Virus record (IMG/VR): IMGVR_UViG_3300032289_001255
Span: 17,432 to 81,431 of that record
Origin: a virus
Lineage: Duplodnaviria; Caudoviricetes
Reading direction: 5' to 3' (one strand)
Length of the DNA stretch: 64,000 nucleotides
The notes under the pieces: generated by a model
Databases searched by the model: none
What the model was told of the DNA's origin: nothing
Seen by the model: the letters and a program-made list of their open reading frames with translations, nothing else
Position numbers and translations under genes: made by a program
Shown: one piece after another, positions 1 to 64,000 of the stretch
Layout of the letters: each line of letters opens with the position of its first letter
How positions within the stretch are numbered: position 1 is the first letter of the stretch

Positions 1-1
1 G

Positions 2-124
2 AAGAATCTATATTATGCCAATACAGATGACGGTGATAAACAAACAGCTATGGAAACAAAAACTGTTGAAACGAAACCAATTGTACAAGAATCCGATTGT
101 GAAAGCGGAGCTTGTGCTTTATAA
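2..124 (+). CDS. nrdA: Ribonucleotide reductase class Ia alpha subunit, 3' end (partial, runs off window start)
   Basis: Frame 2 reads KNLYYANTDDGDKQ...ESDCESGACAL*: the KxLYY motif plus the C-terminal redox Cys pair typical of NrdA, directly upstream of nrdB. Confidence 0.9.
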   Translation, partial: KNLYYANTDDGDKQTAMETKTVETKPIVQESDCESGACAL

Positions 125-137
125 TAAAAAAATACAT

Positions 138-1196
138 ATGAAAACTGTACTAAATAAGAAAAACATAGATCAGTTGCGCAACCCAATGTTCTTGGGAGAA
201 GATCTATCGCTTCAGCGATATGATAAGATCAAATACCCAAAGTTTTATGATTTGTACGATCAACAACTGAATTTCTTTTGGCGACCCCAAGAGGTTTCGT
301 TGGTGAAAGATATTAGCGATTACAAGAATCTTTCTGCTGAAGAACGATTTGTTTTTGACAGTAATTTAAAATTTCAAACTATGACTGATAGTATGTTGAG
401 TCGTAGTATTCACGAACTAATGAAGCACGTTACAAATAGTGAATTGGAAATTTGCATGAATGCGTGGAGTTTCTTTGAAACTATTCACAGTAATAGTTAT
501 ACATACATTCTTAACAATGTTTATCCAGATGCTACCAAGTTCTTTGATAGTGTCTTAGAAGACGAAGAAATTGTGAAACGTGCTAAAGCTATTAGTAAGA
601 AGTATGACGAACTATTAGCACCATCGGATGACGTTAAACAACAATTATTTGATGCGGTATTGGCAACTCAAATTACTGAGGGGTTGATCTTCTATGTATC
701 ATTTGCTTGTAGTTTTTATTTTGGATATCGTGGAAAGATGGAGGGTAACAGTAAGATTATTAAGTTTATTAGCCGTGATGAAAATCTCCACGTTGCTATT
801 ACCCAAAATATTATGAAGAACTGGATTAATAACCCAGAAGAAGGATTCCAAGATATTGTTAAGAAGAACGAAGACAAGATATATGCTGCTTATGAAATGG
901 CAGTAAATGCAGAAAAAGACTGGGCTGATTATTTATTCAGTAAAGGTAATCTAGTAGGTTTGACCAGTGAAAGTCTCAAACACTATGTTGAATGGTTGGC
1001 TAACAATCGTTTATCTAGTATGGGATACAAGAAACTATATCCCACAGCCAAGACAAATCCATTGGCTGGATGGTTGGATAGTTATTATGATAGTAAGAAG
1101 TTACAGGTAGCCCCCCAAGAAACTGAATTGAGCAGTTACGTTAAAGGTGTAGATAATACCATTAGCGAGGGCGCTTTTGATGACTTCAAACTATAA
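138..1196 (+). CDS. nrdB: Ribonucleotide reductase class Ia beta subunit
   Basis: FFWRPQEV, ETIHSNSY (ExxH plus radical Tyr), TEGLIFY, RDENLH, C-terminal PQETE..SY. Start placed at ATG 138 because 15-137 overlaps nrdA. Confidence 0.96.
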   Translation: MKTVLNKKNIDQLRNPMFLGEDLSLQRYDKIKYPKFYDLYDQQLNFFWRPQEVSLVKDISDYKNLSAEERFVFDSNLKFQTMTDSMLSRSIHELMKHVTNSELEICMNAWSFFETIHSNSYTYILNNVYPDATKFFDSVLEDEEIVKRAKAISKKYDELLAPSDDVKQQLFDAVLATQITEGLIFYVSFACSFYFGYRGKMEGNSKIIKFISRDENLHVAITQNIMKNWINNPEEGFQDIVKKNEDKIYAAYEMAVNAEKDWADYLFSKGNLVGLTSESLKHYVEWLANNRLSSMGYKKLYPTAKTNPLAGWLDSYYDSKKLQVAPQETELSSYVKGVDNTISEGAFDDFKL

Positions 1197-1223
1197 ATAA
1201 AATTATAATTAGTTAAAAATGTG

Positions 1224-1252
1224 ACGGGTACTTTAAATAGTATCCGTTTTTT
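1224..1252 (+). terminator. Rho-independent terminator after nrdB
   Basis: ACGGGTACT-6 nt loop-AGTATCCGT stem (one G-U pair) followed by a T tract. Confidence 0.6.
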
Positions 1253-1276
1253 ATTATATTTATATTTATCTCTATT

Positions 1277-1831
1277 ATGGAAATCATTTTTGCATATCTT
1301 GAAAAAATATTGGTAATAAGCGCCGCTGGTGGAGTGCTTTTTGGAGCATTTAAGTGGGTATTTACATTAAATAGGAATGTAAAAGAAATTTTAAAAGAAG
1401 TTAAGCCCAATTCTGGAACTTCTTTGAAAGATCAAGTTGCGAAGATTGAAAAACAGGTATGTTATGATAGTAATTTGATAAACACTATATGTAGAAGACA
1501 ACGGTGGATATTGGATAATAGACCAGAGCCAATATTTGAATGTGACGTTGACGGTAAATGTACGTGGGTAAATGAAAAATATTGTCAATTATTAAAACAC
1601 GATGTGGAATATTTCTTGGGTAATGGATGGAAAAACGGTATATACGGAGACGATTTAGAAATGGTTGAAAAAGAATGGGATAGAGCAATTAAAGATAAAA
1701 GAAGTAGTGTTAGTACACATAGAGTGGTTGATAGAGAAGGAACTATATATAACGTTAAAGTAGTAGCTACTAGAAATGATGGTTATGGGTATATAGGACA
1801 TATTGAAGTATTAGACGATAAAAAAGATTAA
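1277..1831 (+). CDS. Membrane-anchored stand-alone PAS-domain protein
   Basis: N-terminal hydrophobic helix (ILVISAAGGVLFGAFKWVF), a coiled segment, then a PAS-like pattern (PIFECDVDGKCTWVNEKYCQLL..FLGNGWKNGIYGDD..VEKEW..RVVDREG). Confidence 0.75.
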   Translation: MEIIFAYLEKILVISAAGGVLFGAFKWVFTLNRNVKEILKEVKPNSGTSLKDQVAKIEKQVCYDSNLINTICRRQRWILDNRPEPIFECDVDGKCTWVNEKYCQLLKHDVEYFLGNGWKNGIYGDDLEMVEKEWDRAIKDKRSSVSTHRVVDREGTIYNVKVVATRNDGYGYIGHIEVLDDKKD

Positions 1832-1868
1832 TAATTAGATACCCAACACTATTTATATGTATATTAAT

Positions 1869-2501
1869 ATGAAGTCTTCTAAAGAATTAGTCAATAAACT
1901 CGTAAAAGAAACACTAGAACAAAAGTACACCAATGCTTCGGCTTCTTGGAGTGATTTAATCGACGAATTATCCAAAGAAATCAAGAAGCCTATTGAACTA
2001 GATGATGCTGGTAACTATAATGTATGTGAATGTGAACCATATCACATTAGTATTAGACCAATTGTACACGGTATTTGTGATGTACAAGCATTCAAAGATT
2101 ATAGTGACAGAACCAAGAAACTTTTTATGAAGTTTGAAGATGTCAAGAAATTCGTAAAAGAATATTTAACTTCAAAAGATTTAAATTATGTGGACAGTGC
2201 TTTATCTAAACCAGTAGATAATAGTAAAGATAAACAAGGCGGTACGTCAGCTGACAAAAAAGAAGATATGGAACATATGGTTGATTTCAAAGACAACTAT
2301 AAAGTAATAAAAAATATCAAAGCTGAACCAATGAATAAAGAAATTGATAACCCAACCGAACCTATGCAAGTAGTTGGAAAGTTTCTTAAATCATCTGAAT
2401 ATAAGAGTGTTAATCCAAAATACACTCCTCCTACTCTACCAAAAGCTCTGCAAAAATTGGTTGTAAAGTATACTAAGGCTGGTAAAGCTAAAAAGAAGTA
2501 A
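1869..2501 (+). CDS. Hypothetical protein, possibly virion/head-associated
   Basis: Long ORF; N-terminal LVNKLVKETLE resembles leaders of head proteins in large phages; basic C-terminus; alternative start at 1857. Confidence 0.6.
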   Translation: MKSSKELVNKLVKETLEQKYTNASASWSDLIDELSKEIKKPIELDDAGNYNVCECEPYHISIRPIVHGICDVQAFKDYSDRTKKLFMKFEDVKKFVKEYLTSKDLNYVDSALSKPVDNSKDKQGGTSADKKEDMEHMVDFKDNYKVIKNIKAEPMNKEIDNPTEPMQVVGKFLKSSEYKSVNPKYTPPTLPKALQKLVVKYTKAGKAKKK

Positions 2502-2530
2502 TTGACAATTTCTAGGTTTCGATGTACTAT
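2502..2530 (+). promoter_or_regulatory. sigma70-type promoter
   Basis: TTGACA-17 nt-TACTAT upstream of ATG 2558. Confidence 0.7.
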
Positions 2531-2557
2531 AAAAGTATATCTAAAAAAAGGATACAT

Positions 2558-2875
2558 ATGAAGAAATTAATTACTATCACAGCATTGAGTGCAACTTTAG
2601 CCTCTCAAACATTTGCTGGCGATAGAGAATGGGCTACGGTTGGTAAAGTATTGACCGGAGTTGCAGTAATTCACGTTATTGATAGAATTGTAAATCCCCC
2701 AACACAAGTTGTATATGTACAACCACAACCAGTGGTTTATGCACAGCCTGTAGTAGTACATCCTCAACCAGTAGTATATTATCAACCTGCTCCTGTTGTA
2801 TATGTGCAACCACAACCAGCAGTAGTTGTATATGGTGGTTGGGGTCGCCCCGTATGTCATTATCATCATCACTGA
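2558..2875 (+). CDS. Secreted Pro/Val-rich repeat protein (signal peptide, VYxQPxP repeats)
   Basis: MKKLITITALSATLASQTFA signal peptide, then GDREWATVGKVLTGV and repeated VVYVQPQP units; has its own promoter and terminator. Confidence 0.7.
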   Translation: MKKLITITALSATLASQTFAGDREWATVGKVLTGVAVIHVIDRIVNPPTQVVYVQPQPVVYAQPVVVHPQPVVYYQPAPVVYVQPQPAVVVYGGWGRPVCHYHHH

Positions 2876-2897
2876 TAATATTATTTTAAAATAACCT

Positions 2898-2928
2898 AAA
2901 CCACCAGTTACGGTGGTTTTTTTATTTT
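2898..2928 (+). terminator. Rho-independent terminator
   Basis: AAACCACC-agttac-GGTGGTTT followed by TTTTATTTT. Confidence 0.75.
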
Positions 2929-2932
2929 CTAG

Positions 2933-2960
2933 TTGACTTCTTATAAGTCTGTGGTAAGAT
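2933..2960 (+). promoter_or_regulatory. sigma70-type promoter with extended -10
   Basis: TTGACT-16 nt-TAAGAT with TGn just before the -10, upstream of the AAA gene. Confidence 0.55.
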
Positions 2961-2982
2961 GGTTTTACGGTAAGAAACACAT

Positions 2983-3954
2983 ATGAAAAATAAAAACTCA
3001 CTAAATCTGGTTACTGGCAAGGACTTCAATATCAAGGCTTATCTTGACACTTGTGTAAATCTACGTCCATCTTCTTTGATTATGGATGATCTCAAGTGGA
3101 AGTATATGGTACGTAGTGCTATTCGTGGCAAGAACATTCTGCTTCTTGGTCCAACTGGTTGTGGCAAGACTCTAGCAGCGCAAACTGTTGCTAAGGCTAT
3201 TGGTCGTGAAGATAACTTCTTCTATTTTAATTTGGGTGCTACGCAAGACGCTCGTAGTGCTTTGATTGGCAACACTCACTTTGATAAGAAGACTGGTACT
3301 CTATTTAAGGAGTCTAGTTTCATCAAGGCTATTCGTACCCCTAATGCCATCATTCTTCTTGATGAAATTAGTCGTAGTCATCACGATGGTGTTAATATTC
3401 TAATGACTGTTCTTGATGATCTCCAGCGTTATCTTCGTTTGGATGAAAAGGACGATTGTGAAGTCGTTAAGGTTGCTGAAGGTGTTACCTTTATCGCTAC
3501 CGCTAACGTAGGTAACGAATATACCGCTACCCGTGTAATGGATCGTGCTCTACTTTCACGTTTTCCGGTTAAGATCGAAGTAACTCCGCTTGATAAGGAC
3601 AGTGAGTTTAATCTTCTAAAGAACCGTTTCGATATTTCTACAGAAAATCATCTTGATATTCTCAAGGCTGTTTGTGAAATTGCGGAACATACACGTAAGC
3701 AGGTTAAGCAAGATGATAGCAAGCTAACCAATTTTATTCCCACTCGTTCAACAGTTGAAATTGCTGAACTTATTGTTGACGGATTTAATTTGCTTGAAAT
3801 TGCGGAGTCAACCATTTATCCTAACTTCAGTGATGATGGAGGTGTAGATAGTGAACGTACTTATATTCGTCAGCTTGTACAGAAGTACATCAAGGTTGAA
3901 TCTAAGGAAAAGCTATTTAATGATCCACTAAAGAGTGATCAGCCTCCTTTTTAA
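2983..3954 (+). CDS. MoxR/CbbQ/CobS-like AAA+ ATPase
   Basis: Walker A GPTGCGKT, Walker B ILLDEISR, FIATANVG..Y (sensor I), MDRALLSRF (Arg finger). Confidence 0.9.
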   Translation: MKNKNSLNLVTGKDFNIKAYLDTCVNLRPSSLIMDDLKWKYMVRSAIRGKNILLLGPTGCGKTLAAQTVAKAIGREDNFFYFNLGATQDARSALIGNTHFDKKTGTLFKESSFIKAIRTPNAIILLDEISRSHHDGVNILMTVLDDLQRYLRLDEKDDCEVVKVAEGVTFIATANVGNEYTATRVMDRALLSRFPVKIEVTPLDKDSEFNLLKNRFDISTENHLDILKAVCEIAEHTRKQVKQDDSKLTNFIPTRSTVEIAELIVDGFNLLEIAESTIYPNFSDDGGVDSERTYIRQLVQKYIKVESKEKLFNDPLKSDQPPF

Positions 3955-3979
3955 TAACTAAATAAACAAACAAACTATT

Positions 3980-6058
3980 ATGAGTAACTACAGTGATTTC
4001 TGGCTTAAAGACAACCATTATGAATGGGATTGGGAAGATGAGCTAGATGCGGCTATTGAAGAAGAATCAGATACAGATGCTACGGTTGATGCTGAGGATC
4101 GTCTCAGTGATACTACTGCTAGGTTGATTCGTCTATCTTCAGCTCGTCGTGCTGTTGCTAACTATGTTAGTATTCTGACGAACCAGAATATTCCTGTAGT
4201 ATTCAATGATAGTGCTGTAAATTGTACTGATGGTAAGCTAGTCTATATCAGTAGCGATATTACCAAGAAGGATAATTTTGATGTGGCTGTCGGACTAGCC
4301 TTACACGAAGGCAGCCACATCAAATATTCTGATTTTGAATTGTTTAAGACTGTATGGATGAATGTTCCCCGTGACATTTATAACTATACTGAAAAGCTAA
4401 GCATTTCAAAAGATGAAGTGGGTAAGACTTGTCAGACTATTCTAAACTATGTAGAAGATCGTTTTATCGATTATACTGTACATCGTAATGCTCCTGGCTA
4501 TCGTGGATACTACGATGCTTTGTACGACGAATACTTTAATAACAAAGTAATTAGTGATGCTTTGGATAGCGATATGTATCGTACACTAAGCATTGATTCT
4601 TATATGTACCGTATTATCAATCTTACAAATCCTAATACCAATCTTAAGGCTTTGCCTGGTTTGTACGACATTGCCAAAGAATTGGATCTTACCAATATTA
4701 GTCGTTTGACTACTCCAAAGGATCGGTTGAATGTTGCTTATAAGATTGCAGAAATTGTATTTAAAAATATCAATGAACACAATCAAAAGCAAACTGGGAC
4801 TGGATTCGATCAAAATGATAGTGGTGTACCTGACGATTCTAATGGAATGCCCGGTGATGGTGAATCTGGTAAATCAACTGATGATGTACTTGGCGGTATT
4901 GAGTCTACTGTAACAAGTGATAACGCTGCTGTAACAAGTGATGTTGGTACAGATGCAAATGTCAGTAAGACTAAACAGAGCAAGATTGCTAAGAGTTTTG
5001 AGAAACAGAAAGACTTTCTTGCTGGTAAGATCAAAAAGAAAAAGGTTTCCAAACGTGAAAAGACGATGTTGGATGTTCTTGAAAAGAGTCAGATCGATCT
5101 TGTGCCTGTAGCTCAAGAGATGATGAAAGCTAGTGGATACATTGGAAGTGTAGAATGTATTTTGGTTAAGAATATGACCAAGGAACTTATTCTATCTGAC
5201 GAATTTCCAATGAGCATTGGTGCTAACAATGAAGGTAGCCGTACTGAACTACAAAAGAATGTGGATGCTGGTATTGTTTTGGGTACAAAGCTAGGTCGTC
5301 GTCTTCAAATTCGCAACGAAATTAATATTGATAAGTTTACCCGTCGTAATTTGGGTAAGATTGATAAACGTTTGATGCATGAATTAGGATTTGAGACTGA
5401 TACCAATATCTTTTACAGCACATTTACTAATAAGTATAAGAAAGTAAACTTCCATATTAGTGTAGATGCTAGTTCTAGTATGCGCGGACCAAAGTGGAAT
5501 CGTACAATCAAGTTATGTGTAGCACTAGCAAAGGCTACATCTATGATTGATAATGTTGATCTTACTATTAGTTTTCGTACTACTATGAGCCACAATCCAT
5601 ACATTGTGGTTGCTTATAATTCTAAAGTAGACAAGTTTTCAAAGATTAAGAATTTGTTTTCTTATCTAATTCCAGTAAATACTACTCCTGAAGGATTGTG
5701 CTTTGAAGCACTAATGAAGTTTTTACCAAAGGCTGATACTAATACAAATAGTTATTTTGTTAATATTAGTGATGGTGAACCGTGTTTTTATTATAACAAC
5801 ACTTCAGCTGGTATTACATTTGCTTATCGTGACAAATCAGCTTGTGAACACACACGTACTCAAGTAAGAAAGATTAAGGAATCTGGTTATAATATTATTT
5901 CCTATTTCGTATCTGATTATGATAGTTTTGGTATAGAAGTGCTACGTCAGAACTTTAAAACGATGTATGGTAGTGATTCACATTTTATTAATGTGGAGAA
6001 TCTTAATCAGATTGTTAAAACAGTCAATTGTAAGATGATGGAAGCTATTGACATATAA
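3980..6058 (+). CDS. VWA-domain protein with N-terminal HExxH metallopeptidase-like motif (CobT-like MoxR partner)
   Basis: GLALHEGSH, NYVEDRFID, MIDAS DASSSM, TPEG, NISDGEP; acidic low-complexity linker; adjacent to the AAA gene. Confidence 0.85.
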   Translation: MSNYSDFWLKDNHYEWDWEDELDAAIEEESDTDATVDAEDRLSDTTARLIRLSSARRAVANYVSILTNQNIPVVFNDSAVNCTDGKLVYISSDITKKDNFDVAVGLALHEGSHIKYSDFELFKTVWMNVPRDIYNYTEKLSISKDEVGKTCQTILNYVEDRFIDYTVHRNAPGYRGYYDALYDEYFNNKVISDALDSDMYRTLSIDSYMYRIINLTNPNTNLKALPGLYDIAKELDLTNISRLTTPKDRLNVAYKIAEIVFKNINEHNQKQTGTGFDQNDSGVPDDSNGMPGDGESGKSTDDVLGGIESTVTSDNAAVTSDVGTDANVSKTKQSKIAKSFEKQKDFLAGKIKKKKVSKREKTMLDVLEKSQIDLVPVAQEMMKASGYIGSVECILVKNMTKELILSDEFPMSIGANNEGSRTELQKNVDAGIVLGTKLGRRLQIRNEINIDKFTRRNLGKIDKRLMHELGFETDTNIFYSTFTNKYKKVNFHISVDASSSMRGPKWNRTIKLCVALAKATSMIDNVDLTISFRTTMSHNPYIVVAYNSKVDKFSKIKNLFSYLIPVNTTPEGLCFEALMKFLPKADTNTNSYFVNISDGEPCFYYNNTSAGITFAYRDKSACEHTRTQVRKIKESGYNIISYFVSDYDSFGIEVLRQNFKTMYGSDSHFINVENLNQIVKTVNCKMMEAIDI

Positions 6059-6075
6059 TATAAAGATGGTATAAT
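6048..6075 (+). promoter_or_regulatory. sigma70-type promoter
   Basis: TTGACA-16 nt-TATAAT with TGn extended -10. Confidence 0.7.
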
Positions 6076-6122
6076 ATATAAACAGGGAAATTTATCACAA
6101 CATAAACAAGAAAGGATAAAAT

Positions 6123-6518
6123 ATGAAAAAGACAGACCGAAAGAATAAGACAAACCTAACAGTAACATGGCCTTCAAATATCTTTACTATTAAAGAGTTG
6201 AATGCTCAGAATCCAGACTTCGTAGAAATTACACTACGAGTTCGTATGAAGAAAGCAATTGATAGTAGTGAAATTACTGAGATTGGCGTTCTACATAATG
6301 GTAAAGGACGACCAACGTTAGTATTTGTGCATGGCACTCCTACTAAAGAACACATTGAAGAAGCGAAGAGTCGTCAAGTTATCTTGAAGAATCCTCCAAC
6401 TGTCAATGTCATTAAAATCACAAACATTCCAACGGTTGTGGATATCTTTGACAGAAAGAGTGTTGAAACAAGTATTAATGTACAGAGTGGTATGTCTAAT
6501 AATATTATTGGAGCTTAA
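6123..6518 (+). CDS. Hypothetical protein, putative winged-helix DNA-binding protein
   Basis: FTIKEL...TLRVRMKKAI...GKGRPTLVF pattern resembles a wHTH with a GRP wing; has its own promoter and terminator. Confidence 0.5.
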   Translation: MKKTDRKNKTNLTVTWPSNIFTIKELNAQNPDFVEITLRVRMKKAIDSSEITEIGVLHNGKGRPTLVFVHGTPTKEHIEEAKSRQVILKNPPTVNVIKITNIPTVVDIFDRKSVETSINVQSGMSNNIIGA

Positions 6519-6760
6519 GGTTTTGGAACATATGACCAAAGCGGATTGTACTTAAGCAATCCGCTTTTTTCTTTTGTATAGTAATTGATAATAGCTTTTG
6601 GGGCTTTTTCTTTTATTGTACGTATATATGCCGATGTCATATTCCAACTTCCATAATAAAGTGGTTCATCCATTTCACTATCTAATACCAAAAACTTAGT
6701 GGATGTTATTTCGAATATGTAAAACGTTTTATCTTTTAGATTGATTTTTTTAAATGCCAT
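6515..6760 (-). CDS. Hypothetical protein
   Basis: 81-aa ORF with ATG start, preceded by an ATATTTATA motif on the minus strand. Confidence 0.55.
   Translation of the reverse strand: MAFKKINLKDKTFYIFEITSTKFLVLDSEMDEPLYYGSWNMTSAYIRTIKEKAPKAIINYYTKEKSGLLKYNPLWSYVPKP
6538..6570. terminator. Bidirectional terminator hairpin between convergent genes
   Basis: AAAGCGGATTG-8 nt-CAATCCGCTTT perfect 11-bp stem followed by a T tract. Confidence 0.75.
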
Positions 6761-6778
6761 GATATACTAATTATAAAT

Positions 6779-7963
6779 ATGGATGCACTACAAGAATTTT
6801 TTGGAATTGAATCATTTGATTTCGAGACAAACAAAAAGAAACTCATAGATAATCTTAATTTTCTTAAATCAATGACTGTTGAAGAACAGACGTTTTATAA
6901 GAAATGGCAAGAAATTCAATCCTATGATGGATCTGTAAACAAGTTAAACGAAGTAAAAGCTAAAATTTGGACTCCAACCGATTTTAACGATGAAAATCTC
7001 ACAATATCTGAAATAGAACAATGTAATCCAACGTTGGTTCATATTGACTCAAAACGAGACAATGAAGACTGGACATTGATTCGTATTTTTGGTCATACTA
7101 TGTCGTTTGACCAAACTCCAGGCAGATTTCTTAAATTTCTCGTAACCGATGGAAATAAAGACAATCCCCGTTACATTGGCGCAATTAGTGTCTCAAGTGA
7201 TGTAATTGCGATTAGTGATCGCGATTCTTATTTGGGATGGACTTCTGACAACAAGATTAAAGATAAGAAGTTGGCTCATAGTGCTATTGGCAGTTGTATT
7301 ATGAGTACTCAACCGATTGGTTATAATTTTCTAGGGGGTAAATTGATAGCTGCAATGATTACAACATCAACTGTTCGTGATCTTTGGAAAAAATTATATA
7401 ATCAAACACTTGTAGGCATGACTACTACTTCGTTATATGGTAGTTATAGTATGTATAACAGTTTGAAGTGGTGGCATAAATGTGGTAGTAGTGCTGGTAA
7501 GATTTCTATTAAACCAGATGAAGATATCTATAAAGTATGGCACGAATGGGTAAAAGATAATCATACTGAAAAGTATGATAAAGCTATGACTCAGCGTGAA
7601 GGTGTATCTGGTCCGGTAACTGGAGCAAAAAGTAGGGTAATAGGTATGATTTTTAGTAAATGTGATATTAAACAAAGTCATTATCAACATGGATATGAAC
7701 GTGGGGTATATTATAGTTGTTTTTATGAAAATACCAAAGATTATCTACAAAACAAGATTGATGATGATAAATTAATTATGAAAGACTTGTTTAAACGTAA
7801 CACTCAAGCTGTTTGTGAGTGGTGGCGACCAAAGGCTATCGAACGATATAAAAAGCTAAAGAGTGAGTCAAATTTAAAGACTAATGTACATTTCTATAAC
7901 AATATGATTGGAATGTCATATGATGAAGCCAAGTCAGTTTATTTTCATGAAGTTGGTCGTTGA
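6779..7963 (+). CDS. DUF4338/DruA-like protein (possible Mom/GNAT-like fold)
   Basis: PGRFLKFLV, DRDSYLGW, QPIGYNFLGGKLIA, LVGMTTTSLYG..SMYN match motifs recalled for DUF4338/Druantia DruA. Confidence 0.7.
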   Translation: MDALQEFFGIESFDFETNKKKLIDNLNFLKSMTVEEQTFYKKWQEIQSYDGSVNKLNEVKAKIWTPTDFNDENLTISEIEQCNPTLVHIDSKRDNEDWTLIRIFGHTMSFDQTPGRFLKFLVTDGNKDNPRYIGAISVSSDVIAISDRDSYLGWTSDNKIKDKKLAHSAIGSCIMSTQPIGYNFLGGKLIAAMITTSTVRDLWKKLYNQTLVGMTTTSLYGSYSMYNSLKWWHKCGSSAGKISIKPDEDIYKVWHEWVKDNHTEKYDKAMTQREGVSGPVTGAKSRVIGMIFSKCDIKQSHYQHGYERGVYYSCFYENTKDYLQNKIDDDKLIMKDLFKRNTQAVCEWWRPKAIERYKKLKSESNLKTNVHFYNNMIGMSYDEAKSVYFHEVGR

Positions 7964-7988
7964 CATTTTATAAAATCTATGATAGAGT
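7960..7988 (+). promoter_or_regulatory. sigma70-type promoter
   Basis: TTGACA-17 nt-TAGAGT with TGn extension. Confidence 0.55.
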
Positions 7989-7995
7989 GAGTTAG

Positions 7996-8907
7996 ATGAA
8001 TAAATCACTTTGTTGTATATCGCTTAAACTCCAAGAACAAAATATCCGAGCTTCGACAATGACGAAGACTCGGTTTCTTGCATTGGAACGTAAAACTGCA
8101 GAAAAAACTGTAGCAGATCGTACATTGAATAATGTATACGTAACACGTAAGACACTAGAGTTCTGTGTTTTACACAAATGGAACTATCGGGTTAGTAGTG
8201 GTATGATGCCTCTGGAAACTCTTCCAGAAGCAAATCTTTCAATCGAAACCACATACAATTACACAAAAATTAAACAAGAGTTTGATTTGTGTACATCTGT
8301 CATCAAGAAAAACAATATTCGTTGTAGTACGCATCCAGATCAATTTGTTGTGCCTGCTAGTGCAAATTTATCTGTAGTAAAGAAATCTATCATTGAATTG
8401 GAAGCTCACGGAAAAATGATGGATGCTATGGGATTGCCTCAGACATATGAAGCTCCAATCAACATTCATATGAACTGTTATAAAGGTAATCTAAATGATA
8501 TCGCATTGCGTTTTATTGATGTATACAATGATTTGCCTATTAATGTAAAATCCAGATTAGTACTTGAATTAGAAGATAAACCCAATAGTTGGGGATTGAT
8601 TAATCTTTATGATCTGATATATCAAAAAACAGGAATCCCCATTACTTATGACTCACATCATTTTAGATTAAATAATCCAGAAAATATTTCTCCTGAAAAA
8701 GCCATCTTAATGTGTATGGAAACTTGGGGTAAATATAAACCGTTATTTCACTACAGTAATGGTAGATCTGGTCCAACAGACCGAGCACATTCAGATTATG
8801 TATATATTTTACATAAAGAACTATTTGAAAATGATGTTGATGTGGAGTTTGAGTTTAAAGCTAAGGACTATGCTCTTGAACGTTTTGAAAAAGAATTCAA
8901 AATTTGA
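7996..8907 (+). CDS. uvsE: UV damage endonuclease (UvsE/UVDE family)
   Basis: YRVSSGMMP, RCSTHPDQF, INIH, RLVLELED, IPITYDSHH, PLFHYS, AHSDY, EFEFKAKD. Confidence 0.92.
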   Translation: MNKSLCCISLKLQEQNIRASTMTKTRFLALERKTAEKTVADRTLNNVYVTRKTLEFCVLHKWNYRVSSGMMPLETLPEANLSIETTYNYTKIKQEFDLCTSVIKKNNIRCSTHPDQFVVPASANLSVVKKSIIELEAHGKMMDAMGLPQTYEAPINIHMNCYKGNLNDIALRFIDVYNDLPINVKSRLVLELEDKPNSWGLINLYDLIYQKTGIPITYDSHHFRLNNPENISPEKAILMCMETWGKYKPLFHYSNGRSGPTDRAHSDYVYILHKELFENDVDVEFEFKAKDYALERFEKEFKI

Positions 8908-8918
8908 TCAAAAAGTTG

Positions 8919-8947
8919 TTGACGGATTAGTGATTAGATGGTAAGAT
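8919..8947 (+). promoter_or_regulatory. sigma70-type promoter
   Basis: TTGACG-17 nt-TAAGAT with TGn extension. Confidence 0.6.
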
Positions 8948-9002
8948 AAATTTAAGTTAGTGATGAAACTAACGAAACAAAAAAAAGAAAGTAATATATA
9001 AT

Positions 9003-9212
9003 ATGTATACACGTACAAATGCTCGTAATAAGACTAACTTCGTAGGACATAACACCACTGGTGTTGAGATTTACCTCTCTACTCCGCTAGCGAAGGCCAA
9101 GAAGGCTTCACGTTTGACACTTCGTAGTGGTAAGACCCGAGTTGATCTTGATGGTCGTCAAATCAAGGCTCTACGTGATGTCTTGAATGCTGGATTTAAT
9201 TCCAAAGCTTGA
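9003..9212 (+). CDS. Small basic hypothetical protein
   Basis: 69 aa, Lys/Arg-rich, core-type codon usage (CGT, GGT, GCT), behind its own promoter. Confidence 0.7.
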   Translation: MYTRTNARNKTNFVGHNTTGVEIYLSTPLAKAKKASRLTLRSGKTRVDLDGRQIKALRDVLNAGFNSKA

Positions 9213-9252
9213 TTTTTTGATGATGGCGTCCATATAAAAAATATATATTTAT

Positions 9253-9504
9253 ATGGATTCTTTATCACATAATCATACAATGTTGTGGCTGCTAGGATTG
9301 CTAGCGGCCACTTTTTCTTTTATAAGTTTGTTTTTATCTTACAAAATAATCAAAAAATTTGACGATTTTCAAATTGCTACTTATGAAGCATTTGAATTAT
9401 TGAATAATGACCGAGGTAGACTTTTAAAAGAAATTGAAGTGTTGCAAAGACGTAGTAGAATGATAAGCAATGAAACAAAAGAAAACAACAGACGAAAAGA
9501 ATAA
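9253..9504 (+). CDS. Small membrane protein (TM helix plus coiled coil)
   Basis: MLWLLGLLAATFSFISLFLSY hydrophobic helix followed by a heptad-like tail. Confidence 0.55.
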   Translation: MDSLSHNHTMLWLLGLLAATFSFISLFLSYKIIKKFDDFQIATYEAFELLNNDRGRLLKEIEVLQRRSRMISNETKENNRRKE

Positions 9505-9943
9505 GTCCCGTGGATTATTTGATCATGTGAGTCATATTCGGGAAGTAAAGAGTGATAACTATTATAATTCTCTTACTGATTCTGAAAAGAACACATTTAA
9601 CAAATATATGTTGTTACGTGTATTGAGCATGGATTCGGATATAATTGAGGAAATGGCATTTGTATCTAAATACTTTCAAAATATACCCAACGATCAATTC
9701 TATAAGCTGTTGATTGAAATTGTGCCAAAAGGAAGACGATTTTCTAAATACATAAAAAAATCAACAGGCAATGTTAATGATACAATTTTAACGTGTATTT
9801 GTGATAAATTTAAAATCGGACAAAAAGACGCAATTGATTATTATAATATTTTTATGGCAGATGAACGTGGGACTAAAGACTTAATAAGTCTGATTGAATG
9901 TTTTGGATATGCGGAAAAAGAAATAGAAAAAATGTTTTCATAA
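9470..9943 (+). CDS. Clamp loader small subunit (T4 gp62-like)
   Basis: LFDHVSHI...FNKYMLLRVLSM...QFYKLL..IVPKGRRFSKYIKK pattern; matching clamp and large loader subunit are in the window. Confidence 0.65.
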   Translation: MKQKKTTDEKNKSRGLFDHVSHIREVKSDNYYNSLTDSEKNTFNKYMLLRVLSMDSDIIEEMAFVSKYFQNIPNDQFYKLLIEIVPKGRRFSKYIKKSTGNVNDTILTCICDKFKIGQKDAIDYYNIFMADERGTKDLISLIECFGYAEKEIEKMFS

Positions 9944-9944
9944 T

Positions 9945-10586
9945 ATGACTATAATTGGAGTATCAGGATACGCTCGTAGTGGTAAAGATTTATTTACAAC
10001 GGTTGCTCAAACAGTTCTAAAAGAACATAAACTTAAATCTGAAAAGTTTGCTCTTGCTTATGAACTTAAAAATGACTTAAAAAGTCTTATTAAAGACAAG
10101 ACGGGTATAGATATTTTTACAGAAAAAACGGAGGAGAAGAATATTATTAGACCATTATTAGTAGCTTATGGCGATGTAATGCGTAAAACTAGTGAAGGTA
10201 CATATTGGACTAATAAAGTTGCACAACGTATACTTAAAAGTAAAGTTGATGTTGTGTTTATAACTGATATTCGATACGATGTTTATCCAGAAGACGAATG
10301 TACTTGGTTACGTAATAAAATGAATGGTAAATTGGTTCATATTACCAAGTTTAAACGTGGAACAGTACCACAGGCTAAAAGATTTAGCAAAGATAAAATT
10401 GTTAAGATATATGATGCTGCTCCAAACGACCATGAGTTATTAAATAACCCCAAAGTAAAAGCAAAAGCTAATTATGCTTTTGAATGGGAAGATTATAGTG
10501 ATAAGTTAAATAGTACTTCATTAGAAGATAGTCCATATATCAGAGAAAAAGTAATAGAAGCTCTAAAAGCAATTAACGTAATTTAA
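9945..10586 (+). CDS. Deoxynucleoside monophosphate kinase (T4 gp1-like)
   Basis: IIGVSGYARSGKD P-loop, FALAYELK, RPLLVAYG, VFITDIRY. Confidence 0.8.
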   Translation: MTIIGVSGYARSGKDLFTTVAQTVLKEHKLKSEKFALAYELKNDLKSLIKDKTGIDIFTEKTEEKNIIRPLLVAYGDVMRKTSEGTYWTNKVAQRILKSKVDVVFITDIRYDVYPEDECTWLRNKMNGKLVHITKFKRGTVPQAKRFSKDKIVKIYDAAPNDHELLNNPKVKAKANYAFEWEDYSDKLNSTSLEDSPYIREKVIEALKAINVI

Positions 10587-10854
10587 TTGTCTTTATTACG
10601 TGATTACTACCATAAGAGAATATAATTTCATTGTCGGTAGTTTTTGTACTAAAATAGGTTATTAAATCGGAGGCATGCGATGATACGAAGTTGATATATA
10701 ACGTATTACATTCTTCTTGCTTCTGATTTTTTCTTTGTTTCTGACAGTTGCAGATTTTATTTAATCCGGTTAGACAGTCTTTTAATCTATCTATTGAAAC
10801 AATATGATCAGATCCTACTAAATTAATAAGTGCTTGATAATTTCCTATATTCAT
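10573..10854 (-). CDS. Hypothetical protein
   Basis: ATG 10854 overlaps the stop of the upstream gene (ATGA coupling); contains ICNC. Confidence 0.55.
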   Translation of the reverse strand: MNIGNYQALINLVGSDHIVSIDRLKDCLTGLNKICNCQKQRKNQKQEECNTLYINFVSSHASDLITYFSTKTTDNEIIFSYGSNHVIKTIKLR

Positions 10855-11228
10855 AACAGTTTCCTTATAATTAAATAAATAGTTAAAGAGCAAATATAGT
10901 TAATTGGCAACATTAAAAAAGAAAACCATTGTTGATATCCAAATAATAATGTTAGTATGTTTACCCCAATCAAAGTCGTCCAAAAACACAAACATATCGG
11001 ACAACTAAGTAATTTAGTTAAATAACTTGGGTAGTTTTCATATAAAAAGTTGGGATAAGTAGACATAACATCTACTTCTAATTTGTATTTCTCAAACTCT
11101 GGTATTTTTAATAAATTACGCAGGTTGGTTAGTTTTGAGATGGTTTGAACTATATCACTGTCAAACCAAACTACCATTATAAACGTGGTATAAAATATAA
11201 GCGGTATATTAAAATCTGTTAGATTCAT
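10851..11228 (-). CDS. DUF1360-like membrane protein
   Basis: KLLSCPICLCFW motif flanked by hydrophobic helices. Confidence 0.55.
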   Translation of the reverse strand: MNLTDFNIPLIFYTTFIMVVWFDSDIVQTISKLTNLRNLLKIPEFEKYKLEVDVMSTYPNFLYENYPSYLTKLLSCPICLCFWTTLIGVNILTLLFGYQQWFSFLMLPINYICSLTIYLIIRKLL

Positions 11229-12430
11229 TTTGTTAATTGATTTTTGTACCAATCTTCGTTGAGATCGATTAAACTTTTACTGTACGTATTTAAATTATTT
11301 ATCTTTACTTTAAAGATGTCATATTCTAATTCACCTACAACACCACTGTCTTCTAGTATTAATTGCAACATATTAAAGAATTCAAAACTTTGATTTGTTA
11401 ATTTAATAGCGTCAAATTCAATAATAATATCATTTGTTTTTCGATCTTCGTATCTCTTTAATTTTTTACTGAGATCAAATTTAGTATTTTTTTGTTCGGC
11501 TTGAATATAACGTTCATATGGAACATCTGTATAGATGGCATCACACCATGGTTCTAATAGTGCTAACTTGTATTCGTCACAATTTCTAACCACAAATCCC
11601 ACGTTATATCTATTTGGAACAATTGGTTTCATCGTGTCATTGTGTTTAACAAAATGTCCCCATTTACGAATAAAGTTTCTGGCACTACGGTTGTTTTGCG
11701 CTAACCATTCGTCGCTTTCTTTACCTACTGTGGTCAATGTAGGATTGTATCTACTGCCTCTACAGGTCATATGATATACACAACCTTCCCATGTTTGTAC
11801 AAACTTATAACCTTTTAATAGAAAACGGTTGAATATATCGCTGTCTTCTTTGCTTTGAGGAGCATATAGATCGTCATGACCTCCAATAGATTGAAAATCG
11901 CTCTTATAAAGGGCCCATGGCGCAAAGATTCCTTCTGTGGTTTTATCTTTTCTGGTCAAACGGGTATCATTGAACCATTTCAATAAAGCAGCTTCATTAA
12001 ACTCTTCTGGCTCGGTACCAAATGCTTGTACGATCTTTTCTGGACCGGGAGGATGTAGAGGTGGTTCAATGCGAGTTAGACTGACGATTGTGCCTGGTTG
12101 AATATATTTTTCTACATATTTATCGAAGTTAGGACATGCGTACATATCAGCGTGGTAGATCATTACCACATCGTTAGTAGCTACTTCATTTATAAGACGA
12201 TCATATAGAATTGTGTGACCCAATCTGGTTGGACCTTCGTTACGGATAAATTTGAAGTGTGGATCTTTTTCGGCTGTTTCTTTACACCATTCCAATGTAC
12301 CGTCATTACTAAAGTCGTCTGCAACACAGATTTCATGTTCTTTATGACTTAAATTTTTACGAATAGCTTCGTAACTCCATTTAAGATATTTTAGGTTATT
12401 TCTGCTTGGTTGAATAAAACTTATTTTCAT
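11225..12430 (-). CDS. Glycosyltransferase family 2
   Basis: ISFIQPSRN, CVADDFSNDGT, MIYHADMY, KEDSDIFNRF, VYHMTCRGSR. Confidence 0.88.
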   Translation of the reverse strand: MKISFIQPSRNNLKYLKWSYEAIRKNLSHKEHEICVADDFSNDGTLEWCKETAEKDPHFKFIRNEGPTRLGHTILYDRLINEVATNDVVMIYHADMYACPNFDKYVEKYIQPGTIVSLTRIEPPLHPPGPEKIVQAFGTEPEEFNEAALLKWFNDTRLTRKDKTTEGIFAPWALYKSDFQSIGGHDDLYAPQSKEDSDIFNRFLLKGYKFVQTWEGCVYHMTCRGSRYNPTLTTVGKESDEWLAQNNRSARNFIRKWGHFVKHNDTMKPIVPNRYNVGFVVRNCDEYKLALLEPWCDAIYTDVPYERYIQAEQKNTKFDLSKKLKRYEDRKTNDIIIEFDAIKLTNQSFEFFNMLQLILEDSGVVGELEYDIFKVKINNLNTYSKSLIDLNEDWYKNQLTK

Positions 12431-12431
12431 A

Positions 12432-13355
12432 CTATTTAAATATTGACTGTATGGTACCTAACAGTTTATTATAATTGCGTCCTCCGTTTTTTTTCCAATC
12501 TTCAATGTTGTCGTATACCGGATGTACCTTTGCATTAGATAATTTGTTAATATAACTATCTGGATACTCCAAATACATAGGTCTTAATTCTTTACCTTTA
12601 TTTACATATTTAACAACGGGTTTATCAAAATAAGCACAAAGAATGCCTCCGCCACCATTCATTGTAATAAAACCATCTGATTCGGAGAATAGTTTTAACT
12701 GCAATGTATTATAATCTAGATTATATTGTTTCTGTAAATCATTTAAATTTAAAACTTTGTTATTAAAGTATTTACATAAATCAAAATCTGTAATTGTCCC
12801 TAGATTTTCTATATTTGATATTAATGATAATTTATTCTCCAGTGTAATTTGTTCATTAGAATCTAATACAAATTCGTCGTTGACAGGCCTTTTATAAATA
12901 ACGGTATAACCTTTGTCCGTCAAATAAGAAAACATTTCAGATAGATTTTGAATATCAAAGTATCTATAAGGTCTAAACCCATCAGGACCAGGCTCAAAGT
13001 TACATATATTATTAACAACTACATATGGTTTTAAGTCATCAAATAGATTATTTTTATAATACTCTCTATATGACGGAGCAATCCATTCACTGTAATCTAT
13101 AACACCGTTTCTTCTACCTCCAGCGTCTGAATTGTGAATCCATTTATTGGGTACATCTTTTAATGCGATGGAATTATCTAATGTACGTTCATTGAATGAT
13201 TCTACTACATTATCACAAAAGTAATAAAAGGGTTTCATTCCTTTTGAAGTAACTACCTTTTCCAATAAATTATTTTTATGTAAATAATATGCGTAAGGTA
13301 CACAGAGAACTATTTCGGATGCAAATTCTGGATTTACTTCAATCGTTTTTTTCAT
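12432..13355 (-). CDS. Putative GT-B glycosyltransferase (GT9-like)
   Basis: C-terminal FITMNGGGGILCAYFDKPVV resembles GT9; position within the operon. Confidence 0.45.
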   Translation of the reverse strand: MKKTIEVNPEFASEIVLCVPYAYYLHKNNLLEKVVTSKGMKPFYYFCDNVVESFNERTLDNSIALKDVPNKWIHNSDAGGRRNGVIDYSEWIAPSYREYYKNNLFDDLKPYVVVNNICNFEPGPDGFRPYRYFDIQNLSEMFSYLTDKGYTVIYKRPVNDEFVLDSNEQITLENKLSLISNIENLGTITDFDLCKYFNNKVLNLNDLQKQYNLDYNTLQLKLFSESDGFITMNGGGGILCAYFDKPVVKYVNKGKELRPMYLEYPDSYINKLSNAKVHPVYDNIEDWKKNGGRNYNKLLGTIQSIFK

Positions 13356-13782
13356 TTTCTATGATTTGTTTATATTGTTTATCTATTTTATTTTTACACA
13401 ATGCTCTGGTTTCATTTGCTTTTCTTAATATTTTATGATTTAATTTGAATTTATCAACCGATGGATTATCAGATAAAGCCTCAGTTAAATTTTGTTTATC
13501 TGCCTGACCAGTAGTTATATTACTTTTAATGAGTTCTTCCACAGTTTCTATAATAGCATTATACTTATATGTTCTTTTTTCTTCTATATAATCATAATGT
13601 TTTGATTCATATGTTTTAATTAATATTTCACTTATTTTATTTTTTATTTCGTTTATGATCTCGTTCTGATGAATAACATTTTCAGAAAGATTATCTTTTG
13701 TAAAAAAATAAAGTTTTATGTTTTCTACAATCAGTCTATCAAGCAATACAGATAATGTATTTATGTTTGTTATATATTTCAT
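13339..13782 (-). CDS. DUF4254-like helical protein
   Basis: TLSVLLDRLIVENIKLY...NETRALCKNKIDK pattern. Confidence 0.45.
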   Translation of the reverse strand: MKYITNINTLSVLLDRLIVENIKLYFFTKDNLSENVIHQNEIINEIKNKISEILIKTYESKHYDYIEEKRTYKYNAIIETVEELIKSNITTGQADKQNLTEALSDNPSVDKFKLNHKILRKANETRALCKNKIDKQYKQIIENEKND

Positions 13783-14984
13783 ATTAACCCCCGTTCTATA
13801 GTAATTTCAGGAAAGTATCTCAGATATAAATCGTTTGTATTATCTCTTACTTTTACTATTCCAGCCTTTATTTCATCGAAGAAATTCCAAGCTAGTGGTA
13901 TAAATAAAATCTTGTCATAATCTTTATATTTGTTCAATATATCAATTGAAGTAATTTCTATGTTTGTACCCGGTGTATATAACCCTTGTTTTAATTTATT
14001 ATCGTCTATTATACAATCTAATTTTACATCTGCAAAGTTCAAGAATGTATTTCCCTTGGCAGCTGCGCCGTATCCTATGATTTTGTATCCATTTGTACGA
14101 TGATCTGTGATAACCTTCTTGAATTCGTTTACAATACCATTTACGTTAGATTCGTATTGTTGATAAATCTTATTGTTTAAGAGTCCGTATGATCTCTCCA
14201 ATTCAATCAAATTATTAATTAGAAATGGTCTTTTATTTAATTTAGATAACACAAACAAATAACTCGTACCATGTACTGGAGTTTTTATTACATCTACCAG
14301 ATGAAACTTGGTTCGTTTGACCAATTCATTAAATGAGTTAATGTTGAAAAATGAAATGTGTTCGTGGTAAATGGTATCAAACTGATTATGTTTTATCATT
14401 TCCGCTTGAGACGTTTGGATAAACAAATATGATTGATCATGCATCAATTCATAACAATCATCGAGAAATTTCTTAGCATTTTCATTGTGTGCAAATACAT
14501 TTTGCCCAACAACTATATCAAATTCTCTTCCATCGAAATGTTTTTTGTCAAAGTAATCACATACAACATTGTGATTTTTACTACTGATATGATGTAGATT
14601 TTGCGCGGGATCTATGCCGTATGTCTTGTACTCTAACTTTTTAAAACTATTTAACTGAGATCCGTCATTACATGCAATTTCTAATATGGTTTCGGAATCG
14701 GGACTATATTCTTTTACATAAGAAGCGAACCAATCAAAATAACTTAGTAACGTCTTTGTGGTACCACTTACGTAAAGATAGTTTTTAAACAAAAGATCGG
14801 GATTTACTATATGAGACAATTGCAAGTGATAACAGTTATTACAAAGATTAAGCTTAAGAGGAAACTTATCTAACCTTTCATCTGTAGCGTGATATGAGTT
14901 AGCTAACGGTTGGTCCTTAAGATCCAAAACTTGAATTAAATTGACAGAATTACAACATATGCAGTTTAATTTTTCTTTATACAT
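13779..14984 (-). CDS. NDP-hexose C-methyltransferase (Zn-binding N-domain, class I SAM domain, C-terminal domain; NovU/TcaB9/EryBIII type)
   Basis: CICC..LDLKDQPLANSY, CNNCYHLQL, YLYVSGT, EIACNDGSQL, DTIYHEHISFF, PVHGTS, GYGAAAKGNTFLN. Confidence 0.9.
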   Translation of the reverse strand: MYKEKLNCICCNSVNLIQVLDLKDQPLANSYHATDERLDKFPLKLNLCNNCYHLQLSHIVNPDLLFKNYLYVSGTTKTLLSYFDWFASYVKEYSPDSETILEIACNDGSQLNSFKKLEYKTYGIDPAQNLHHISSKNHNVVCDYFDKKHFDGREFDIVVGQNVFAHNENAKKFLDDCYELMHDQSYLFIQTSQAEMIKHNQFDTIYHEHISFFNINSFNELVKRTKFHLVDVIKTPVHGTSYLFVLSKLNKRPFLINNLIELERSYGLLNNKIYQQYESNVNGIVNEFKKVITDHRTNGYKIIGYGAAAKGNTFLNFADVKLDCIIDDNKLKQGLYTPGTNIEITSIDILNKYKDYDKILFIPLAWNFFDEIKAGIVKVRDNTNDLYLRYFPEITIERGLI

Positions 14985-15879
14985 AACAACTTGGCAGATT
15001 GGTTCTATTTGATTTTATTTTAATTTGATCTAGATTATCAATCAAGTTTCTATATATAGAATCTACGGTATCTACAAATTTAAATTTAAATTCTGATTCG
15101 AATTTCTCGTTTGTTACCGTAAAACTATAACTGGTTGACAAACTATCATTAACAACTAACTCACATCCGTTAATAGATTGGATTTTTTTAGCAAGTTCGA
15201 CTATAGAATATGAACATGAAATTATATTATAAACGTCGGATTTAATATTTTTTGTAACAACAATTTTTTCTATTGCATTACACAAGTCGTCTATACCGAG
15301 TAAAGATCTACGAATATTTCCATTAGATACAAAGATTTTATTTTGTTCCAAACTACTTAGAGTCATCGCGTTAATAACTAAATCTGTTCTCAAATTAGGA
15401 GAATAACCATTTACAGTACCAAATCTAAGACCTACACATCGTTTGTTAATGGATAAATTTGTTATATAGTCCAATGCTTGTTTTGAAAAATCGTAATTGT
15501 TTAGAGGTGATTCTAATTTATCGTTCTCATTTAATACCTTGTTTCCATTTCCATATACACTACAACTGGATGCATATATTAATACTTGTTCCGAATTCAA
15601 CTTTTCTACTAAATTACTAAAATACGTAACGTTATTTTTTACGGTTTTATATAGATCTTTACACATACCTACACTAGAGAATCCTGCGAGTAATATGACA
15701 TGTGTGTATTTTTCCAAGTCTTGTTTGGTCAAATCGTCATAATTTTTAACGATTGTTTCGTCGTAAATCTTTCCGTACCAACATAAATCTAAGTTATCTA
15801 CGTTGTAATTTTTCTTTTTCAACTGGTTATAGAGTCTGGATCCGATGTAACCGTTGCCGCCGATTAATAATATTTTCAT
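14977..15879 (-). CDS. NAD-dependent epimerase/dehydratase/reductase (extended SDR)
   Basis: GGNGYIG, YASSCSVYG, YDFSK (YxxxK), LRFGTVNGYSPNLRTDL. Confidence 0.9.
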   Translation of the reverse strand: MKILLIGGNGYIGSRLYNQLKKKNYNVDNLDLCWYGKIYDETIVKNYDDLTKQDLEKYTHVILLAGFSSVGMCKDLYKTVKNNVTYFSNLVEKLNSEQVLIYASSCSVYGNGNKVLNENDKLESPLNNYDFSKQALDYITNLSINKRCVGLRFGTVNGYSPNLRTDLVINAMTLSSLEQNKIFVSNGNIRRSLLGIDDLCNAIEKIVVTKNIKSDVYNIISCSYSIVELAKKIQSINGCELVVNDSLSTSYSFTVTNEKFESEFKFKFVDTVDSIYRNLIDNLDQIKIKSNRTNLPSCYV

Positions 15880-15882
15880 GAT

Positions 15883-16641
15883 TTATGAATATAACTGTTT
15901 GTACGTTCTTTCCATCCAATAAGAAACATGTCTGTCATTCTGTGGTATTGCGTTGAAATGATATATCCATCCGCAGTTTATAAAATGTAAATCATCACTA
16001 AACCAGCTATGACCTGGTATATGTAAAAGATTTTTTCGGAATAGATCTTGTAAATTATAACACTCGGGTAGATAATTAATGTCTATTTTATTTGCTTGTA
16101 GTATATAGTTTATTATTGTTTGATCTGTACCCGCCTTTATTTCTGATGTTAAACGATTGATTTCGTTAATATTATCAGTGTAAAAGTTTTTTATGGTATC
16201 GTAAATAGATTTTGTAGACTTTCCTCCGATTATAAATCCTCCATTTATATACTTCCAAGGATACACATCGGATTGATTTGGAAAAATAGACTTCCATCCT
16301 TTAATGCTTCTACAAGTCCATTCATAACACCCATTATTTAATACTGCTGAAAATTTATTGTTGGTTTCATTAAAAAAGTTAGGACAGTTAGGATGTACAA
16401 TTGTATCAGCATCTACCATCAAAACTTGATCGTAATCTATATTATTATATTCCAAAATATCGTGTACCCACCATCTCTGTAGTGTGATTTTGACCTTACT
16501 AGGATCCATAATTGGGTCCGTCCATTCAATCAACTTGACATCGTTTTTATCACACCAATGTTTCCAACTTTTGACACTATAATGATATGGATTGCTTCTT
16601 CCATTTTTCAAATCTATATTAGGAATGAATACAACATTCAT
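15883..16641 (-). CDS. GT8-like glycosyltransferase
   Basis: LMVDADT (DxD), YINGGFI, DQTIINY, IYHFNA. Confidence 0.75.
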   Translation of the reverse strand: MNVVFIPNIDLKNGRSNPYHYSVKSWKHWCDKNDVKLIEWTDPIMDPSKVKITLQRWWVHDILEYNNIDYDQVLMVDADTIVHPNCPNFFNETNNKFSAVLNNGCYEWTCRSIKGWKSIFPNQSDVYPWKYINGGFIIGGKSTKSIYDTIKNFYTDNINEINRLTSEIKAGTDQTIINYILQANKIDINYLPECYNLQDLFRKNLLHIPGHSWFSDDLHFINCGWIYHFNAIPQNDRHVSYWMERTYKQLYS

Positions 16642-16642
16642 A

Positions 16643-17491
16643 TTACTTACTATCTGTGACTGCGGACTTTGACTTTTCCCAGTCTTTATTTTTTCTAACT
16701 GATAAATTTCGATTCCAAGCTGCCTTTAATATAACGGGGTCAATATCAAATTTTTCAAATGTTTCTATAAAAGCGTTAATATCTTTTGGAAAACATGTGC
16801 CGCCAAATCCAAAATCATTATCGTGACCTGGTACTTGATAGTGACTTATACCAATTCTGCCATCGGACATAACACCACCTAATATTTTATCCCAAGATAG
16901 ATTTAATTTATCAGATAACAAAAACATTTCATTGAAGAATGATACTTTAGTTGCAAAGAAACAATTTGCAAAGTACTTTACAAATTCTGATTCTTTACTT
17001 TTCATTACATGACATGGAACTCCTGGGAATCTTTCTTCATATAACTTTTTAATGGTTAATGTTCCATTTACTTCTTCTCCGCCAACTATATTTCTACTAG
17101 GTGTAATAAAATCAATAGCAGCAGATCTTGCAGTCAAAAATTCGGGAGAATGAATGATTTTTAGTGAATTGAACTTTTCACAAAGATAATCTGTGGTACC
17201 AATCGGAACGGTTGATTTAATCACAAATATTGTTTGTGGATTATAAGTGTGGGTTATTACGGTATTAAAGAAATCAACAATATAAGAAGTATCCGATCCT
17301 AATGTATCTTTAAACATTGGAGTTGGTAAACAAACAAATACAATATCTTGTATTATAGTCTCGTCAAATGAATGTGTAGATTTTGCACTATTTACATCAT
17401 AGATTTTAACATCATGATAGTGATTTAAACCTCTGCAAATAGCACTTCCGACAAAGCCATTACCAACAATTCCGATTTTAAATTTTTGCAT
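16643..17491 (-). CDS. UDP-glucose/GDP-mannose dehydrogenase family, short form lacking the C-terminal domain
   Basis: GIVGNGFVG, VCLPTP, IKSTVPIG, SPEFL, GFGGTCFPKD catalytic Cys; only 282 aa. Confidence 0.88.
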   Translation of the reverse strand: MQKFKIGIVGNGFVGSAICRGLNHYHDVKIYDVNSAKSTHSFDETIIQDIVFVCLPTPMFKDTLGSDTSYIVDFFNTVITHTYNPQTIFVIKSTVPIGTTDYLCEKFNSLKIIHSPEFLTARSAAIDFITPSRNIVGGEEVNGTLTIKKLYEERFPGVPCHVMKSKESEFVKYFANCFFATKVSFFNEMFLLSDKLNLSWDKILGGVMSDGRIGISHYQVPGHDNDFGFGGTCFPKDINAFIETFEKFDIDPVILKAAWNRNLSVRKNKDWEKSKSAVTDSK

Positions 17492-18428
17492 AAATATTGT
17501 TCCAATTTTGTAACCATTTTTCTTCTGTATAATACATTAGATAATTATCTTTTGCGGTATCTGAACAGTAATTATAAAACTCTTTGTCGTCTCTTAATCT
17601 TATTGATAGTTGATTTGCTTTTTCTATATCGCCTATGTTGACACTTAGTTCTGGATGCAATGTCTCTTGTGTGTCTAATCCTGTATATCCTATACATGGT
17701 ATACCCAAATAAGCACAGTTAAGAGCAAATGTACCCGCCGCATGTGTACGCATTAAGTGTATGCCCACATTAAAATTGGCAAGTGTTTTAATCCACTCAG
17801 TCCACATCGTGTATGGTAAATGATGTAAGTTGGGAAATTGTTCTTCGTTTTCAATTTTTCTTCCCATGCTAGGGATGAAAGTTGGCTTGTTGAAGTTTTG
17901 TGCTACAAAGTAACTGTCTACACCACCATACCAACTACAGAAGTTTCCGCCTATAATAGGCATACCATTATTTTCACGGAGTATATTTTTAACGGTATCT
18001 TCTATCATCAAAGACTGTAAATTAAATGTGGGTTTCTTAAATATACCTTTGAAGTATGAAATATCACTCTTGTTATGAGTTAATAGAAAGTCCATTGAAC
18101 TTAGAAAATTAATATAATTAACTTGATTTGTATAATTATAATCTTGATAATACCAAGCCGGACCTTCTTGCATCACTGTTACTTTTTTGCCAATAGCTTT
18201 GACTAGATCTAACAATCGGACAATATCAAAGTTTTCTAACTTTTTTGGTAATATTACAATAACAACGTCATATTGGGAAACTGCTTTAGCCGGTTTACTC
18301 AGAAGATACTGAATAGGAAAATGATCCGCGTCTAATGCAAGTTGCCACGAAAATTCTGTACGGCAGTTTTCGAAGTCTCTGGGTAGTTTGCCAGAATGAC
18401 CATTCTGACTAACAAAACAAATTTTCAT
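17478..18428 (-). CDS. Putative GT-B glycosyltransferase
   Basis: HLMRTHAAGTFALNCAYLGIPCIG resembles the GT-B C-terminal donor-binding segment. Confidence 0.55.
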   Translation of the reverse strand: MKICFVSQNGHSGKLPRDFENCRTEFSWQLALDADHFPIQYLLSKPAKAVSQYDVVIVILPKKLENFDIVRLLDLVKAIGKKVTVMQEGPAWYYQDYNYTNQVNYINFLSSMDFLLTHNKSDISYFKGIFKKPTFNLQSLMIEDTVKNILRENNGMPIIGGNFCSWYGGVDSYFVAQNFNKPTFIPSMGRKIENEEQFPNLHHLPYTMWTEWIKTLANFNVGIHLMRTHAAGTFALNCAYLGIPCIGYTGLDTQETLHPELSVNIGDIEKANQLSIRLRDDKEFYNYCSDTAKDNYLMYYTEEKWLQNWNNIYAKI

Positions 18429-19411
18429 AATCTTTTTTTGAAATCTTCGTAAGTGTAAAAGTTTCCTGTGTTATTAAATAAACTATTTAAATTGTGTTGT
18501 GACATTTCTTTAAAAATCTTCCACCAATCTCCTTTTTCTTTTCCACAAAATCCTCTTGGATTATTTTCATTCGCAATATACATACGTTTATTTGGATGTC
18601 TTCTAACGTGTACCTTTAAAATATTTTTGAATATAATTTGTACGTATTTATCCCCTAGTATTTTTTGTGCCATCATTGATAAACTTTCATCATCATTATG
18701 AATAAAGCAAGGCGGTATATTAACACCACTTTTAATTAAATTACTACTCAATACCAAACAAGAACCATCTATTTTTGGATAATTTATCGTTTGTATATCA
18801 AGTTCTTTGATCTCTGAATTGATAATATTCATTTGATCTATGGTCATAAGTGACTTTGCTTGATTAATGTTATCAACGTCTTTGTCATCATATATATGAT
18901 TTATGAATTTAGGATGTACTGTTACGTCCCAACTACTATCCCACATTTTTCGATCCGCAAAACATGCTATAAATCTGTATATTCCTTGCGATCTTATAAC
19001 AGGAGTCAGAGTTTCCAATCCAATTATTGCTTCTTTTGGAAGCAAACTATCTGTTTCTCCCCATATTAAATAATCAGCTTTCTCACAATATTTTGTATTG
19101 AATTCTCTACGATAATTGGTCTGAGTATAGAATTCATTATCATTATCTATAATTTTGTAATGTAAGTTAGGCAATTCTTTTATTCTAACCAGTTCATTCT
19201 CAAATCTATCAACCAGATCATCTTTTGTCGTTTTAGATGTATCTATTTTTTCGAAAAACTGGGATGTATTGAACACAAAATCCAAATATACGTTTTCTTT
19301 GTTGTCAACCGTGGACAAAAGATTTAACAATCCACTAATATAATCACTGAACATTTCAATTTCATAAAACATCACGTGGATGCCAATTGCGTATTTATAA
19401 TTTATATTCAT
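18425..19411 (-). CDS. Putative GT-A glycosyltransferase
   Basis: YLIWGETDSLLP (ExD variant), HNDDES; operon context. Confidence 0.45.
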   Translation of the reverse strand: MNINYKYAIGIHVMFYEIEMFSDYISGLLNLLSTVDNKENVYLDFVFNTSQFFEKIDTSKTTKDDLVDRFENELVRIKELPNLHYKIIDNDNEFYTQTNYRREFNTKYCEKADYLIWGETDSLLPKEAIIGLETLTPVIRSQGIYRFIACFADRKMWDSSWDVTVHPKFINHIYDDKDVDNINQAKSLMTIDQMNIINSEIKELDIQTINYPKIDGSCLVLSSNLIKSGVNIPPCFIHNDDESLSMMAQKILGDKYVQIIFKNILKVHVRRHPNKRMYIANENNPRGFCGKEKGDWWKIFKEMSQHNLNSLFNNTGNFYTYEDFKKRL

Positions 19412-20070
19412 AAAAATGTAGAGGCAATTGACATCAAATCTGGATTTAATTCGAAATTAAAAATTTTGCCGAACTTTGAAAGATTGGAGTCAATTGGTAG
19501 CTCTTTTCTATTCATATCTATCATATTATATACATACGGTAATTTATTATATTCCCCATCGAAGAAAAAATTCTGTGGAATAAATTTAAGATCTAATTTG
19601 TTAATCAAGTTTTGATAGTTCTCTTCTAAGAAATTTAGAATCTGATCGAAGATTTGTTCATGTGATTTGTTAATAACAAATACGCTTAAATCAAAGAATC
19701 TCGAAAAGTCTACTTTTTTATTATTAAACACGTGTTCTTGATATAATTCTATATTGGTTAACAAGTAACTAAAATCAGAATCCCATTCTGCAAATGTGAG
19801 TTTATTGTCGCTTAAATCAAAAATATTCTCTGTATTCTTATTTACAAGCGTTGTGTCTCGTACTAAACAGATGTTGTCGAAACTCACATCACTATTTTTC
19901 AATAATTTGAATATATAGAAAATTTGATTTATTCTATCGAATGTTGGATTAACAATATCGGTTAAACAGATCAATTTTAAACTGTGTAATTCACAATACT
20001 TTTTCCAAGAGTCATATGACAACTGATTTAGTTGTTTTCCGGATTGATATAGAATAACGAAATTATTCAT
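19408..20070 (-). CDS. Degenerate GT8-like protein
   Basis: Same layout as its neighbours (SWKKYC..., LVRDTT in place of DxD, KLPYVYN). Confidence 0.45.
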   Translation of the reverse strand: MNNFVILYQSGKQLNQLSYDSWKKYCELHSLKLICLTDIVNPTFDRINQIFYIFKLLKNSDVSFDNICLVRDTTLVNKNTENIFDLSDNKLTFAEWDSDFSYLLTNIELYQEHVFNNKKVDFSRFFDLSVFVINKSHEQIFDQILNFLEENYQNLINKLDLKFIPQNFFFDGEYNKLPYVYNMIDMNRKELPIDSNLSKFGKIFNFELNPDLMSIASTFL

Positions 20071-20860
20071 AGTTTTGTTTTACTAAGTCCCATGTTTGTT
20101 TCATTAATTGGGTACGAGTGGCTCCTCTATCAGAGAATCCAGAAAATATCCAAACGTTTAAATATTTGATAAAGAATGGTGTTTTATCATTTGTATAAGA
20201 ATTGCCAGTTAATAAGTTACGTCTCCACAAGTGATTTACGCCGTGAGATATAGGAAACACTTTTGTATCTATTTTATTTATTTGTATAAAGTAGTTTAGG
20301 ACTGGTTGATCTCGACCACGTTTTACCAATTTGTCTTCGTGATTTAATATAGATTCGTGGTTATCAAAGTAGAACTTTTTCAAATCATCAAACATCGGTT
20401 TATGATTTTTATTAAATAAAACAAAGCCAGCTAGAAAATGTTTGGTGTAATCAAATTCGAATCCGTTAAAAAGATCTTTATATCCGTTTATACTTTCGTA
20501 TACCCACTTCATATTTTCGTTTCCCAATATTCCACATAACTTACTTTCGGATTCATTGAAGAAATTAGGAGCATCCCATTTTACCATGATAGATGCATCA
20601 ACTGCTAATATTTGATCAAAATCTCCTACTTTGTTTTTAACAAAATCGAAAATATCTAACCAACGTTGCCAATTGATTTTGTATTTGAGTTGGTCATCAT
20701 AGGTAGTAACATCATAGTGTACAAAAATAACATCGTTTTTCTTACACCAATATTGCCAAGATTTTTTGCTATATTCCATCCAAGAAAAATCGTCATAACG
20801 ATACTTTTCTTTTACGACATCACTACCTTTTACTCCACACCAAAACAATACGTTTTTCAT
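20063..20860 (-). CDS. GT8-like glycosyltransferase
   Basis: SWQYWCKKND, LAVDAS, RDQPVLNY; paralogous to 15883-16641; start at ATG 20860 by ATGA coupling. Confidence 0.7.
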   Translation of the reverse strand: MKNVLFWCGVKGSDVVKEKYRYDDFSWMEYSKKSWQYWCKKNDVIFVHYDVTTYDDQLKYKINWQRWLDIFDFVKNKVGDFDQILAVDASIMVKWDAPNFFNESESKLCGILGNENMKWVYESINGYKDLFNGFEFDYTKHFLAGFVLFNKNHKPMFDDLKKFYFDNHESILNHEDKLVKRGRDQPVLNYFIQINKIDTKVFPISHGVNHLWRRNLLTGNSYTNDKTPFFIKYLNVWIFSGFSDRGATRTQLMKQTWDLVKQNYE

Positions 20861-22419
20861 TTTATAAAATACTCTTTCCAATAGTTGTAGGTTTTATAAT
20901 CACTTGGGGTACCCCAACAAATATAATGTTCTACTTCAAATACTTTGACATTTAATCCGTGTTTGATATTTTGATTAATAACATCATCGACATAAAATTC
21001 ACCATTAGTTCTTATATTAGAATCATAGTTCTCTTTTAATCCGTCGATAAAATACTTGGCTTTTCTAAAAAACATTGTACCAATGATAGCATGGGTTTGT
21101 AAAGGATTATCGTAGATAAACTTTTTACACGAAACGTGATTGATGTTATTGTTTTCATCGACATCCAACCAAGAATACATATTAGGATTAACTTTACTCG
21201 TTTGATTGTTTCTAAATGACCACACAATTACATCAACTGTTGGATCATCGATTAATCGCTGATATTCGTTTGAATCGTAATATACACCATTGTCACACGC
21301 TGAAATTAAAATTGGGTTTTCTAATTCAATATTGAAGTGATTAATAGCTAATTCACATGTGCATGCTTGTCCTTCGGTAGTTTTATCTATTGATAAAACA
21401 GATGTGTTTTTATAATGTTGTTTAAGTGTAGTGTCTAATTTAAACTCATCCACGTGTTCTTTTAAACACACAAACGTATTATTGTCACAACTTGGTAGGC
21501 AATCAACTGCTTGCACAACCATTGGTAACCCATCTACGTCTATAAGAGGCTTTGGTAATTTAAAACCTTCCATTGAAAACCTACTTCCTCTACCAGCCAT
21601 CGGAAGTACTAGGGTAGTATTTGGTTGGTTAATAATTTCTAATTTATTGGTTTTAAGTTTTTTAAAATAAGATGACCATGATTTATATATCTCCAAATCG
21701 TATGGAGTTCCCCATTGCAACATTTTATCGATTTCAAATATATTTGTACGCAATCCATCTTTAACCAGTAGATTATATACTAAACTTATATAAAACTCAC
21801 CTTTTAGATCATTTCCAGATTCCAACAATTGTTTAAAGTATTTTTTTACCAAGTTACCACTTTTAAAGTAATATGTTCCATTTGAAGCATATTCATTCAT
21901 TTTATTGTTGGTAAACGGCTCTTTTTCTTTAATTTGAATCAATACTTTATTCTCTTCTTTACAGAAAGCATAGTTATCGATTCCTAACATATGTGGATGG
22001 AATCCTGTGTAACACGGAATTGAACCGTCAAAATTGCCGATGTGAATTTCTTCTAAGAATTTATCAAAATTCCATACTGTACCATAATCACAATAGGTTA
22101 TTATTGTTTCTTTGGAGTCGTCGATATGATCAAAGATCTGTGATACTGTGTAAACAGGACCTTTTTTGTGATTAGGAATAGAGTAGATTTTACAATTTGG
22201 CACAATTGATTCTAATACGGATCTCATATTAGTTTCTCTTAGATGTGGTTCATTGCAAATGAATGTTATATCAGTAACTCCTGGGAATAGATCAACTACG
22301 TGTTTAATAATAGGATGTCCATCTACTTCAATTAGTGGTTTTGGGTCTTTGTATCCAGCCTCAATGAATCGTTTGCCAATTCCTGACATTGGGATGATAA
22401 GTTGAATATTGTCTTTCAT
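20857..22419 (-). CDS. Tandem (two-domain) sugar-phosphate nucleotidyltransferase
   Basis: Two NTP-transferase domains: IIPMSGIGKRF..PKPLI..WGTPYDL and VLPMAGRGSRF..PKPLI..WGTPSDY. Confidence 0.85.
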   Translation of the reverse strand: MKDNIQLIIPMSGIGKRFIEAGYKDPKPLIEVDGHPIIKHVVDLFPGVTDITFICNEPHLRETNMRSVLESIVPNCKIYSIPNHKKGPVYTVSQIFDHIDDSKETIITYCDYGTVWNFDKFLEEIHIGNFDGSIPCYTGFHPHMLGIDNYAFCKEENKVLIQIKEKEPFTNNKMNEYASNGTYYFKSGNLVKKYFKQLLESGNDLKGEFYISLVYNLLVKDGLRTNIFEIDKMLQWGTPYDLEIYKSWSSYFKKLKTNKLEIINQPNTTLVLPMAGRGSRFSMEGFKLPKPLIDVDGLPMVVQAVDCLPSCDNNTFVCLKEHVDEFKLDTTLKQHYKNTSVLSIDKTTEGQACTCELAINHFNIELENPILISACDNGVYYDSNEYQRLIDDPTVDVIVWSFRNNQTSKVNPNMYSWLDVDENNNINHVSCKKFIYDNPLQTHAIIGTMFFRKAKYFIDGLKENYDSNIRTNGEFYVDDVINQNIKHGLNVKVFEVEHYICWGTPSDYKTYNYWKEYFIK

Positions 22420-22420
22420 T

Positions 22421-22897
22421 TTAATATAAACCTTTATTCTTAAGAGAAAATTTACACAAATCTACATAATCGGTACATACAGCGTAGACAATCTTATCAT
22501 TAAACTTTAATACTGATTCCTCGTCTAAAAGAGGAATGATACAGTTTTCATCTAATTTAAGACTCAAATCGTGTACCCAAAAATGATTTGTGCTTGTTAT
22601 AATATATGAGTCCTGCGAATGACAAAAATACTTTATATCACGATTTAATTTTTTTAATTCAATAGCTGCGTCTAAGTTTTTACAATGATACCAAATATCG
22701 TTTATTCTATTTATAATCCACATTTTATCAATTTTATAATCGGGAGTATCATGTCCGAGCCAAAACTCTCCGTTTATATATCGTATATCTACTTCAACTT
22801 CATATCCACTTCCTATAGCTGAATCAATATAAGATGGCCTATTTTCTTTATTTGGTACAATTCCTTTTAAATTTCCACGGTGTGATATAATTTTCAT
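22421..22897 (-). CDS. GDPD/PLC-like phosphodiesterase-fold protein
   Basis: KIISHRGNL, ENRPSYI, EVEVDIR, WLGHD, WYHCKN, AVCTDY. Confidence 0.65.
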   Translation of the reverse strand: MKIISHRGNLKGIVPNKENRPSYIDSAIGSGYEVEVDIRYINGEFWLGHDTPDYKIDKMWIINRINDIWYHCKNLDAAIELKKLNRDIKYFCHSQDSYIITSTNHFWVHDLSLKLDENCIIPLLDEESVLKFNDKIVYAVCTDYVDLCKFSLKNKGLY

Positions 22898-23190
22898 AAC
22901 TTTTCAATTGGTATTGTTTTATCATCTATGAATAAATCATAATACGGTTTATCAACTCGTAACTCATTATATTTTGCTCCCCACGAATCTAATTGATGTT
23001 TGGTCAAAACATACCAATTTATTTGTTTTCGACTTCCTCTCGCTGTCCAGTACACAATAGTATTGCCTTCTTCATATAACTTGTTTATTTTTTCTATGTT
23101 TTCTTTTATTGGAGTAGAATTTGCATAATTTCTATCTTCAGAAGTAGTACAAATTGTTTCGTCGATATCAACGTAAATTATTTTCCCCAT
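22894..23190 (-). CDS. HAD-superfamily phosphatase (capsule-biosynthesis phosphatase type)
   Basis: IYVDIDETI, VYWTARG, KPYYDLFIDDK. Confidence 0.85.
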   Translation of the reverse strand: MGKIIYVDIDETICTTSEDRNYANSTPIKENIEKINKLYEEGNTIVYWTARGSRKQINWYVLTKHQLDSWGAKYNELRVDKPYYDLFIDDKTIPIEKL

Positions 23191-23193
23191 AAA

Positions 23194-24747
23194 TTATTTT
23201 TTCTTGTAAATTCTATTCTTGTGAATTAAAATATCTAAATCTGTATTATTTAATACATGAAATGCATCTTTTAATGTAGTTAATATAGGCAATCCTTTTA
23301 TATTAAAAGATGTATTTAATAAAACCGGTATTAATGATTGATTTGACATTTCGGTCAAGATGTCATAGAAAAAGCAGTCATTTGAAACTGTTTGTAATCT
23401 GGATGTGTTGTCGGCATGTGTTATTGATGGTAGTTTTGTTCTCCATGTTTCTTTTACTTTTGGTGCAAATGACATATACTTGCAGTCAGGTGCATTTTCA
23501 AAAAATACATCTTTATCTTCGATTTTACAGACAGGAGCAAATGGTCTAAACCATTCTCTGAACTTCACTTTGCTATTTAAAATATCTTTCATTTCTGGAA
23601 ATGCCGGATAACAAATTATACTACGATTGCCTAATGCACGTGGTCCTGCTTCGGAATAGCCGTCTATAATCGCGATTATTTTTCCGTCTTTTAAATATGT
23701 AATTAATTTTTTAAGATCCAACTCTTCCGATGGGTTATCATAATTTTGAATCTCGTTTTCATCCAAAATTTCAAATCCACTGAAACAAATCTCTTCTTTA
23801 GTTACCGCATTTTTGTGTTCGTTAGTAAACATGCCAAATGATAAGCCACAGTCGTTTGGATTAGGTGGTACGTATAATTCTAAGTTTTTTGTTTTTAAAT
23901 ATTCATATAGTCTTTGATTAAATAATACATTTAACGCACATCCACCTGTCATTACAACGTTAAGATTGTACTTTTCTACGTTAACTTTAACTAAATCAAA
24001 AAGAATTTCTTCGAAAACGTACTGTGATGTTTTTGCAATATCCCACGCTACTTGTCCTTTTAAAGATTTCGGCTGAACACTTAGTGAAGATAATAAATAG
24101 TCTTTATTACTAGTAGAATAAAATTCTCTGAAGATTTTTACCCAATCGGATCTAACATTTCCGTATGCTGTCAATCCCATCAATTTACCTGCTGCACCCA
24201 GATCACCGACAATTTCTGATAATGGTATCGCCGTAAAATTATATGGATTTGCAACGTCTATGTTCGGTCTACTGATATGTTTTATCTCATTTTCCTTGTA
24301 CAGATAAACATTTGTAGTAGAAACACTCCCATTGTCTCTGCCACCACCATCTACTGAAAAAATTAAACACTCTTTAAATCCAGAAAGATGAAATGCGCCG
24401 TAAGCATGAGAAATATGATGATTACAATATTTTAGGTCGGCATTTGGAAAATATTTTTTAAATAAAACTAAGTCTTCATTCGCGAACATATCGTGATGTA
24501 ACACCAATTTAATATCTTCACAATATAAATTTTTTTTGATGTGATTTAAAAAATCTTCTCTATTTTTATCTTTTGTTCCGAGTGAGGATCTGTGATTTTC
24601 TAAACTTTTTGAAAACATCGCATATCTCTTTTTCACGAATCTTTCGTATTCATATATTCTTAACTTTTTATTTTTATCGATAAATGTACATGAACAGTCA
24701 TGAGATCCATTTATTGCTATAGTTTCTTCTGGGAGTATATTATTCAT
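23194..24747 (-). CDS. O-carbamoyltransferase (NodU/CmcH/NovN family)
   Basis: GSHD, ERFVKKR, HHISHA, SVDGGG, GKLMGLTAYG, GGCALN, EAGPRALGNRSI, REWFRPFAP, LLNTSFN. Confidence 0.93.
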   Translation of the reverse strand: MNNILPEETIAINGSHDCSCTFIDKNKKLRIYEYERFVKKRYAMFSKSLENHRSSLGTKDKNREDFLNHIKKNLYCEDIKLVLHHDMFANEDLVLFKKYFPNADLKYCNHHISHAYGAFHLSGFKECLIFSVDGGGRDNGSVSTTNVYLYKENEIKHISRPNIDVANPYNFTAIPLSEIVGDLGAAGKLMGLTAYGNVRSDWVKIFREFYSTSNKDYLLSSLSVQPKSLKGQVAWDIAKTSQYVFEEILFDLVKVNVEKYNLNVVMTGGCALNVLFNQRLYEYLKTKNLELYVPPNPNDCGLSFGMFTNEHKNAVTKEEICFSGFEILDENEIQNYDNPSEELDLKKLITYLKDGKIIAIIDGYSEAGPRALGNRSIICYPAFPEMKDILNSKVKFREWFRPFAPVCKIEDKDVFFENAPDCKYMSFAPKVKETWRTKLPSITHADNTSRLQTVSNDCFFYDILTEMSNQSLIPVLLNTSFNIKGLPILTTLKDAFHVLNNTDLDILIHKNRIYKKK

Positions 24748-24751
24748 AAAT

Positions 24752-25429
24752 TTATTTTATAACATTCTGTCTGTAAATTTCATTAGTGTCTTTTTTTATC
24801 TGTACCACTTTGTCTTCAGAAATAAACGTACATTGTCCAAGAGACTTGGACCCAATAAATATTTCAGCGGACTTTTCACATATTTCAGTAGCAATTAAAC
24901 ATTCTTTACTTGAAGATGCAGCGCAGATTATACCATGATTTACCAATAAGATCAACTTTGGTAAATATCCATTGTCTTCTATAAATTTGTCAACGAATAC
25001 TTCTACATTTTTACATAATTCTTCGCCGGGATGTGCATAGGGAACTATACAGGATTTTTCTCCGTTAAAAACAACTTGATCCGGAAAAACTCGTTTATTT
25101 GCAAATTCCTCTATTAAAATTTGATTACTACATAGTATTTTAAGTGTATTTGTTGGGTGTGTATGTGCTACGAAATTAACTCTTGATTTTTGTAAGAGAA
25201 ATGAATGAAATCCAGTTTCTATGCTTGGTTTTTTGTTAAAGTTGTTTAACTGTTTTCCATTAAAATCACATTTAACTAAATCATCATACGATAAATGTTT
25301 TAATGTGGTACCACTTGCCTTTATTACAAATCCGTCTTCAAGTTTTTCAGAAACATTTCCCTCTGCACCAACAACATAATTCTTAAGACACGTTCCGAGT
25401 ATTAATAAATCATTATTTGAATTTTGCAT
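24752..25429 (-). CDS. Class II aldolase/adducin-family protein
   Basis: GAEGNVS, IKASG, KPSIETGFH, VAHTHP, LVNHGI (Zn ligands). Confidence 0.88.
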   Translation of the reverse strand: MQNSNNDLLILGTCLKNYVVGAEGNVSEKLEDGFVIKASGTTLKHLSYDDLVKCDFNGKQLNNFNKKPSIETGFHSFLLQKSRVNFVAHTHPTNTLKILCSNQILIEEFANKRVFPDQVVFNGEKSCIVPYAHPGEELCKNVEVFVDKFIEDNGYLPKLILLVNHGIICAASSSKECLIATEICEKSAEIFIGSKSLGQCTFISEDKVVQIKKDTNEIYRQNVIK

Positions 25430-25450
25430 AACAAGTTTAAATTATTTTAA

Positions 25451-26236
25451 TTAGACAACAATAGTCCAATTGTCTAATGACATGGGTTCTAATTTCAACT
25501 CATGTTTGTAATAAGTATCTTTGAGCAAACCACCCCATCTTTCTTTTCGTACAAACGGGTAAATATATATTTTTATATTTTTAAATATTCCATATCGTGC
25601 GTCTAATATATAACAAAACGATGCCCATACAGAATCTACAAAATGCATCTCTTTGGCATGTTCTAAAATTTTTATCATATTAAACATATCCAAAGCTTTT
25701 CCGTTTAAGTCTATATACTTTGTAGATTCATGTTTTTCAAAATTTATAGCTGAATCTCCTAAGTGGTTATCATGGTATAATACATAATCGGATCCGTGTT
25801 CCGCAATAAACTTTTCGTAAAATATATTCTCATTAATAACATCACGTTCAATATTGAAAAAGTTAATTTTATTAATATAATCTATACCATAACAAATATA
25901 ATATTTTTTATTAAAATGAATGGCTGACGACGAAGACATAAATGCGTTTTTATATTGGTCGTTTCTATTTGCGTCCAACTTACCATGCAATAAATAATCG
26001 TAAATGTCTGGGTCAAATTTATTGTAAAAATCTTTTGACACTTTAGTTGTCGCCAGAGGATCGTAAATTTTAGTTATATTGTTTTTATTCTTTAAATAAA
26101 ATTCAAAAATTGGTTTTGCTTCGGGTCTTAGTATTACTGTTATATTATCATATTTTGACAAATAATAATCAATCATGGATAAGTGATTTACTAAATCCGT
26201 CCACGATTGATAAAAAAATAAAAGACCTTGTTTCAT
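25451..26236 (-). CDS. Hypothetical protein, possible glycosyltransferase
   Basis: AKEMHFVDSVW tail and N-terminal YQSWTD (HxGxGD-like); operon context. Confidence 0.4.
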   Translation of the reverse strand: MKQGLLFFYQSWTDLVNHLSMIDYYLSKYDNITVILRPEAKPIFEFYLKNKNNITKIYDPLATTKVSKDFYNKFDPDIYDYLLHGKLDANRNDQYKNAFMSSSSAIHFNKKYYICYGIDYINKINFFNIERDVINENIFYEKFIAEHGSDYVLYHDNHLGDSAINFEKHESTKYIDLNGKALDMFNMIKILEHAKEMHFVDSVWASFCYILDARYGIFKNIKIYIYPFVRKERWGGLLKDTYYKHELKLEPMSLDNWTIVV

Positions 26237-26248
26237 TGAAAATACATA

Positions 26249-27016
26249 TCACCCAACTACGCCGTCATAAAACTTTTTATTTGTATTATTTAAAGTCAAT
26301 GACTCTATTATTTTATTATATTCCGGTATGAGTTTTGAATCCAATCCATTATTTGACCTGGGTAATAGTTTTCCTTTGTGAGTGATGTGAATAAATTGAA
26401 AAAAAGACAAACAACTAAACCATCCACATTTTATAGGATTATCAGAGTAAAGTTTGTAAATTTTATATTTAAGACAGTGTTTCATCACAGATTCATTTTC
26501 AATCGTTCTATATGTCTCATTTTTAAAAATCTCCATTGTTTCTAATAATACATTCAATTTCCAGATAGAAGGGTTTACATTGTATATGTAATTGTTTATA
26601 TTTCTCTGCGCTCTTAATTCAACCTTTAAATCATTAAATTTAATTGATAATCTGTCTTTATTATATAGATCCCAGTTATGTCTACATTGTAAGTCTATTC
26701 TATCAATTGAATGTTCAGTCATATAATTTTTTATATGACTGATATATGAATCGTCTTTTTTAACAACTATATCAATGTCATGAATAAAAAGAATATATTC
26801 GTTTTTTAAACATTTTAATGATAGAACTCTGCTCGCATAAGGCAACGAATCGTCATAAAAAATAACTTGGCTATATTTACAATATAAATGATCTAAATTT
26901 TTGTCAGATTTGTTTATCAGTAAAATTTTATCCGTGTACTCTAACGCTTGTGTCTGGACAGAAAGTATATCTAAATAATCTGTGTGTGAATAAACCACAT
27001 ATGTTAACTCGTTCAT
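26249..27016 (-). CDS. Putative GT-A glycosyltransferase
   Basis: YILFIHDIDI (DxD), YNVNPSIW. Confidence 0.5.
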   Translation of the reverse strand: MNELTYVVYSHTDYLDILSVQTQALEYTDKILLINKSDKNLDHLYCKYSQVIFYDDSLPYASRVLSLKCLKNEYILFIHDIDIVVKKDDSYISHIKNYMTEHSIDRIDLQCRHNWDLYNKDRLSIKFNDLKVELRAQRNINNYIYNVNPSIWKLNVLLETMEIFKNETYRTIENESVMKHCLKYKIYKLYSDNPIKCGWFSCLSFFQFIHITHKGKLLPRSNNGLDSKLIPEYNKIIESLTLNNTNKKFYDGVVG

Positions 27017-27060
27017 ATTTAAAAATCTTTTTGTAGTATTGTTTTTTACACATACATACG

Positions 27061-27693
27061 TTAGTGATTTATATATTTGAAAATTGAAATAATATAAAAT
27101 GATGGATCTAGAATCATTTTATTTACCAATTCAAATTTTATATTATATTTTTCTTGTATATCACGATGTGCTTTACTTTGTCCATTTTCATATTCATTTT
27201 TGTTATTCATCAAAAATGAACCCCAGTCGTCATATATTATGATCGATCCATTACACAATAAATTGTTTTTTAAAACAAATTCCCAAACCTCTAATGTGGA
27301 TGTGTATATATCACAGTCCATATGTAAAATTCCTATTTTTTTATTATCGAATTTTGTTACTAAAGAATCAGTCAGTGTCTCAGAAAACCATCCATCGATG
27401 ATATGTGCGTCCTTTTTGTTAAGAAGTTCAGGATTAATATTTCCATTACATGAAAATTTTCCAGTCTTCCAAGGTGAATGTAAATCATTTTTTTCGACAG
27501 GCAACCCAACGAATGAATCAAAACCAAAAAAATTTCTATCAAGATTGTAGTTTTTATACAAATTATAAAACTCTAGAAAAGATTCCCCTTTATGTACGCC
27601 GAATTCTAAAAATAATTTATCTCGTAAAAAGTCTGAGTTTTTGGATACTAGTTCGTTTCTCAGTGACGTTTTGATTCTATTGTAAACATTCAT
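27061..27693 (-). CDS. TylF/MycF/NovP-family O-methyltransferase
   Basis: LEFGVHKG, GFDSFVGLP, GWFSETL, LHMDCDIYTST, IIYDDW. Confidence 0.85.
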   Translation of the reverse strand: MNVYNRIKTSLRNELVSKNSDFLRDKLFLEFGVHKGESFLEFYNLYKNYNLDRNFFGFDSFVGLPVEKNDLHSPWKTGKFSCNGNINPELLNKKDAHIIDGWFSETLTDSLVTKFDNKKIGILHMDCDIYTSTLEVWEFVLKNNLLCNGSIIIYDDWGSFLMNNKNEYENGQSKAHRDIQEKYNIKFELVNKMILDPSFYIISIFKYINH

Positions 27694-27694
27694 A

Positions 27695-29122
27695 TTAACA
27701 TTGTGATTTTAAATTAAGTATTATGTAAAATATATAATTGTAATATTTTACATAATTTTCTTCGGGGATTCCAAAATTCCATCGTTCACAGTATATGTAT
27801 CTATTGAACGATATAATCTTAAATTTTTCATTTGTTTTAAATTCATATGGAATGTTGTACTTTGAAAAAGATGAAAGTATATTTTCAACTGAGTGTTTTT
27901 TGTTAATAAGAATATTAAGACCCAATGACATATCTTCTTTTTCAAAAAAGTTTACAACTATATCTGAATTATCTTTTTGTGGAGCTATATATTTTTTATA
28001 GTCGTTTTTTCTATCAGATATTTGTTTAATTACTTTCTCTTCTGTATATCCTCTTGTTTTCACATCTCTTTCTAATTTCCACTTTGTTTTTAGAGATTCA
28101 TCGGGATCCATATATATTGAGAAATTATATATATGACCAGCATCTCCATATAAACTGTGCAATCCACACACTATAATATTATCTGCATTTTCTATTTTTT
28201 CTGGTTGTTTAAATTTGCCTGTGTTATGATCATAATCCACTTGAAATATAGAATTACCTATTTTTAGATTAAAAACATCCTCTTGCATTTTAGATACGAA
28301 ATTTGCATCAGGATTCAAATGTGTATATGTTTTCCAGTTTTCACTGTGTCTTTCCCATTTATGGTATCTGTCACATTCTAATAAAATTGAATTTGAAAAG
28401 TATTTTTTAAGTAAATTTCCGAGTGTAGTTTTTCCAGAACCAGAGTCACCACATATAGCAAATACATTACACATAGATAATATTACTTCGTATTCTATAT
28501 CATCCTCTACGTAATCCAGTTTATTTTCGTTCAAATGGTAAAATAATACTGTTTCAGAGACAAAGCCATGTAACTTAACTAAATCGTTTAAATTTTTATA
28601 TAAATCAAAATATTTGTCCATTAACTCCGATGACCCATAGGCTATTATATCGCACAAATATGGGTCATTTATACTTTGTAGTTTGGTTTTATCTAAAACC
28701 GTATTTTTTGGTATATGGATTTTATCTAAATCGCAATCGAAATTTATGAGTTGAAGATTTACATCTGGTCTTATTTTGATTACAATGTCATATTTTCCGT
28801 GTAATTCTTCGTTTAATTTTTTAATAAAATTGAGTTTATAAAATTTAAACCATGTATTATACAAGCAATTTTCTTTTGAATTGTTCGAAAATATTAAATT
28901 ATTTTCTTCTAATATAACTTTTGGTGACAATTCGGATTCTATGGATTTTATAATATCAGACAAATCATTGGGATTTAAATACTTATCTTCTAAAGATTCA
29001 TTTTTTGTTATGTGGATATAAACGTCTGTTGATTTGAAATTGTCAATAATAAACTTTTTAATATTAGGTAGATTTAACTTAATAGTTCGTAAATATCCAG
29101 ATATTAATAAAGCGGCTTTCAT
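27695..29122 (-). CDS. Fusion: putative glycosyltransferase plus phosphoribulokinase/uridine-kinase-like P-loop kinase
   Basis: N-half KAALLISGYLR...YDIVIKIRPD; C-half GDSGSGKT, ECDRYH, LNPDAN, YDHNTG, VCGLHSLY, WKLERDVKTRG, YIAPQK..SD. Start at ATG 29122 (TAATG overlap). Confidence 0.8.
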   Translation of the reverse strand: MKAALLISGYLRTIKLNLPNIKKFIIDNFKSTDVYIHITKNESLEDKYLNPNDLSDIIKSIESELSPKVILEENNLIFSNNSKENCLYNTWFKFYKLNFIKKLNEELHGKYDIVIKIRPDVNLQLINFDCDLDKIHIPKNTVLDKTKLQSINDPYLCDIIAYGSSELMDKYFDLYKNLNDLVKLHGFVSETVLFYHLNENKLDYVEDDIEYEVILSMCNVFAICGDSGSGKTTLGNLLKKYFSNSILLECDRYHKWERHSENWKTYTHLNPDANFVSKMQEDVFNLKIGNSIFQVDYDHNTGKFKQPEKIENADNIIVCGLHSLYGDAGHIYNFSIYMDPDESLKTKWKLERDVKTRGYTEEKVIKQISDRKNDYKKYIAPQKDNSDIVVNFFEKEDMSLGLNILINKKHSVENILSSFSKYNIPYEFKTNEKFKIISFNRYIYCERWNFGIPEENYVKYYNYIFYIILNLKSQC

Positions 29123-30348
29123 TATATTATATTTTTTAATGTTTCTAAATTTAGACTCCAACTACAATTTAATCCATTATCTAATTTTTTACATTTTTCT
29201 TTTTTCAATAATATGGTTTTGTATGTTATACTCGCATTCCATCCTGTTATTTTTTCATCGGAGTATTTAACTAATACTTCGTCATTCAAAACTTCTTCTA
29301 TTTCTCCAACCACATTTTCTGATTGTACTCGCATAAATTGTTTAAACTCATTTGATTCCGTGTGTTTTGTGTCCAGAAAGTAATAAGTATTTACTTTGTT
29401 CAAGCTGTAAGTAAATCTATAATTTACATCCAAAAATGTGGGTGATACTAATGTTATCAATTTACACAGTGGTTTACTAAACAATACATTAACAATTCCA
29501 CCTCCAATTGCGCCTACAATTGATTCCGCATTATTAAACAACAATATTTTATCGACAGTGGATAATTTTTCTGTGAATACCTCTTCATATCCTTGTGATT
29601 TTAACAAATCAACCAGTTCATTTTCATTTTCACACTTTCTTCTGGTCGTATAATTTGTACCTATATTTGAAAAGTCGTTATGAATCCACGTTCTTCTTGA
29701 TATGTAAAATTTCTTTGGAAATTGTTTTTCGATCTTTAACTCTTTTACATTTTCTACAATTTCTTTATATAAATCGTAGATTTCTTCTCTAGGTTGTTGT
29801 TTCGGATCGGGTCCGTATGTATAAGTCGATGATATATAAACATGAGAATATACGGTGTCTTTATTTAATATAACTATATCCGATGAATCGATTTTCAATA
29901 TCTCAAGAAATTCGGTTACAAATTTATAAAATTTATCGCCGTGAGAATAATACATTAAAAGTTTAAGATTTTTAGTTATGATTTTTAATTTTTTATATGT
30001 AATCAGATATGGTAATGTGTCGTATATAAAGTGATAATAATTATCCGTATTATAAATGAAGTAAAAAACGGGATCGTTATACGTCTCAGATGTATTTCCC
30101 ACTTTATAATCTATTTTATCCGTACTATTAATGTTTCGTAAAGACATCGTTGACTCTTCAAGTGGTTGATAAAATGTATTATCTAATTTTGAATATAATA
30201 CTAAATTTGGATAATATAGAGATGATCCTGTAAAAACAACATCATTTAAAACATGAATATTAATTTCATCAAAATTATCAGATTTAGGAAATATTTCGAA
30301 TTTGTGATTGCCATTATCTGAAGTATTAAGATTTTTTATAGGTGTCAT
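29122..30348 (-). CDS. Glycosyltransferase family 61 (DUF563)-like
   Basis: NYYHFIYDTLP, FYISRR, RKCENE, EKLSTVDKILLFNNAESIVGAIGGGIVN. Confidence 0.8.
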   Translation of the reverse strand: MTPIKNLNTSDNGNHKFEIFPKSDNFDEINIHVLNDVVFTGSSLYYPNLVLYSKLDNTFYQPLEESTMSLRNINSTDKIDYKVGNTSETYNDPVFYFIYNTDNYYHFIYDTLPYLITYKKLKIITKNLKLLMYYSHGDKFYKFVTEFLEILKIDSSDIVILNKDTVYSHVYISSTYTYGPDPKQQPREEIYDLYKEIVENVKELKIEKQFPKKFYISRRTWIHNDFSNIGTNYTTRRKCENENELVDLLKSQGYEEVFTEKLSTVDKILLFNNAESIVGAIGGGIVNVLFSKPLCKLITLVSPTFLDVNYRFTYSLNKVNTYYFLDTKHTESNEFKQFMRVQSENVVGEIEEVLNDEVLVKYSDEKITGWNASITYKTILLKKEKCKKLDNGLNCSWSLNLETLKNII

Positions 30349-31235
30349 AGTATTTTGTTAAATATGTATTCCACTCTACTTTCGGATGTATGATGTTTTA
30401 TTATGTTTTGATAAGAATTTTCTATAATATCATACAATTTATTTTTGTTATTTAGATAGTAAACAAGCTTGTCTTTTAATTCGTCTGTTGAATCCCACGA
30501 AATATAATGTACTCCGTCTTCTAAATTTGGTAATATGATATTGTATTTTTGAGCAAACAAGCAAGATTTATTTGCCATTATTTGCCACATTCTGGCATTA
30601 CATTCTCCTCCTCCAAACGCATCGACACTAATAAATGATTTTTTAATCGTGGTAAAGTAATCACTAACATTCTCAGTTTTTATATTAAAATTAAGAGATT
30701 TGAGTTGATTGCATACTTCTACAGATTGTTTTCTTAGACCTGTTTCTAATTGACCATATGAACAAAATACGTCTATTTCTTTATTGTAAAAATTATTATT
30801 AAAATATGAATCTAATGTTGCAAATGGAAGTGGTATTATTCCTTGATCAACATGTTCTTTCAAACATTCTCTTTTAAAGTAATATCTTGATTTTGATTTA
30901 AAAGTTGGATCTAGTTGTTCATTTGTTTTTCCACGAAATCCTGTGTAGTTATACTCACTACCATCAATATAAATCGTTTTATTCCAGCCATTTACTTTAT
31001 CAATCAAATAAAACTTTGGTTCTTGAATTCCATTAAATTTAGATTTGCCCCAAATTGCAAATATATAATCGCAGTTTTTTGAGTGATAAATAAATGTATC
31101 ATCGCTTATTATATTATCTGCGCCGTTACCTTCATCTGTATAATAAATTTCATGTTTTGTTTTCTTTAATCCTTCTATTATAGATGTCGCTAAATAATCT
31201 TCTTTTTTACACGGATTTATTACTAATATTTTCAT
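30345..31235 (-). CDS. GT-B glycosyltransferase (CgeB-like)
   Basis: YIDGSE, YFKRE, SVDAFGGGECNARMWQ, GVHYISW; start at ATG 31235. Confidence 0.65.
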   Translation of the reverse strand: MKILVINPCKKEDYLATSIIEGLKKTKHEIYYTDEGNGADNIISDDTFIYHSKNCDYIFAIWGKSKFNGIQEPKFYLIDKVNGWNKTIYIDGSEYNYTGFRGKTNEQLDPTFKSKSRYYFKRECLKEHVDQGIIPLPFATLDSYFNNNFYNKEIDVFCSYGQLETGLRKQSVEVCNQLKSLNFNIKTENVSDYFTTIKKSFISVDAFGGGECNARMWQIMANKSCLFAQKYNIILPNLEDGVHYISWDSTDELKDKLVYYLNNKNKLYDIIENSYQNIIKHHTSESRVEYIFNKIL

Positions 31236-31918
31236 TTTTTTGACAGAAGTTTTTTTGTTTTTTTCCAACCCCTCTGTTTATTGTGATCTACCCAACAAAA
31301 ATTTACAATTTTACATATGGCGCCTTTTTCACAATTTTCTATAAATTGACCTTCTTGACCACCCCAAATGCCGTCTCCCTCATTGTATTTATTATTTTTA
31401 TTGAAGTAACAAAAATCATTAAACTTGTATTTGTGATAGTGTTCTTTTGTGAATCCAAACATAAATCCCCCTATGTTTTTTGTATATACGATTCCTTCTC
31501 TGGGACCGTGACTATATTGATTTTCAATAAAAACGCCGTTTGTTAGAGGACTATATATAGTGTTTACACTTTTAGGATCAGTATTAATATGATCGATAAA
31601 TTTGTTTACACTGTCATTGAATATAATATCATCATTAGTATTGATTATGATATTACACCCATCATTTACAGCATTATAAATGCCTTGATTCCAAGCTCCT
31701 GTAATTCCTTCTATTGACTGATCTTCGATTTTAAAATATTTAACATTTGAATACGTTAGTATGTTAGACGGATATTGACTTGCATTATCAATAACGTATA
31801 TTATTTTATCGCATATAATAACATCATTTATGGAATTTACTAATTTTTTTATAAATATATCTCCATTGGGTCTTAGTTCGTCAGACCAATGCATAGCTAC
31901 ACAAATTCCGATTTTCAT
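31232..31918 (-). CDS. GT2-like glycosyltransferase
   Basis: YVIDNAS, GAWNQGI, INTNDDIIF, WGGQE. Confidence 0.65.
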   Translation of the reverse strand: MKIGICVAMHWSDELRPNGDIFIKKLVNSINDVIICDKIIYVIDNASQYPSNILTYSNVKYFKIEDQSIEGITGAWNQGIYNAVNDGCNIIINTNDDIIFNDSVNKFIDHINTDPKSVNTIYSPLTNGVFIENQYSHGPREGIVYTKNIGGFMFGFTKEHYHKYKFNDFCYFNKNNKYNEGDGIWGGQEGQFIENCEKGAICKIVNFCWVDHNKQRGWKKTKKLLSKK

Positions 31919-32925
31919 TCAACTATGATGCCTTTCATATTTTTAAATAGATCGTAGTAATGTAGAGCCAATTTATTTAAATCGTACACTTCCATATATT
32001 TACGTCTCATATTTTCTACATAAAATGATTGTAAGTTATTAAAGTCTGAGAGAACATAATCTATCTTTTCGTTGAGATCGGAAAAATCATGTTTACATGG
32101 CACGTAGGTTTCGTGTGGTATATACAAGTTGGGAATAGTTTCCAAATGGGACATGTCCGGTTTTATTAATACAGATCCAAACATTGTAGCTTCTAAATCT
32201 CTCGGTGCTATTTCTCCAAAACCAAATGGAGCTAATGTGATTTTGGAATTTGACATTCTATTGTAATACTCGTTAAGAGGCAACCGAATGCCATTTTCTA
32301 ATTTAGCGACTTTAAATTTACCGGACAAATTGTTAAATACATTTTGTCGGAATTTATTATAATAGATTGCTTGATTTAGTCCATGTTCAAACACATCTTT
32401 ATGTGGATACATAAACATGGCGGATATATCAAAATATTTATTGCTGTTATAATTTAACCATTGAGGTTGTATTGTAGATAACCAATTAAATCCTGATAAC
32501 TTAATCTTATCTAAAAGATTTAAATTGGATATACTGTATCCACCACTTCCCCAGTATAAACGACCATTTGCATACTTGTTAAGATATTCATTTCTATTTT
32601 TATATAAGGTTGGTTTTAATAAATAAATTGCTTTTGACTGTTCAAGTACTTCATACGAACCCATCAGTGTGGCAGCATCTTGTCCATCAAATAGAAAATA
32701 CGGTTCTTTTACAGTTTCTAAAAATTTCAAACCAGATGATACTGATTCTGATAAAGATGTCTTTTTATTGACAAAACTTGCATGTCCTACAAAAGCAAAA
32801 TCTGCTGGGCCATCTGTTACAAATTCTATACCAATTTCATTGAATATATGTCTTGCAAATAAAAGTGGCCGAAATGTAGTTTCATTTCGATGTTTATAAA
32901 GTTCATATATTTTTATTTTTATCAT
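31915..32925 (-). CDS. GT-B glycosyltransferase (CgeB-like)
   Basis: SKITLAPFGFGEIAPRDLEA..GSVLIKP, ETYVPC. Confidence 0.65.
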   Translation of the reverse strand: MIKIKIYELYKHRNETTFRPLLFARHIFNEIGIEFVTDGPADFAFVGHASFVNKKTSLSESVSSGLKFLETVKEPYFLFDGQDAATLMGSYEVLEQSKAIYLLKPTLYKNRNEYLNKYANGRLYWGSGGYSISNLNLLDKIKLSGFNWLSTIQPQWLNYNSNKYFDISAMFMYPHKDVFEHGLNQAIYYNKFRQNVFNNLSGKFKVAKLENGIRLPLNEYYNRMSNSKITLAPFGFGEIAPRDLEATMFGSVLIKPDMSHLETIPNLYIPHETYVPCKHDFSDLNEKIDYVLSDFNNLQSFYVENMRRKYMEVYDLNKLALHYYDLFKNMKGIIVE

Positions 32926-32959
32926 TTAATTTATTGAAAGTTTATATAGCAAGAAGAGT

Positions 32960-33520
32960 TCATACTTCTATACAAATAAGTCCTTCGTAGTCAAACAATT
33001 GACGGGTAAAAGTAGACTCTGGTGGATGTCCAATATATTGCACCACTTTAATTTTTTCGTGTGTGATTAGATCATTAATTGCTTGTTTTATTTCTGGAAA
33101 TGCGCCGTAGTCGTCATAAATAAAGTACTTTTTGTCATTTGACTTAAAATTTAATGATCGAATTGTATCATTGATGACCGCATCATATGTGTGTTCGGCA
33201 TCAATCAAAAAAACGTCTCCATAGTCTAGTGGTAATATTGTATTATACACATCTTGTGCATAAAATCTAACATTTGGTCTATCACTATTAAACTTTTCCG
33301 CTAATTCTACGCTTTCTAAATTAAATCCTACTACTTCTTTAAAAAGATAACTTAAAATTTTTGTTGTATATCCAATATTGCTCCCAATCTCTAAACACGT
33401 TTTATTTTTAAATTCGTCTTTATCAAAAAATTCAAACAGTTCACGTTTAAATTTATGACTCGTTGTGGTTTTGTGTTGAAACTTATCTGGTATATTAACC
33501 AACAATTCTTCGATATTCAT
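32960..33520 (-). CDS. Class I SAM-dependent methyltransferase
   Basis: CLEIGSNIGYTT, FLIDAEHTY, IYDDYG. Confidence 0.8.
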   Translation of the reverse strand: MNIEELLVNIPDKFQHKTTTSHKFKRELFEFFDKDEFKNKTCLEIGSNIGYTTKILSYLFKEVVGFNLESVELAEKFNSDRPNVRFYAQDVYNTILPLDYGDVFLIDAEHTYDAVINDTIRSLNFKSNDKKYFIYDDYGAFPEIKQAINDLITHEKIKVVQYIGHPPESTFTRQLFDYEGLICIEV

Positions 33521-33526
33521 ATAATA

Positions 33527-34303
33527 TTAACTTAAATTTCCCAAAAACCCACGTTGACATTCTAATAAATAATGACTAATTCTTCGTACATTAGAAAGTC
33601 TATAACTTCTATTAGATATGTTCTTATCAACTAAGTATCGTGAAAAATTACGACATATGTTATTCCAGTTTGACAATGCTTTTAAATCGATTGGACTAGG
33701 TGATACAACTTGATTTTCACGTGTTAATGTAACGTTATTATAGTTTAAAAATGATTCTCTATCCAATAAAATTTCTTTTTTAAACACATTAAATGATCCC
33801 CTCGGAGTTAACGTATTTTCATAAAAACAATTTCCCACATGTAACCAATTATCATCTTTAATTGCTTTTACTTTATTGTTTTCTGAGAAAAAGTAAGATT
33901 CTACCGTGTTATTTACAATGTCAGATATTATATTTAAATTTGTTATATAGTTGTCATCGTGAAAGAAAAATAAATAATCAGGAATTTCATTGTGATCTGA
34001 AAAATATTGATTTATAAAATAAAAATCGCCGATTACATTTTGATATTCTTGATATTCTATATTCCAGTTTTTCAGATTTTGTTGAATAAGTCTCTGTGAA
34101 TATAATTTAAAATCTAATTCATTAACTTTATTGTTACGTATAAAATTCAATTTTTCATTATAAACCAAAGGAATTTCTGGATTTCTATGAGAAACTACGA
34201 ATTTTTTAATGTTACAATTTTCAGGACAATTTAACTGTGAAATTTGTTTATAAAATTCATAAGGAAAATGCCATCCACCAATTAGTATCAATATATTTTT
34301 CAT
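33527..34303 (-). CDS. Putative GT-A glycosyltransferase
   Basis: YLFFFHDDN, RGSFNVF; operon context. Confidence 0.45.
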   Translation of the reverse strand: MKNILILIGGWHFPYEFYKQISQLNCPENCNIKKFVVSHRNPEIPLVYNEKLNFIRNNKVNELDFKLYSQRLIQQNLKNWNIEYQEYQNVIGDFYFINQYFSDHNEIPDYLFFFHDDNYITNLNIISDIVNNTVESYFFSENNKVKAIKDDNWLHVGNCFYENTLTPRGSFNVFKKEILLDRESFLNYNNVTLTRENQVVSPSPIDLKALSNWNNICRNFSRYLVDKNISNRSYRLSNVRRISHYLLECQRGFLGNLS

Positions 34304-34563
34304 CTAACGTTATATCCTTTGTTTTCTTCTTGAGTAAACATTTTATTATAGTTTAAATTTGTCTGTCTCTGTTTTTCTATAGTCTTTTCGTGAATAATTG
34401 CATAATCTTTTTGCGGAGGTATAAAGACATAACTTTTGAAGCCTTCTACTTTTTCATGTAATCTTCTTTCGTACCTAATGTGTGGTAAATTACGATATAA
34501 TCTGGATTGATAATCGGGTACATTTATTAAAGGAGGATTGTATTTAATTTTAATGAGTGCCAT
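34300..34563 (-). CDS. C-terminal fragment of the split GT2 gene
   Basis: PDYQSRLYRN..IRYERRLHE...IIHEK..KQRQTNLNY is the C-terminal part of the GT2 whose N-half is at 35386-35901; its own ATG overlaps the HNH 3' end. Confidence 0.75.
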   Translation of the reverse strand: MALIKIKYNPPLINVPDYQSRLYRNLPHIRYERRLHEKVEGFKSYVFIPPQKDYAIIHEKTIEKQRQTNLNYNKMFTQEENKGYNVR

Positions 34564-35362
34564 AATATTTTTCCAATAAAAATTCTTTTGAGATTGAACT
34601 TTTTGTATTTTTAATACTATTTTGATTTGATGGTATAAATTCTAGATTATCTATAGATCCAACTATTTTTGGATCTATACCATCTTTAAAACCTTGCTTA
34701 ATACTCAATTTATGATCCAAACTATATGATCCTGATACTTCTATTCTAGCTCTTTTGTTATAATTTTCTAATTCTGTTAAATTATTTTGGTTAGTATAAT
34801 ACCAGACTAATTGCTTATATTGTTGCCATTCCGATTTTTTTGTTAATGGGGTAAAATATCCAAGATTCTCCATAGTTTTTCTCCACTGTTCTACAGATCT
34901 ATTTTCTGAAACTGATTTTGAAACTTTTTCCCTATATTCTTTGTTTTTCCAAAACAGTTCGGTGTGTTTGCCAATTATTTTCTTAGTGATTTCATCGTGT
35001 TTAAATCCAGTATGTTTTTTTGCATTATTATCTATAATATCATTTGTATATTTCGTCAATCCTTTGTTCCAAGGCGGATTGTTTTTTCTATATTCAATCA
35101 TTCGTTTTGAATGTAGTTCGCCCATTTTTTTTAAAGATGAATTGTTTTCTTTTGTTAAACCACGATTCCAACTTCCACATTTATTACATTTTCGTTTTTC
35201 TCTGAAACAACATCTCGCTGAGATCACATTTTTATGAATGATATTCACGGAACATTTCGGACATTTTCTAATCCACAAAATATTTCCGTTGTCATCTTTT
35301 GCTTCTATGATTGAAGAATAATCAATGGTTGTAGTGCCTTTAGGTCTCATATTATTATACAT
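34550..35362 (-). mobile_element. Free-standing HNH homing endonuclease (Zn finger plus NUMOD-like repeats)
   Basis: CPKC...CNKC, two (P/S)WN(K/R)GLTK repeats, NUMOD3-like HTGFKHDEITKKII, C-terminal YSLDHK...NLEFIP..QNSIK. Confidence 0.8.
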
Positions 35363-35385
35363 TCTTTATCAATGGAGAGTGTTTA

Positions 35386-35901
35386 TTAATATATATTAGA
35401 TTCTTCCAATATAAATCCATTAATTTTTAAAAATTTATATTCATTCGATTCGTTGTCTATTATTTTTTCATTTATTAAATCTTTAAATGTACTACATTGC
35501 CAACCCCACATATTGATGTCTTGTTGTGTCACCCCGTGGAAATAATTTAAACGTGGCAACCATAATACTTCATTGTTATTGTTCGATTCAATAATTAAAT
35601 CTATATTCTCTATCAATCCATCCGTGGGAATTTCATCTGCATCTAGTTGAAAGATCCATTCACCTTTACATAATTCTATACCATAGTTTTTATGTGCACC
35701 ATAATTTTTATCTAATTTATGTTGATAAAAATTTATCTTTTCTTTATATTTCTGTATAATTTCCAAAGTTTTTGGATTGTCTGAATAATCATCAAGAAGA
35801 ACGATCTCATGTTGTTCTTTTATGTTGGAAATTAATTTGTTTAATAGTTTTTCTAAACTATCTGTTTCATTATGACACGTTACTAGATAAGATAAAAACA
35901 T
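35386..35901 (-). CDS. N-terminal fragment of the split GT2 gene
   Basis: SYLVTCHNE, LLDDYSD, YGAHKNYG, WIFQLDADE, WLPRLN; stops before the catalytic C-half. Confidence 0.8.
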   Translation of the reverse strand: MFLSYLVTCHNETDSLEKLLNKLISNIKEQHEIVLLDDYSDNPKTLEIIQKYKEKINFYQHKLDKNYGAHKNYGIELCKGEWIFQLDADEIPTDGLIENIDLIIESNNNNEVLWLPRLNYFHGVTQQDINMWGWQCSTFKDLINEKIIDNESNEYKFLKINGFILEESNIY

Positions 35902-35902
35902 A

Positions 35903-37240
35903 TTAAGCTATCTTTAATTTTGGAAGTGTTAGTTTATTTTCCGTTGGGGTATTATTAATTGATTTTAATTTCGGTAATACAAACGCATTTTCAACTGCAA
36001 ATGTTGGAACATATTTATCCAAGATAGACCACAGTCTTGTATCCATTGCAGTCATACTGAATTTTTCCATGTTTTCTTTACGTAGAAGTTCAGCGTTTTT
36101 AGTAAATTTATCACTCTTTCGAGCAAAGTATATTTGTTTCATTCTATCTTCCGCTAGGGAATATGATACTTTGAACCATTTGCTTTCTTTAATAATCCAT
36201 TGATTTACTGACTTTTTATCTACATCAACAAGATTACCGGATAATAAATTAGCATATGTTGGATTTAGATAATCCAAGTGACCACTCCAATTAGGCGCCA
36301 ATAGTGGTTTACCACTTAGTGTTGATAGAAGAAGTGGATGTCCATATCCTTCACCGTGAGTAAATGAAACGTGAGCTATAATCTTTTCGTGATTCATCAA
36401 AGCATTCATTTCTGGTTCGGATAATTCTCCATGCAAAAGATACACATTTGGAGCATTTTCGCCGATTTCATCACGAACTTTCTTAATCCTAGATAGAATT
36501 TCAAATCGATCTACAGTTGAATATGAAGCTCCACCTGTTTTTACAATGAGACATGGACGGTCATTTAGAGACTGATTCTTAAATGATGTACAGAATGTCT
36601 TAATTAGATTTCCAATATCCTTACGATCATTATAAAGTCCGCCATGTGTCCACTGACCTATAAATAAGAATGCAGAAGTTTCTTTGATGCTTGATAAAGC
36701 AGTTTCAACGGATTCAAGTTTTTCATCCGTCTTTTTAAAGATGTTGGTATCTGCTCCCCAGAAACACACTTCGATTGGTTTTTCAACTTGAATTGGAATT
36801 TGTTGACCGTTTTCCAATTGTTTTGCTAACTTTGTCTCGGTAAATGTCTTTTTAACATGATTAGACAATCCGATAGTAAGATTCATTCTATTAACACCTT
36901 CGATCCAACTGCCTGGTGGAATAGTAGTTTCAATACCAGCGGTCATTCCAATATTGTATTTGCCAATTGGTTGGAATTCTTCTGGAATGGTTAGTTGAAT
37001 AAATACATCTGGTTGTTTATTTAAACCATTAGTGATTATTTTTGAAGCGACTATTTTATCTTCGGGATCAGTGAGATCTTCTAGAAAACGTTTACTTTGA
37101 CAATTTCCCCATCTAGTGGGTGCAATTTTAACATCATACTTATCATAACGAATGATGCTTTTTGCAACAGCTGTTGCCCAGTCGCCATATCCGCTGCGGT
37201 TAAATACTGGTCCTGAAATTAGACATAATGGTTTGCTCAT
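35903..37240 (-). CDS. GT4-like (GT-B) glycosyltransferase, phage paralog family
   Basis: SGYG, TAGIET, RKDIGNLIKTF, LLHG, FTHGEGYGHPLL. Confidence 0.85.
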   Translation of the reverse strand: MSKPLCLISGPVFNRSGYGDWATAVAKSIIRYDKYDVKIAPTRWGNCQSKRFLEDLTDPEDKIVASKIITNGLNKQPDVFIQLTIPEEFQPIGKYNIGMTAGIETTIPPGSWIEGVNRMNLTIGLSNHVKKTFTETKLAKQLENGQQIPIQVEKPIEVCFWGADTNIFKKTDEKLESVETALSSIKETSAFLFIGQWTHGGLYNDRKDIGNLIKTFCTSFKNQSLNDRPCLIVKTGGASYSTVDRFEILSRIKKVRDEIGENAPNVYLLHGELSEPEMNALMNHEKIIAHVSFTHGEGYGHPLLLSTLSGKPLLAPNWSGHLDYLNPTYANLLSGNLVDVDKKSVNQWIIKESKWFKVSYSLAEDRMKQIYFARKSDKFTKNAELLRKENMEKFSMTAMDTRLWSILDKYVPTFAVENAFVLPKLKSINNTPTENKLTLPKLKIA

Positions 37241-37241
37241 A

Positions 37242-37961
37242 TTATTGATTAAATTGTTTTGTATCTCTTTCGTTAACTAACTGACTATACTTTTTGTTTG
37301 GAGTAGGAATTCCACCTAAACTATTATAGAGTGCTTCCATTTTACTCATTTGAACTTGAGCTATTTCGGCTTTCTCTGTTTTTTTAACATCGGTACTACC
37401 AAATCCACCGTCGCCTCTGTCTGTAGAATCTAGTTCATTTACTAATACAAATTCTACGTCTTCAACTCTGGTTATTTTTAGTTGACAAACTTTATCCCCC
37501 TTTTTATAGAGTTTTTCAATATTTGGTTTTCCTACTATATAATTGTACAATGGAGATCCATCATTTGATAGATGGGGATATATACTATAATCTTCTGGTT
37601 GCCAAATATATTTAAATCGAAGCAATACCTCACCACGATAATCTGCATCGATTAATCCAATACAGTTAGCTAACACCAGATTATATTTACTAACACTACT
37701 ACGAGGAAATGCTAGAATATCATAATCAATATCAGTATAACCAAAGTTACTGAATTGACGATCTTTTTGAACTGCCAACTTAAGATTGGTCTTGTATTGA
37801 ATGTAGTCAATGCGTTTGTATGTACCATTCTCATACTGATCACCAACGATCTCTGGATCACTTGTAACAAGTACATCAAATCCAGTAGCTCTATCAGTAC
37901 CTTTCTTTGGTAGATTTTCTACATCTTGATAATCTTCGTTCTTTAATACTTGAATTTTCAT
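37242..37961 (-). CDS. dut: dUTP diphosphatase (trimeric dUTPase)
   Basis: ATGFDV, PRSS, GLIDADYRGE, RGDGGFGSTD. Confidence 0.92.
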   Translation of the reverse strand: MKIQVLKNEDYQDVENLPKKGTDRATGFDVLVTSDPEIVGDQYENGTYKRIDYIQYKTNLKLAVQKDRQFSNFGYTDIDYDILAFPRSSVSKYNLVLANCIGLIDADYRGEVLLRFKYIWQPEDYSIYPHLSNDGSPLYNYIVGKPNIEKLYKKGDKVCQLKITRVEDVEFVLVNELDSTDRGDGGFGSTDVKKTEKAEIAQVQMSKMEALYNSLGGIPTPNKKYSQLVNERDTKQFNQ

Positions 37962-47558: not shown

Positions 47559-47904
47559 TCAACTAGACGATAGTAAAAAACAAATACAATTTACCCATGG
47601 AATTTATTCTTTAGAAAATAACAAATCTACAAAATGGATTTGGTCCTCTCCTAAATTTGGGGGGTTGATAAATAACGTTGATTATATTACATTAACAGTC
47701 ACATCCGAAGTAGATAATACATTGTATTACGACAATAATGAAATGGAATTAAAAACAGATTGTTTGAATGTAGTAAAAATCAAAACATCTGGAAAATCAG
47801 AATTTGAAATAAATTTGAAAGATCCATATATAGTATCAGGTGATAATAGAACACTAGGAGTTAAGATATTGTCAATATCTATTGATAACGATGTTATTTT
47901 TTAA
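47542..47904 (+). CDS. Hypothetical beta-sandwich module resembling a GT C-terminal accessory domain
   Basis: GIYSLE..KWIWS...GDNRTLGV pattern. Confidence 0.4.
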   Translation: MKINYNQLDDSKKQIQFTHGIYSLENNKSTKWIWSSPKFGGLINNVDYITLTVTSEVDNTLYYDNNEMELKTDCLNVVKIKTSGKSEFEINLKDPYIVSGDNRTLGVKILSISIDNDVIF

Positions 47905-47936
47905 TTACGTAATATATACAAGTCCCATGAGAAAAT

Positions 47937-48656
47937 ATGACAAGTTTATATCCAAAATCGCTTAACATAGAAACTACATCAATTTGCAATTTAAAATGTG
48001 TAATGTGTACTCAGTCGGCTGAAAATTTTGGAAGAGCTAAAGTTCATTTGTCTGAGAACACTTTGGAACAATTAAAACCGTATATATTAAATGCAGAATT
48101 TATACAATTGCATGGAATTGGAGAACCAACTTTAAGTCTATCATTCTGGAAATGTTTAGAAGTATTAAACAATAATAGTTGGTCATCTACTAATACTAAT
48201 TTGGTAAGTTTATCCGAAGAAAAAATGATAAAATTAGTTAATTCTTCGTTAAAACATTTGAGTGTTTCTATCGATTCCCCCAATGTTGAAACATACTCTA
48301 AAATAAGAGGTGCAAATCTTAATAATGTAATTGAAAATATTAAAAAATTAATGTCTTATAAAGAACAATATAAATCGAATTTAACAATCACGTTAAACAT
48401 GACATTAATGAGAGAAAATATTTTGGAATTGAAAGATGCCATAGATTTATGTGTAGATCTTAATATAAACATATTAGATACTTGGCCATTGAATAATTGG
48501 GAAGGTGAACAGTTTAATAGGCAAATTAGAAATTGGACTTTTAATTATGAAGATCAATTGCCTTGGAAGTTTCAAGAACTATATAATAATGAAATTGATA
48601 AAATATCAATTTATGCAAATGAAAAAAATATTAAATTTACTTATCATAAAATATGA
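47937..48656 (+). CDS. Radical SAM protein (SPASM domain encoded separately)
   Basis: CNLKCVMC (CxxxCxxC), LHGIGEPTL, TNTN, SVSIDS, KIRGANL. Confidence 0.9.
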   Translation: MTSLYPKSLNIETTSICNLKCVMCTQSAENFGRAKVHLSENTLEQLKPYILNAEFIQLHGIGEPTLSLSFWKCLEVLNNNSWSSTNTNLVSLSEEKMIKLVNSSLKHLSVSIDSPNVETYSKIRGANLNNVIENIKKLMSYKEQYKSNLTITLNMTLMRENILELKDAIDLCVDLNINILDTWPLNNWEGEQFNRQIRNWTFNYEDQLPWKFQELYNNEIDKISIYANEKNIKFTYHKI

Positions 48657-48895
48657 AACTTGAAATAAAAGATTGTAAACATCCGTGGGAGAATTTACAA
48701 GTATTAGCTACAGGCGAAGTAAGAGTTTGTTGTTGGAGTTCACAACACTTAGGCAATCTCAATAAAGATACACTCGACGATATTTGGCTTGGAAAAACTC
48801 TTCAAGAATTAAGAGAATTTGTTAAATCTAACAAATTACACCCTATTTGTAATGGCGCTCCGTGTCCATATGTTCAATCATATATAAAAAATTAA
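48653..48895 (+). CDS. Stand-alone SPASM/twitch Fe-S domain
   Basis: CKHPW..LQVLATGEVRVCC..LGNLNKDTLDDIW...ICNGAPCP. Confidence 0.8.
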   Translation: MKLEIKDCKHPWENLQVLATGEVRVCCWSSQHLGNLNKDTLDDIWLGKTLQELREFVKSNKLHPICNGAPCPYVQSYIKN

Positions 48896-50037
48896 GAATT
48901 TATATAATCTTTTAATTTTTGTATATCATTGAATTTAAATGGTTGATCTGGTACGCGTCTACAAACATCTGGATACATATCCACACCCAATAATTCAACC
49001 CCACTTGTAATTAGATGTAATTTTGTTTGTTTGACTGTACATAACCACTCTAACATTTGTTTCCATTCAGCATAATGTGGACCTGTGATAATAATATTTT
49101 TAGTACACGGAGATTCAAAAATTATGTTAAATGTTGTGGATCCTCCTTGTTGTATAATACAGTCTGAATTATTTACTAATTTTATTTTTTCAAAAATATT
49201 AAGATCCATTAATTCTACATTCTCAAATCCTAAAGGTTCTATTTCTTTATAAACTTCTTTTTCGTTCGTCATATATCTAAAGTGATACCATCCGTTTTTT
49301 TGAGTATCCAATCTAGATATAAAATTATTTTTTGCAAATGTTCTTTTTACTTTTTTGCTTTCTTCAACTAATAAGTTATATAATTCGAATTGAGTGTCGT
49401 TCCACAACCAAACATCTTGAGAAGTATATGGTACAGGCAAAATTAACGTATCAATGTGATAAACTTTTCCCATTTCTAAAGGCAAAAATTTATCAAATAA
49501 ATTATTGTGTTTCAAATAAAAGTCAGTGATATCTTCAGCAAAATCACTTCTAAAACTCAACTTTTTTATAAAACTTTTATCGTTTACATCATTTGCATAA
49601 TTTATTATGGGTCTTATTTGACCAAATTTAACATTTGAGTTGCTTTTACATATTTGGGGATAATACCACATTTTTGGATATACATCTGTTAAAAAATGAC
49701 TGTAATTCCACTCTAAATAATCATAGCAAAAAAACAATTCATCTACGTGTACATCTATTTTTAAATTTTTAGATTCTTCGGAATATTCACCATATTCTAA
49801 GCTAGGATTTTTTTCGTCATACCATAAAGCATTAGTATCAGGATGTCTATTAATGTATTTTTTAATTCTATAATTTTCACTGTATACTTTTATATTATTA
49901 TAAACATCGTCCAACGTAAGCTTAGAAAAATTTGTTAAATCAATAATACAATTTTTCAAAATAAAACATGTATTTTTGTTTTTATAAATATCTGGTATTA
50001 TTTTTAATTCAGGAAACGTATATTGATCGAAACTCAT
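48892..50037 (-). CDS. Glycosyltransferase family 61 (DUF563)-like
   Basis: NYSHFLTDVYP, FISR, RYMTNE, DLNIFEKIKLVNNSDCII..GG. Confidence 0.75.
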   Translation of the reverse strand: MSFDQYTFPELKIIPDIYKNKNTCFILKNCIIDLTNFSKLTLDDVYNNIKVYSENYRIKKYINRHPDTNALWYDEKNPSLEYGEYSEESKNLKIDVHVDELFFCYDYLEWNYSHFLTDVYPKMWYYPQICKSNSNVKFGQIRPIINYANDVNDKSFIKKLSFRSDFAEDITDFYLKHNNLFDKFLPLEMGKVYHIDTLILPVPYTSQDVWLWNDTQFELYNLLVEESKKVKRTFAKNNFISRLDTQKNGWYHFRYMTNEKEVYKEIEPLGFENVELMDLNIFEKIKLVNNSDCIIQQGGSTTFNIIFESPCTKNIIITGPHYAEWKQMLEWLCTVKQTKLHLITSGVELLGVDMYPDVCRRVPDQPFKFNDIQKLKDYINS

Positions 50038-50078
50038 GTTAATATGTATTAAAAATACATTCCTGTTTACTATTTTTT

Positions 50079-50690
50079 ATGAATAATTCTTTTAATGGGT
50101 GGTTATATGTTGACACATACAATTTAAATAAAGTCGTTGATTTGGTATTAACTAATGGAACGTGTGAAACTATAAAATCAGATACGTGGTTAACTCCGAT
50201 GATTGGCGATAGAAACAATAATTTATCAATACTTGATTTTGGATGTGGAGTAGGACGTAATATTTTTGAGTTTTCACAAATTCTACCAAAATGGAAATTT
50301 TGTGGATATGATAATCCAAACATGTTAAAAAAAGCAAAAGAGTATTCTATTAAAAAATTTAATAAAAACATCGAAGATTATCCTAACCTTCAACTTTTTT
50401 CTGAGTGGGATGCTCTGAAATCGGTTAAATTTGATTGTATATACGCGACCATTGTTTTTCAACATATATACGAAAAAGATCTTAATATATATTTACAAGA
50501 TATAAAGAAGATGACTAATAGATTAATTGTATCTGGTCGAAGATTTAACGATGATAGTGTAAATGGTAAACACAAAAATACATGGCAAATTTTGGAAAAC
50601 AACGGATTATATCCATCCAACGATAAACAGATCAATTATAAAATTAATGGAGATCCAGATGAACACATAACATGTATATATGATATTTGA
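50079..50690 (+). CDS. Class I SAM-dependent methyltransferase
   Basis: ILDFGCGVGRN, FDCIYATIVFQH. Confidence 0.85.
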   Translation: MNNSFNGWLYVDTYNLNKVVDLVLTNGTCETIKSDTWLTPMIGDRNNNLSILDFGCGVGRNIFEFSQILPKWKFCGYDNPNMLKKAKEYSIKKFNKNIEDYPNLQLFSEWDALKSVKFDCIYATIVFQHIYEKDLNIYLQDIKKMTNRLIVSGRRFNDDSVNGKHKNTWQILENNGLYPSNDKQINYKINGDPDEHITCIYDI

Positions 50691-51558
50691 TTTAAAAGAT
50701 TTAGAAATACAAGTTCTGAAAAAATTTGATGGGGTTAACAATTATTTCAATCCTTCTCATTTTAATGGTAGAACCATATTTCGTAGAGAAAGTAAGTTTG
50801 ATGATAAACTATTGGTCAGTGATATTGTAGATGATCAAGATATTGTTTTATTACAACATTACATGGATGACATGTATCTATGGAGTTACGAAGATGCTAG
50901 ATTTATAAATGAATCTGAAATTAGCGTGTGTTGTTGTAAACGAGATAAGCATGATGTTGAAAAAATAATAAATGTTGAGTTTAAAAAGTATAATTTAACT
51001 ACAAAAGAGTTTACACATTTTAAAACTCAAAATGCTCATTTTGAAAAACACTGGCAATTTTATAATGACAAGATAATTTATCATGTAAATCCATATACGA
51101 TTATGGATAGTAATGAAAATATTATATACAAAAAACAAATTAATTTACAACCTTGGATTGAAAAATATGGTAATCCTGGTTTGAGTACAAATGTCTTTGA
51201 AGTAGATGATATTAAGTATTTACTGTTTCATAGTTATGTAACTCACAATGGAATTAATTTAAAATATTACGTTGGGATTTTAAAATTAAATGACGATTTA
51301 ACTCCAATTGAATATTGTAACGATCCATTTTTTGGTAGTGTAGAAGGTTATGAAAATCAAATATTTAGAAATTATTTCGATTGGAAAAGAAAATTAGACA
51401 TAACTCCCACAATAGTTGATGTTATATTTCCTATGACAGTTACAACCGACCATGACAATATTAATATATATTCCGGCATTAATGACTACGTGAGTCTAAA
51501 AATTGTAATTAATAAACAAAAATATATTGAAAATGTCAAATTTAGAATAATTGATTGA
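50680..51558 (+). CDS. Five-bladed beta-propeller glycosidase/phosphorylase-like protein (GH130/GH43-like)
   Basis: YFNPS, YEDAR, EKHW, LFHS, VIFP..IYSGIND. Confidence 0.55.
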   Translation: MIFDLKDLEIQVLKKFDGVNNYFNPSHFNGRTIFRRESKFDDKLLVSDIVDDQDIVLLQHYMDDMYLWSYEDARFINESEISVCCCKRDKHDVEKIINVEFKKYNLTTKEFTHFKTQNAHFEKHWQFYNDKIIYHVNPYTIMDSNENIIYKKQINLQPWIEKYGNPGLSTNVFEVDDIKYLLFHSYVTHNGINLKYYVGILKLNDDLTPIEYCNDPFFGSVEGYENQIFRNYFDWKRKLDITPTIVDVIFPMTVTTDHDNINIYSGINDYVSLKIVINKQKYIENVKFRIID

Positions 51559-52447
51559 AAAAATTCAATAGATTTGTTTGATTTCTAGACATAATATCAA
51601 GATACATTTCACGACGTTGTTTATTTTTGCCAATAGGATCGAACGTTTTTAATTTATTTTTAAATTCCGTTGGATCTACATAAAAACTTTGCCTAAATGG
51701 ATATAAGTTTGATACATTATCATTATCAAACAAATATTGCAAGTTAATATTTTTTGATGTAGGCAACATGTGAACTAACGAAGTGTCCAATTGTTCTTTG
51801 AATACTGGAATATCACTACATATAATTTCCGATCCAGTGGACAGTCCTTCGAATAAATAATGTCCCCAACTTTCATATAAACTAATACAAATGTGTGTCG
51901 AATGAGAATTTAATAATGTGATTATTTGATTTGTTGATTGGTATGTATTTACATGAGAAATATTATTTTTAGGACTGTATCTATAGTATGGATCTATGAG
52001 TGTTATTGGCAATTCTTGTTCTAATACTAATTCAGTATTTTTTTGTATTGATCGTCCCATGAAGTTCAAAAATTTATTAGTTTTTTGTATATCCGAACGA
52101 TAATAGTCATGTGACACAAATGGTAAACAAACGCAATTGCAATGTGATTTTAGTAAATTGTATGCATACATTGATTTGCACACAACGAAGTTAAATTTTT
52201 TTAGATCCTCAAATGAACGATCAAACCATTCTTCATTAATAAAAAAAATGTTAAATTTAAAATTATCTAACATATTTGAATGATAATTTTGAATCCAAAT
52301 AGCAATATCAGATTTATAATTAAAATCGATTGTATCTAGAAAAGTAATACTAACATCCGTTGTTATTTTTTTAATTATATTCCTCAATAATATTGAGTCT
52401 GTTAAAATTCCAACATAATTATTAAAAGTCAATATATCACATTTCAT
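51542..52447 (-). CDS. GT-B glycosyltransferase
   Basis: INEEWF, VVCKS, SLYESWGHYLFEGLSTG..IICSDIP. Confidence 0.7.
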   Translation of the reverse strand: MKCDILTFNNYVGILTDSILLRNIIKKITTDVSITFLDTIDFNYKSDIAIWIQNYHSNMLDNFKFNIFFINEEWFDRSFEDLKKFNFVVCKSMYAYNLLKSHCNCVCLPFVSHDYYRSDIQKTNKFLNFMGRSIQKNTELVLEQELPITLIDPYYRYSPKNNISHVNTYQSTNQIITLLNSHSTHICISLYESWGHYLFEGLSTGSEIICSDIPVFKEQLDTSLVHMLPTSKNINLQYLFDNDNVSNLYPFRQSFYVDPTEFKNKLKTFDPIGKNKQRREMYLDIMSRNQTNLLNFFNQLF

Positions 52448-52459
52448 ACCTATACGTAT

Positions 52460-53137
52460 ATGTCACGTGTCATATTATTCAGCCATCATTACGTTAATGA
52501 CAAAATTATTGAACGGTTTAATAATTTAATAAATTTAAATCCGACATGGGATGTACATCCAATTGGATTTCAAGGATACAGTTTATTACCAAATTCTCTG
52601 ATTGTTAATAAAGACAAATACCCCACAAATTTTGAATTAAGAGAGACGCATCCAAATCATCATGTAGATTGGTTTGACCCAGATTTATTTATTTACGATG
52701 GCTTTTTACAATGCCCAAATTATGATGCATATTTTTTATATGAATATGATACAATATGTAATATTCCCATTGATTATTTTTTTGATACAAGTTTAGATTT
52801 CTTTGGTAATAATATATCTTATCCAGCAAACGAGACATGGGAATGGGTAGAAAGATACAGATTAACAAATAAATATCATTATCATTTTAAAACATTATAT
52901 GCATATGGTCAATCAACATGCATTTATTTTAAAAAACATATATTAGAACAATGTGTAAATGAATTATTTACAAATAAACATTTATATAATAATATGCTGT
53001 CTGAACTCAGAGGTGGAACATTAGCTCAAAAATTTACAAATCTTAAAAAAGGAAGAGTTGATATAGATAAATTTATTACATGGCATCAAATAGATCCGTG
53101 TTTAACAGGTGAATATTTTTATCATCCTATGAAATAA
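52460..53137 (+). CDS. Putative GT-A glycosyltransferase
   Basis: YFLYEYDT (ExD), SELRGGT, FYHPMK. Confidence 0.45.
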   Translation: MSRVILFSHHYVNDKIIERFNNLINLNPTWDVHPIGFQGYSLLPNSLIVNKDKYPTNFELRETHPNHHVDWFDPDLFIYDGFLQCPNYDAYFLYEYDTICNIPIDYFFDTSLDFFGNNISYPANETWEWVERYRLTNKYHYHFKTLYAYGQSTCIYFKKHILEQCVNELFTNKHLYNNMLSELRGGTLAQKFTNLKKGRVDIDKFITWHQIDPCLTGEYFYHPMK

Positions 53138-53834
53138 TATTAATGTCTTTAATTCCAGAAGCATGTGCATTTAAATGCAATAATTTTACTGGATTTTTAT
53201 TGTCTTTTTCATAGATGCATGGAGGATGTGTGTATCCCGAATGTAATAATCTAGACGGATTATTTAATATATATTTATTAAAATGTGATTCATCGTGCCA
53301 CAAAGCGATATAGTTATTTTTTAGATCAATATTGATGTTTTCATTTAATTCTTCCGACATTTTTACAAATATATGTGAAGATGCTCCAAAAAAACAAGCT
53401 TGGCAATATTTTCCATATAGTTCATCTGTTACTTCCACATATGCGGTTGATCGTGTGTTTGTTTCATATGTACCGGTAGAATTTTCCAAGTAGAAATGTT
53501 TTGTAGCAATCATTTCATTATTTGATGGTAGTATTTCTTCATCTATGGATGAATGAACCAACATATCACAATCAATATAATAAACATAATCAAATGTTTT
53601 TAATATGTTTGATATATTAGTAAAATAAAAAAATCTCATTAAAGTGGTGATCGGCCACGGCAAATGATTGATTTTAATTACATTTGTATTTGTATAATTT
53701 ATATCTACGTCTGTAAATACAAATAATGTTTTATCATGATTCGGTAAAAACTTTAAAAATATACTTTTATGTAGTGGTTCTAAAAATGAAGTATATTTGC
53801 TTGTTGCAATTGTTAATAATGCTATTTTTGCCAT
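53127..53834 (-). CDS. Glycosyltransferase family 6 (ABO-like alpha-1,3-Gal/GalNAc transferase)
   Basis: IATSKY, FVFTD, WPITTLMRF, YYIDCDM (DxD), WHDESHFNKY. Confidence 0.9.
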   Translation of the reverse strand: MAKIALLTIATSKYTSFLEPLHKSIFLKFLPNHDKTLFVFTDVDINYTNTNVIKINHLPWPITTLMRFFYFTNISNILKTFDYVYYIDCDMLVHSSIDEEILPSNNEMIATKHFYLENSTGTYETNTRSTAYVEVTDELYGKYCQACFFGASSHIFVKMSEELNENINIDLKNNYIALWHDESHFNKYILNNPSRLLHSGYTHPPCIYEKDNKNPVKLLHLNAHASGIKDINIIS

Positions 53835-54547
53835 AAATCAAATGTTTTGATTTTTTCCTTGTATTCTTGATATTTCCATCCTGTAAAATGATAAATATAC
53901 CCTTCCATAACAGAAGAATCTAATGGTGGATCTATATAATTCCACTCTTTTGGTATGTAAACTAGTTGGTTTTTCAAATATCCCATCATTGCATAATTAA
54001 GAAGTGCTTGTTCCACTTGATGAATTTGCTTATATTCGTTTGAAATTAGAGACAGTGAATTTATTATTTTGTCAAATATACATATATGATTTTTTGGAGT
54101 AAACATAAACACACCCGCATTAAAAAATCCATTACAATATTCGTTGTGATCCAGATCAATTTTTAATGCATTTTTACATTGATCGTACCAAGGACTGCAT
54201 AATTGTACTTTTTTAAAATCATTCTTCACTTCATCTGATAAAAAAGATTGTTGCATGTCTTTAACAACATATACATTATTAATATCTACGAATGTTTCAA
54301 ATGGATTTGGTGCGTCGTGTTTTATGACAACATCTGTATCTAAATATAGACATCTGTTATAGTCCTTTACAATTTGTGGAAGATACAATTTAGTGAACAT
54401 ATCATGAAAGTCTGGTGGGTGCAAAGATTCTGTTATTTGAATATATTTACAATTCCATCGTTTACATGCGTTGTATATGCTATATAATGTGTTTCCAGAT
54501 ACAATATGTGGGTTGTTTTTGGTATTGAAGGAAACTATAACATTCAT
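53822..54547 (-). CDS. Glycosyltransferase family 8-like
   Basis: LYLDTDVVI, FFNAGVF, EQALLN, EWN, IYHFTG. Confidence 0.85.
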   Translation of the reverse strand: MNVIVSFNTKNNPHIVSGNTLYSIYNACKRWNCKYIQITESLHPPDFHDMFTKLYLPQIVKDYNRCLYLDTDVVIKHDAPNPFETFVDINNVYVVKDMQQSFLSDEVKNDFKKVQLCSPWYDQCKNALKIDLDHNEYCNGFFNAGVFMFTPKNHICIFDKIINSLSLISNEYKQIHQVEQALLNYAMMGYLKNQLVYIPKEWNYIDPPLDSSVMEGYIYHFTGWKYQEYKEKIKTFDLWQK

Positions 54548-54567
54548 AGAAATATATATATATTGTG

Positions 54568-55182
54568 ATGAAAAAAGGCCGACTTTTATATGTTATAATG
54601 ACAGGATCTATGTTTGAACACAGAGTGAAATCTATTAAAAGAACATGGTGTAAAAATGTAGATTATATCTTATATTCAGATCATGAGGATATTAGTGAGA
54701 ATATAGTTAAAGCTTCGAATCGTAGTGATTATCATAGTAACGAAGAAAAACAAATTAATATGTTAAATCGATTAACGGATGAATACGATTGGTTTTTCTT
54801 TTGTGATGATGATACGTTTGTTAACACTAAATTGATTGATAAGATTTTAAATCAACTAGATGAAAAACATGTTTATTCCAAGATTATTAACGAAAGTAAT
54901 AATCCTGACAATCCAGTATTTAAAAATCCTATTGTACCAAAAGGACTTTGTTATATGCAAGGTGGAACTGGATATTTTATAAGTCAACAAATAATTCAGA
55001 AAGTTAGACCTTTTAAAAATTATAATGTTGGATATTCAGATGTTAGTGTGGGAATAGATTTATATTATAATAATGTAGAGATAAAAGATATGTCTATATA
55101 TGATGAAAAATACAACATTAGTTATCATTTTATGAAAACATTTGATCAAATAAATGAAATGTATAATTTAATAAATTCATAA
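54568..55182 (+). CDS. GT31/Fringe-like glycosyltransferase
   Basis: IKRTW, WFFFCDDDTFVN, YMQGGTGY, SDVSVG, SYH. Confidence 0.8.
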   Translation: MKKGRLLYVIMTGSMFEHRVKSIKRTWCKNVDYILYSDHEDISENIVKASNRSDYHSNEEKQINMLNRLTDEYDWFFFCDDDTFVNTKLIDKILNQLDEKHVYSKIINESNNPDNPVFKNPIVPKGLCYMQGGTGYFISQQIIQKVRPFKNYNVGYSDVSVGIDLYYNNVEIKDMSIYDEKYNISYHFMKTFDQINEMYNLINS

Positions 55183-55183
55183 A

Positions 55184-55873
55184 ATGAAAATAGAAGAGTG
55201 GTCAAAATTAACGCAAGAAGAAATAAACCATTGGGATCGTGTATTTAATGGTTATATCAATCACATAAATTCATATTATCATGTATATACAAAAAGAAGG
55301 TTGAATGATAAATTGAGATTACATACAAATGTACAACATTTAGTCGATGATATAAATAAAGAACAAATTACAATTTTAGATGTAGGATCTGGCCCTTTGC
55401 CATTTTTAGGCAAAGTTTCTGATAAGATATTATTATTTACATGCGTTGATTATCTATCGTGTGAGTATGATAAATTGTACAATAAATATGACATACATCC
55501 ATCCGTTAAACCAATTCGATGTGATGCATCCGAGTTGAGTAATTTGTTTAATGAAAACCAATTTGATATTGTATATGCCAGAAATAGTATAGATCACGCA
55601 TTTAATCCTATAAAATGTATACAAGAAATGGTACATGTATCTAATAGTCATGTGATTTTAGAACATAAATTGAATGAAGGAATTATTGAAAACTATCAAG
55701 GGTTGCATCAATGGAACTTTTTTACTAAAGATTCAAAATTTTATATAAGTGACATGTATGGATGCGAATATTGTGTAAATGATTATTTATCAGTATCATC
55801 TATTGTATGTAAAGTCACAATTGAAGAAGAAGAAGGTATACCAGATTGGTTAGTAATTAATATCAAAAAATAA
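55184..55873 (+). CDS. Class I SAM-dependent methyltransferase
   Basis: ILDVGSGP, FDIVYARNSIDH, GLHQWNF. Confidence 0.82.
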   Translation: MKIEEWSKLTQEEINHWDRVFNGYINHINSYYHVYTKRRLNDKLRLHTNVQHLVDDINKEQITILDVGSGPLPFLGKVSDKILLFTCVDYLSCEYDKLYNKYDIHPSVKPIRCDASELSNLFNENQFDIVYARNSIDHAFNPIKCIQEMVHVSNSHVILEHKLNEGIIENYQGLHQWNFFTKDSKFYISDMYGCEYCVNDYLSVSSIVCKVTIEEEEGIPDWLVINIKK

Positions 55874-55874
55874 A

Positions 55875-56807
55875 ATGAAAATATTATTTGTAGTACATAG
55901 AGCATACCCATACAATGGCGGATCCGAATACAATGTTAAATTGATAAGTGAAGGTTTGTCAAACATAGGATATGATGTAACAATCCTAACAGATGTTTCA
56001 AATGGAAACTATGGAAAAGTGCGGGTTGTAAATGATAGAAATTTATTGTTCTCAAATGAATATGATTGGATTATTATTCACGGCAACGATATGCCTATTC
56101 AAGATTATGCGTTAAATAATATTACTAAGATTAAATCTAAAATTTTGTATTGGATAATAAAACCGTCGGACAGTGAAAGTGCAATTAATGGGTTTAAATA
56201 TGCGACTGCAGTTGGTTGGGGTACATCATATGATTATAAACACATAATCAAATATGATTGTTTAAACAAAGCAAAATATATAAGATATGCATCTGATATA
56301 CAAAACTCCATCGGCGTCAAATCAAATAATAAATTTAGATATTTTTGTAGTTCAGGCGGATTTGGTCATCATAAGAGATTCGATGAGTTGATACAAACAT
56401 TTCTAGATTCAAATATACCCAATACAAAATTGATACTAACTGGTTATATAGGAGACAAACCAAATATTAGTAATGATAATATTATGATATACTCCATAGA
56501 TAACAGATCGGATTATTTGAATATTTTAACCAATGCTGATTTATATATCATGAATAGTATTGATGAAGGATTTGGGTTGGTATTGCTAGATGCCATGATT
56601 AATAAAGTTCCGTGGATATCAAGAAACATTGCAGGTGCAACTGACATGATGGAATATGGAAACGTATATTCTGATTTAGAAAAATTAAAATTTTTAATGC
56701 AGAATTTTAGTCCCGATATAGAAAAAATAGAAAATTCATATAAATATGTTTTAAACGAACGATCCACATGTTCCATGATTAAAGATTTTGAATATATCTT
56801 CAAATAA
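55875..56807 (+). CDS. GT4-like glycosyltransferase
   Basis: YPYNGGSE, HKRFDEL, NSIDEGFGLVLLDAM..VPWIS. Confidence 0.85.
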   Translation: MKILFVVHRAYPYNGGSEYNVKLISEGLSNIGYDVTILTDVSNGNYGKVRVVNDRNLLFSNEYDWIIIHGNDMPIQDYALNNITKIKSKILYWIIKPSDSESAINGFKYATAVGWGTSYDYKHIIKYDCLNKAKYIRYASDIQNSIGVKSNNKFRYFCSSGGFGHHKRFDELIQTFLDSNIPNTKLILTGYIGDKPNISNDNIMIYSIDNRSDYLNILTNADLYIMNSIDEGFGLVLLDAMINKVPWISRNIAGATDMMEYGNVYSDLEKLKFLMQNFSPDIEKIENSYKYVLNERSTCSMIKDFEYIFK

Positions 56808-56824
56808 ACAATATTTATAAGTAT

Positions 56825-57358
56825 ATGTCTAAACTACAAGAATTGGGAGATACCGGCGACAGAATGATGCAAGGTTTACCTTTTGCTCAAGGAGGAGCTG
56901 TTTCTGGTGCTTCTGATGTGTCTATGTTTACGAGTCCCGATGTGTCACAAGATCCTAATCATTTTGGCACATTAACCGACAAAAGTAAAATTACAGCCGA
57001 TGCAAAAGATTCAATGTCAAAAATAACCCCATTTGGCCCGTATACTGGTCAAAACCCAAGAGATTATGTGGGGGATGTTGAAAAAATTAAATATAAAGTA
57101 ACTCCCGACGAAGTTATTATGGGTATTGATTATGAAATGAAGAAACTTGTACTAAAAGATAAACAAGTAGCCAAACAAAACGTTGTGAACAATTTAAAAA
57201 AAGACAATCAATATTACAGTAAACTTCATATGTTGGATATAACCGATGAACCTGAAAAGTCAGAGGAACCAGATTATCGCACCCCACAAGAAAAGGCTAT
57301 AGCTGAAATAATGAGGGATTTACACGAAAAGAAAAAACAACGTAGAAATTGGAGTTGA
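56825..57358 (+). CDS. Hypothetical virion-type protein with DUF5661-like motif
   Basis: PDEVIMGIDYEM...AKQNVVNNLKKDNQYYSKL resembles the motif in the 57558 ORF; preceded by ATATTTATA. Confidence 0.6.
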   Translation: MSKLQELGDTGDRMMQGLPFAQGGAVSGASDVSMFTSPDVSQDPNHFGTLTDKSKITADAKDSMSKITPFGPYTGQNPRDYVGDVEKIKYKVTPDEVIMGIDYEMKKLVLKDKQVAKQNVVNNLKKDNQYYSKLHMLDITDEPEKSEEPDYRTPQEKAIAEIMRDLHEKKKQRRNWS

Positions 57359-57360
57359 AT

Positions 57361-57561
57361 ATGAGAAACTTTGCTAAAGACGGACCTCCCAAATATCGTA
57401 AACCAGAACCTTTACACAAAGGATGGCATTATATCGGTGACGGTAAATTCCACGATCCAAGTCTTGGTAGTGACCCAATGAGAGGTCGTAGATGGATGAT
57501 TGATCCAGGCGCTGGAAGTGGTAAAAGTTTTGACAAATTTCAACAAGGATTAAAGAAATGA
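57361..57561 (+). CDS. Small hypothetical protein
   Basis: ATG 57361; ATGA overlap with the next gene. Confidence 0.55.
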   Translation: MRNFAKDGPPKYRKPEPLHKGWHYIGDGKFHDPSLGSDPMRGRRWMIDPGAGSGKSFDKFQQGLKK

Positions 57562-59528
57562 TTAACAATTTAGTAAAATTACCAGGCGGAGTTGGAGATG
57601 AATCTACAACTGATCAAGTTGATCCAACCCAATTAAGTATTGGTATACAAATTGAAATGGAACATACCAATAATTTAGATATTGCAAAAGAAATTGCTAT
57701 AGATCATTTAACTGAAGATCCTAAGTATTATACAAAATTAGTTAATGCAGGATTAGCTAAGGAATTTCAAGCAGGTACTGGTTCCGGTATTGGCGATCCA
57801 ACTACTAGTTTAAATGATCCTTCTAGAATTGGTTCTGGTGGATTAAAGAAAGGAAATATGCACGGAAAAATTGGAAATACTTCAGATGGTCAAGTTGATG
57901 GAAGACGTAGTGATCCAGTTGTAAACAAGACTATTGATATCGAACTTGAAGAACAAGTATTTAGTAGCTTGGAAGAAGCTATGTTAGACGAAAAGAAAAG
58001 AAGAAAATCTGGTAAAGGTAAAAGAAAACCAAAACCAACCAATCCAGCTTTATGGGCTAGAGCCAAATCAGCTGCAAGATCTAAGTTTGATGTTTATCCA
58101 TGTGTACCATTGGATAGTAAAGCGTTAACAAAAAACGGATGGAAATCATATGAAGAATTAAATAAAGGAGAGTTAATTCTTACATATAATATAGAAAAAG
58201 ATGAACTGGAATGGAAACCAATTATAAATCTTAATTTTTTTGAAAACGCCGAGATGATGAGAATGTTTAAACCAACCGGATTTTCAATCAAATGTACACC
58301 TAATCATAAATGGGTAGTTAGAAGAGGCAATGATTATTCTACTACAGAATTAATTGAAACCAAAGATTTGCCAAAAAGATCTAGGATCGTAATGTGTGCT
58401 GAATTAAAAACAGAAAATAAAATTTTATTAGAAGATTTTTCAAAATTTGACAATTGGACTGAAAATGTAATTAATATGAGTTCAGATCAAAGAAAAGCAT
58501 TTTTAGCCGCATCAATAATATATGATGGTTGGGATAAAGGTACATCTTCTAAAATAGAAGGACGACATACATTTGGATTTGTACAAAAAAATTCAGATCA
58601 TTTAGATGCTGGATTACTCGCAGCTTATCTAAGTGGTTACTACGTTTCAGTAAATGATAGAGATTATATTACATCTGCTAATTTTATTAGAAATAAAAAA
58701 TATCATTCGGTTCAAAATATTAAATTTGAAAAAGTTGAAAACGAAGATGTATGGTGTCCAACAACTGAAAATAATACTTGGGTTATGTATCAAAATGGTT
58801 TGATAACAATAACAGGTAATTCAGCTTATGCTAATGGTTGGGCTGCAAAATGGTATAAGAGTAAAGGCGGTGGTTGGAGAATGAGTGAAGCTTATCCAGC
58901 TCAAGCTATGGAAAGTCCATACCCATCAGACGGAACAATGATTGGATCTGGTACAAATGGTAGTGGATATGATTTTGTCGGATATGCAGAAAGCAAACAA
59001 ACTATGAATAAACAACAACTAAAAGAAGTTATCAAAAAAATGATTCATGAAATTGAACAAGACGATGTTAATGTAGATGCAGAAAAAGAATCTGTAACTA
59101 TTACATTGGATCGTGAACTTGCTCAAAAACTTCACGCTTTATTAATGACACAACTAACTCCTTCTGGAGAAGATGTGGAACAAACTCCAGCTGGACCAGA
59201 AGATGCAAATGCAGTGGTGCCTGCTGAAGATGATGTAGAAGCCAAAGCTGCTAATATGAGCAGCGATCAATTGCCAATTAAAGCTGGCGACGAAAGCGAT
59301 GAATCTGTCGATGACATTACATCCGATGAATCAGATTCAATGGATGAAGCTAAAAAGAAATGGATACAAAAAGCCATTAGTAAACCAGGCGCTTTGAAGA
59401 AATCACTACACGTTCCAACTGGAGAAAAAATTCCAGCCGGTAAGTTAGCAGCAGCAGCAAAAAAGGGTGGTAAAGTTGGTCAACGTGCTAGACTAGCAAT
59501 GACACTTAGTAAATTAAAGAAAAAGTAA
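57558..59528 (+). CDS. Modular virion-type protein (DUF5661-like motif, intein-interrupted basic motif, acidic linker, basic C-terminal motif)
   Basis: QLSIGIQIEMEHT..IAKEIAIDHLTEDPKYYTKL; PTNPALW..YP/SAYANGW..GGGWR; KWIQKAISKPGAL...RARLAMTL. Confidence 0.75.
   Translation: MINNLVKLPGGVGDESTTDQVDPTQLSIGIQIEMEHTNNLDIAKEIAIDHLTEDPKYYTKLVNAGLAKEFQAGTGSGIGDPTTSLNDPSRIGSGGLKKGNMHGKIGNTSDGQVDGRRSDPVVNKTIDIELEEQVFSSLEEAMLDEKKRRKSGKGKRKPKPTNPALWARAKSAARSKFDVYPCVPLDSKALTKNGWKSYEELNKGELILTYNIEKDELEWKPIINLNFFENAEMMRMFKPTGFSIKCTPNHKWVVRRGNDYSTTELIETKDLPKRSRIVMCAELKTENKILLEDFSKFDNWTENVINMSSDQRKAFLAASIIYDGWDKGTSSKIEGRHTFGFVQKNSDHLDAGLLAAYLSGYYVSVNDRDYITSANFIRNKKYHSVQNIKFEKVENEDVWCPTTENNTWVMYQNGLITITGNSAYANGWAAKWYKSKGGGWRMSEAYPAQAMESPYPSDGTMIGSGTNGSGYDFVGYAESKQTMNKQQLKEVIKKMIHEIEQDDVNVDAEKESVTITLDRELAQKLHALLMTQLTPSGEDVEQTPAGPEDANAVVPAEDDVEAKAANMSSDQLPIKAGDESDESVDDITSDESDSMDEAKKKWIQKAISKPGALKKSLHVPTGEKIPAGKLAAAAKKGGKVGQRARLAMTLSKLKKK
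58101..58820 (+). mobile_element. Intein (240 aa) with partial LAGLIDADG domain
   Basis: Block A CVPLDS, block B CTPNHKW, LAGLIDADG-like FLAASIIYDG, block F VWCPTT, block G ITGN followed by Ser+1; removal restores ARSKFDVYP-SAYANGWAAKWYK. Confidence 0.92.
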
Positions 59529-59537
59529 TATAATTTT

Positions 59538-61001
59538 ATGCCTCTTTTCAAGATTAGACGCACAGGACAATTGGGGTTTTTCTCTGATAAAGCAAGACCC
59601 TCACCTGACATGTATAATGATAAGTCTTATTATTTTTTACAAATAGTAGATCCTGTCAATACCGATTGGGATATCGCCACATTACCACGTTATTATAAGT
59701 TTACCGGCGATCAAGCTAGATATTCTGCGTCTGAGTTGTTACCAATACAAACCAAGGACTTGAAAAAAGCACAAAAGAATAATACGATGAACAAATTAAT
59801 GCAACCCGAAACTATTAATGAATCGGCAGAAATGGCACAGAGTGATGTTACAAAGATTATTGATTATAGTGAAAAACTACAATCGATGTTCGATGTAAAT
59901 GATAACTTAGAAGACTGGGTAAAAGCTAAGTTGAATCATGCTTGTGACTATGTAGCTACAGTACGCGATTATTTGAAGTTTTATCGTGATGAAAAGGAAT
60001 CTGGTACTTCTGACGACCAAATAGATGAAAAGTGGACAAATACTTATAAGAAGAGTATTAATTGTAGTAACCCCAAAGGTTTTAGTCAGAAGGCACATTG
60101 TAAAGCCAGAAAGTTAAGACAGATGGGTAAAAAGACAAAAAGTAAACCCGTAAGAGAAATATACGAAGTGGTTGTACGTCATATGTTAAAAGAATTCAAT
60201 AGCAGTATGGCTATGGGTGCTTTAAAACAACTTAACAATGATGCCAAAGAATTAGAAAAAATGTTGCAACCAGATTCTGAGTTGGAAGACTGGGTAAAAG
60301 CTAAGTTGAACTTAGCCGGTGAGTACTTGGATGATGTGTATCACCATCTAGACCACTTTGGTCCACAAGGTAGAAAGTTTGATGAAGTAAAAGTTGCTCA
60401 CGATCTTGAAGAAGGTTGGAAAGACTGGGTTGCTGCCGGAGCAATTGGATTGGGTGCAATGAGTGGTAAAGTAGATGCCTCGAAAATAAAACCAACGGAT
60501 CAAGCAGCTATAACACAAAGTGTGCAAAAATCGGTTGGGTCTTTTATGGACTATATTAAGAAAGTAGAAAATCAAGGTAAAGTGGGATATAATGTTGAAA
60601 AGAAATTGTGGTTTCCTCACAAGAGTTTTGAAGGTGGCAGTGATACTATTGGATATGGTCATAAAATACAAAAAGGTGAGGACTTTAGTAAAGGTATAAC
60701 AGATGCTCAAGCTGAGTCTCTATTAAAGACAGATTTGGCAAAAGCAAAGCAACAAGTTTATAAAGAACTTGGAAGTGTTAAATTGACTCCTCAACAAGAA
60801 GAAATGTTTGTTGACTTTGTATTCAATATGGGTACATTGAAGAAATTTCCTAAGTTTACCGAATTTGCATTAAAAAATGATTTAGAAGGTATGAAAAGTC
60901 AGTATAAAAGATACGCTGGCGGTAAAGAATTAAAAGGTAGAAACTCAGAGTTCTTAAAGAGATTTTTAGCTGAGTACTTTGGTTTTACAACTTATTTCTA
61001 A
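59538..61001 (+). CDS. Modular protein with two EDWVKAKLN repeats and a C-terminal GH24-like lysozyme
   Basis: Repeat x2; SINCSNPKGFSQKAHC motif; hydrophobic WVAAGAIGLGAM; lysozyme KKVEN...TIGYGH..ITDAQAESLL..FVDFVFNMG. Confidence 0.82.
   Translation: MPLFKIRRTGQLGFFSDKARPSPDMYNDKSYYFLQIVDPVNTDWDIATLPRYYKFTGDQARYSASELLPIQTKDLKKAQKNNTMNKLMQPETINESAEMAQSDVTKIIDYSEKLQSMFDVNDNLEDWVKAKLNHACDYVATVRDYLKFYRDEKESGTSDDQIDEKWTNTYKKSINCSNPKGFSQKAHCKARKLRQMGKKTKSKPVREIYEVVVRHMLKEFNSSMAMGALKQLNNDAKELEKMLQPDSELEDWVKAKLNLAGEYLDDVYHHLDHFGPQGRKFDEVKVAHDLEEGWKDWVAAGAIGLGAMSGKVDASKIKPTDQAAITQSVQKSVGSFMDYIKKVENQGKVGYNVEKKLWFPHKSFEGGSDTIGYGHKIQKGEDFSKGITDAQAESLLKTDLAKAKQQVYKELGSVKLTPQQEEMFVDFVFNMGTLKKFPKFTEFALKNDLEGMKSQYKRYAGGKELKGRNSEFLKRFLAEYFGFTTYF
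59910..60310 (+). repeat. 26-nt perfect direct repeat, two copies (59910-59935 and 60285-60310)
   Basis: GAAGACTGGGTAAAAGCTAAGTTGAA occurs twice, in frame, 375 nt apart. Confidence 0.9.
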
Positions 61002-61004
61002 GTT

Positions 61005-61340
61005 ATGAATGAATGGCCAACAGTGCCTATGGGCAACTTACAAGCTATGATGGTAATGCGTCAACAGAGTGCACCTGTATCATCTATTAACAACTTTGAT
61101 CCATATCAAGCTATGTTGAGACGCAAACAATCAAATGTGTCTGATGAAAGTGGTTATATTAATGCGGAAGTAGAACAATACGACCCTAAAGATATTCAAG
61201 CATTGGAAGAGTTTTGTCAACAATATGGTATAATGGGATTTAATTTTGGTAAGATGAATCCCAAATCTGCGTTGCAGATGTTAAAGAATAAGATGGGAAT
61301 TGTAGAAAAAGTTAATAATAAAAAAATGTTATTGGATTAA
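61005..61340 (+). CDS. Hypothetical protein
   Basis: 111-aa ORF with core-type codon usage. Confidence 0.6.
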   Translation: MNEWPTVPMGNLQAMMVMRQQSAPVSSINNFDPYQAMLRRKQSNVSDESGYINAEVEQYDPKDIQALEEFCQQYGIMGFNFGKMNPKSALQMLKNKMGIVEKVNNKKMLLD

Positions 61341-61360
61341 TTATTCTGTAGTTATTTGAA

Positions 61361-62722
61361 ATGAGTGTTACGTTAATTGAGAAAAAAATTAATCCACTGT
61401 TAGTCCGATTTAAAATAGAAGCTCCATTGAGAGATGAACCAGCTTTATTTATCTGGGAGGATCCATTTTCTAAAAATATAAGGCACATTGATGAAATTTC
61501 TTTAACTCAGAATATTGAATACTATTCTTGTATAAATAAGAATTTGTCGTTTTTTGAAAACGGAATTACATTTACGATTGTTTCTTTAAAAGATTATAAA
61601 TGTTTATATAGTTATAACTTCAAAAATTTGAATTTTATATCAGGTAAAAACATTTTATATATATCACAGAACAATTATTCTGGATATAGTTATGCTGCTA
61701 GAAATTATATCTATCAATTGTTGCAATCTGGCTATAATGTAAATTGGTCTGATAAATTTACAACATCGAATTTTTATAAACCGGTTAATAAAGAAGAACA
61801 ATTGGTATTCAACTGTTTAAATAACAAAATAGATTTTGATTCTGTCATTATACATCACACACCAGAGTTATGGAAATCTATATTTGATGAAGTTCCCAGA
61901 GATAGAAAAGTATATGGATTGACAACTTGGGAAACCACAAGATTACATCCTACATGGGTTAATCATATTAATAATAGTGTAGACGAAATAATCGTACCAT
62001 CTAAATTTAATGTAGAAACATTTAAACAAAGTGGGGTAAACAAACCATTGAATTTGTGGCGCCATGATATATTTCCATTTCAAAAAACAAACGTTAATTC
62101 GATTGATTTGTATAATAAATTTGTTCTTTTTAATGGCACAGAATTTACAAATAATCAGATATTAATTAAAAATTTAATAGAACAAAATACAGTTTATTAT
62201 AACATATCCCAGTTTAATTATAGAAAAAATTTAACTCAAGTTATTAGTTCATTTTGTAAGAAGTTTACCAATAAGGATAACGTATGTTTGTTTATTAAAA
62301 CATATATTGAGATTTTTAGTAAAAAAGAAACCGATGCTCTGAAGTATAAAATAGTTGAATTGACCAGACAGTTTAAAGATTTGCCTAAAATTATATTTTG
62401 TTTTGAAAATTTAAATAATGATGAGATTGATACTATTCATAAGTTCGGAGATGTATATTTTACATTGAATCGTGGCGAGGGATTTGGTTTATGTACATAT
62501 ACAGCAAAGAAGATTGGTAATAGAATTATTTGTGGAAAGTTTGGGGCTGAAAAAGAATATTTAGATGATATCGATTTACTATTGGATTATGAGTTAGGAT
62601 CATCTGACCATTTGGATGATTTTAACAAATTTTACATTGGTCATGGACAACAATGTGCATTTTATAGTACAGATTATGTAGTTTCAAAATTACAATATTA
62701 TCCAAAGACTCTTAAGGTATAA
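61361..62722 (+). CDS. GT4-like glycosyltransferase with extra N-terminal domain, phage paralog family
   Basis: SGYSYAARNY, TWET, IIVPSKFN, YRKNL, NRGEGFGLC. Confidence 0.85.
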   Translation: MSVTLIEKKINPLLVRFKIEAPLRDEPALFIWEDPFSKNIRHIDEISLTQNIEYYSCINKNLSFFENGITFTIVSLKDYKCLYSYNFKNLNFISGKNILYISQNNYSGYSYAARNYIYQLLQSGYNVNWSDKFTTSNFYKPVNKEEQLVFNCLNNKIDFDSVIIHHTPELWKSIFDEVPRDRKVYGLTTWETTRLHPTWVNHINNSVDEIIVPSKFNVETFKQSGVNKPLNLWRHDIFPFQKTNVNSIDLYNKFVLFNGTEFTNNQILIKNLIEQNTVYYNISQFNYRKNLTQVISSFCKKFTNKDNVCLFIKTYIEIFSKKETDALKYKIVELTRQFKDLPKIIFCFENLNNDEIDTIHKFGDVYFTLNRGEGFGLCTYTAKKIGNRIICGKFGAEKEYLDDIDLLLDYELGSSDHLDDFNKFYIGHGQQCAFYSTDYVVSKLQYYPKTLKV

Positions 62723-62759
62723 AATAAAAAACCCCTCATACGAGGGGTTTGTTTTTATT
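62723..62759. terminator. Bidirectional rho-independent terminator
   Basis: A tract-AAACCCCTC-atac-GAGGGGTTT-T tract between convergent genes. Confidence 0.85.
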
Positions 62760-63021
62760 GTTCTAAACTAAACTTTACTTTTTTTAATTCAGGTGGTAAT
62801 AGTTCATCCAATGGTTCCAGACAATTGACACAATATGGTATATTAATTGGTACCAACGCATCTTTATCTGTACCGGCTAGAATTTTGCTTACTTTTCTAA
62901 ACATAACACCGTTTTGAAAAACAGCGCCTTGACATTCAGTACATTGTACCGATTGTGTATCTTTCAATCCAAAATTAACATTTGGGGTTTGATTCATTCC
63001 TTGTATTTTGTTGTTAAACAT
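62755..63021 (-). CDS. Small Zn-ribbon hypothetical protein
   Basis: CTEC...CVNC; RKVSKILAGT. Confidence 0.7.
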   Translation of the reverse strand: MFNNKIQGMNQTPNVNFGLKDTQSVQCTECQGAVFQNGVMFRKVSKILAGTDKDALVPINIPYCVNCLEPLDELLPPELKKVKFSLEQ

Positions 63022-63024
63022 AAT

Positions 63025-63423
63025 TTATATTCCTTTTCTTTTTTTATAATTTTCTAACGCTGCATTAAGTGCCTCAGAGGCTAAAACTGAACAATGAATT
63101 TTTACAGGCGGTAAGCCGCCTAGTGCTTCTACTATATTATCATTACTAAAGTTTTTTTCAAGTTCATCTATAGTTCTGCCTTTTATTAATTCAGTTGCCA
63201 TAGATGAAGCGGCAATTGCGCTGCCACAACCAAAAGTCTTAAATCTAGCGTCTGTAACTGTTCCTGTAACATCATCTATTTTAAGACTAATTTTCATAAT
63301 ATCACCACACGCAGCTGCACCTACTTCACCAACTGCATCGGCATCTTTAATATCACCCATATTTCGAGGGTTAATAAAATGATCCATTACTGTTTCATTA
63401 TATAATGTATAGGATTCACTCAT
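63025..63423 (-). CDS. iscU: Fe-S cluster scaffold protein IscU/NifU
   Basis: HFINPRNMG, AACGDIM, FKTFGCGSAIAASS, PPVKIHCSVLA. Confidence 0.95.
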   Translation of the reverse strand: MSESYTLYNETVMDHFINPRNMGDIKDADAVGEVGAAACGDIMKISLKIDDVTGTVTDARFKTFGCGSAIAASSMATELIKGRTIDELEKNFSNDNIVEALGGLPPVKIHCSVLASEALNAALENYKKRKGI

Positions 63424-63998
63424 AGTCCAATTTGTTTTAGATCATTAAGTACCATTTTTTCCACAAGTTGTTCAAATGATGTTTCTGGTTTCCATTTCAA
63501 TTCGTTTCTGGCTTTGGTACTATCACCCAATAATAAGTCTACTTCGGCTGGTCTATAGAATTTAGGATTGATTTTAACCAAGACAGAAGATACCGGTTCA
63601 TATTTGATAACATCTTTCGTAGTAATACTAAACTCGGCTGATTCAGCCTCTCCATGCCATTCACCATCAATATCAGCTGCTTTAAAAGCATACCAAACAA
63701 ATTCCGCAATAGTATGTGTTTCATTGCTAGATAGTACATATTCATTAGGATACGTTTGATTTAACATTTTCCAAATACCATCTACAAAGTCTTCGGCATC
63801 ACTCCAATCTCTCTTAGCTTTAACGTTACCCAATTCAATTGGCATAAAACTTTTACCTTCAGATATTGCTTTTTTGATTCTAGCTACCCCCTTGGTAATC
63901 TTGCGGGTAACAAATTCTTCACCTCTTCTAGTACCTTCGTGATTAAACAACAATCCTTGTACTGCATACAAATTATAGGATTCTCTGTATACTTTAAC
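63420..63998 (-). CDS. gmd: GDP-mannose 4,6-dehydratase, 3' part (runs off window end)
   Basis: YRESYNLYAVQGLLFNHE..RRGEEFVTRKIT, LGNVKAKRDW, FYRPAEVDLLLGD. Confidence 0.95.
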   Translation of the reverse strand, partial: VKVYRESYNLYAVQGLLFNHEGTRRGEEFVTRKITKGVARIKKAISEGKSFMPIELGNVKAKRDWSDAEDFVDGIWKMLNQTYPNEYVLSSNETHTIAEFVWYAFKAADIDGEWHGEAESAEFSITTKDVIKYEPVSSVLVKINPKFYRPAEVDLLLGDSTKARNELKWKPETSFEQLVEKMVLNDLKQIGL

Positions 63999-64000
63999 CA

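What the first reader, a model, noticed from the sequence alone, without database searches (positions are those of the whole stretch)
20857..29122. Unexplained sugar-activation module: PRK-like kinase fused to a GT, class II aldolase, HAD phosphatase, GDPD-fold protein and tandem nucleotidyltransferase
Seen: the C-half of 27695-29122 matches cyanobacterial/plant phosphoribulokinase motifs closely (GDSGSGKT at 28427-28450, D.YH, L.P.AN, Y.H.TG, GLH.LY, WK..RD...RG), yet it is fused behind a putative GT domain. Nearby in the same operon are a class II aldolase (the family of fuculose-1-P aldolase and ribulose-5-P 4-epimerase), a HAD phosphatase, a SHRGN protein and a two-domain NTP transferase. 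Established: kinase/phosphatase/nucleotidyltransferase sets build activated sugars such as ADP-heptose. Inference: this is a route to an unusual NDP-ketose, pentulose or branched donor feeding the fused GT, or the kinase caps or phosphorylates the glycan. It is probably not Calvin-cycle hijacking.
Basis: partly seen in the sequence, partly recalled or inferred. Interest (0 to 1): 0.8.

Follow-up and report, generated by a model that had tools for sequence, protein, structure and literature searches.

The report
Phage ribulose-phosphate sugar-activation cassette
A large uncultured T4-like phage carries a conserved but biochemically unstudied enzyme set, led by a Calvin-cycle-type kinase fused to a glycosyltransferase, that most likely turns ribulose 5-phosphate into a nucleotide-activated five-carbon sugar for a phage-made glycan.

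Summary
All five proteins are there with the stated folds, on the minus strand of a ~28-kb operon of about 30 soluble glycan genes in a T4-like phage.

four further genes lie inside the interval: a TylF-type O-methyltransferase, two unnamed proteins and a carbamoyltransferase. The carbamoyltransferase is absent from 96-100% identical contigs, so it is a recent insert.
- **The genes belong together:** of 84 kinase-anchored viral loci, 64 have kinase fusion, small HAD and GDPD-fold protein, and 51 have all five. Another 20 have a second layout with HAD fused to the aldolase-fold domain. Six of these also have the GDPD-like domain fused to the double nucleotidyltransferase.
- **Outside this phage group:** cultured cyanophages S-SM2 and Bellamy carry the set without the kinase. 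An E. coli plasmid carries it wired to GtrA and a GtrB-like transferase.
- **Kinase:** it keeps every phosphoribulokinase catalytic and Ru5P-binding residue.
- **Best reading:** Ru5P to ribulose bisphosphate to ribulose 1-phosphate, optional epimerisation, then nucleotide activation and transfer.

The product is unknown; a ketopentose such as xylulofuranose is my leading guess. I found no paper on this cassette. This scan has flagged it before on other DNA.

The parts
29122..30348 (-). GT61-family glycosyltransferase, a near-constant neighbour of the cassette
   Evidence: Pfam PF04577 1.2e-17. A homologue lies in 75 of 84 kinase-anchored loci, and in cyanophage S-SM2 directly after the double nucleotidyltransferase.
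28469..29122 (-). N-terminal GT-A-fold domain (DUF7796) of the fusion protein
   Evidence: AF2 pLDDT 91.7. Foldseek best match GT6, E 3e-7. VIA Z 13.3. DUF7796 hits in relatives. Invariant G9 R12 D33 H37 E42 D46 Y48 D112 R118 D120 D158.
27695..28465 (-). C-terminal phosphoribulokinase-like P-loop kinase domain of the fusion protein
   Evidence: PF00485 8.9e-35. PDB PRKs 1e-34 to 1e-21 against uridine kinase 3e-6. Invariant D251, R258, Y297, H299, R352, D353, R357 align with CrPRK D57, R64, Y103, H105, R159, D160, R164.
27061..27693 (-). TylF-type O-methyltransferase, an accessory tailoring gene
   Evidence: PF05711 4.6e-10. Present in only 9 of 84 loci.
26249..27016 (-). 255-aa protein with no family hit, possibly a GT-A glycosyltransferase; a frequent partner
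   Evidence: No Pfam or NCBIfam hit. Homologue in 59 of 84 loci. Nearest named Atlas cluster is GT2, score 0.94, a lead only. HDIDIV motif read from the sequence.
25451..26236 (-). 261-aa protein of unknown function
   Evidence: No family hit. Homologues in some loci only.
24752..25429 (-). Class II aldolase-fold enzyme; proposed ketose-1-phosphate epimerase or aldolase
   Evidence: PF00596 5.5e-26. Keeps GN.S, SG, S.E, HTH and NHG. Below every NCBIfam equivalog cut-off.
23194..24747 (-). O-carbamoyltransferase (NodU/CmcH type), a strain-specific insertion in the cassette
   Evidence: PF16861 4.3e-53 and PF02543 2e-16. No homologue in any of 84 related loci, including the 96-100% identical L001-L004.
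22894..23190 (-). Minimal capless HAD phosphatase, 98 aa
   Evidence: D8.D10.T12, T49, K73 or K81, D85/D89/D90 conserved in 41 sequences. TIGR01689 capsule phosphatase 3.9e-8.
22421..22897 (-). Minimal GDPD/PI-PLC-fold protein, 158 aa
   Evidence: Profile against GDPD structures 2e-4. AF2 pLDDT 97.6. Foldseek best matches are GDPDs. Invariant H6 R7 N19 E35 D37 H49 K73 H93 W107. More than 2200 cluster representatives, nearest Atlas clusters 96-100% viral.
20857..22419 (-). Tandem sugar-phosphate nucleotidyltransferase, two complete halves
   Evidence: PF12804, PF00483 and PF01128. rmlA_long and Arch_glmU hits on separate halves. G.G.R and K-P motifs conserved in both halves. It is the most conserved cassette protein: 65-75% identity across more than 100 clusters.

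Best explanation
The interval holds a conserved sugar-activation and transfer cassette. Two to five accessory tailoring or unnamed genes are inserted in it in this phage.

**Proposed route** (domain assignments and gene linkage are shown; every reaction is inferred)
1. The PRK-like domain phosphorylates O1 of ribulose 5-phosphate, taken from the host pentose-phosphate pathway, giving ribulose 1,5-bisphosphate.
2. The small HAD phosphatase removes the 5-phosphate, giving ribulose 1-phosphate. Kinase plus phosphatase therefore act as a 5-to-1 phosphate shift, as in heptose activation.
3. The class II aldolase-fold enzyme, which is dispensable in some relatives, changes the stereochemistry of this ketose 1-phosphate. 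The product would be xylulose 1-phosphate.
4. The double nucleotidyltransferase, working with the GDPD-fold protein, converts the sugar phosphate into a nucleotide-linked donor.
5. The fused GT-A domain and the neighbouring GT61 put the sugar on a glycan built in the cytoplasm, probably on virion proteins, since none of about 30 cluster proteins has a membrane segment.
6. In this phage the TylF-type methyltransferase and the inserted carbamoyltransferase probably decorate that sugar or its neighbours.
For: **Linkage**
- 84 kinase-anchored viral loci fall into two layouts, and 51 have all five genes. In 23 they are strictly colinear and contiguous.
- Fusions tie the parts together: GT-A to PRK in every viral copy; HAD_2 to the aldolase fold in 20 loci; GDPD-like to the double NTase in six of those loci.
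- In two 99.9-100% identical E. coli plasmids the same five enzyme types sit in one gene run with GtrA and a GT2 annotated like GtrB. That implies a nucleotide-sugar donor.

**Kinase substrate**
- All PRK catalytic and Ru5P-binding residues are invariant in 32 homologues (with residue roles).

**Phosphatase then aldolase fold**
- The fused HAD of the second layout scores best against the haloarchaeal ribulose-1,5-bisphosphate 5-phosphatase model (7e-41). The window's aldolase hits the ribulose-1-phosphate aldolase model at 2.8e-13.
- That enzyme pair is operonic and characterised in haloarchaea (PMC9700705).
- The closest solved structures include 2irp, and also 6btd/6btg, which from memory is a 5-deoxyribulose-1-P aldolase.

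**Aldolase fold is optional**
- It is absent from 5 of the 64 loci that keep the small HAD and the GDPD-fold protein. That fits a tailoring epimerase better than an enzyme that destroys the carbon skeleton.

**Nucleotidyltransferases**
- Both NTase halves keep their signature motifs.
- IspD-type enzymes can activate pentulose phosphates on a non-anomeric phosphate, for example CDP-ribulose made by ISPD (PMC4924997).

**Location**
- No predicted membrane segments anywhere in the cluster.
Against: - No enzyme of the cassette has been assayed, and no reaction is shown.
- The kinase scores below the NCBIfam PRK cut-off (184 against 236 bits) and lacks the PRK C-terminal region.
- The window's own HAD belongs to a different subfamily from the RuBP-phosphatase-like HAD. 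That HAD's margin over unrelated HAD models is small, 140 against 130 bits.
- The aldolase-fold protein keeps the Glu that FucA uses to protonate the enediolate. AraD-type epimerases have Asp there (my knowledge). True cleavage to DHAP plus glycolaldehyde, or MtnB-type dehydration, is therefore not excluded.
- The phosphate on C1 of a ketose is not anomeric, so an extra step is needed to make a real glycosyl donor.
- The role of the GDPD-fold protein is a guess.
- Cyanophage copies lack the PRK kinase but have PfkB or GHMP kinases nearby, so the entry substrate may differ there.
Confidence: 0.55

Rival explanations
1. The donor is a phospho-sugar donor rather than a glycosyl donor. The nucleotidyltransferase makes NDP-1-pentulose (or, after host reduction, an NDP-pentitol, as with CDP-ribitol). 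A transferase then installs pentulose phosphate as a phosphodiester, and the GDPD-fold enzyme trims or edits that phosphodiester.
For: - IspD and MobA-type hits on the NTase halves.
- ISPD makes CDP-ribulose and CDP-ribitol.
- The GDPD fold keeps all phosphodiesterase residues.
- RXYLT1-like (ribitol-phosphate xylosyltransferase) weak or faint hits in neighbouring GTs of relatives.
Against: - The NTase halves score better against anomeric sugar-1-phosphate enzymes (RmlA, GlmU, AglF) than against IspD.
- There is no reductase in the core set.
- No TagF, LicD or fukutin-type phosphotransferase was found.
- The bacterial version uses a GtrB-like GT2, which normally takes an NDP-glycosyl donor.
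Confidence: 0.15
2. Kinase, phosphatase and aldolase form a catabolic shunt: Ru5P to RuBP to Ru1P to DHAP plus glycolaldehyde, as in the haloarchaeal non-carboxylating pentose bisphosphate pathway. This would be an auxiliary metabolic function that merely sits beside glycan genes.
For: - The same three enzyme types occur in the characterised pathway.
- The aldolase keeps the FucA-type Glu and the zinc histidines.
Against: - The kinase is always fused to a GT-A domain and lies inside glycosyltransferase clusters.
- The set co-occurs with, and is fused to, NTase and GDPD-like domains.
- The aldolase is the dispensable member.
- Spending ATP to make DHAP from Ru5P gives the phage nothing obvious (inference).
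Confidence: 0.1
3. The sugar is put on the phage's own DNA, for example on hydroxymethylated pyrimidines, as a hypermodification rather than on a protein glycan.
For: - An earlier scan note on another T4-like phage reads a similar cassette this way (untested).
- All proteins are soluble.
- A dUTPase-like protein lies in the cluster at 37242-37961.
Against: - The cassette sits among more than ten glycosyltransferases of eukaryote-like families, plus C- and O-methyltransferases. That is far more than base glycosylation needs.
- The bacterial version feeds a lipid-carrier envelope system.
- I looked for no hydroxymethylase, and no whole genome was available.
Confidence: 0.07
4. The kinase domain is a nucleoside (uridine/cytidine) kinase or phosphorylates the finished glycan, with no metabolic link to the other enzymes.
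For: - Metagenome pipelines name the family 'uridine kinase'.
- PF00485 covers both activities.
Against: - PRK models and structures outscore uridine kinase by about 110 bits and 28 orders of magnitude.
- Ru5P-binding residues are invariant.
- Co-occurrence with the other enzymes is conserved.
Confidence: 0.04

Closest known systems
NDP-glycero-manno-heptose biosynthesis (GmhA, HldE/HddA kinase, GmhB HAD phosphatase, HldE/HddC nucleotidyltransferase)
   Same: Same logic. A sugar phosphate from central metabolism is phosphorylated at position 1. A small HAD phosphatase removes the distal phosphate, and a nucleotidyltransferase makes the donor. Both are found in glycan gene clusters.
   Different: The kinase is PRK-type rather than PfkB or GHMP. 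There is no SIS isomerase. Three parts have no counterpart: a class II aldolase-fold enzyme, a GDPD-fold protein and a doubled nucleotidyltransferase. The substrate is probably a C5 ketose, whose C1 phosphate is not anomeric.
Non-carboxylating pentose bisphosphate pathway of haloarchaea (RuBP 5-phosphatase plus Ru1P aldolase; PMC9700705)
   Same: A HAD phosphatase is paired with a class II aldolase-fold enzyme acting downstream of ribulose 1,5-bisphosphate. In the second viral and bacterial layout the two are fused, and the HAD's best model hit is the RuBP 5-phosphatase.
   Different: RuBP would come from a PRK-like kinase, not from R15P isomerase. The context is anabolic (GTs and NTases), not nucleoside catabolism. 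All scores are far below the equivalog cut-offs. The window's own HAD is a different, capless subfamily.
Plant-type/cyanobacterial and archaeal phosphoribulokinase (e.g. 6hzk, 6h7g, 5b3f, 9qko)
   Same: P-loop, catalytic Asp and all Ru5P-binding residues are kept. Identity is roughly 40% over about 190 residues.
   Different: The last 130 or so PRK residues (dimer interface, C-terminal Cys pair) are replaced by an unrelated 75-residue tail. The P-loop regulatory Cys is Ser. The domain is fused behind a GT-A domain in viruses, or a 7-TM domain in the E. coli plasmid.
Gtr-type three-component glycosylation (GtrA, GtrB, GT-C)
   Same: The E. coli plasmid copy of the cassette is interleaved with GtrA and a GtrB-like GT2. 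There the product is presumably loaded on a polyprenyl phosphate.
   Different: The phage version has no membrane proteins at all. Transfer would be by soluble GT-A and GT61 enzymes in the cytoplasm.

Membership tests
Phosphoribulokinase (plant-type/archaeal clade) | Walker A P-loop | tested here: met
   GDSGSGKT at aa 225-232, invariant in 32 homologues.
Phosphoribulokinase (plant-type/archaeal clade) | Catalytic Asp and Ru5P-binding residues (CrPRK D57, R64, Y103, H105, R159, D160, R164) | tested here: met
   D251, R258, Y297, H299, R352, D353 and R357 are aligned and invariant. Residue roles.
Phosphoribulokinase (plant-type/archaeal clade) | Score above the curated family cut-off over the full length | tested here: not met
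   NF005655 gives 184 bits against a cut-off of 236. Only profile positions 10-191 of 326 align, and PDB alignments stop near residue 200.
Phosphoribulokinase (plant-type/archaeal clade) | Ru5P-dependent ATP consumption giving RuBP | not testable with these tools
   Needs an enzyme assay.
Uridine/cytidine kinase | Score above the udk family cut-off | tested here: not met
   NF004018 gives 72 bits against 180, and TIGR00235 gives 64 against 220. PDB uridine kinases score 3e-6 or worse.
Class II aldolase/adducin superfamily (PF00596) | Pfam gathering score; zinc His triad; phosphate-binding GN.S and SG; loop Glu | tested here: met
   92 bits against 22.2. H89, H91, H165, N25, S27, S39, G40 and E71 are at least 95% conserved.
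Specific class II aldolase-fold enzymes (FucA, AraD, MtnB, Ru1P aldolase, OtnC, RhaD) | Score above any equivalog cut-off | tested here: not met
   The best is 61 bits against 251 (L-Ru5P 4-epimerase subfamily). Ru1P aldolase gives 50 against 300 and MtnB 46 against 137.
HAD phosphatase superfamily | Motifs I-IV (DxDxT, T/S, K, DD) | tested here: met
   D8, D10, T12, T49, K73/K81 and D89-D90 are conserved in 41 sequences. Family models score only below cut-off.
Glycerophosphodiester phosphodiesterase / PI-PLC-like fold | TIM-barrel GDPD fold with the H-R ... E-N ... E.D ... H-D catalytic set | tested here: met
   Profile against 3i10 and 7e0v at 2e-4. Foldseek's best matches are GDPDs. H6, R7, E18/N19, E35, D37, H49 and D50 are conserved.
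Glycerophosphodiester phosphodiesterase / PI-PLC-like fold | Pfam PF03009 membership and full-size barrel of about 230-250 aa | tested here: not met
   No Pfam or NCBIfam hit. The protein has 158 aa, and sequence similarity is limited to the first 55 or so residues.
Sugar-phosphate nucleotidyltransferase (PF00483/PF12804) | Pfam score; G.G.R and K-P motifs, in each half | tested here: met
   PF12804 47 bits and PF00483 25.9 bits, both above cut-off. G13, G15, R17, K27 and G276, G278, R280, K290 are invariant.
GT-A glycosyltransferase | GT-A (nucleotide-diphospho-sugar transferase) fold | tested here: met
   Z 13.3 to BoGT6a, 13.0 to ColGalT1 and 12.5 to Mnn9. Foldseek 3e-7. Nucleotidyltransferases of the same superfold follow at Z about 11, so a transferase role is likely but not proven.
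GT-A glycosyltransferase | Canonical DxD metal motif after strand 4 | tested here: inconclusive
   The sequence there is R118-P119-D120, with D112 upstream. The closest structure, BoGT6a, is itself metal-independent according to its entry title.
NDP-heptose-type activation pathway | SIS isomerase plus PfkB/GHMP anomeric kinase plus GmhB plus NTase | tested here: not met
   There is no SIS isomerase, and the kinase is PRK-type. Only the kinase, phosphatase and NTase logic is shared.

The most novel reading that the evidence does not exclude
The cassette is the missing biosynthetic route to a nucleotide-activated ketopentofuranose (xylulofuranose or ribulofuranose).

**Why this sugar**
- Xylulofuranose, free or O-methylated, occurs in chlorovirus N-glycans, and its absolute configuration is still undefined (PMC9614988).
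- It also occurs in E. coli O95 and O97 O-antigens, for which no NDP-Xulf genes are known (PMC7685785).

**Proposed new chemistry**
- A phosphate walk from C5 to C1 to the anomeric O2.
- One nucleotidyltransferase half activates the 1-phosphate.
- The PI-PLC/GDPD-fold enzyme cyclises it to a 1,2-cyclic phosphate and opens it to the 2-phosphate.
- The second nucleotidyltransferase half then makes the true glycosyl donor.
Probability: 0.2. Interest if true: 0.85.

Novelty: new variant of a known kind. Interest (0 to 1): 0.68.

Why it matters
- **Scale:** this would be an uncharacterised nucleotide-sugar pathway of unusual reach. Database searches returned thousands of homologues of the double nucleotidyltransferase and over a thousand of the kinase fusion. 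They come from freshwater and marine phages and contigs labelled giant-virus MAGs, and the cassette also occurs on an E. coli plasmid.
- **New use of a known enzyme:** a Calvin-cycle enzyme type would be recruited for glycan building.
- **An open question made testable:** how ketopentoses such as xylulofuranose are activated for glycosylation. Reviews of E. coli O-antigens and giant-virus glycans both leave this open.
- **Phage biology:** it points to elaborate, cytoplasmically built glycans on uncultured T4-like phages.
- **Tractable systems:** two cultured cyanophages (S-SM2, Bellamy) and an E. coli plasmid carry versions of the cassette, so experiments are possible now.

Tried and rejected
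- **Cultured phages, kinase fusion:** tblastn found only one weak partial hit, so no cultured phage has it.
- **Cellular genomes, kinase fusion:** the pattern scan of 185,579 species genomes found one MAG contig. The patterns were specific to the viral form, so this does not exclude diverged bacterial kinases. The E. coli plasmid copy shows such kinases exist.
- **Whole genome of the window:** not held. Records behind viral loci are not held either. I therefore could not check for pentose-phosphate genes, pyrimidine hydroxymethylases or giant-virus capsid genes.
- **E. coli genomes:** only 2 of 5426 complete genomes carry the plasmid cassette, in near or distant DNA mode. I could not link it to serogroups O95 or O97. 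This weighs slightly against it being the E. coli xylulose route.
- **Second NTase in the L007 variant:** I tested whether the 248-aa protein there is a hidden second nucleotidyltransferase. It is not (hhalign probability 0.1%). A doubled NTase is therefore not universal in the wider family, which weakens the phosphate-walk idea.
- **Literature:** searches for PRK with Hyella, for phage with PRK and nucleotidyltransferase, for DUF7796, and for NDP-xylulose or NDP-ribulose names found no paper on this cassette.
- **Kinase phylogeny:** Model and structure scores were used instead. The last homologue search returned only viral fragments and stand-alone viral kinases.
- **Host-PRK argument:** I first read the lack of a PRK kinase in the cyanophages as evidence that host PRK supplies RuBP. 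I downgraded it after finding PfkB and GHMP kinases a few kb away.

Full report
**Context.** The window is viral.
- It encodes a family B DNA polymerase, 41% identical to that of Microcystis phage Mel-JY01 and about 28% to T4-like cyanophage gp43.
- It also encodes a class Ia RNR beta subunit. Relatives of the region lie next to gp32 on contigs of 215-328 kb.
- G+C is about 30%.
- From about 11.2 to 39.5 kb, every gene is on the minus strand, tightly packed. These genes encode glycosyltransferases (GT2, GT4, GT61), C- and O-methyltransferases, an SDR, a UDP-glucose dehydrogenase fragment and proteins with no family.
- None of the 33 proteins has a predicted membrane segment. Whatever glycan is made is made in the cytoplasm.

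**The observation.**
- *Kinase fusion, 27695-29122.* The C-half is a PRK-family kinase: Pfam 8.9e-35. PDB cyanobacterial, plant and archaeal PRKs score 1.7e-34 to 1e-21, against 2.7e-6 for uridine kinase. NCBIfam gives PRK 184 bits against udk 72 bits.
- *Its N-half.* It had no Pfam hit in the window protein, but relatives hit DUF7796. A model with pLDDT 91.7 is a GT-A fold. Foldseek's best hits are GT6 enzymes at 3e-7. An independent all-against-all alignment gives Z 13.3 to BoGT6a, 13.0 to a collagen galactosyltransferase and 12.5 to Mnn9. Nucleotidyltransferases of the same superfold follow at Z about 11.
- *Aldolase, 24752-25429.* A clear PF00596 member (5.5e-26). It keeps the zinc histidines, the phosphate-binding GN.S and SG, and the loop Glu.
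- *98-aa protein, 22894-23190.* It has all four HAD motifs.
- *'SHRGN' protein, 22421-22897.* It has no Pfam hit, but a 54-sequence profile matches GDPD structures over the catalytic H-R, E-N, E.D, H-D stretch (2e-4). A model with pLDDT 97.6 has GDPDs as its best structural matches.
- *520-aa protein, 20857-22419.* Two complete nucleotidyltransferase halves.

**Do the genes belong together?** Yes.
- The full-length kinase fusion has more than 1100 homologues in metagenomes at about 50% identity.
- In 84 viral loci anchored on it, two layouts account for every locus.
- *Layout A, 64 loci, including the window.* Kinase fusion, short aldolase, 98-aa HAD, 150-aa GDPD-fold protein and 520-aa double nucleotidyltransferase. 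51 loci have all five within 10 kb, and in 23 they are strictly contiguous and colinear.
- *Layout B, 20 loci, many labelled as giant-virus MAGs.* A capped HAD_2 domain is fused to a longer aldolase-fold domain. A 200-aa domain with the same HR.N, E.D.R, HD signature is either free or fused to the N-terminus of the double nucleotidyltransferase. hhalign support for that last homology is weak, so it rests on the motif.
- GT61 accompanies the kinase in 75 of 84 loci, and the 255-aa protein in 59.
- The carbamoyltransferase is in none, not even in contigs 96-100% identical to the window. It is a recent insertion, and the methyltransferase (9 of 84) is accessory.
- The fusions GT-A with PRK, HAD with aldolase fold, and GDPD-like with NTase link all parts.

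**Beyond these viruses.**
- The double nucleotidyltransferase is the most conserved member: 65-75% identity over more than 100 clusters.
- It occurs in two cultured cyanophages, S-SM2 (45%) and Bellamy (48%). There it is followed by GT61, aldolase, small HAD and GDPD-fold genes. Bellamy has a free-standing DUF7796 gene just upstream.
- Neither cyanophage has a PRK-type kinase. PfkB or GHMP kinases lie a few kb away. So I treat 'the autotrophic host supplies RuBP' only as a hint.
- Two 99.9-100% identical E. coli plasmids carry, in one gene run: double NTase, GtrA, a GT2, a 201-aa PI-PLC/GDPD protein, a 660-aa protein with seven predicted membrane segments and a PRK domain, a HAD, a class II aldolase and a polytopic membrane protein.
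- That wiring to a lipid-carrier glycosylation system argues that the end product is a nucleotide-sugar donor.
- A third viral variant (L007 type) has a free DUF7796, a beta-phosphoglucomutase-like HAD fused to a single NTase, and a GDPD-fold gene, with no kinase or aldolase.

**Mechanism.** Assignments and linkage are shown; the reactions are inferred.
- The kinase keeps the equivalents of CrPRK D57, R64, Y103, H105, R159, D160 and R164, invariant in 32 homologues and with conserved spacing. These are the catalytic base and the residues that hold Ru5P and its phosphate. Its substrate should be Ru5P or a close ketose phosphate, and its product a 1,5-bisphosphate.
- A HAD phosphatase paired with a class II aldolase-fold enzyme downstream of RuBP is exactly the pair characterised in haloarchaea: RuBP 5-phosphatase and Ru1P aldolase (PMC9700705).
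- The fused HAD of layout B scores best against that phosphatase model (7e-41). This is far below its cut-off and only 10 bits above an unrelated HAD model.
- Kinase plus phosphatase would thus move the phosphate from C5 to C1, the logic of heptose activation.
- The aldolase-fold enzyme is absent from 5 of the 64 layout-A loci. I therefore favour a tailoring epimerase giving xylulose 1-phosphate over an enzyme that cleaves the skeleton. The retained FucA-type Glu leaves cleavage or dehydration open.
- Both NTase halves look active. They resemble sugar-1-phosphate enzymes more than IspD.
- The GDPD-fold partner keeps a full phosphodiesterase site. Its role is unknown.

**The most novel reading.** Ketoses cannot be activated through a C1 phosphate alone. 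The PI-PLC/GDPD superfamily makes 1,2-cyclic phosphates (my knowledge). So the GDPD-fold enzyme may shift the phosphate to the anomeric O2 between two nucleotidyl transfers.
- This fits the constant pairing and fusion of the GDPD-like domain with the double NTase.
- The single-NTase variant weakens it.
- Xylulofuranose, sometimes O-methylated, is known in chlorovirus N-glycans and in E. coli O95 and O97 O-antigens. No genes for its activated form are known.
- No paper in the library names an NDP-xylulose.
- The methyltransferase beside the kinase in this window would fit a methylated pentulose. This link is circumstantial. Only 2 of 5426 E. coli genomes carry the cassette.

**Novelty and verdict.**
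- I found no publication on this cassette.
- Earlier notes of this scan describe the same cassette on other phage, giant-virus, bacterial and archaeal DNA, with similar readings. I checked the plasmid and cyanophage leads myself, and they hold.
- It is made of known enzyme families and follows known activation logic, so I class it as a new variant of a known kind. A real chance of new chemistry remains.

Noticed in passing
window 23194-24747: The carbamoyltransferase gene sits between the aldolase and HAD genes only in this genome. In contigs 96-100% identical elsewhere (L001-L004), those two genes are adjacent. This is a very recent gene insertion into an operon.
   Followed up: partly
L007:9995-13278 (also L008-L013): A third cassette variant: a free-standing DUF7796 GT-A, a beta-phosphoglucomutase-like HAD fused to a single nucleotidyltransferase, an unnamed 248-aa protein and a GDPD-fold protein. 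It lies beside GDP-mannose dehydratase, GT11 and GT6 genes and has no kinase or aldolase.
   Followed up: partly
L094 (Synechococcus phage S-SM2, NC_015279: 154113-158172): SSM2_207 and SSM2_210, annotated 'phosphoheptose isomerase', are 66% and 45% identical to the window's 98-aa HAD phosphatase. The annotation is probably wrong.
   Followed up: partly
L095 (E. coli plasmid NZ_CP145712: 6022-14984): A 33-kb IncR plasmid from a human stool isolate, and a 99.9-100% identical one from a bullfrog isolate, carry the bacterial form of the cassette with GtrA and a GtrB-like GT2. They are the only 2 of 5426 complete E. coli genomes with it, and could serve as an experimental handle.
   Followed up: partly
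window 16643-17491: The UDP-glucose/GDP-mannose dehydrogenase homologue has only 282 aa. It lacks the first 76 or so positions of the N-terminal domain profile and the whole C-terminal domain, so it may be truncated or split.
   Followed up: no
window 37242-37961: A 239-aa protein inside the glycan cluster matches dUTPase over only about 40 residues of its C-terminal part (7.6e-12). Its role there is unclear.
   Followed up: no
P0194, P0202, P0200, P0304 (metagenome proteins): The GDPD-fold domain also occurs fused to GT61, to a methyltransferase and to a HAD hydrolase. In one record it is followed by the start of a ribulose-phosphate 3-epimerase.
   Followed up: partly

What the first reader, a model, noticed from the sequence alone, without database searches (positions are those of the whole stretch)
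34300..35901. GT2 gene cut in two by a free-standing HNH endonuclease, with no room for a self-splicing intron
Seen: the N-half (35901-35386, through the DADE motif) stops at TAA. Only 23 nt separate it from the HNH ORF. The C-half (PDYQSRLYRN..LHE) restarts at its own ATG (34563), which overlaps the last codons of the HNH ORF. Neither flank has space for a group I/II intron core. Established: Aeh1 nrdA split by mobE and T4 gene 60 disrupted by mobA are precedents for homing endonucleases inserted without splicing, rescued by two-chain assembly or ribosomal bypass. Inference: this is a new case in a glycosyltransferase, with the two fragments probably assembling into an active heterodimer. It also implies this GT is conserved enough among relatives to sustain homing.
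Basis: partly seen in the sequence, partly recalled or inferred. Interest (0 to 1): 0.75.

Follow-up and report, generated by a model that had tools for sequence, protein, structure and literature searches.

The report
Phage glycosyltransferase split by mobile endonuclease cassette
A phage sugar-transferase gene has been cut into two separately translated genes by a roughly 1-kb mobile endonuclease cassette that carries its own conserved peptide "tails", a second natural example of the solution known from the split ribonucleotide reductase of phage Aeh1.

Summary
On the minus strand lie a 171-aa GT2 N-half (35901-35386), a 23-nt gap, a 270-aa endonuclease ORF (35362-34550) and an 87-aa C-half (34563-34300).

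Close relatives carry an uninterrupted 215-aa gene in identical synteny. It includes the last 36 codons of the N-half (an acidic "tail") and the first 11 codons of the C-half (a basic "head").

- **Mobility.** Split alleles are scattered over the GT tree (at least 10 state changes). Between phages whose exons are 71-77% identical, the tail, endonuclease and head are 95-100% identical. A near-isogenic pair fixes the boundaries at about 35503 and 34519.
- **Selection.** The tail is under purifying selection (dN/dS about 0.15). It has 11 invariant residues in 14 sequences from three of the four deep lineages. One lineage has a different nuclease domain. Another allele has lost the endonuclease but keeps both GT ORFs.
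- **Alternatives.** There is no intron signal, and intein hallmarks are absent.

Best reading: intronless homing plus two-chain reassembly through cassette-borne tails, as in Aeh1 NrdA/mobE (PMC3045599). Assembly, enzyme activity and DNA cleavage are inferred, not shown. I class it as a new member of a known kind.

The parts
35497..35901 (-). GT2 glycosyltransferase, N-terminal 135 codons (nucleotide-binding half with the DxD motif D87-A-D89-E90), homologous to the intact 215-aa alleles
   Evidence: Pfam PF00535 at 6e-18. Codon-by-codon match to intact L002 up to Q135. Alignment A2.
35386..35496 (-). Cassette-encoded acidic tail of the N-fragment (36 codons, CSTFKDLINEKIIDNESNEYKFLKINGFILEESNIY) plus the TAA stop. 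Absent from intact alleles.
   Evidence: There are 11 invariant residues in 14 sequences from three deep lineages, and a fourth lineage shows the same motif. dN/dS is 0.16/1.05. Net charge is -2 to -5.
35363..35385 (-). 23-nt non-coding gap between the N-fragment stop and the endonuclease ATG. Relatives start at the MRP codon, which is window 35350.
34550..35362 (-). Free-standing homing endonuclease ORF, 270 aa. It has a CxxC...CxxC zinc ribbon (C34/C37, C59/C62), NUMOD3-like helical repeats (about residues 65-150) and a C-terminal HNH-type nuclease (about residues 170-260; D216, H217, N239, N248).
   Evidence: phrog_5104 at 1e-16. Invariant DH..N..N. NUMOD3 in 9 of 34 relatives and HNH_4 in 1. 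AF2 model with pLDDT 86. Cas9, Gme and GVE2 HNH domains are the best but weak structural matches.
34531..34563 (-). Cassette-encoded basic head of the C-fragment (11 codons, MALIKIKYNPP) with its own ATG, overlapping the last 14 nt of the endonuclease ORF
   Evidence: Net charge is +2 to +5. A strong Shine-Dalgarno sequence, GAGGAGG, lies before the equivalent ATG in L009.
34300..34530 (-). GT2 glycosyltransferase, C-terminal 76 codons plus stop (LINVPDYQSR...HE...H.K). It keeps all residues that are invariant in intact alleles.
   Evidence: phrog_37334 positions 149-209.
34519..35503 (-). The unit that actually moves. It comprises the tail, endonuclease gene and head, plus at most 8 nt (5') and 12 nt (3') of co-converted or recoded exon (GGG to GGT; MIN(F/Y) to LINV).
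   Evidence: Near-isogenic split and intact pair, L017 against L019-L021. Identity steps at about 35511 and 34521 in window against L022 and in L001 against L008.

Best explanation
**What it is.** A roughly 1-kb intronless homing cassette sits in the GT2 glycosyltransferase gene of an uncultured freshwater T4-like myovirus. The insertion point is the tip of a small surface beta-hairpin, WGW-x-x-x-D-G-MIN.

**What the cassette carries, in order:**
1. 36 codons that extend the upstream GT fragment with an acidic tail, then a stop codon.
2. A free-standing endonuclease gene with a zinc ribbon, NUMOD3-like DNA-binding repeats and an HNH nuclease domain.
3. A new ATG and 11 codons that give the downstream GT fragment a basic head.

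**How it most likely works.**
- The endonuclease cuts or nicks cassette-free alleles at the conserved WGW..DGMIN site during co-infection. Repair then copies the whole cassette in, with only about 10 nt of flank.
- The glycosyltransferase is made as two polypeptides of 171 and 87 aa, which reassemble into one GT-A domain.
- The oppositely charged tail and head act as an assembly clamp, probably by extending the broken hairpin.
- This makes the insertion nearly neutral for the phage.

**Shown here:** the insertion, its exact limits, its mobility, purifying selection on the tail, and retention of all catalytic motifs.

**Inferred:** DNA cleavage specificity, two-chain assembly, the tail-head contact and enzyme activity.
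For: **1. Intact alleles exist.** 215-aa alleles in identical synteny are up to 92% identical over codons 1-135.

**2. Exact junction.** Homology ends at 35497 and resumes at 34530. The 966-nt insert replaces 4 codons, MYDG.

**3. Mobility.**
- Among the best 120 relatives and three added rows (the window, L013, L009), 14 are split and 103 intact. The split state needs at least 10 changes on the GT tree, 5 of them forced by starred branches.
- One split allele is identical over 135 aa to two intact ones.
- Window against L022: exons 71% and 77.5% identical, but tail 95.5%, endonuclease 97.9% and head 100%.
- L001 against L008 shows the same pattern.
- In the near-isogenic pair L017 against L019-L021, flanks are 98.5-99.1% identical and the boundaries are sharp.

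**4. The tail is a selected peptide.**
- There are 11 invariant residues in 14 sequences from three lineages, whose GT N-halves are 44-45% identical to the window's. A fourth lineage (L016) shows the same motif.
- Tail dN/dS is 0.16/1.05, against 0.21/1.85 for the exon.
- Invariant residues show synonymous codon variation.

**5. Opposite charges.** The tail is -2 to -5 and the head +2 to +5. This parallels the oppositely charged tails of Aeh1 NrdA-a/NrdA-b, which are essential for activity (PMC3045599).

**6. Both fragments stay open.** This holds in four deep lineages: the window type, L013, L009 and L016. It also holds in an allele found on 14 contigs whose endonuclease gene is destroyed.

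**7. One domain from both halves.** The AF2 model of the intact protein (pTM 0.80) places the break at a low-confidence hairpin tip, residues 136-141. Full-length GT-A matches to SunS, TarP and SpsA show that both halves build one domain.

**8. No RNA-based alternative.**
- There is no intron model hit at E of 10 or less and no excess RNA structure.
- The endonuclease ORF is out of frame and bounded by stops.
Against: - No direct evidence shows that the two chains bind or that the enzyme is active.
- The window's C-half start has no clear Shine-Dalgarno sequence, so its translation may depend on coupling to the endonuclease ORF.
- Because the cassette moves, conservation of the exons among split alleles partly reflects their history as intact genes.
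- Assignment of the nuclease to HNH rests on a motif and on weak structural scores: Foldseek E of 0.07 and VIA Z of 4.3.
- The window ORF itself has no Pfam HNH hit.
Confidence: 0.8

Rival explanations
1. The split has inactivated the glycosyltransferase. On this view the two ORFs are tolerated remnants of a dispensable accessory gene, and the tail and head are incidental read-through and restart sequences.
For: - The gene lies in a large, variable glycan cluster, where single GTs could be dispensable.
- Cassette transfer is recent in several alleles, so open frames there could simply not have had time to decay.
- The window has no clear SD before the C-half ATG.
Against: - The tail exists only in the split form, yet shows dN/dS of about 0.15 and 11 invariant residues in 14 sequences from three deep lineages.
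- All 14 N-halves and 11 C-halves aligned are full length, with DxD and all invariant C-terminal residues.
- The fragments remain intact even where the endonuclease gene itself has decayed.
- L009 has a strong SD for the C-half.
Confidence: 0.12
2. The endonuclease gene sits in a self-splicing group I or group II intron. RNA splicing then restores a continuous GT mRNA.
For: HNH genes are often intron-borne in phages. The N- and C-halves are in the same reading frame.
Against: - No Rfam intron family matches at E of 10 or less over 33800-36400.
- The 5' 181 nt fold no better than shuffles, z = -1.1.
- The 5' flank of the insert is a peptide-coding sequence under purifying selection.
- The 3' end of the endonuclease ORF overlaps the C-half ATG, leaving no 3' intron core.
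- Splicing would not recreate the intact junction.
Confidence: 0.03
3. This is a 'fractured gene' with a split intein. On this view the tail is an N-intein and the head a C-intein, which ligate the two GT fragments by protein trans-splicing, as in the loci of Dassa et al. 2009 (PMC2677866).
For: - The arrangement of fragment, free-standing endonuclease and fragment matches that class (abstract).
- The tail begins with Cys in the window and L001 types.
Against: - Tail plus head total 47 residues, far below a HINT fold.
- Position 1 is Leu or Ile in L013 and L009 and Thr in L016.
- The first residue after the head is Leu or Ile, not Cys, Ser or Thr, and no His-Asn precedes it.
Confidence: 0.02

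Closest known systems
Aeromonas phage Aeh1 nrdA-a / mobE / nrdA-b (Friedrich et al. 2007; Crona et al. 2011, PMC3045599)
   Same: - A free-standing HNH-family endonuclease gene splits a conserved enzyme gene into two separately translated genes.
- The endonuclease ORF overlaps the downstream fragment.
- Element-derived, oppositely charged C- and N-terminal tails are absent from intact homologues.
- No RNA or protein splicing is involved.
   Different: - The host gene is a GT2 glycosyltransferase, not ribonucleotide reductase.
- The charge polarity is reversed: here the tail is acidic and the head basic.
- The Aeh1 split is a one-off attributed to a transposition-like event. Here the tails are part of a cassette that is polymorphic and demonstrably moves between diverged alleles, and they are conserved across four deep lineages.
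- The function of the tails here has not been tested.
T4 gene 39 / mobA / gene 60, and the split gene 43 (43A/43B) of Aeromonas phages 25 and 44RR (reviewed in PMC2988022)
   Same: Essential phage enzyme genes are fragmented at or near a free-standing homing endonuclease. The products must reassemble. Tail-like extensions are noted on gp39 and gp60.
   Different: No translational bypass element is present or needed here. In those cases the origin of the split is ambiguous. Here intact and split alleles coexist in near-isogenic genomes.
Fractured genes with split inteins and a free-standing endonuclease (Dassa et al. 2009, PMC2677866)
   Same: Same gene order: N-fragment, endonuclease gene, C-fragment. 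Both were found in environmental metagenomes.
   Different: The flanking peptides here (36 and 11 aa) lack intein size and nucleophiles, so reassembly must be non-covalent.
GT-A fold family-2 glycosyltransferases (SunS, TarP/TarS, SpsA; GmaR by sequence)
   Same: The intact 215-aa allele models as a single GT-A domain with DxD. Foldseek gives E of 3e-11 to SunS, and phmmer matches GmaR over residues 3-200.
   Different: In the window this single domain is encoded as two polypeptides. The donor and acceptor substrates are unknown.

Membership tests
Glycosyltransferase family 2 (GT-A fold, Pfam PF00535) | Profile match above the curated threshold | tested here: met
   The N-half scores 65.7 bits against a cut-off of 23.3, over residues 6-107.
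Glycosyltransferase family 2 (GT-A fold, Pfam PF00535) | DxD metal and nucleotide-sugar binding motif | tested here: met
   D87-A-D89-E90 is invariant in 14 split N-halves and 20 intact alleles.
Glycosyltransferase family 2 (GT-A fold, Pfam PF00535) | A single GT-A domain that needs both halves | tested here: met
   The model of the intact allele (pTM 0.80) aligns over about 195-220 columns with SunS and over 211-238 with TarS, TarP and SpsA. The C-half keeps the invariant residues D17, Q19, R21, H36, E37, H58 and K60.
Glycosyltransferase family 2 (GT-A fold, Pfam PF00535) | Transferase activity | not testable with these tools
   Needs an enzyme assay.
HNH (beta-beta-alpha-metal) endonuclease | Catalytic His, followed by Asn and then Asn or His, on a beta-beta-alpha core | tested here: met
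   D216-H217, N239 and N248 are invariant in 34 relatives. The model has strand 213-217, strand 240-244 and helix 245-251.
HNH (beta-beta-alpha-metal) endonuclease | Recognisable by HNH sequence profiles or by fold comparison | tested here: inconclusive
   - The window ORF has no Pfam HNH hit.
- One of 34 relatives hits HNH_4 at 0.0017.
- Foldseek's best matches are Cas9 HNH domains at E of 0.07-0.5.
- VIA gives Gme HNH Z 4.3 and GVE2 HNH Z 3.7.
Free-standing homing endonuclease gene (intronless homing) | Presence or absence at one precise site among close relatives | tested here: met
   Split L017 against intact L019-L021: flanks are 98.5-99.1% identical and the junctions are exact. Overall there are 14 split against 103 intact alleles.
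Free-standing homing endonuclease gene (intronless homing) | An element history incongruent with the host gene (horizontal spread) | tested here: met
   At least 10 state changes on the GT tree. The cassette is 95-100% identical where exons are 71-77% identical.
Free-standing homing endonuclease gene (intronless homing) | Not embedded in an intron or intein | tested here: met
   The Rfam permissive scan was empty. The ORF is in a different frame and bounded by stops. The tail and head lack intein features.
Free-standing homing endonuclease gene (intronless homing) | The endonuclease cleaves the cassette-free allele at or near the insertion site | not testable with these tools
   Needs an in vitro cleavage assay on the intact junction, for example L021 around nt 720-760.
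Genes-in-pieces with element-derived assembly tails (Aeh1 NrdA type) | The host gene is split into two independently translated ORFs by the endonuclease gene | tested here: met
   Stop after the tail and an own ATG for the C-half. SD GAGGAGG in L009. These are sequence-level evidence only.
Genes-in-pieces with element-derived assembly tails (Aeh1 NrdA type) | Tails absent from uninterrupted homologues and oppositely charged | tested here: met
   Charges are -2 to -5 against +2 to +5.
Genes-in-pieces with element-derived assembly tails (Aeh1 NrdA type) | Tails required for assembly or activity | not testable with these tools
Deletion mutants and assays are needed.
Group I / group II self-splicing intron | A conserved catalytic RNA core detectable by covariance models | tested here: not met
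   No intron family matches at E of 10 or less in 33800-36400. The fold z-score is -1.1.
Split intein (fractured gene) | A HINT-sized intein with an N-terminal Cys or Ser, a C-terminal Asn, and a +1 Cys, Ser or Thr | tested here: not met
   The two peptides are 36 and 11 residues. Position 1 is L or I in two lineages. The +1 residue is Leu or Ile.

The most novel reading that the evidence does not exclude
The cassette may be a self-contained 'cut, split and zip' element: a homing endonuclease gene that carries its own conserved, oppositely charged peptide adaptors. On this reading the adaptors non-covalently re-join the two halves of whatever allele the cassette invades. That would be a third route to phenotypic neutrality for homing elements, beside introns and inteins. 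The adaptors would also be old and selected enough to outlive both replacement of the nuclease domain (L009) and decay of the endonuclease (L017).
Probability: 0.5. Interest if true: 0.75.

Novelty: new member of a known kind. Interest (0 to 1): 0.6.

Why it matters
Only a few enzyme genes are known to have been split by free-standing homing endonucleases and still to work. For the best-studied case, Aeh1 NrdA, the origin of the essential tails was left open (PMC3045599).

Here natural populations supply several useful comparisons:
- intact, split and endonuclease-dead alleles, some of them near-isogenic;
- four deep lineages that share the same tail motif;
- one lineage with a swapped nuclease domain.

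Together these show that the tails travel with the endonuclease gene and are themselves under selection. The hypothesis that mobile elements bring their own protein-assembly antidote therefore becomes directly testable on a small, easily assayed GT-A enzyme. The tail and head may also be of use as a natural split-protein reassembly tag.

There is a practical point for annotation too. The 171-aa and 87-aa ORFs should be annotated as one two-chain glycosyltransferase, not as a truncated gene plus a hypothetical protein.

Tried and rejected
The tail-head contact and heterodimer could therefore not be modelled.
- **DNA search in the phage collection.** blastn of 33500-37300 found nothing.
- **No whole genome** is held for this window.
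- **PDB sequence searches.**
  - The profile search with the endonuclease alignment gave only chance hits to Erlin-1.
  - phmmer of the C-terminal domain of the L009 ORF against PDB found nothing.
- **Foldseek** with the whole endonuclease model gave no match at E of 0.001 or less.
- **A search restricted to the tail** (residues 132-171) returned only two window-type N-halves. It gave no evidence that the tail module occurs in other genes, though the word-based search is weak for 40 residues.
- **No conserved hairpin** sequestering the endonuclease start, as described for mobE, was seen in MFE folds of five lineages.
- **Promoter-like sites** occur at the chance level and there are no terminators.
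- **A first gapped local alignment** of split against intact DNA over-extended in the AT-rich sequence. I replaced it with ungapped codon walks.
- **No paralogue** of the endonuclease exists elsewhere in the window.
Full report
**1. The observation**

- a 171-aa ORF (35901-35386, TAA stop) with QLDADE at residues 85-90;
- a 23-nt gap;
- a 270-aa ORF (35362-34550);
- an 87-aa ORF whose ATG (34563) overlaps the last 14 nt of the middle ORF and which ends at 34300.

The N-half is a family-2 glycosyltransferase (Pfam PF00535, 65.7 bits against a cut-off of 23.3). The two halves hit non-overlapping parts of one PHROG profile, phrog_37334: positions 4-129 and 149-209 of 213.

The window matches an 84-kb IMG/VR contig with 100% identity at this ORF. 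It belongs to an uncultured phage with a T4-type PolB and a roughly 30-kb glycan-synthesis cluster. The nearest cultured relative by polymerase is Microcystis phage Mel-JY01, at 41% aa identity.

**2. The gene is really split, and the insert is larger than the middle ORF**

A search with the N-half returned two classes of close homologue:
- 171-aa proteins covering the whole query (71-95% identity);
- 215-aa proteins covering only residues 1-135 (up to 92% identity), which continue ...WGW-x-x-x-DG-MIN(F/Y)PDYQSR....

A contig with the 215-aa gene (L002) has the same neighbours as the window and as a split contig (L001): a PD-(D/E)XK exonuclease, two small genes, a GT4, a dUTPase-like gene and a 445-aa gene.

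Codon-by-codon comparison shows that homology to the intact allele ends at 35497 (Q135 of WGWQ) and resumes at 34530 (L of LINVPDYQ). The intact allele has four codons (MYDG) where the window has 966 nt, 35496-34531.

It follows that the last 36 codons of the N-half (CSTFKDLINEKIIDNESNEYKFLKINGFILEESNIY) and the first 11 codons of the C-half (MALIKIKYNPP) belong to the insert.

**3. The cassette is mobile, and the tail and head move with it**

*Tree.* I built a tree of the first 135 residues from the 120 best relatives plus the window and two deep split lineages (L013, L009) as outgroup.
- 14 rows are split and 103 intact.
- The split state needs at least 10 changes, 5 of them forced by well-supported branches.
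- One split allele (P0005) is identical over these 135 residues to two intact alleles.

*DNA identity.*
- The window and L022 are 71.1% (exon N) and 77.5% (exon C) identical.
- The same pair is 95.5% identical in the tail, 97.9% in the endonuclease gene and 100% in the head.
- The steps lie at about 35511 and 34521.
- A second cassette variant, about 80% identical to the window's, shows the same pattern between L001, L007, L008 and L012.

*Near-isogenic pair.* The cleanest case is split L017 against intact L019-L021.
- Flanks are 98.5-99.1% identical and there is one mismatch in the first 398 nt of the gene.
- One silent GGG to GGT change follows, and then divergence begins at nt 406.
- On the other side, identity resumes 220 nt before the stop. 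The codons MIN(Y) are recoded to LINV inside the transferred tract.

In window coordinates the moving unit is about 35503-34519. This is the signature of a homing element with very short co-conversion tracts.

**4. The endonuclease**

The middle ORF has no Pfam hit, but it has 1671 relatives in the representative library. Most share only its C-terminal 110 residues, joined to many different N-termini. An alignment of 34 relatives has invariant D216, H217, N239 and N248. NUMOD3 is detected in 9 of them and HNH_4 in one.

The AF2 model (pLDDT 86) shows three parts:
- a zinc-ribbon-like N-terminus (CxxC at 34-37 and 59-62);
- a helical middle;
- a C-terminal domain whose DH-bearing strand (213-217) and later strand-helix (240-251) fit a beta-beta-alpha core.

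Its best structural matches are weak but consistently HNH nucleases:
- Cas9 HNH domains at Foldseek E of 0.07-0.5;
- Gme HNH Z 4.3, GVE2 HNH Z 3.7, and lower down BrxU and McrA.

I therefore accept 'HNH-type' as likely, not proven.

The full-length relatives whose contexts I examined (43-48% identity) all sit between a GT2 N-fragment and a short C-fragment. These are L013 and L016, plus P0121 and P0125 judged by gene sizes only.

In L009 the ORF keeps the zinc-ribbon and NUMOD3-like module (50% identity over residues 27-147). Its nuclease domain is different, however:
- Pfam gives a weak Vsr match at E of 0.001, below threshold;
- PHROG gives 'homing endonuclease' families other than phrog_5104.

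This looks like a domain swap at a constant target site.

**5. The tail and head are selected peptides**

The tail motif (K/E)-I-(L/I)-D-x-x-S-x-E-Y-K-(F/L)-L-K-x-x-G-x-I-x-E-E has 11 invariant residues in 14 sequences. These include L013 and L009, whose GT N-halves are only 44-45% identical to the window's. L016 fits the motif too.

Invariant residues use different codons, for example Ser as TCG, TCC or TCA and Leu as TTA or CTG. Tail dN/dS between the two cassette variants is 0.16/1.05. That is similar to the GT exon at 0.21/1.85.

The tail is acidic (net -2 to -5) and the head basic (+2 to +5). Because the tail is translated only in the split form, its conservation is direct evidence for selection on the split protein.

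Further points:
- All 11 aligned C-halves keep the residues that are invariant in intact alleles: D17, Q19, R21, H36, E37, H58, K60 and others.
- L009 has a strong GAGGAGG Shine-Dalgarno sequence before the C-half ATG.
- In L017 and L018, an allele seen on 14 contigs, the endonuclease gene has been destroyed. Its first roughly 20 codons are fused to a methyltransferase fragment and only the last roughly 200 nt remain. Both GT fragments, with tail and head, are nevertheless intact.

**6. Where the break lies**

The model of the intact allele (pTM 0.80) is a single GT-A domain. It matches SunS, TarP/TarS and SpsA over essentially its full length and matches GmaR by sequence.

The insertion point (D138-G139) is the tip of a small, low-confidence beta-hairpin (strands 136-137 and 140-141) that follows helix 126-132. 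The N-fragment keeps the first strand and the C-fragment the second.

My inference is that the proximal tail (TFKDLI / KLEEF / KLESM) and the head (IKIKY / VKFKL / VKFYI) extend this hairpin as a charge-complementary two-stranded ribbon. The rest of the tail would then pack on as a helix plus strand.

**7. Alternatives**

*Intron.*
- A permissive Rfam scan of 33800-36400 found no intron family.
- The 5' 181 nt of the insert fold no better than shuffles, z = -1.1.
- That stretch is coding sequence under purifying selection.
- The endonuclease ORF runs into the C-half ATG, so no 3' intron core is possible.

*Intein or split intein (PMC2677866).*
- The two peptides total 47 residues.
- Position 1 is Leu or Ile in two lineages.
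- The +1 residue is Leu or Ile.

*Pseudogene.* This cannot be excluded for any single genome. It is disfavoured by the selection on the tail, the uniformly intact fragments, and their survival after the endonuclease has decayed.

**8. Comparison with what is known**

The closest system is Aeh1 nrdA-a/mobE/nrdA-b. There the tails, thought to have come in with mobE, are essential for activity and oppositely charged. The authors predicted that similar tails might exist at other fragmented genes (PMC3045599). T4 39/mobA/60 and the split gene 43 of phage 25 are further relatives (PMC2988022).

The present case is the same kind of thing in a new host gene (GT2) with a different endonuclease architecture. 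I found no report of a glycosyltransferase split in this way in the held literature. Cultured phages carry the gene intact.

What this case adds is population-level evidence on four points:
- the tails belong to the homing unit;
- the tails are ancient and selected;
- the tails persist through nuclease-domain replacement;
- the tails persist through endonuclease decay.

**9. Verdict**

I class it as a new member of a known kind and score interest at 0.6. Cleavage specificity, two-chain assembly and enzyme activity remain to be shown.

Noticed in passing
L017:3517-4360 (also L018): This is a split allele whose endonuclease gene is dead. The first roughly 20 codons are fused to a Methyltransf_24 fragment, a 77-aa ORF follows, and then only the last roughly 200 nt of the endonuclease gene remain. 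Both GT fragments, with tail and head, stay intact. The allele is seen on 14 contigs.
   Followed up: partly
L009:3863-4813: At the same GT2 site, this endonuclease shares the zinc-ribbon and NUMOD3-like module (50% identity) but has a different C-terminal nuclease. Pfam gives a weak Vsr-like match and the PHROG families differ. It looks like a nuclease-domain swap on a constant DNA-binding module.
   Followed up: partly
L008:4013-4837: The endonuclease ORF carries a +1 nt change in an A-run near its 3' end. This alters the last roughly 17 residues and makes the ORF run over the C-half start. It is either early decay or an assembly error.
   Followed up: no
P0279 (110 aa, 860-nt contig): This C-half-like protein has an N-terminal extension (..ILKHYGS-AIKIKFNPP..) that looks like the endonuclease C-terminus fused in frame to the head. 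It may be an endonuclease/C-half fusion variant.
   Followed up: no
L001:1-196 versus L002:1-303: Upstream of the shared exonuclease gene, the split contig has a 300-aa NUMOD3-bearing gene where the intact contig has a 128-aa gene. This is probably a second endonuclease presence/absence polymorphism in these phages.
   Followed up: no
window 37958-39476: The 321-aa GT4 gene (37958-38923) and the neighbouring 183-aa gene (38925-39476) are two separate ORFs of the same sizes in L001 and L002, and probably in L017. The two-gene arrangement is therefore conserved rather than a recent break.
   Followed up: partly
L013:1171-2416: Directly upstream of the split GT2 in this lineage lie a 307-aa ORF and a 78-aa ORF with endonuclease-like C-terminal motifs (..YIWESDW.., ..VIEWDE..). 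There may be further mobile nuclease genes beside the cluster.
   Followed up: no
L010 / L015: Loci pulled in only by NUMOD3 similarity carry two GIY-YIG/NUMOD3 seg-like endonuclease genes flanking a clamp-loader-like gene. They are unrelated to the GT2 cassette.
   Followed up: no
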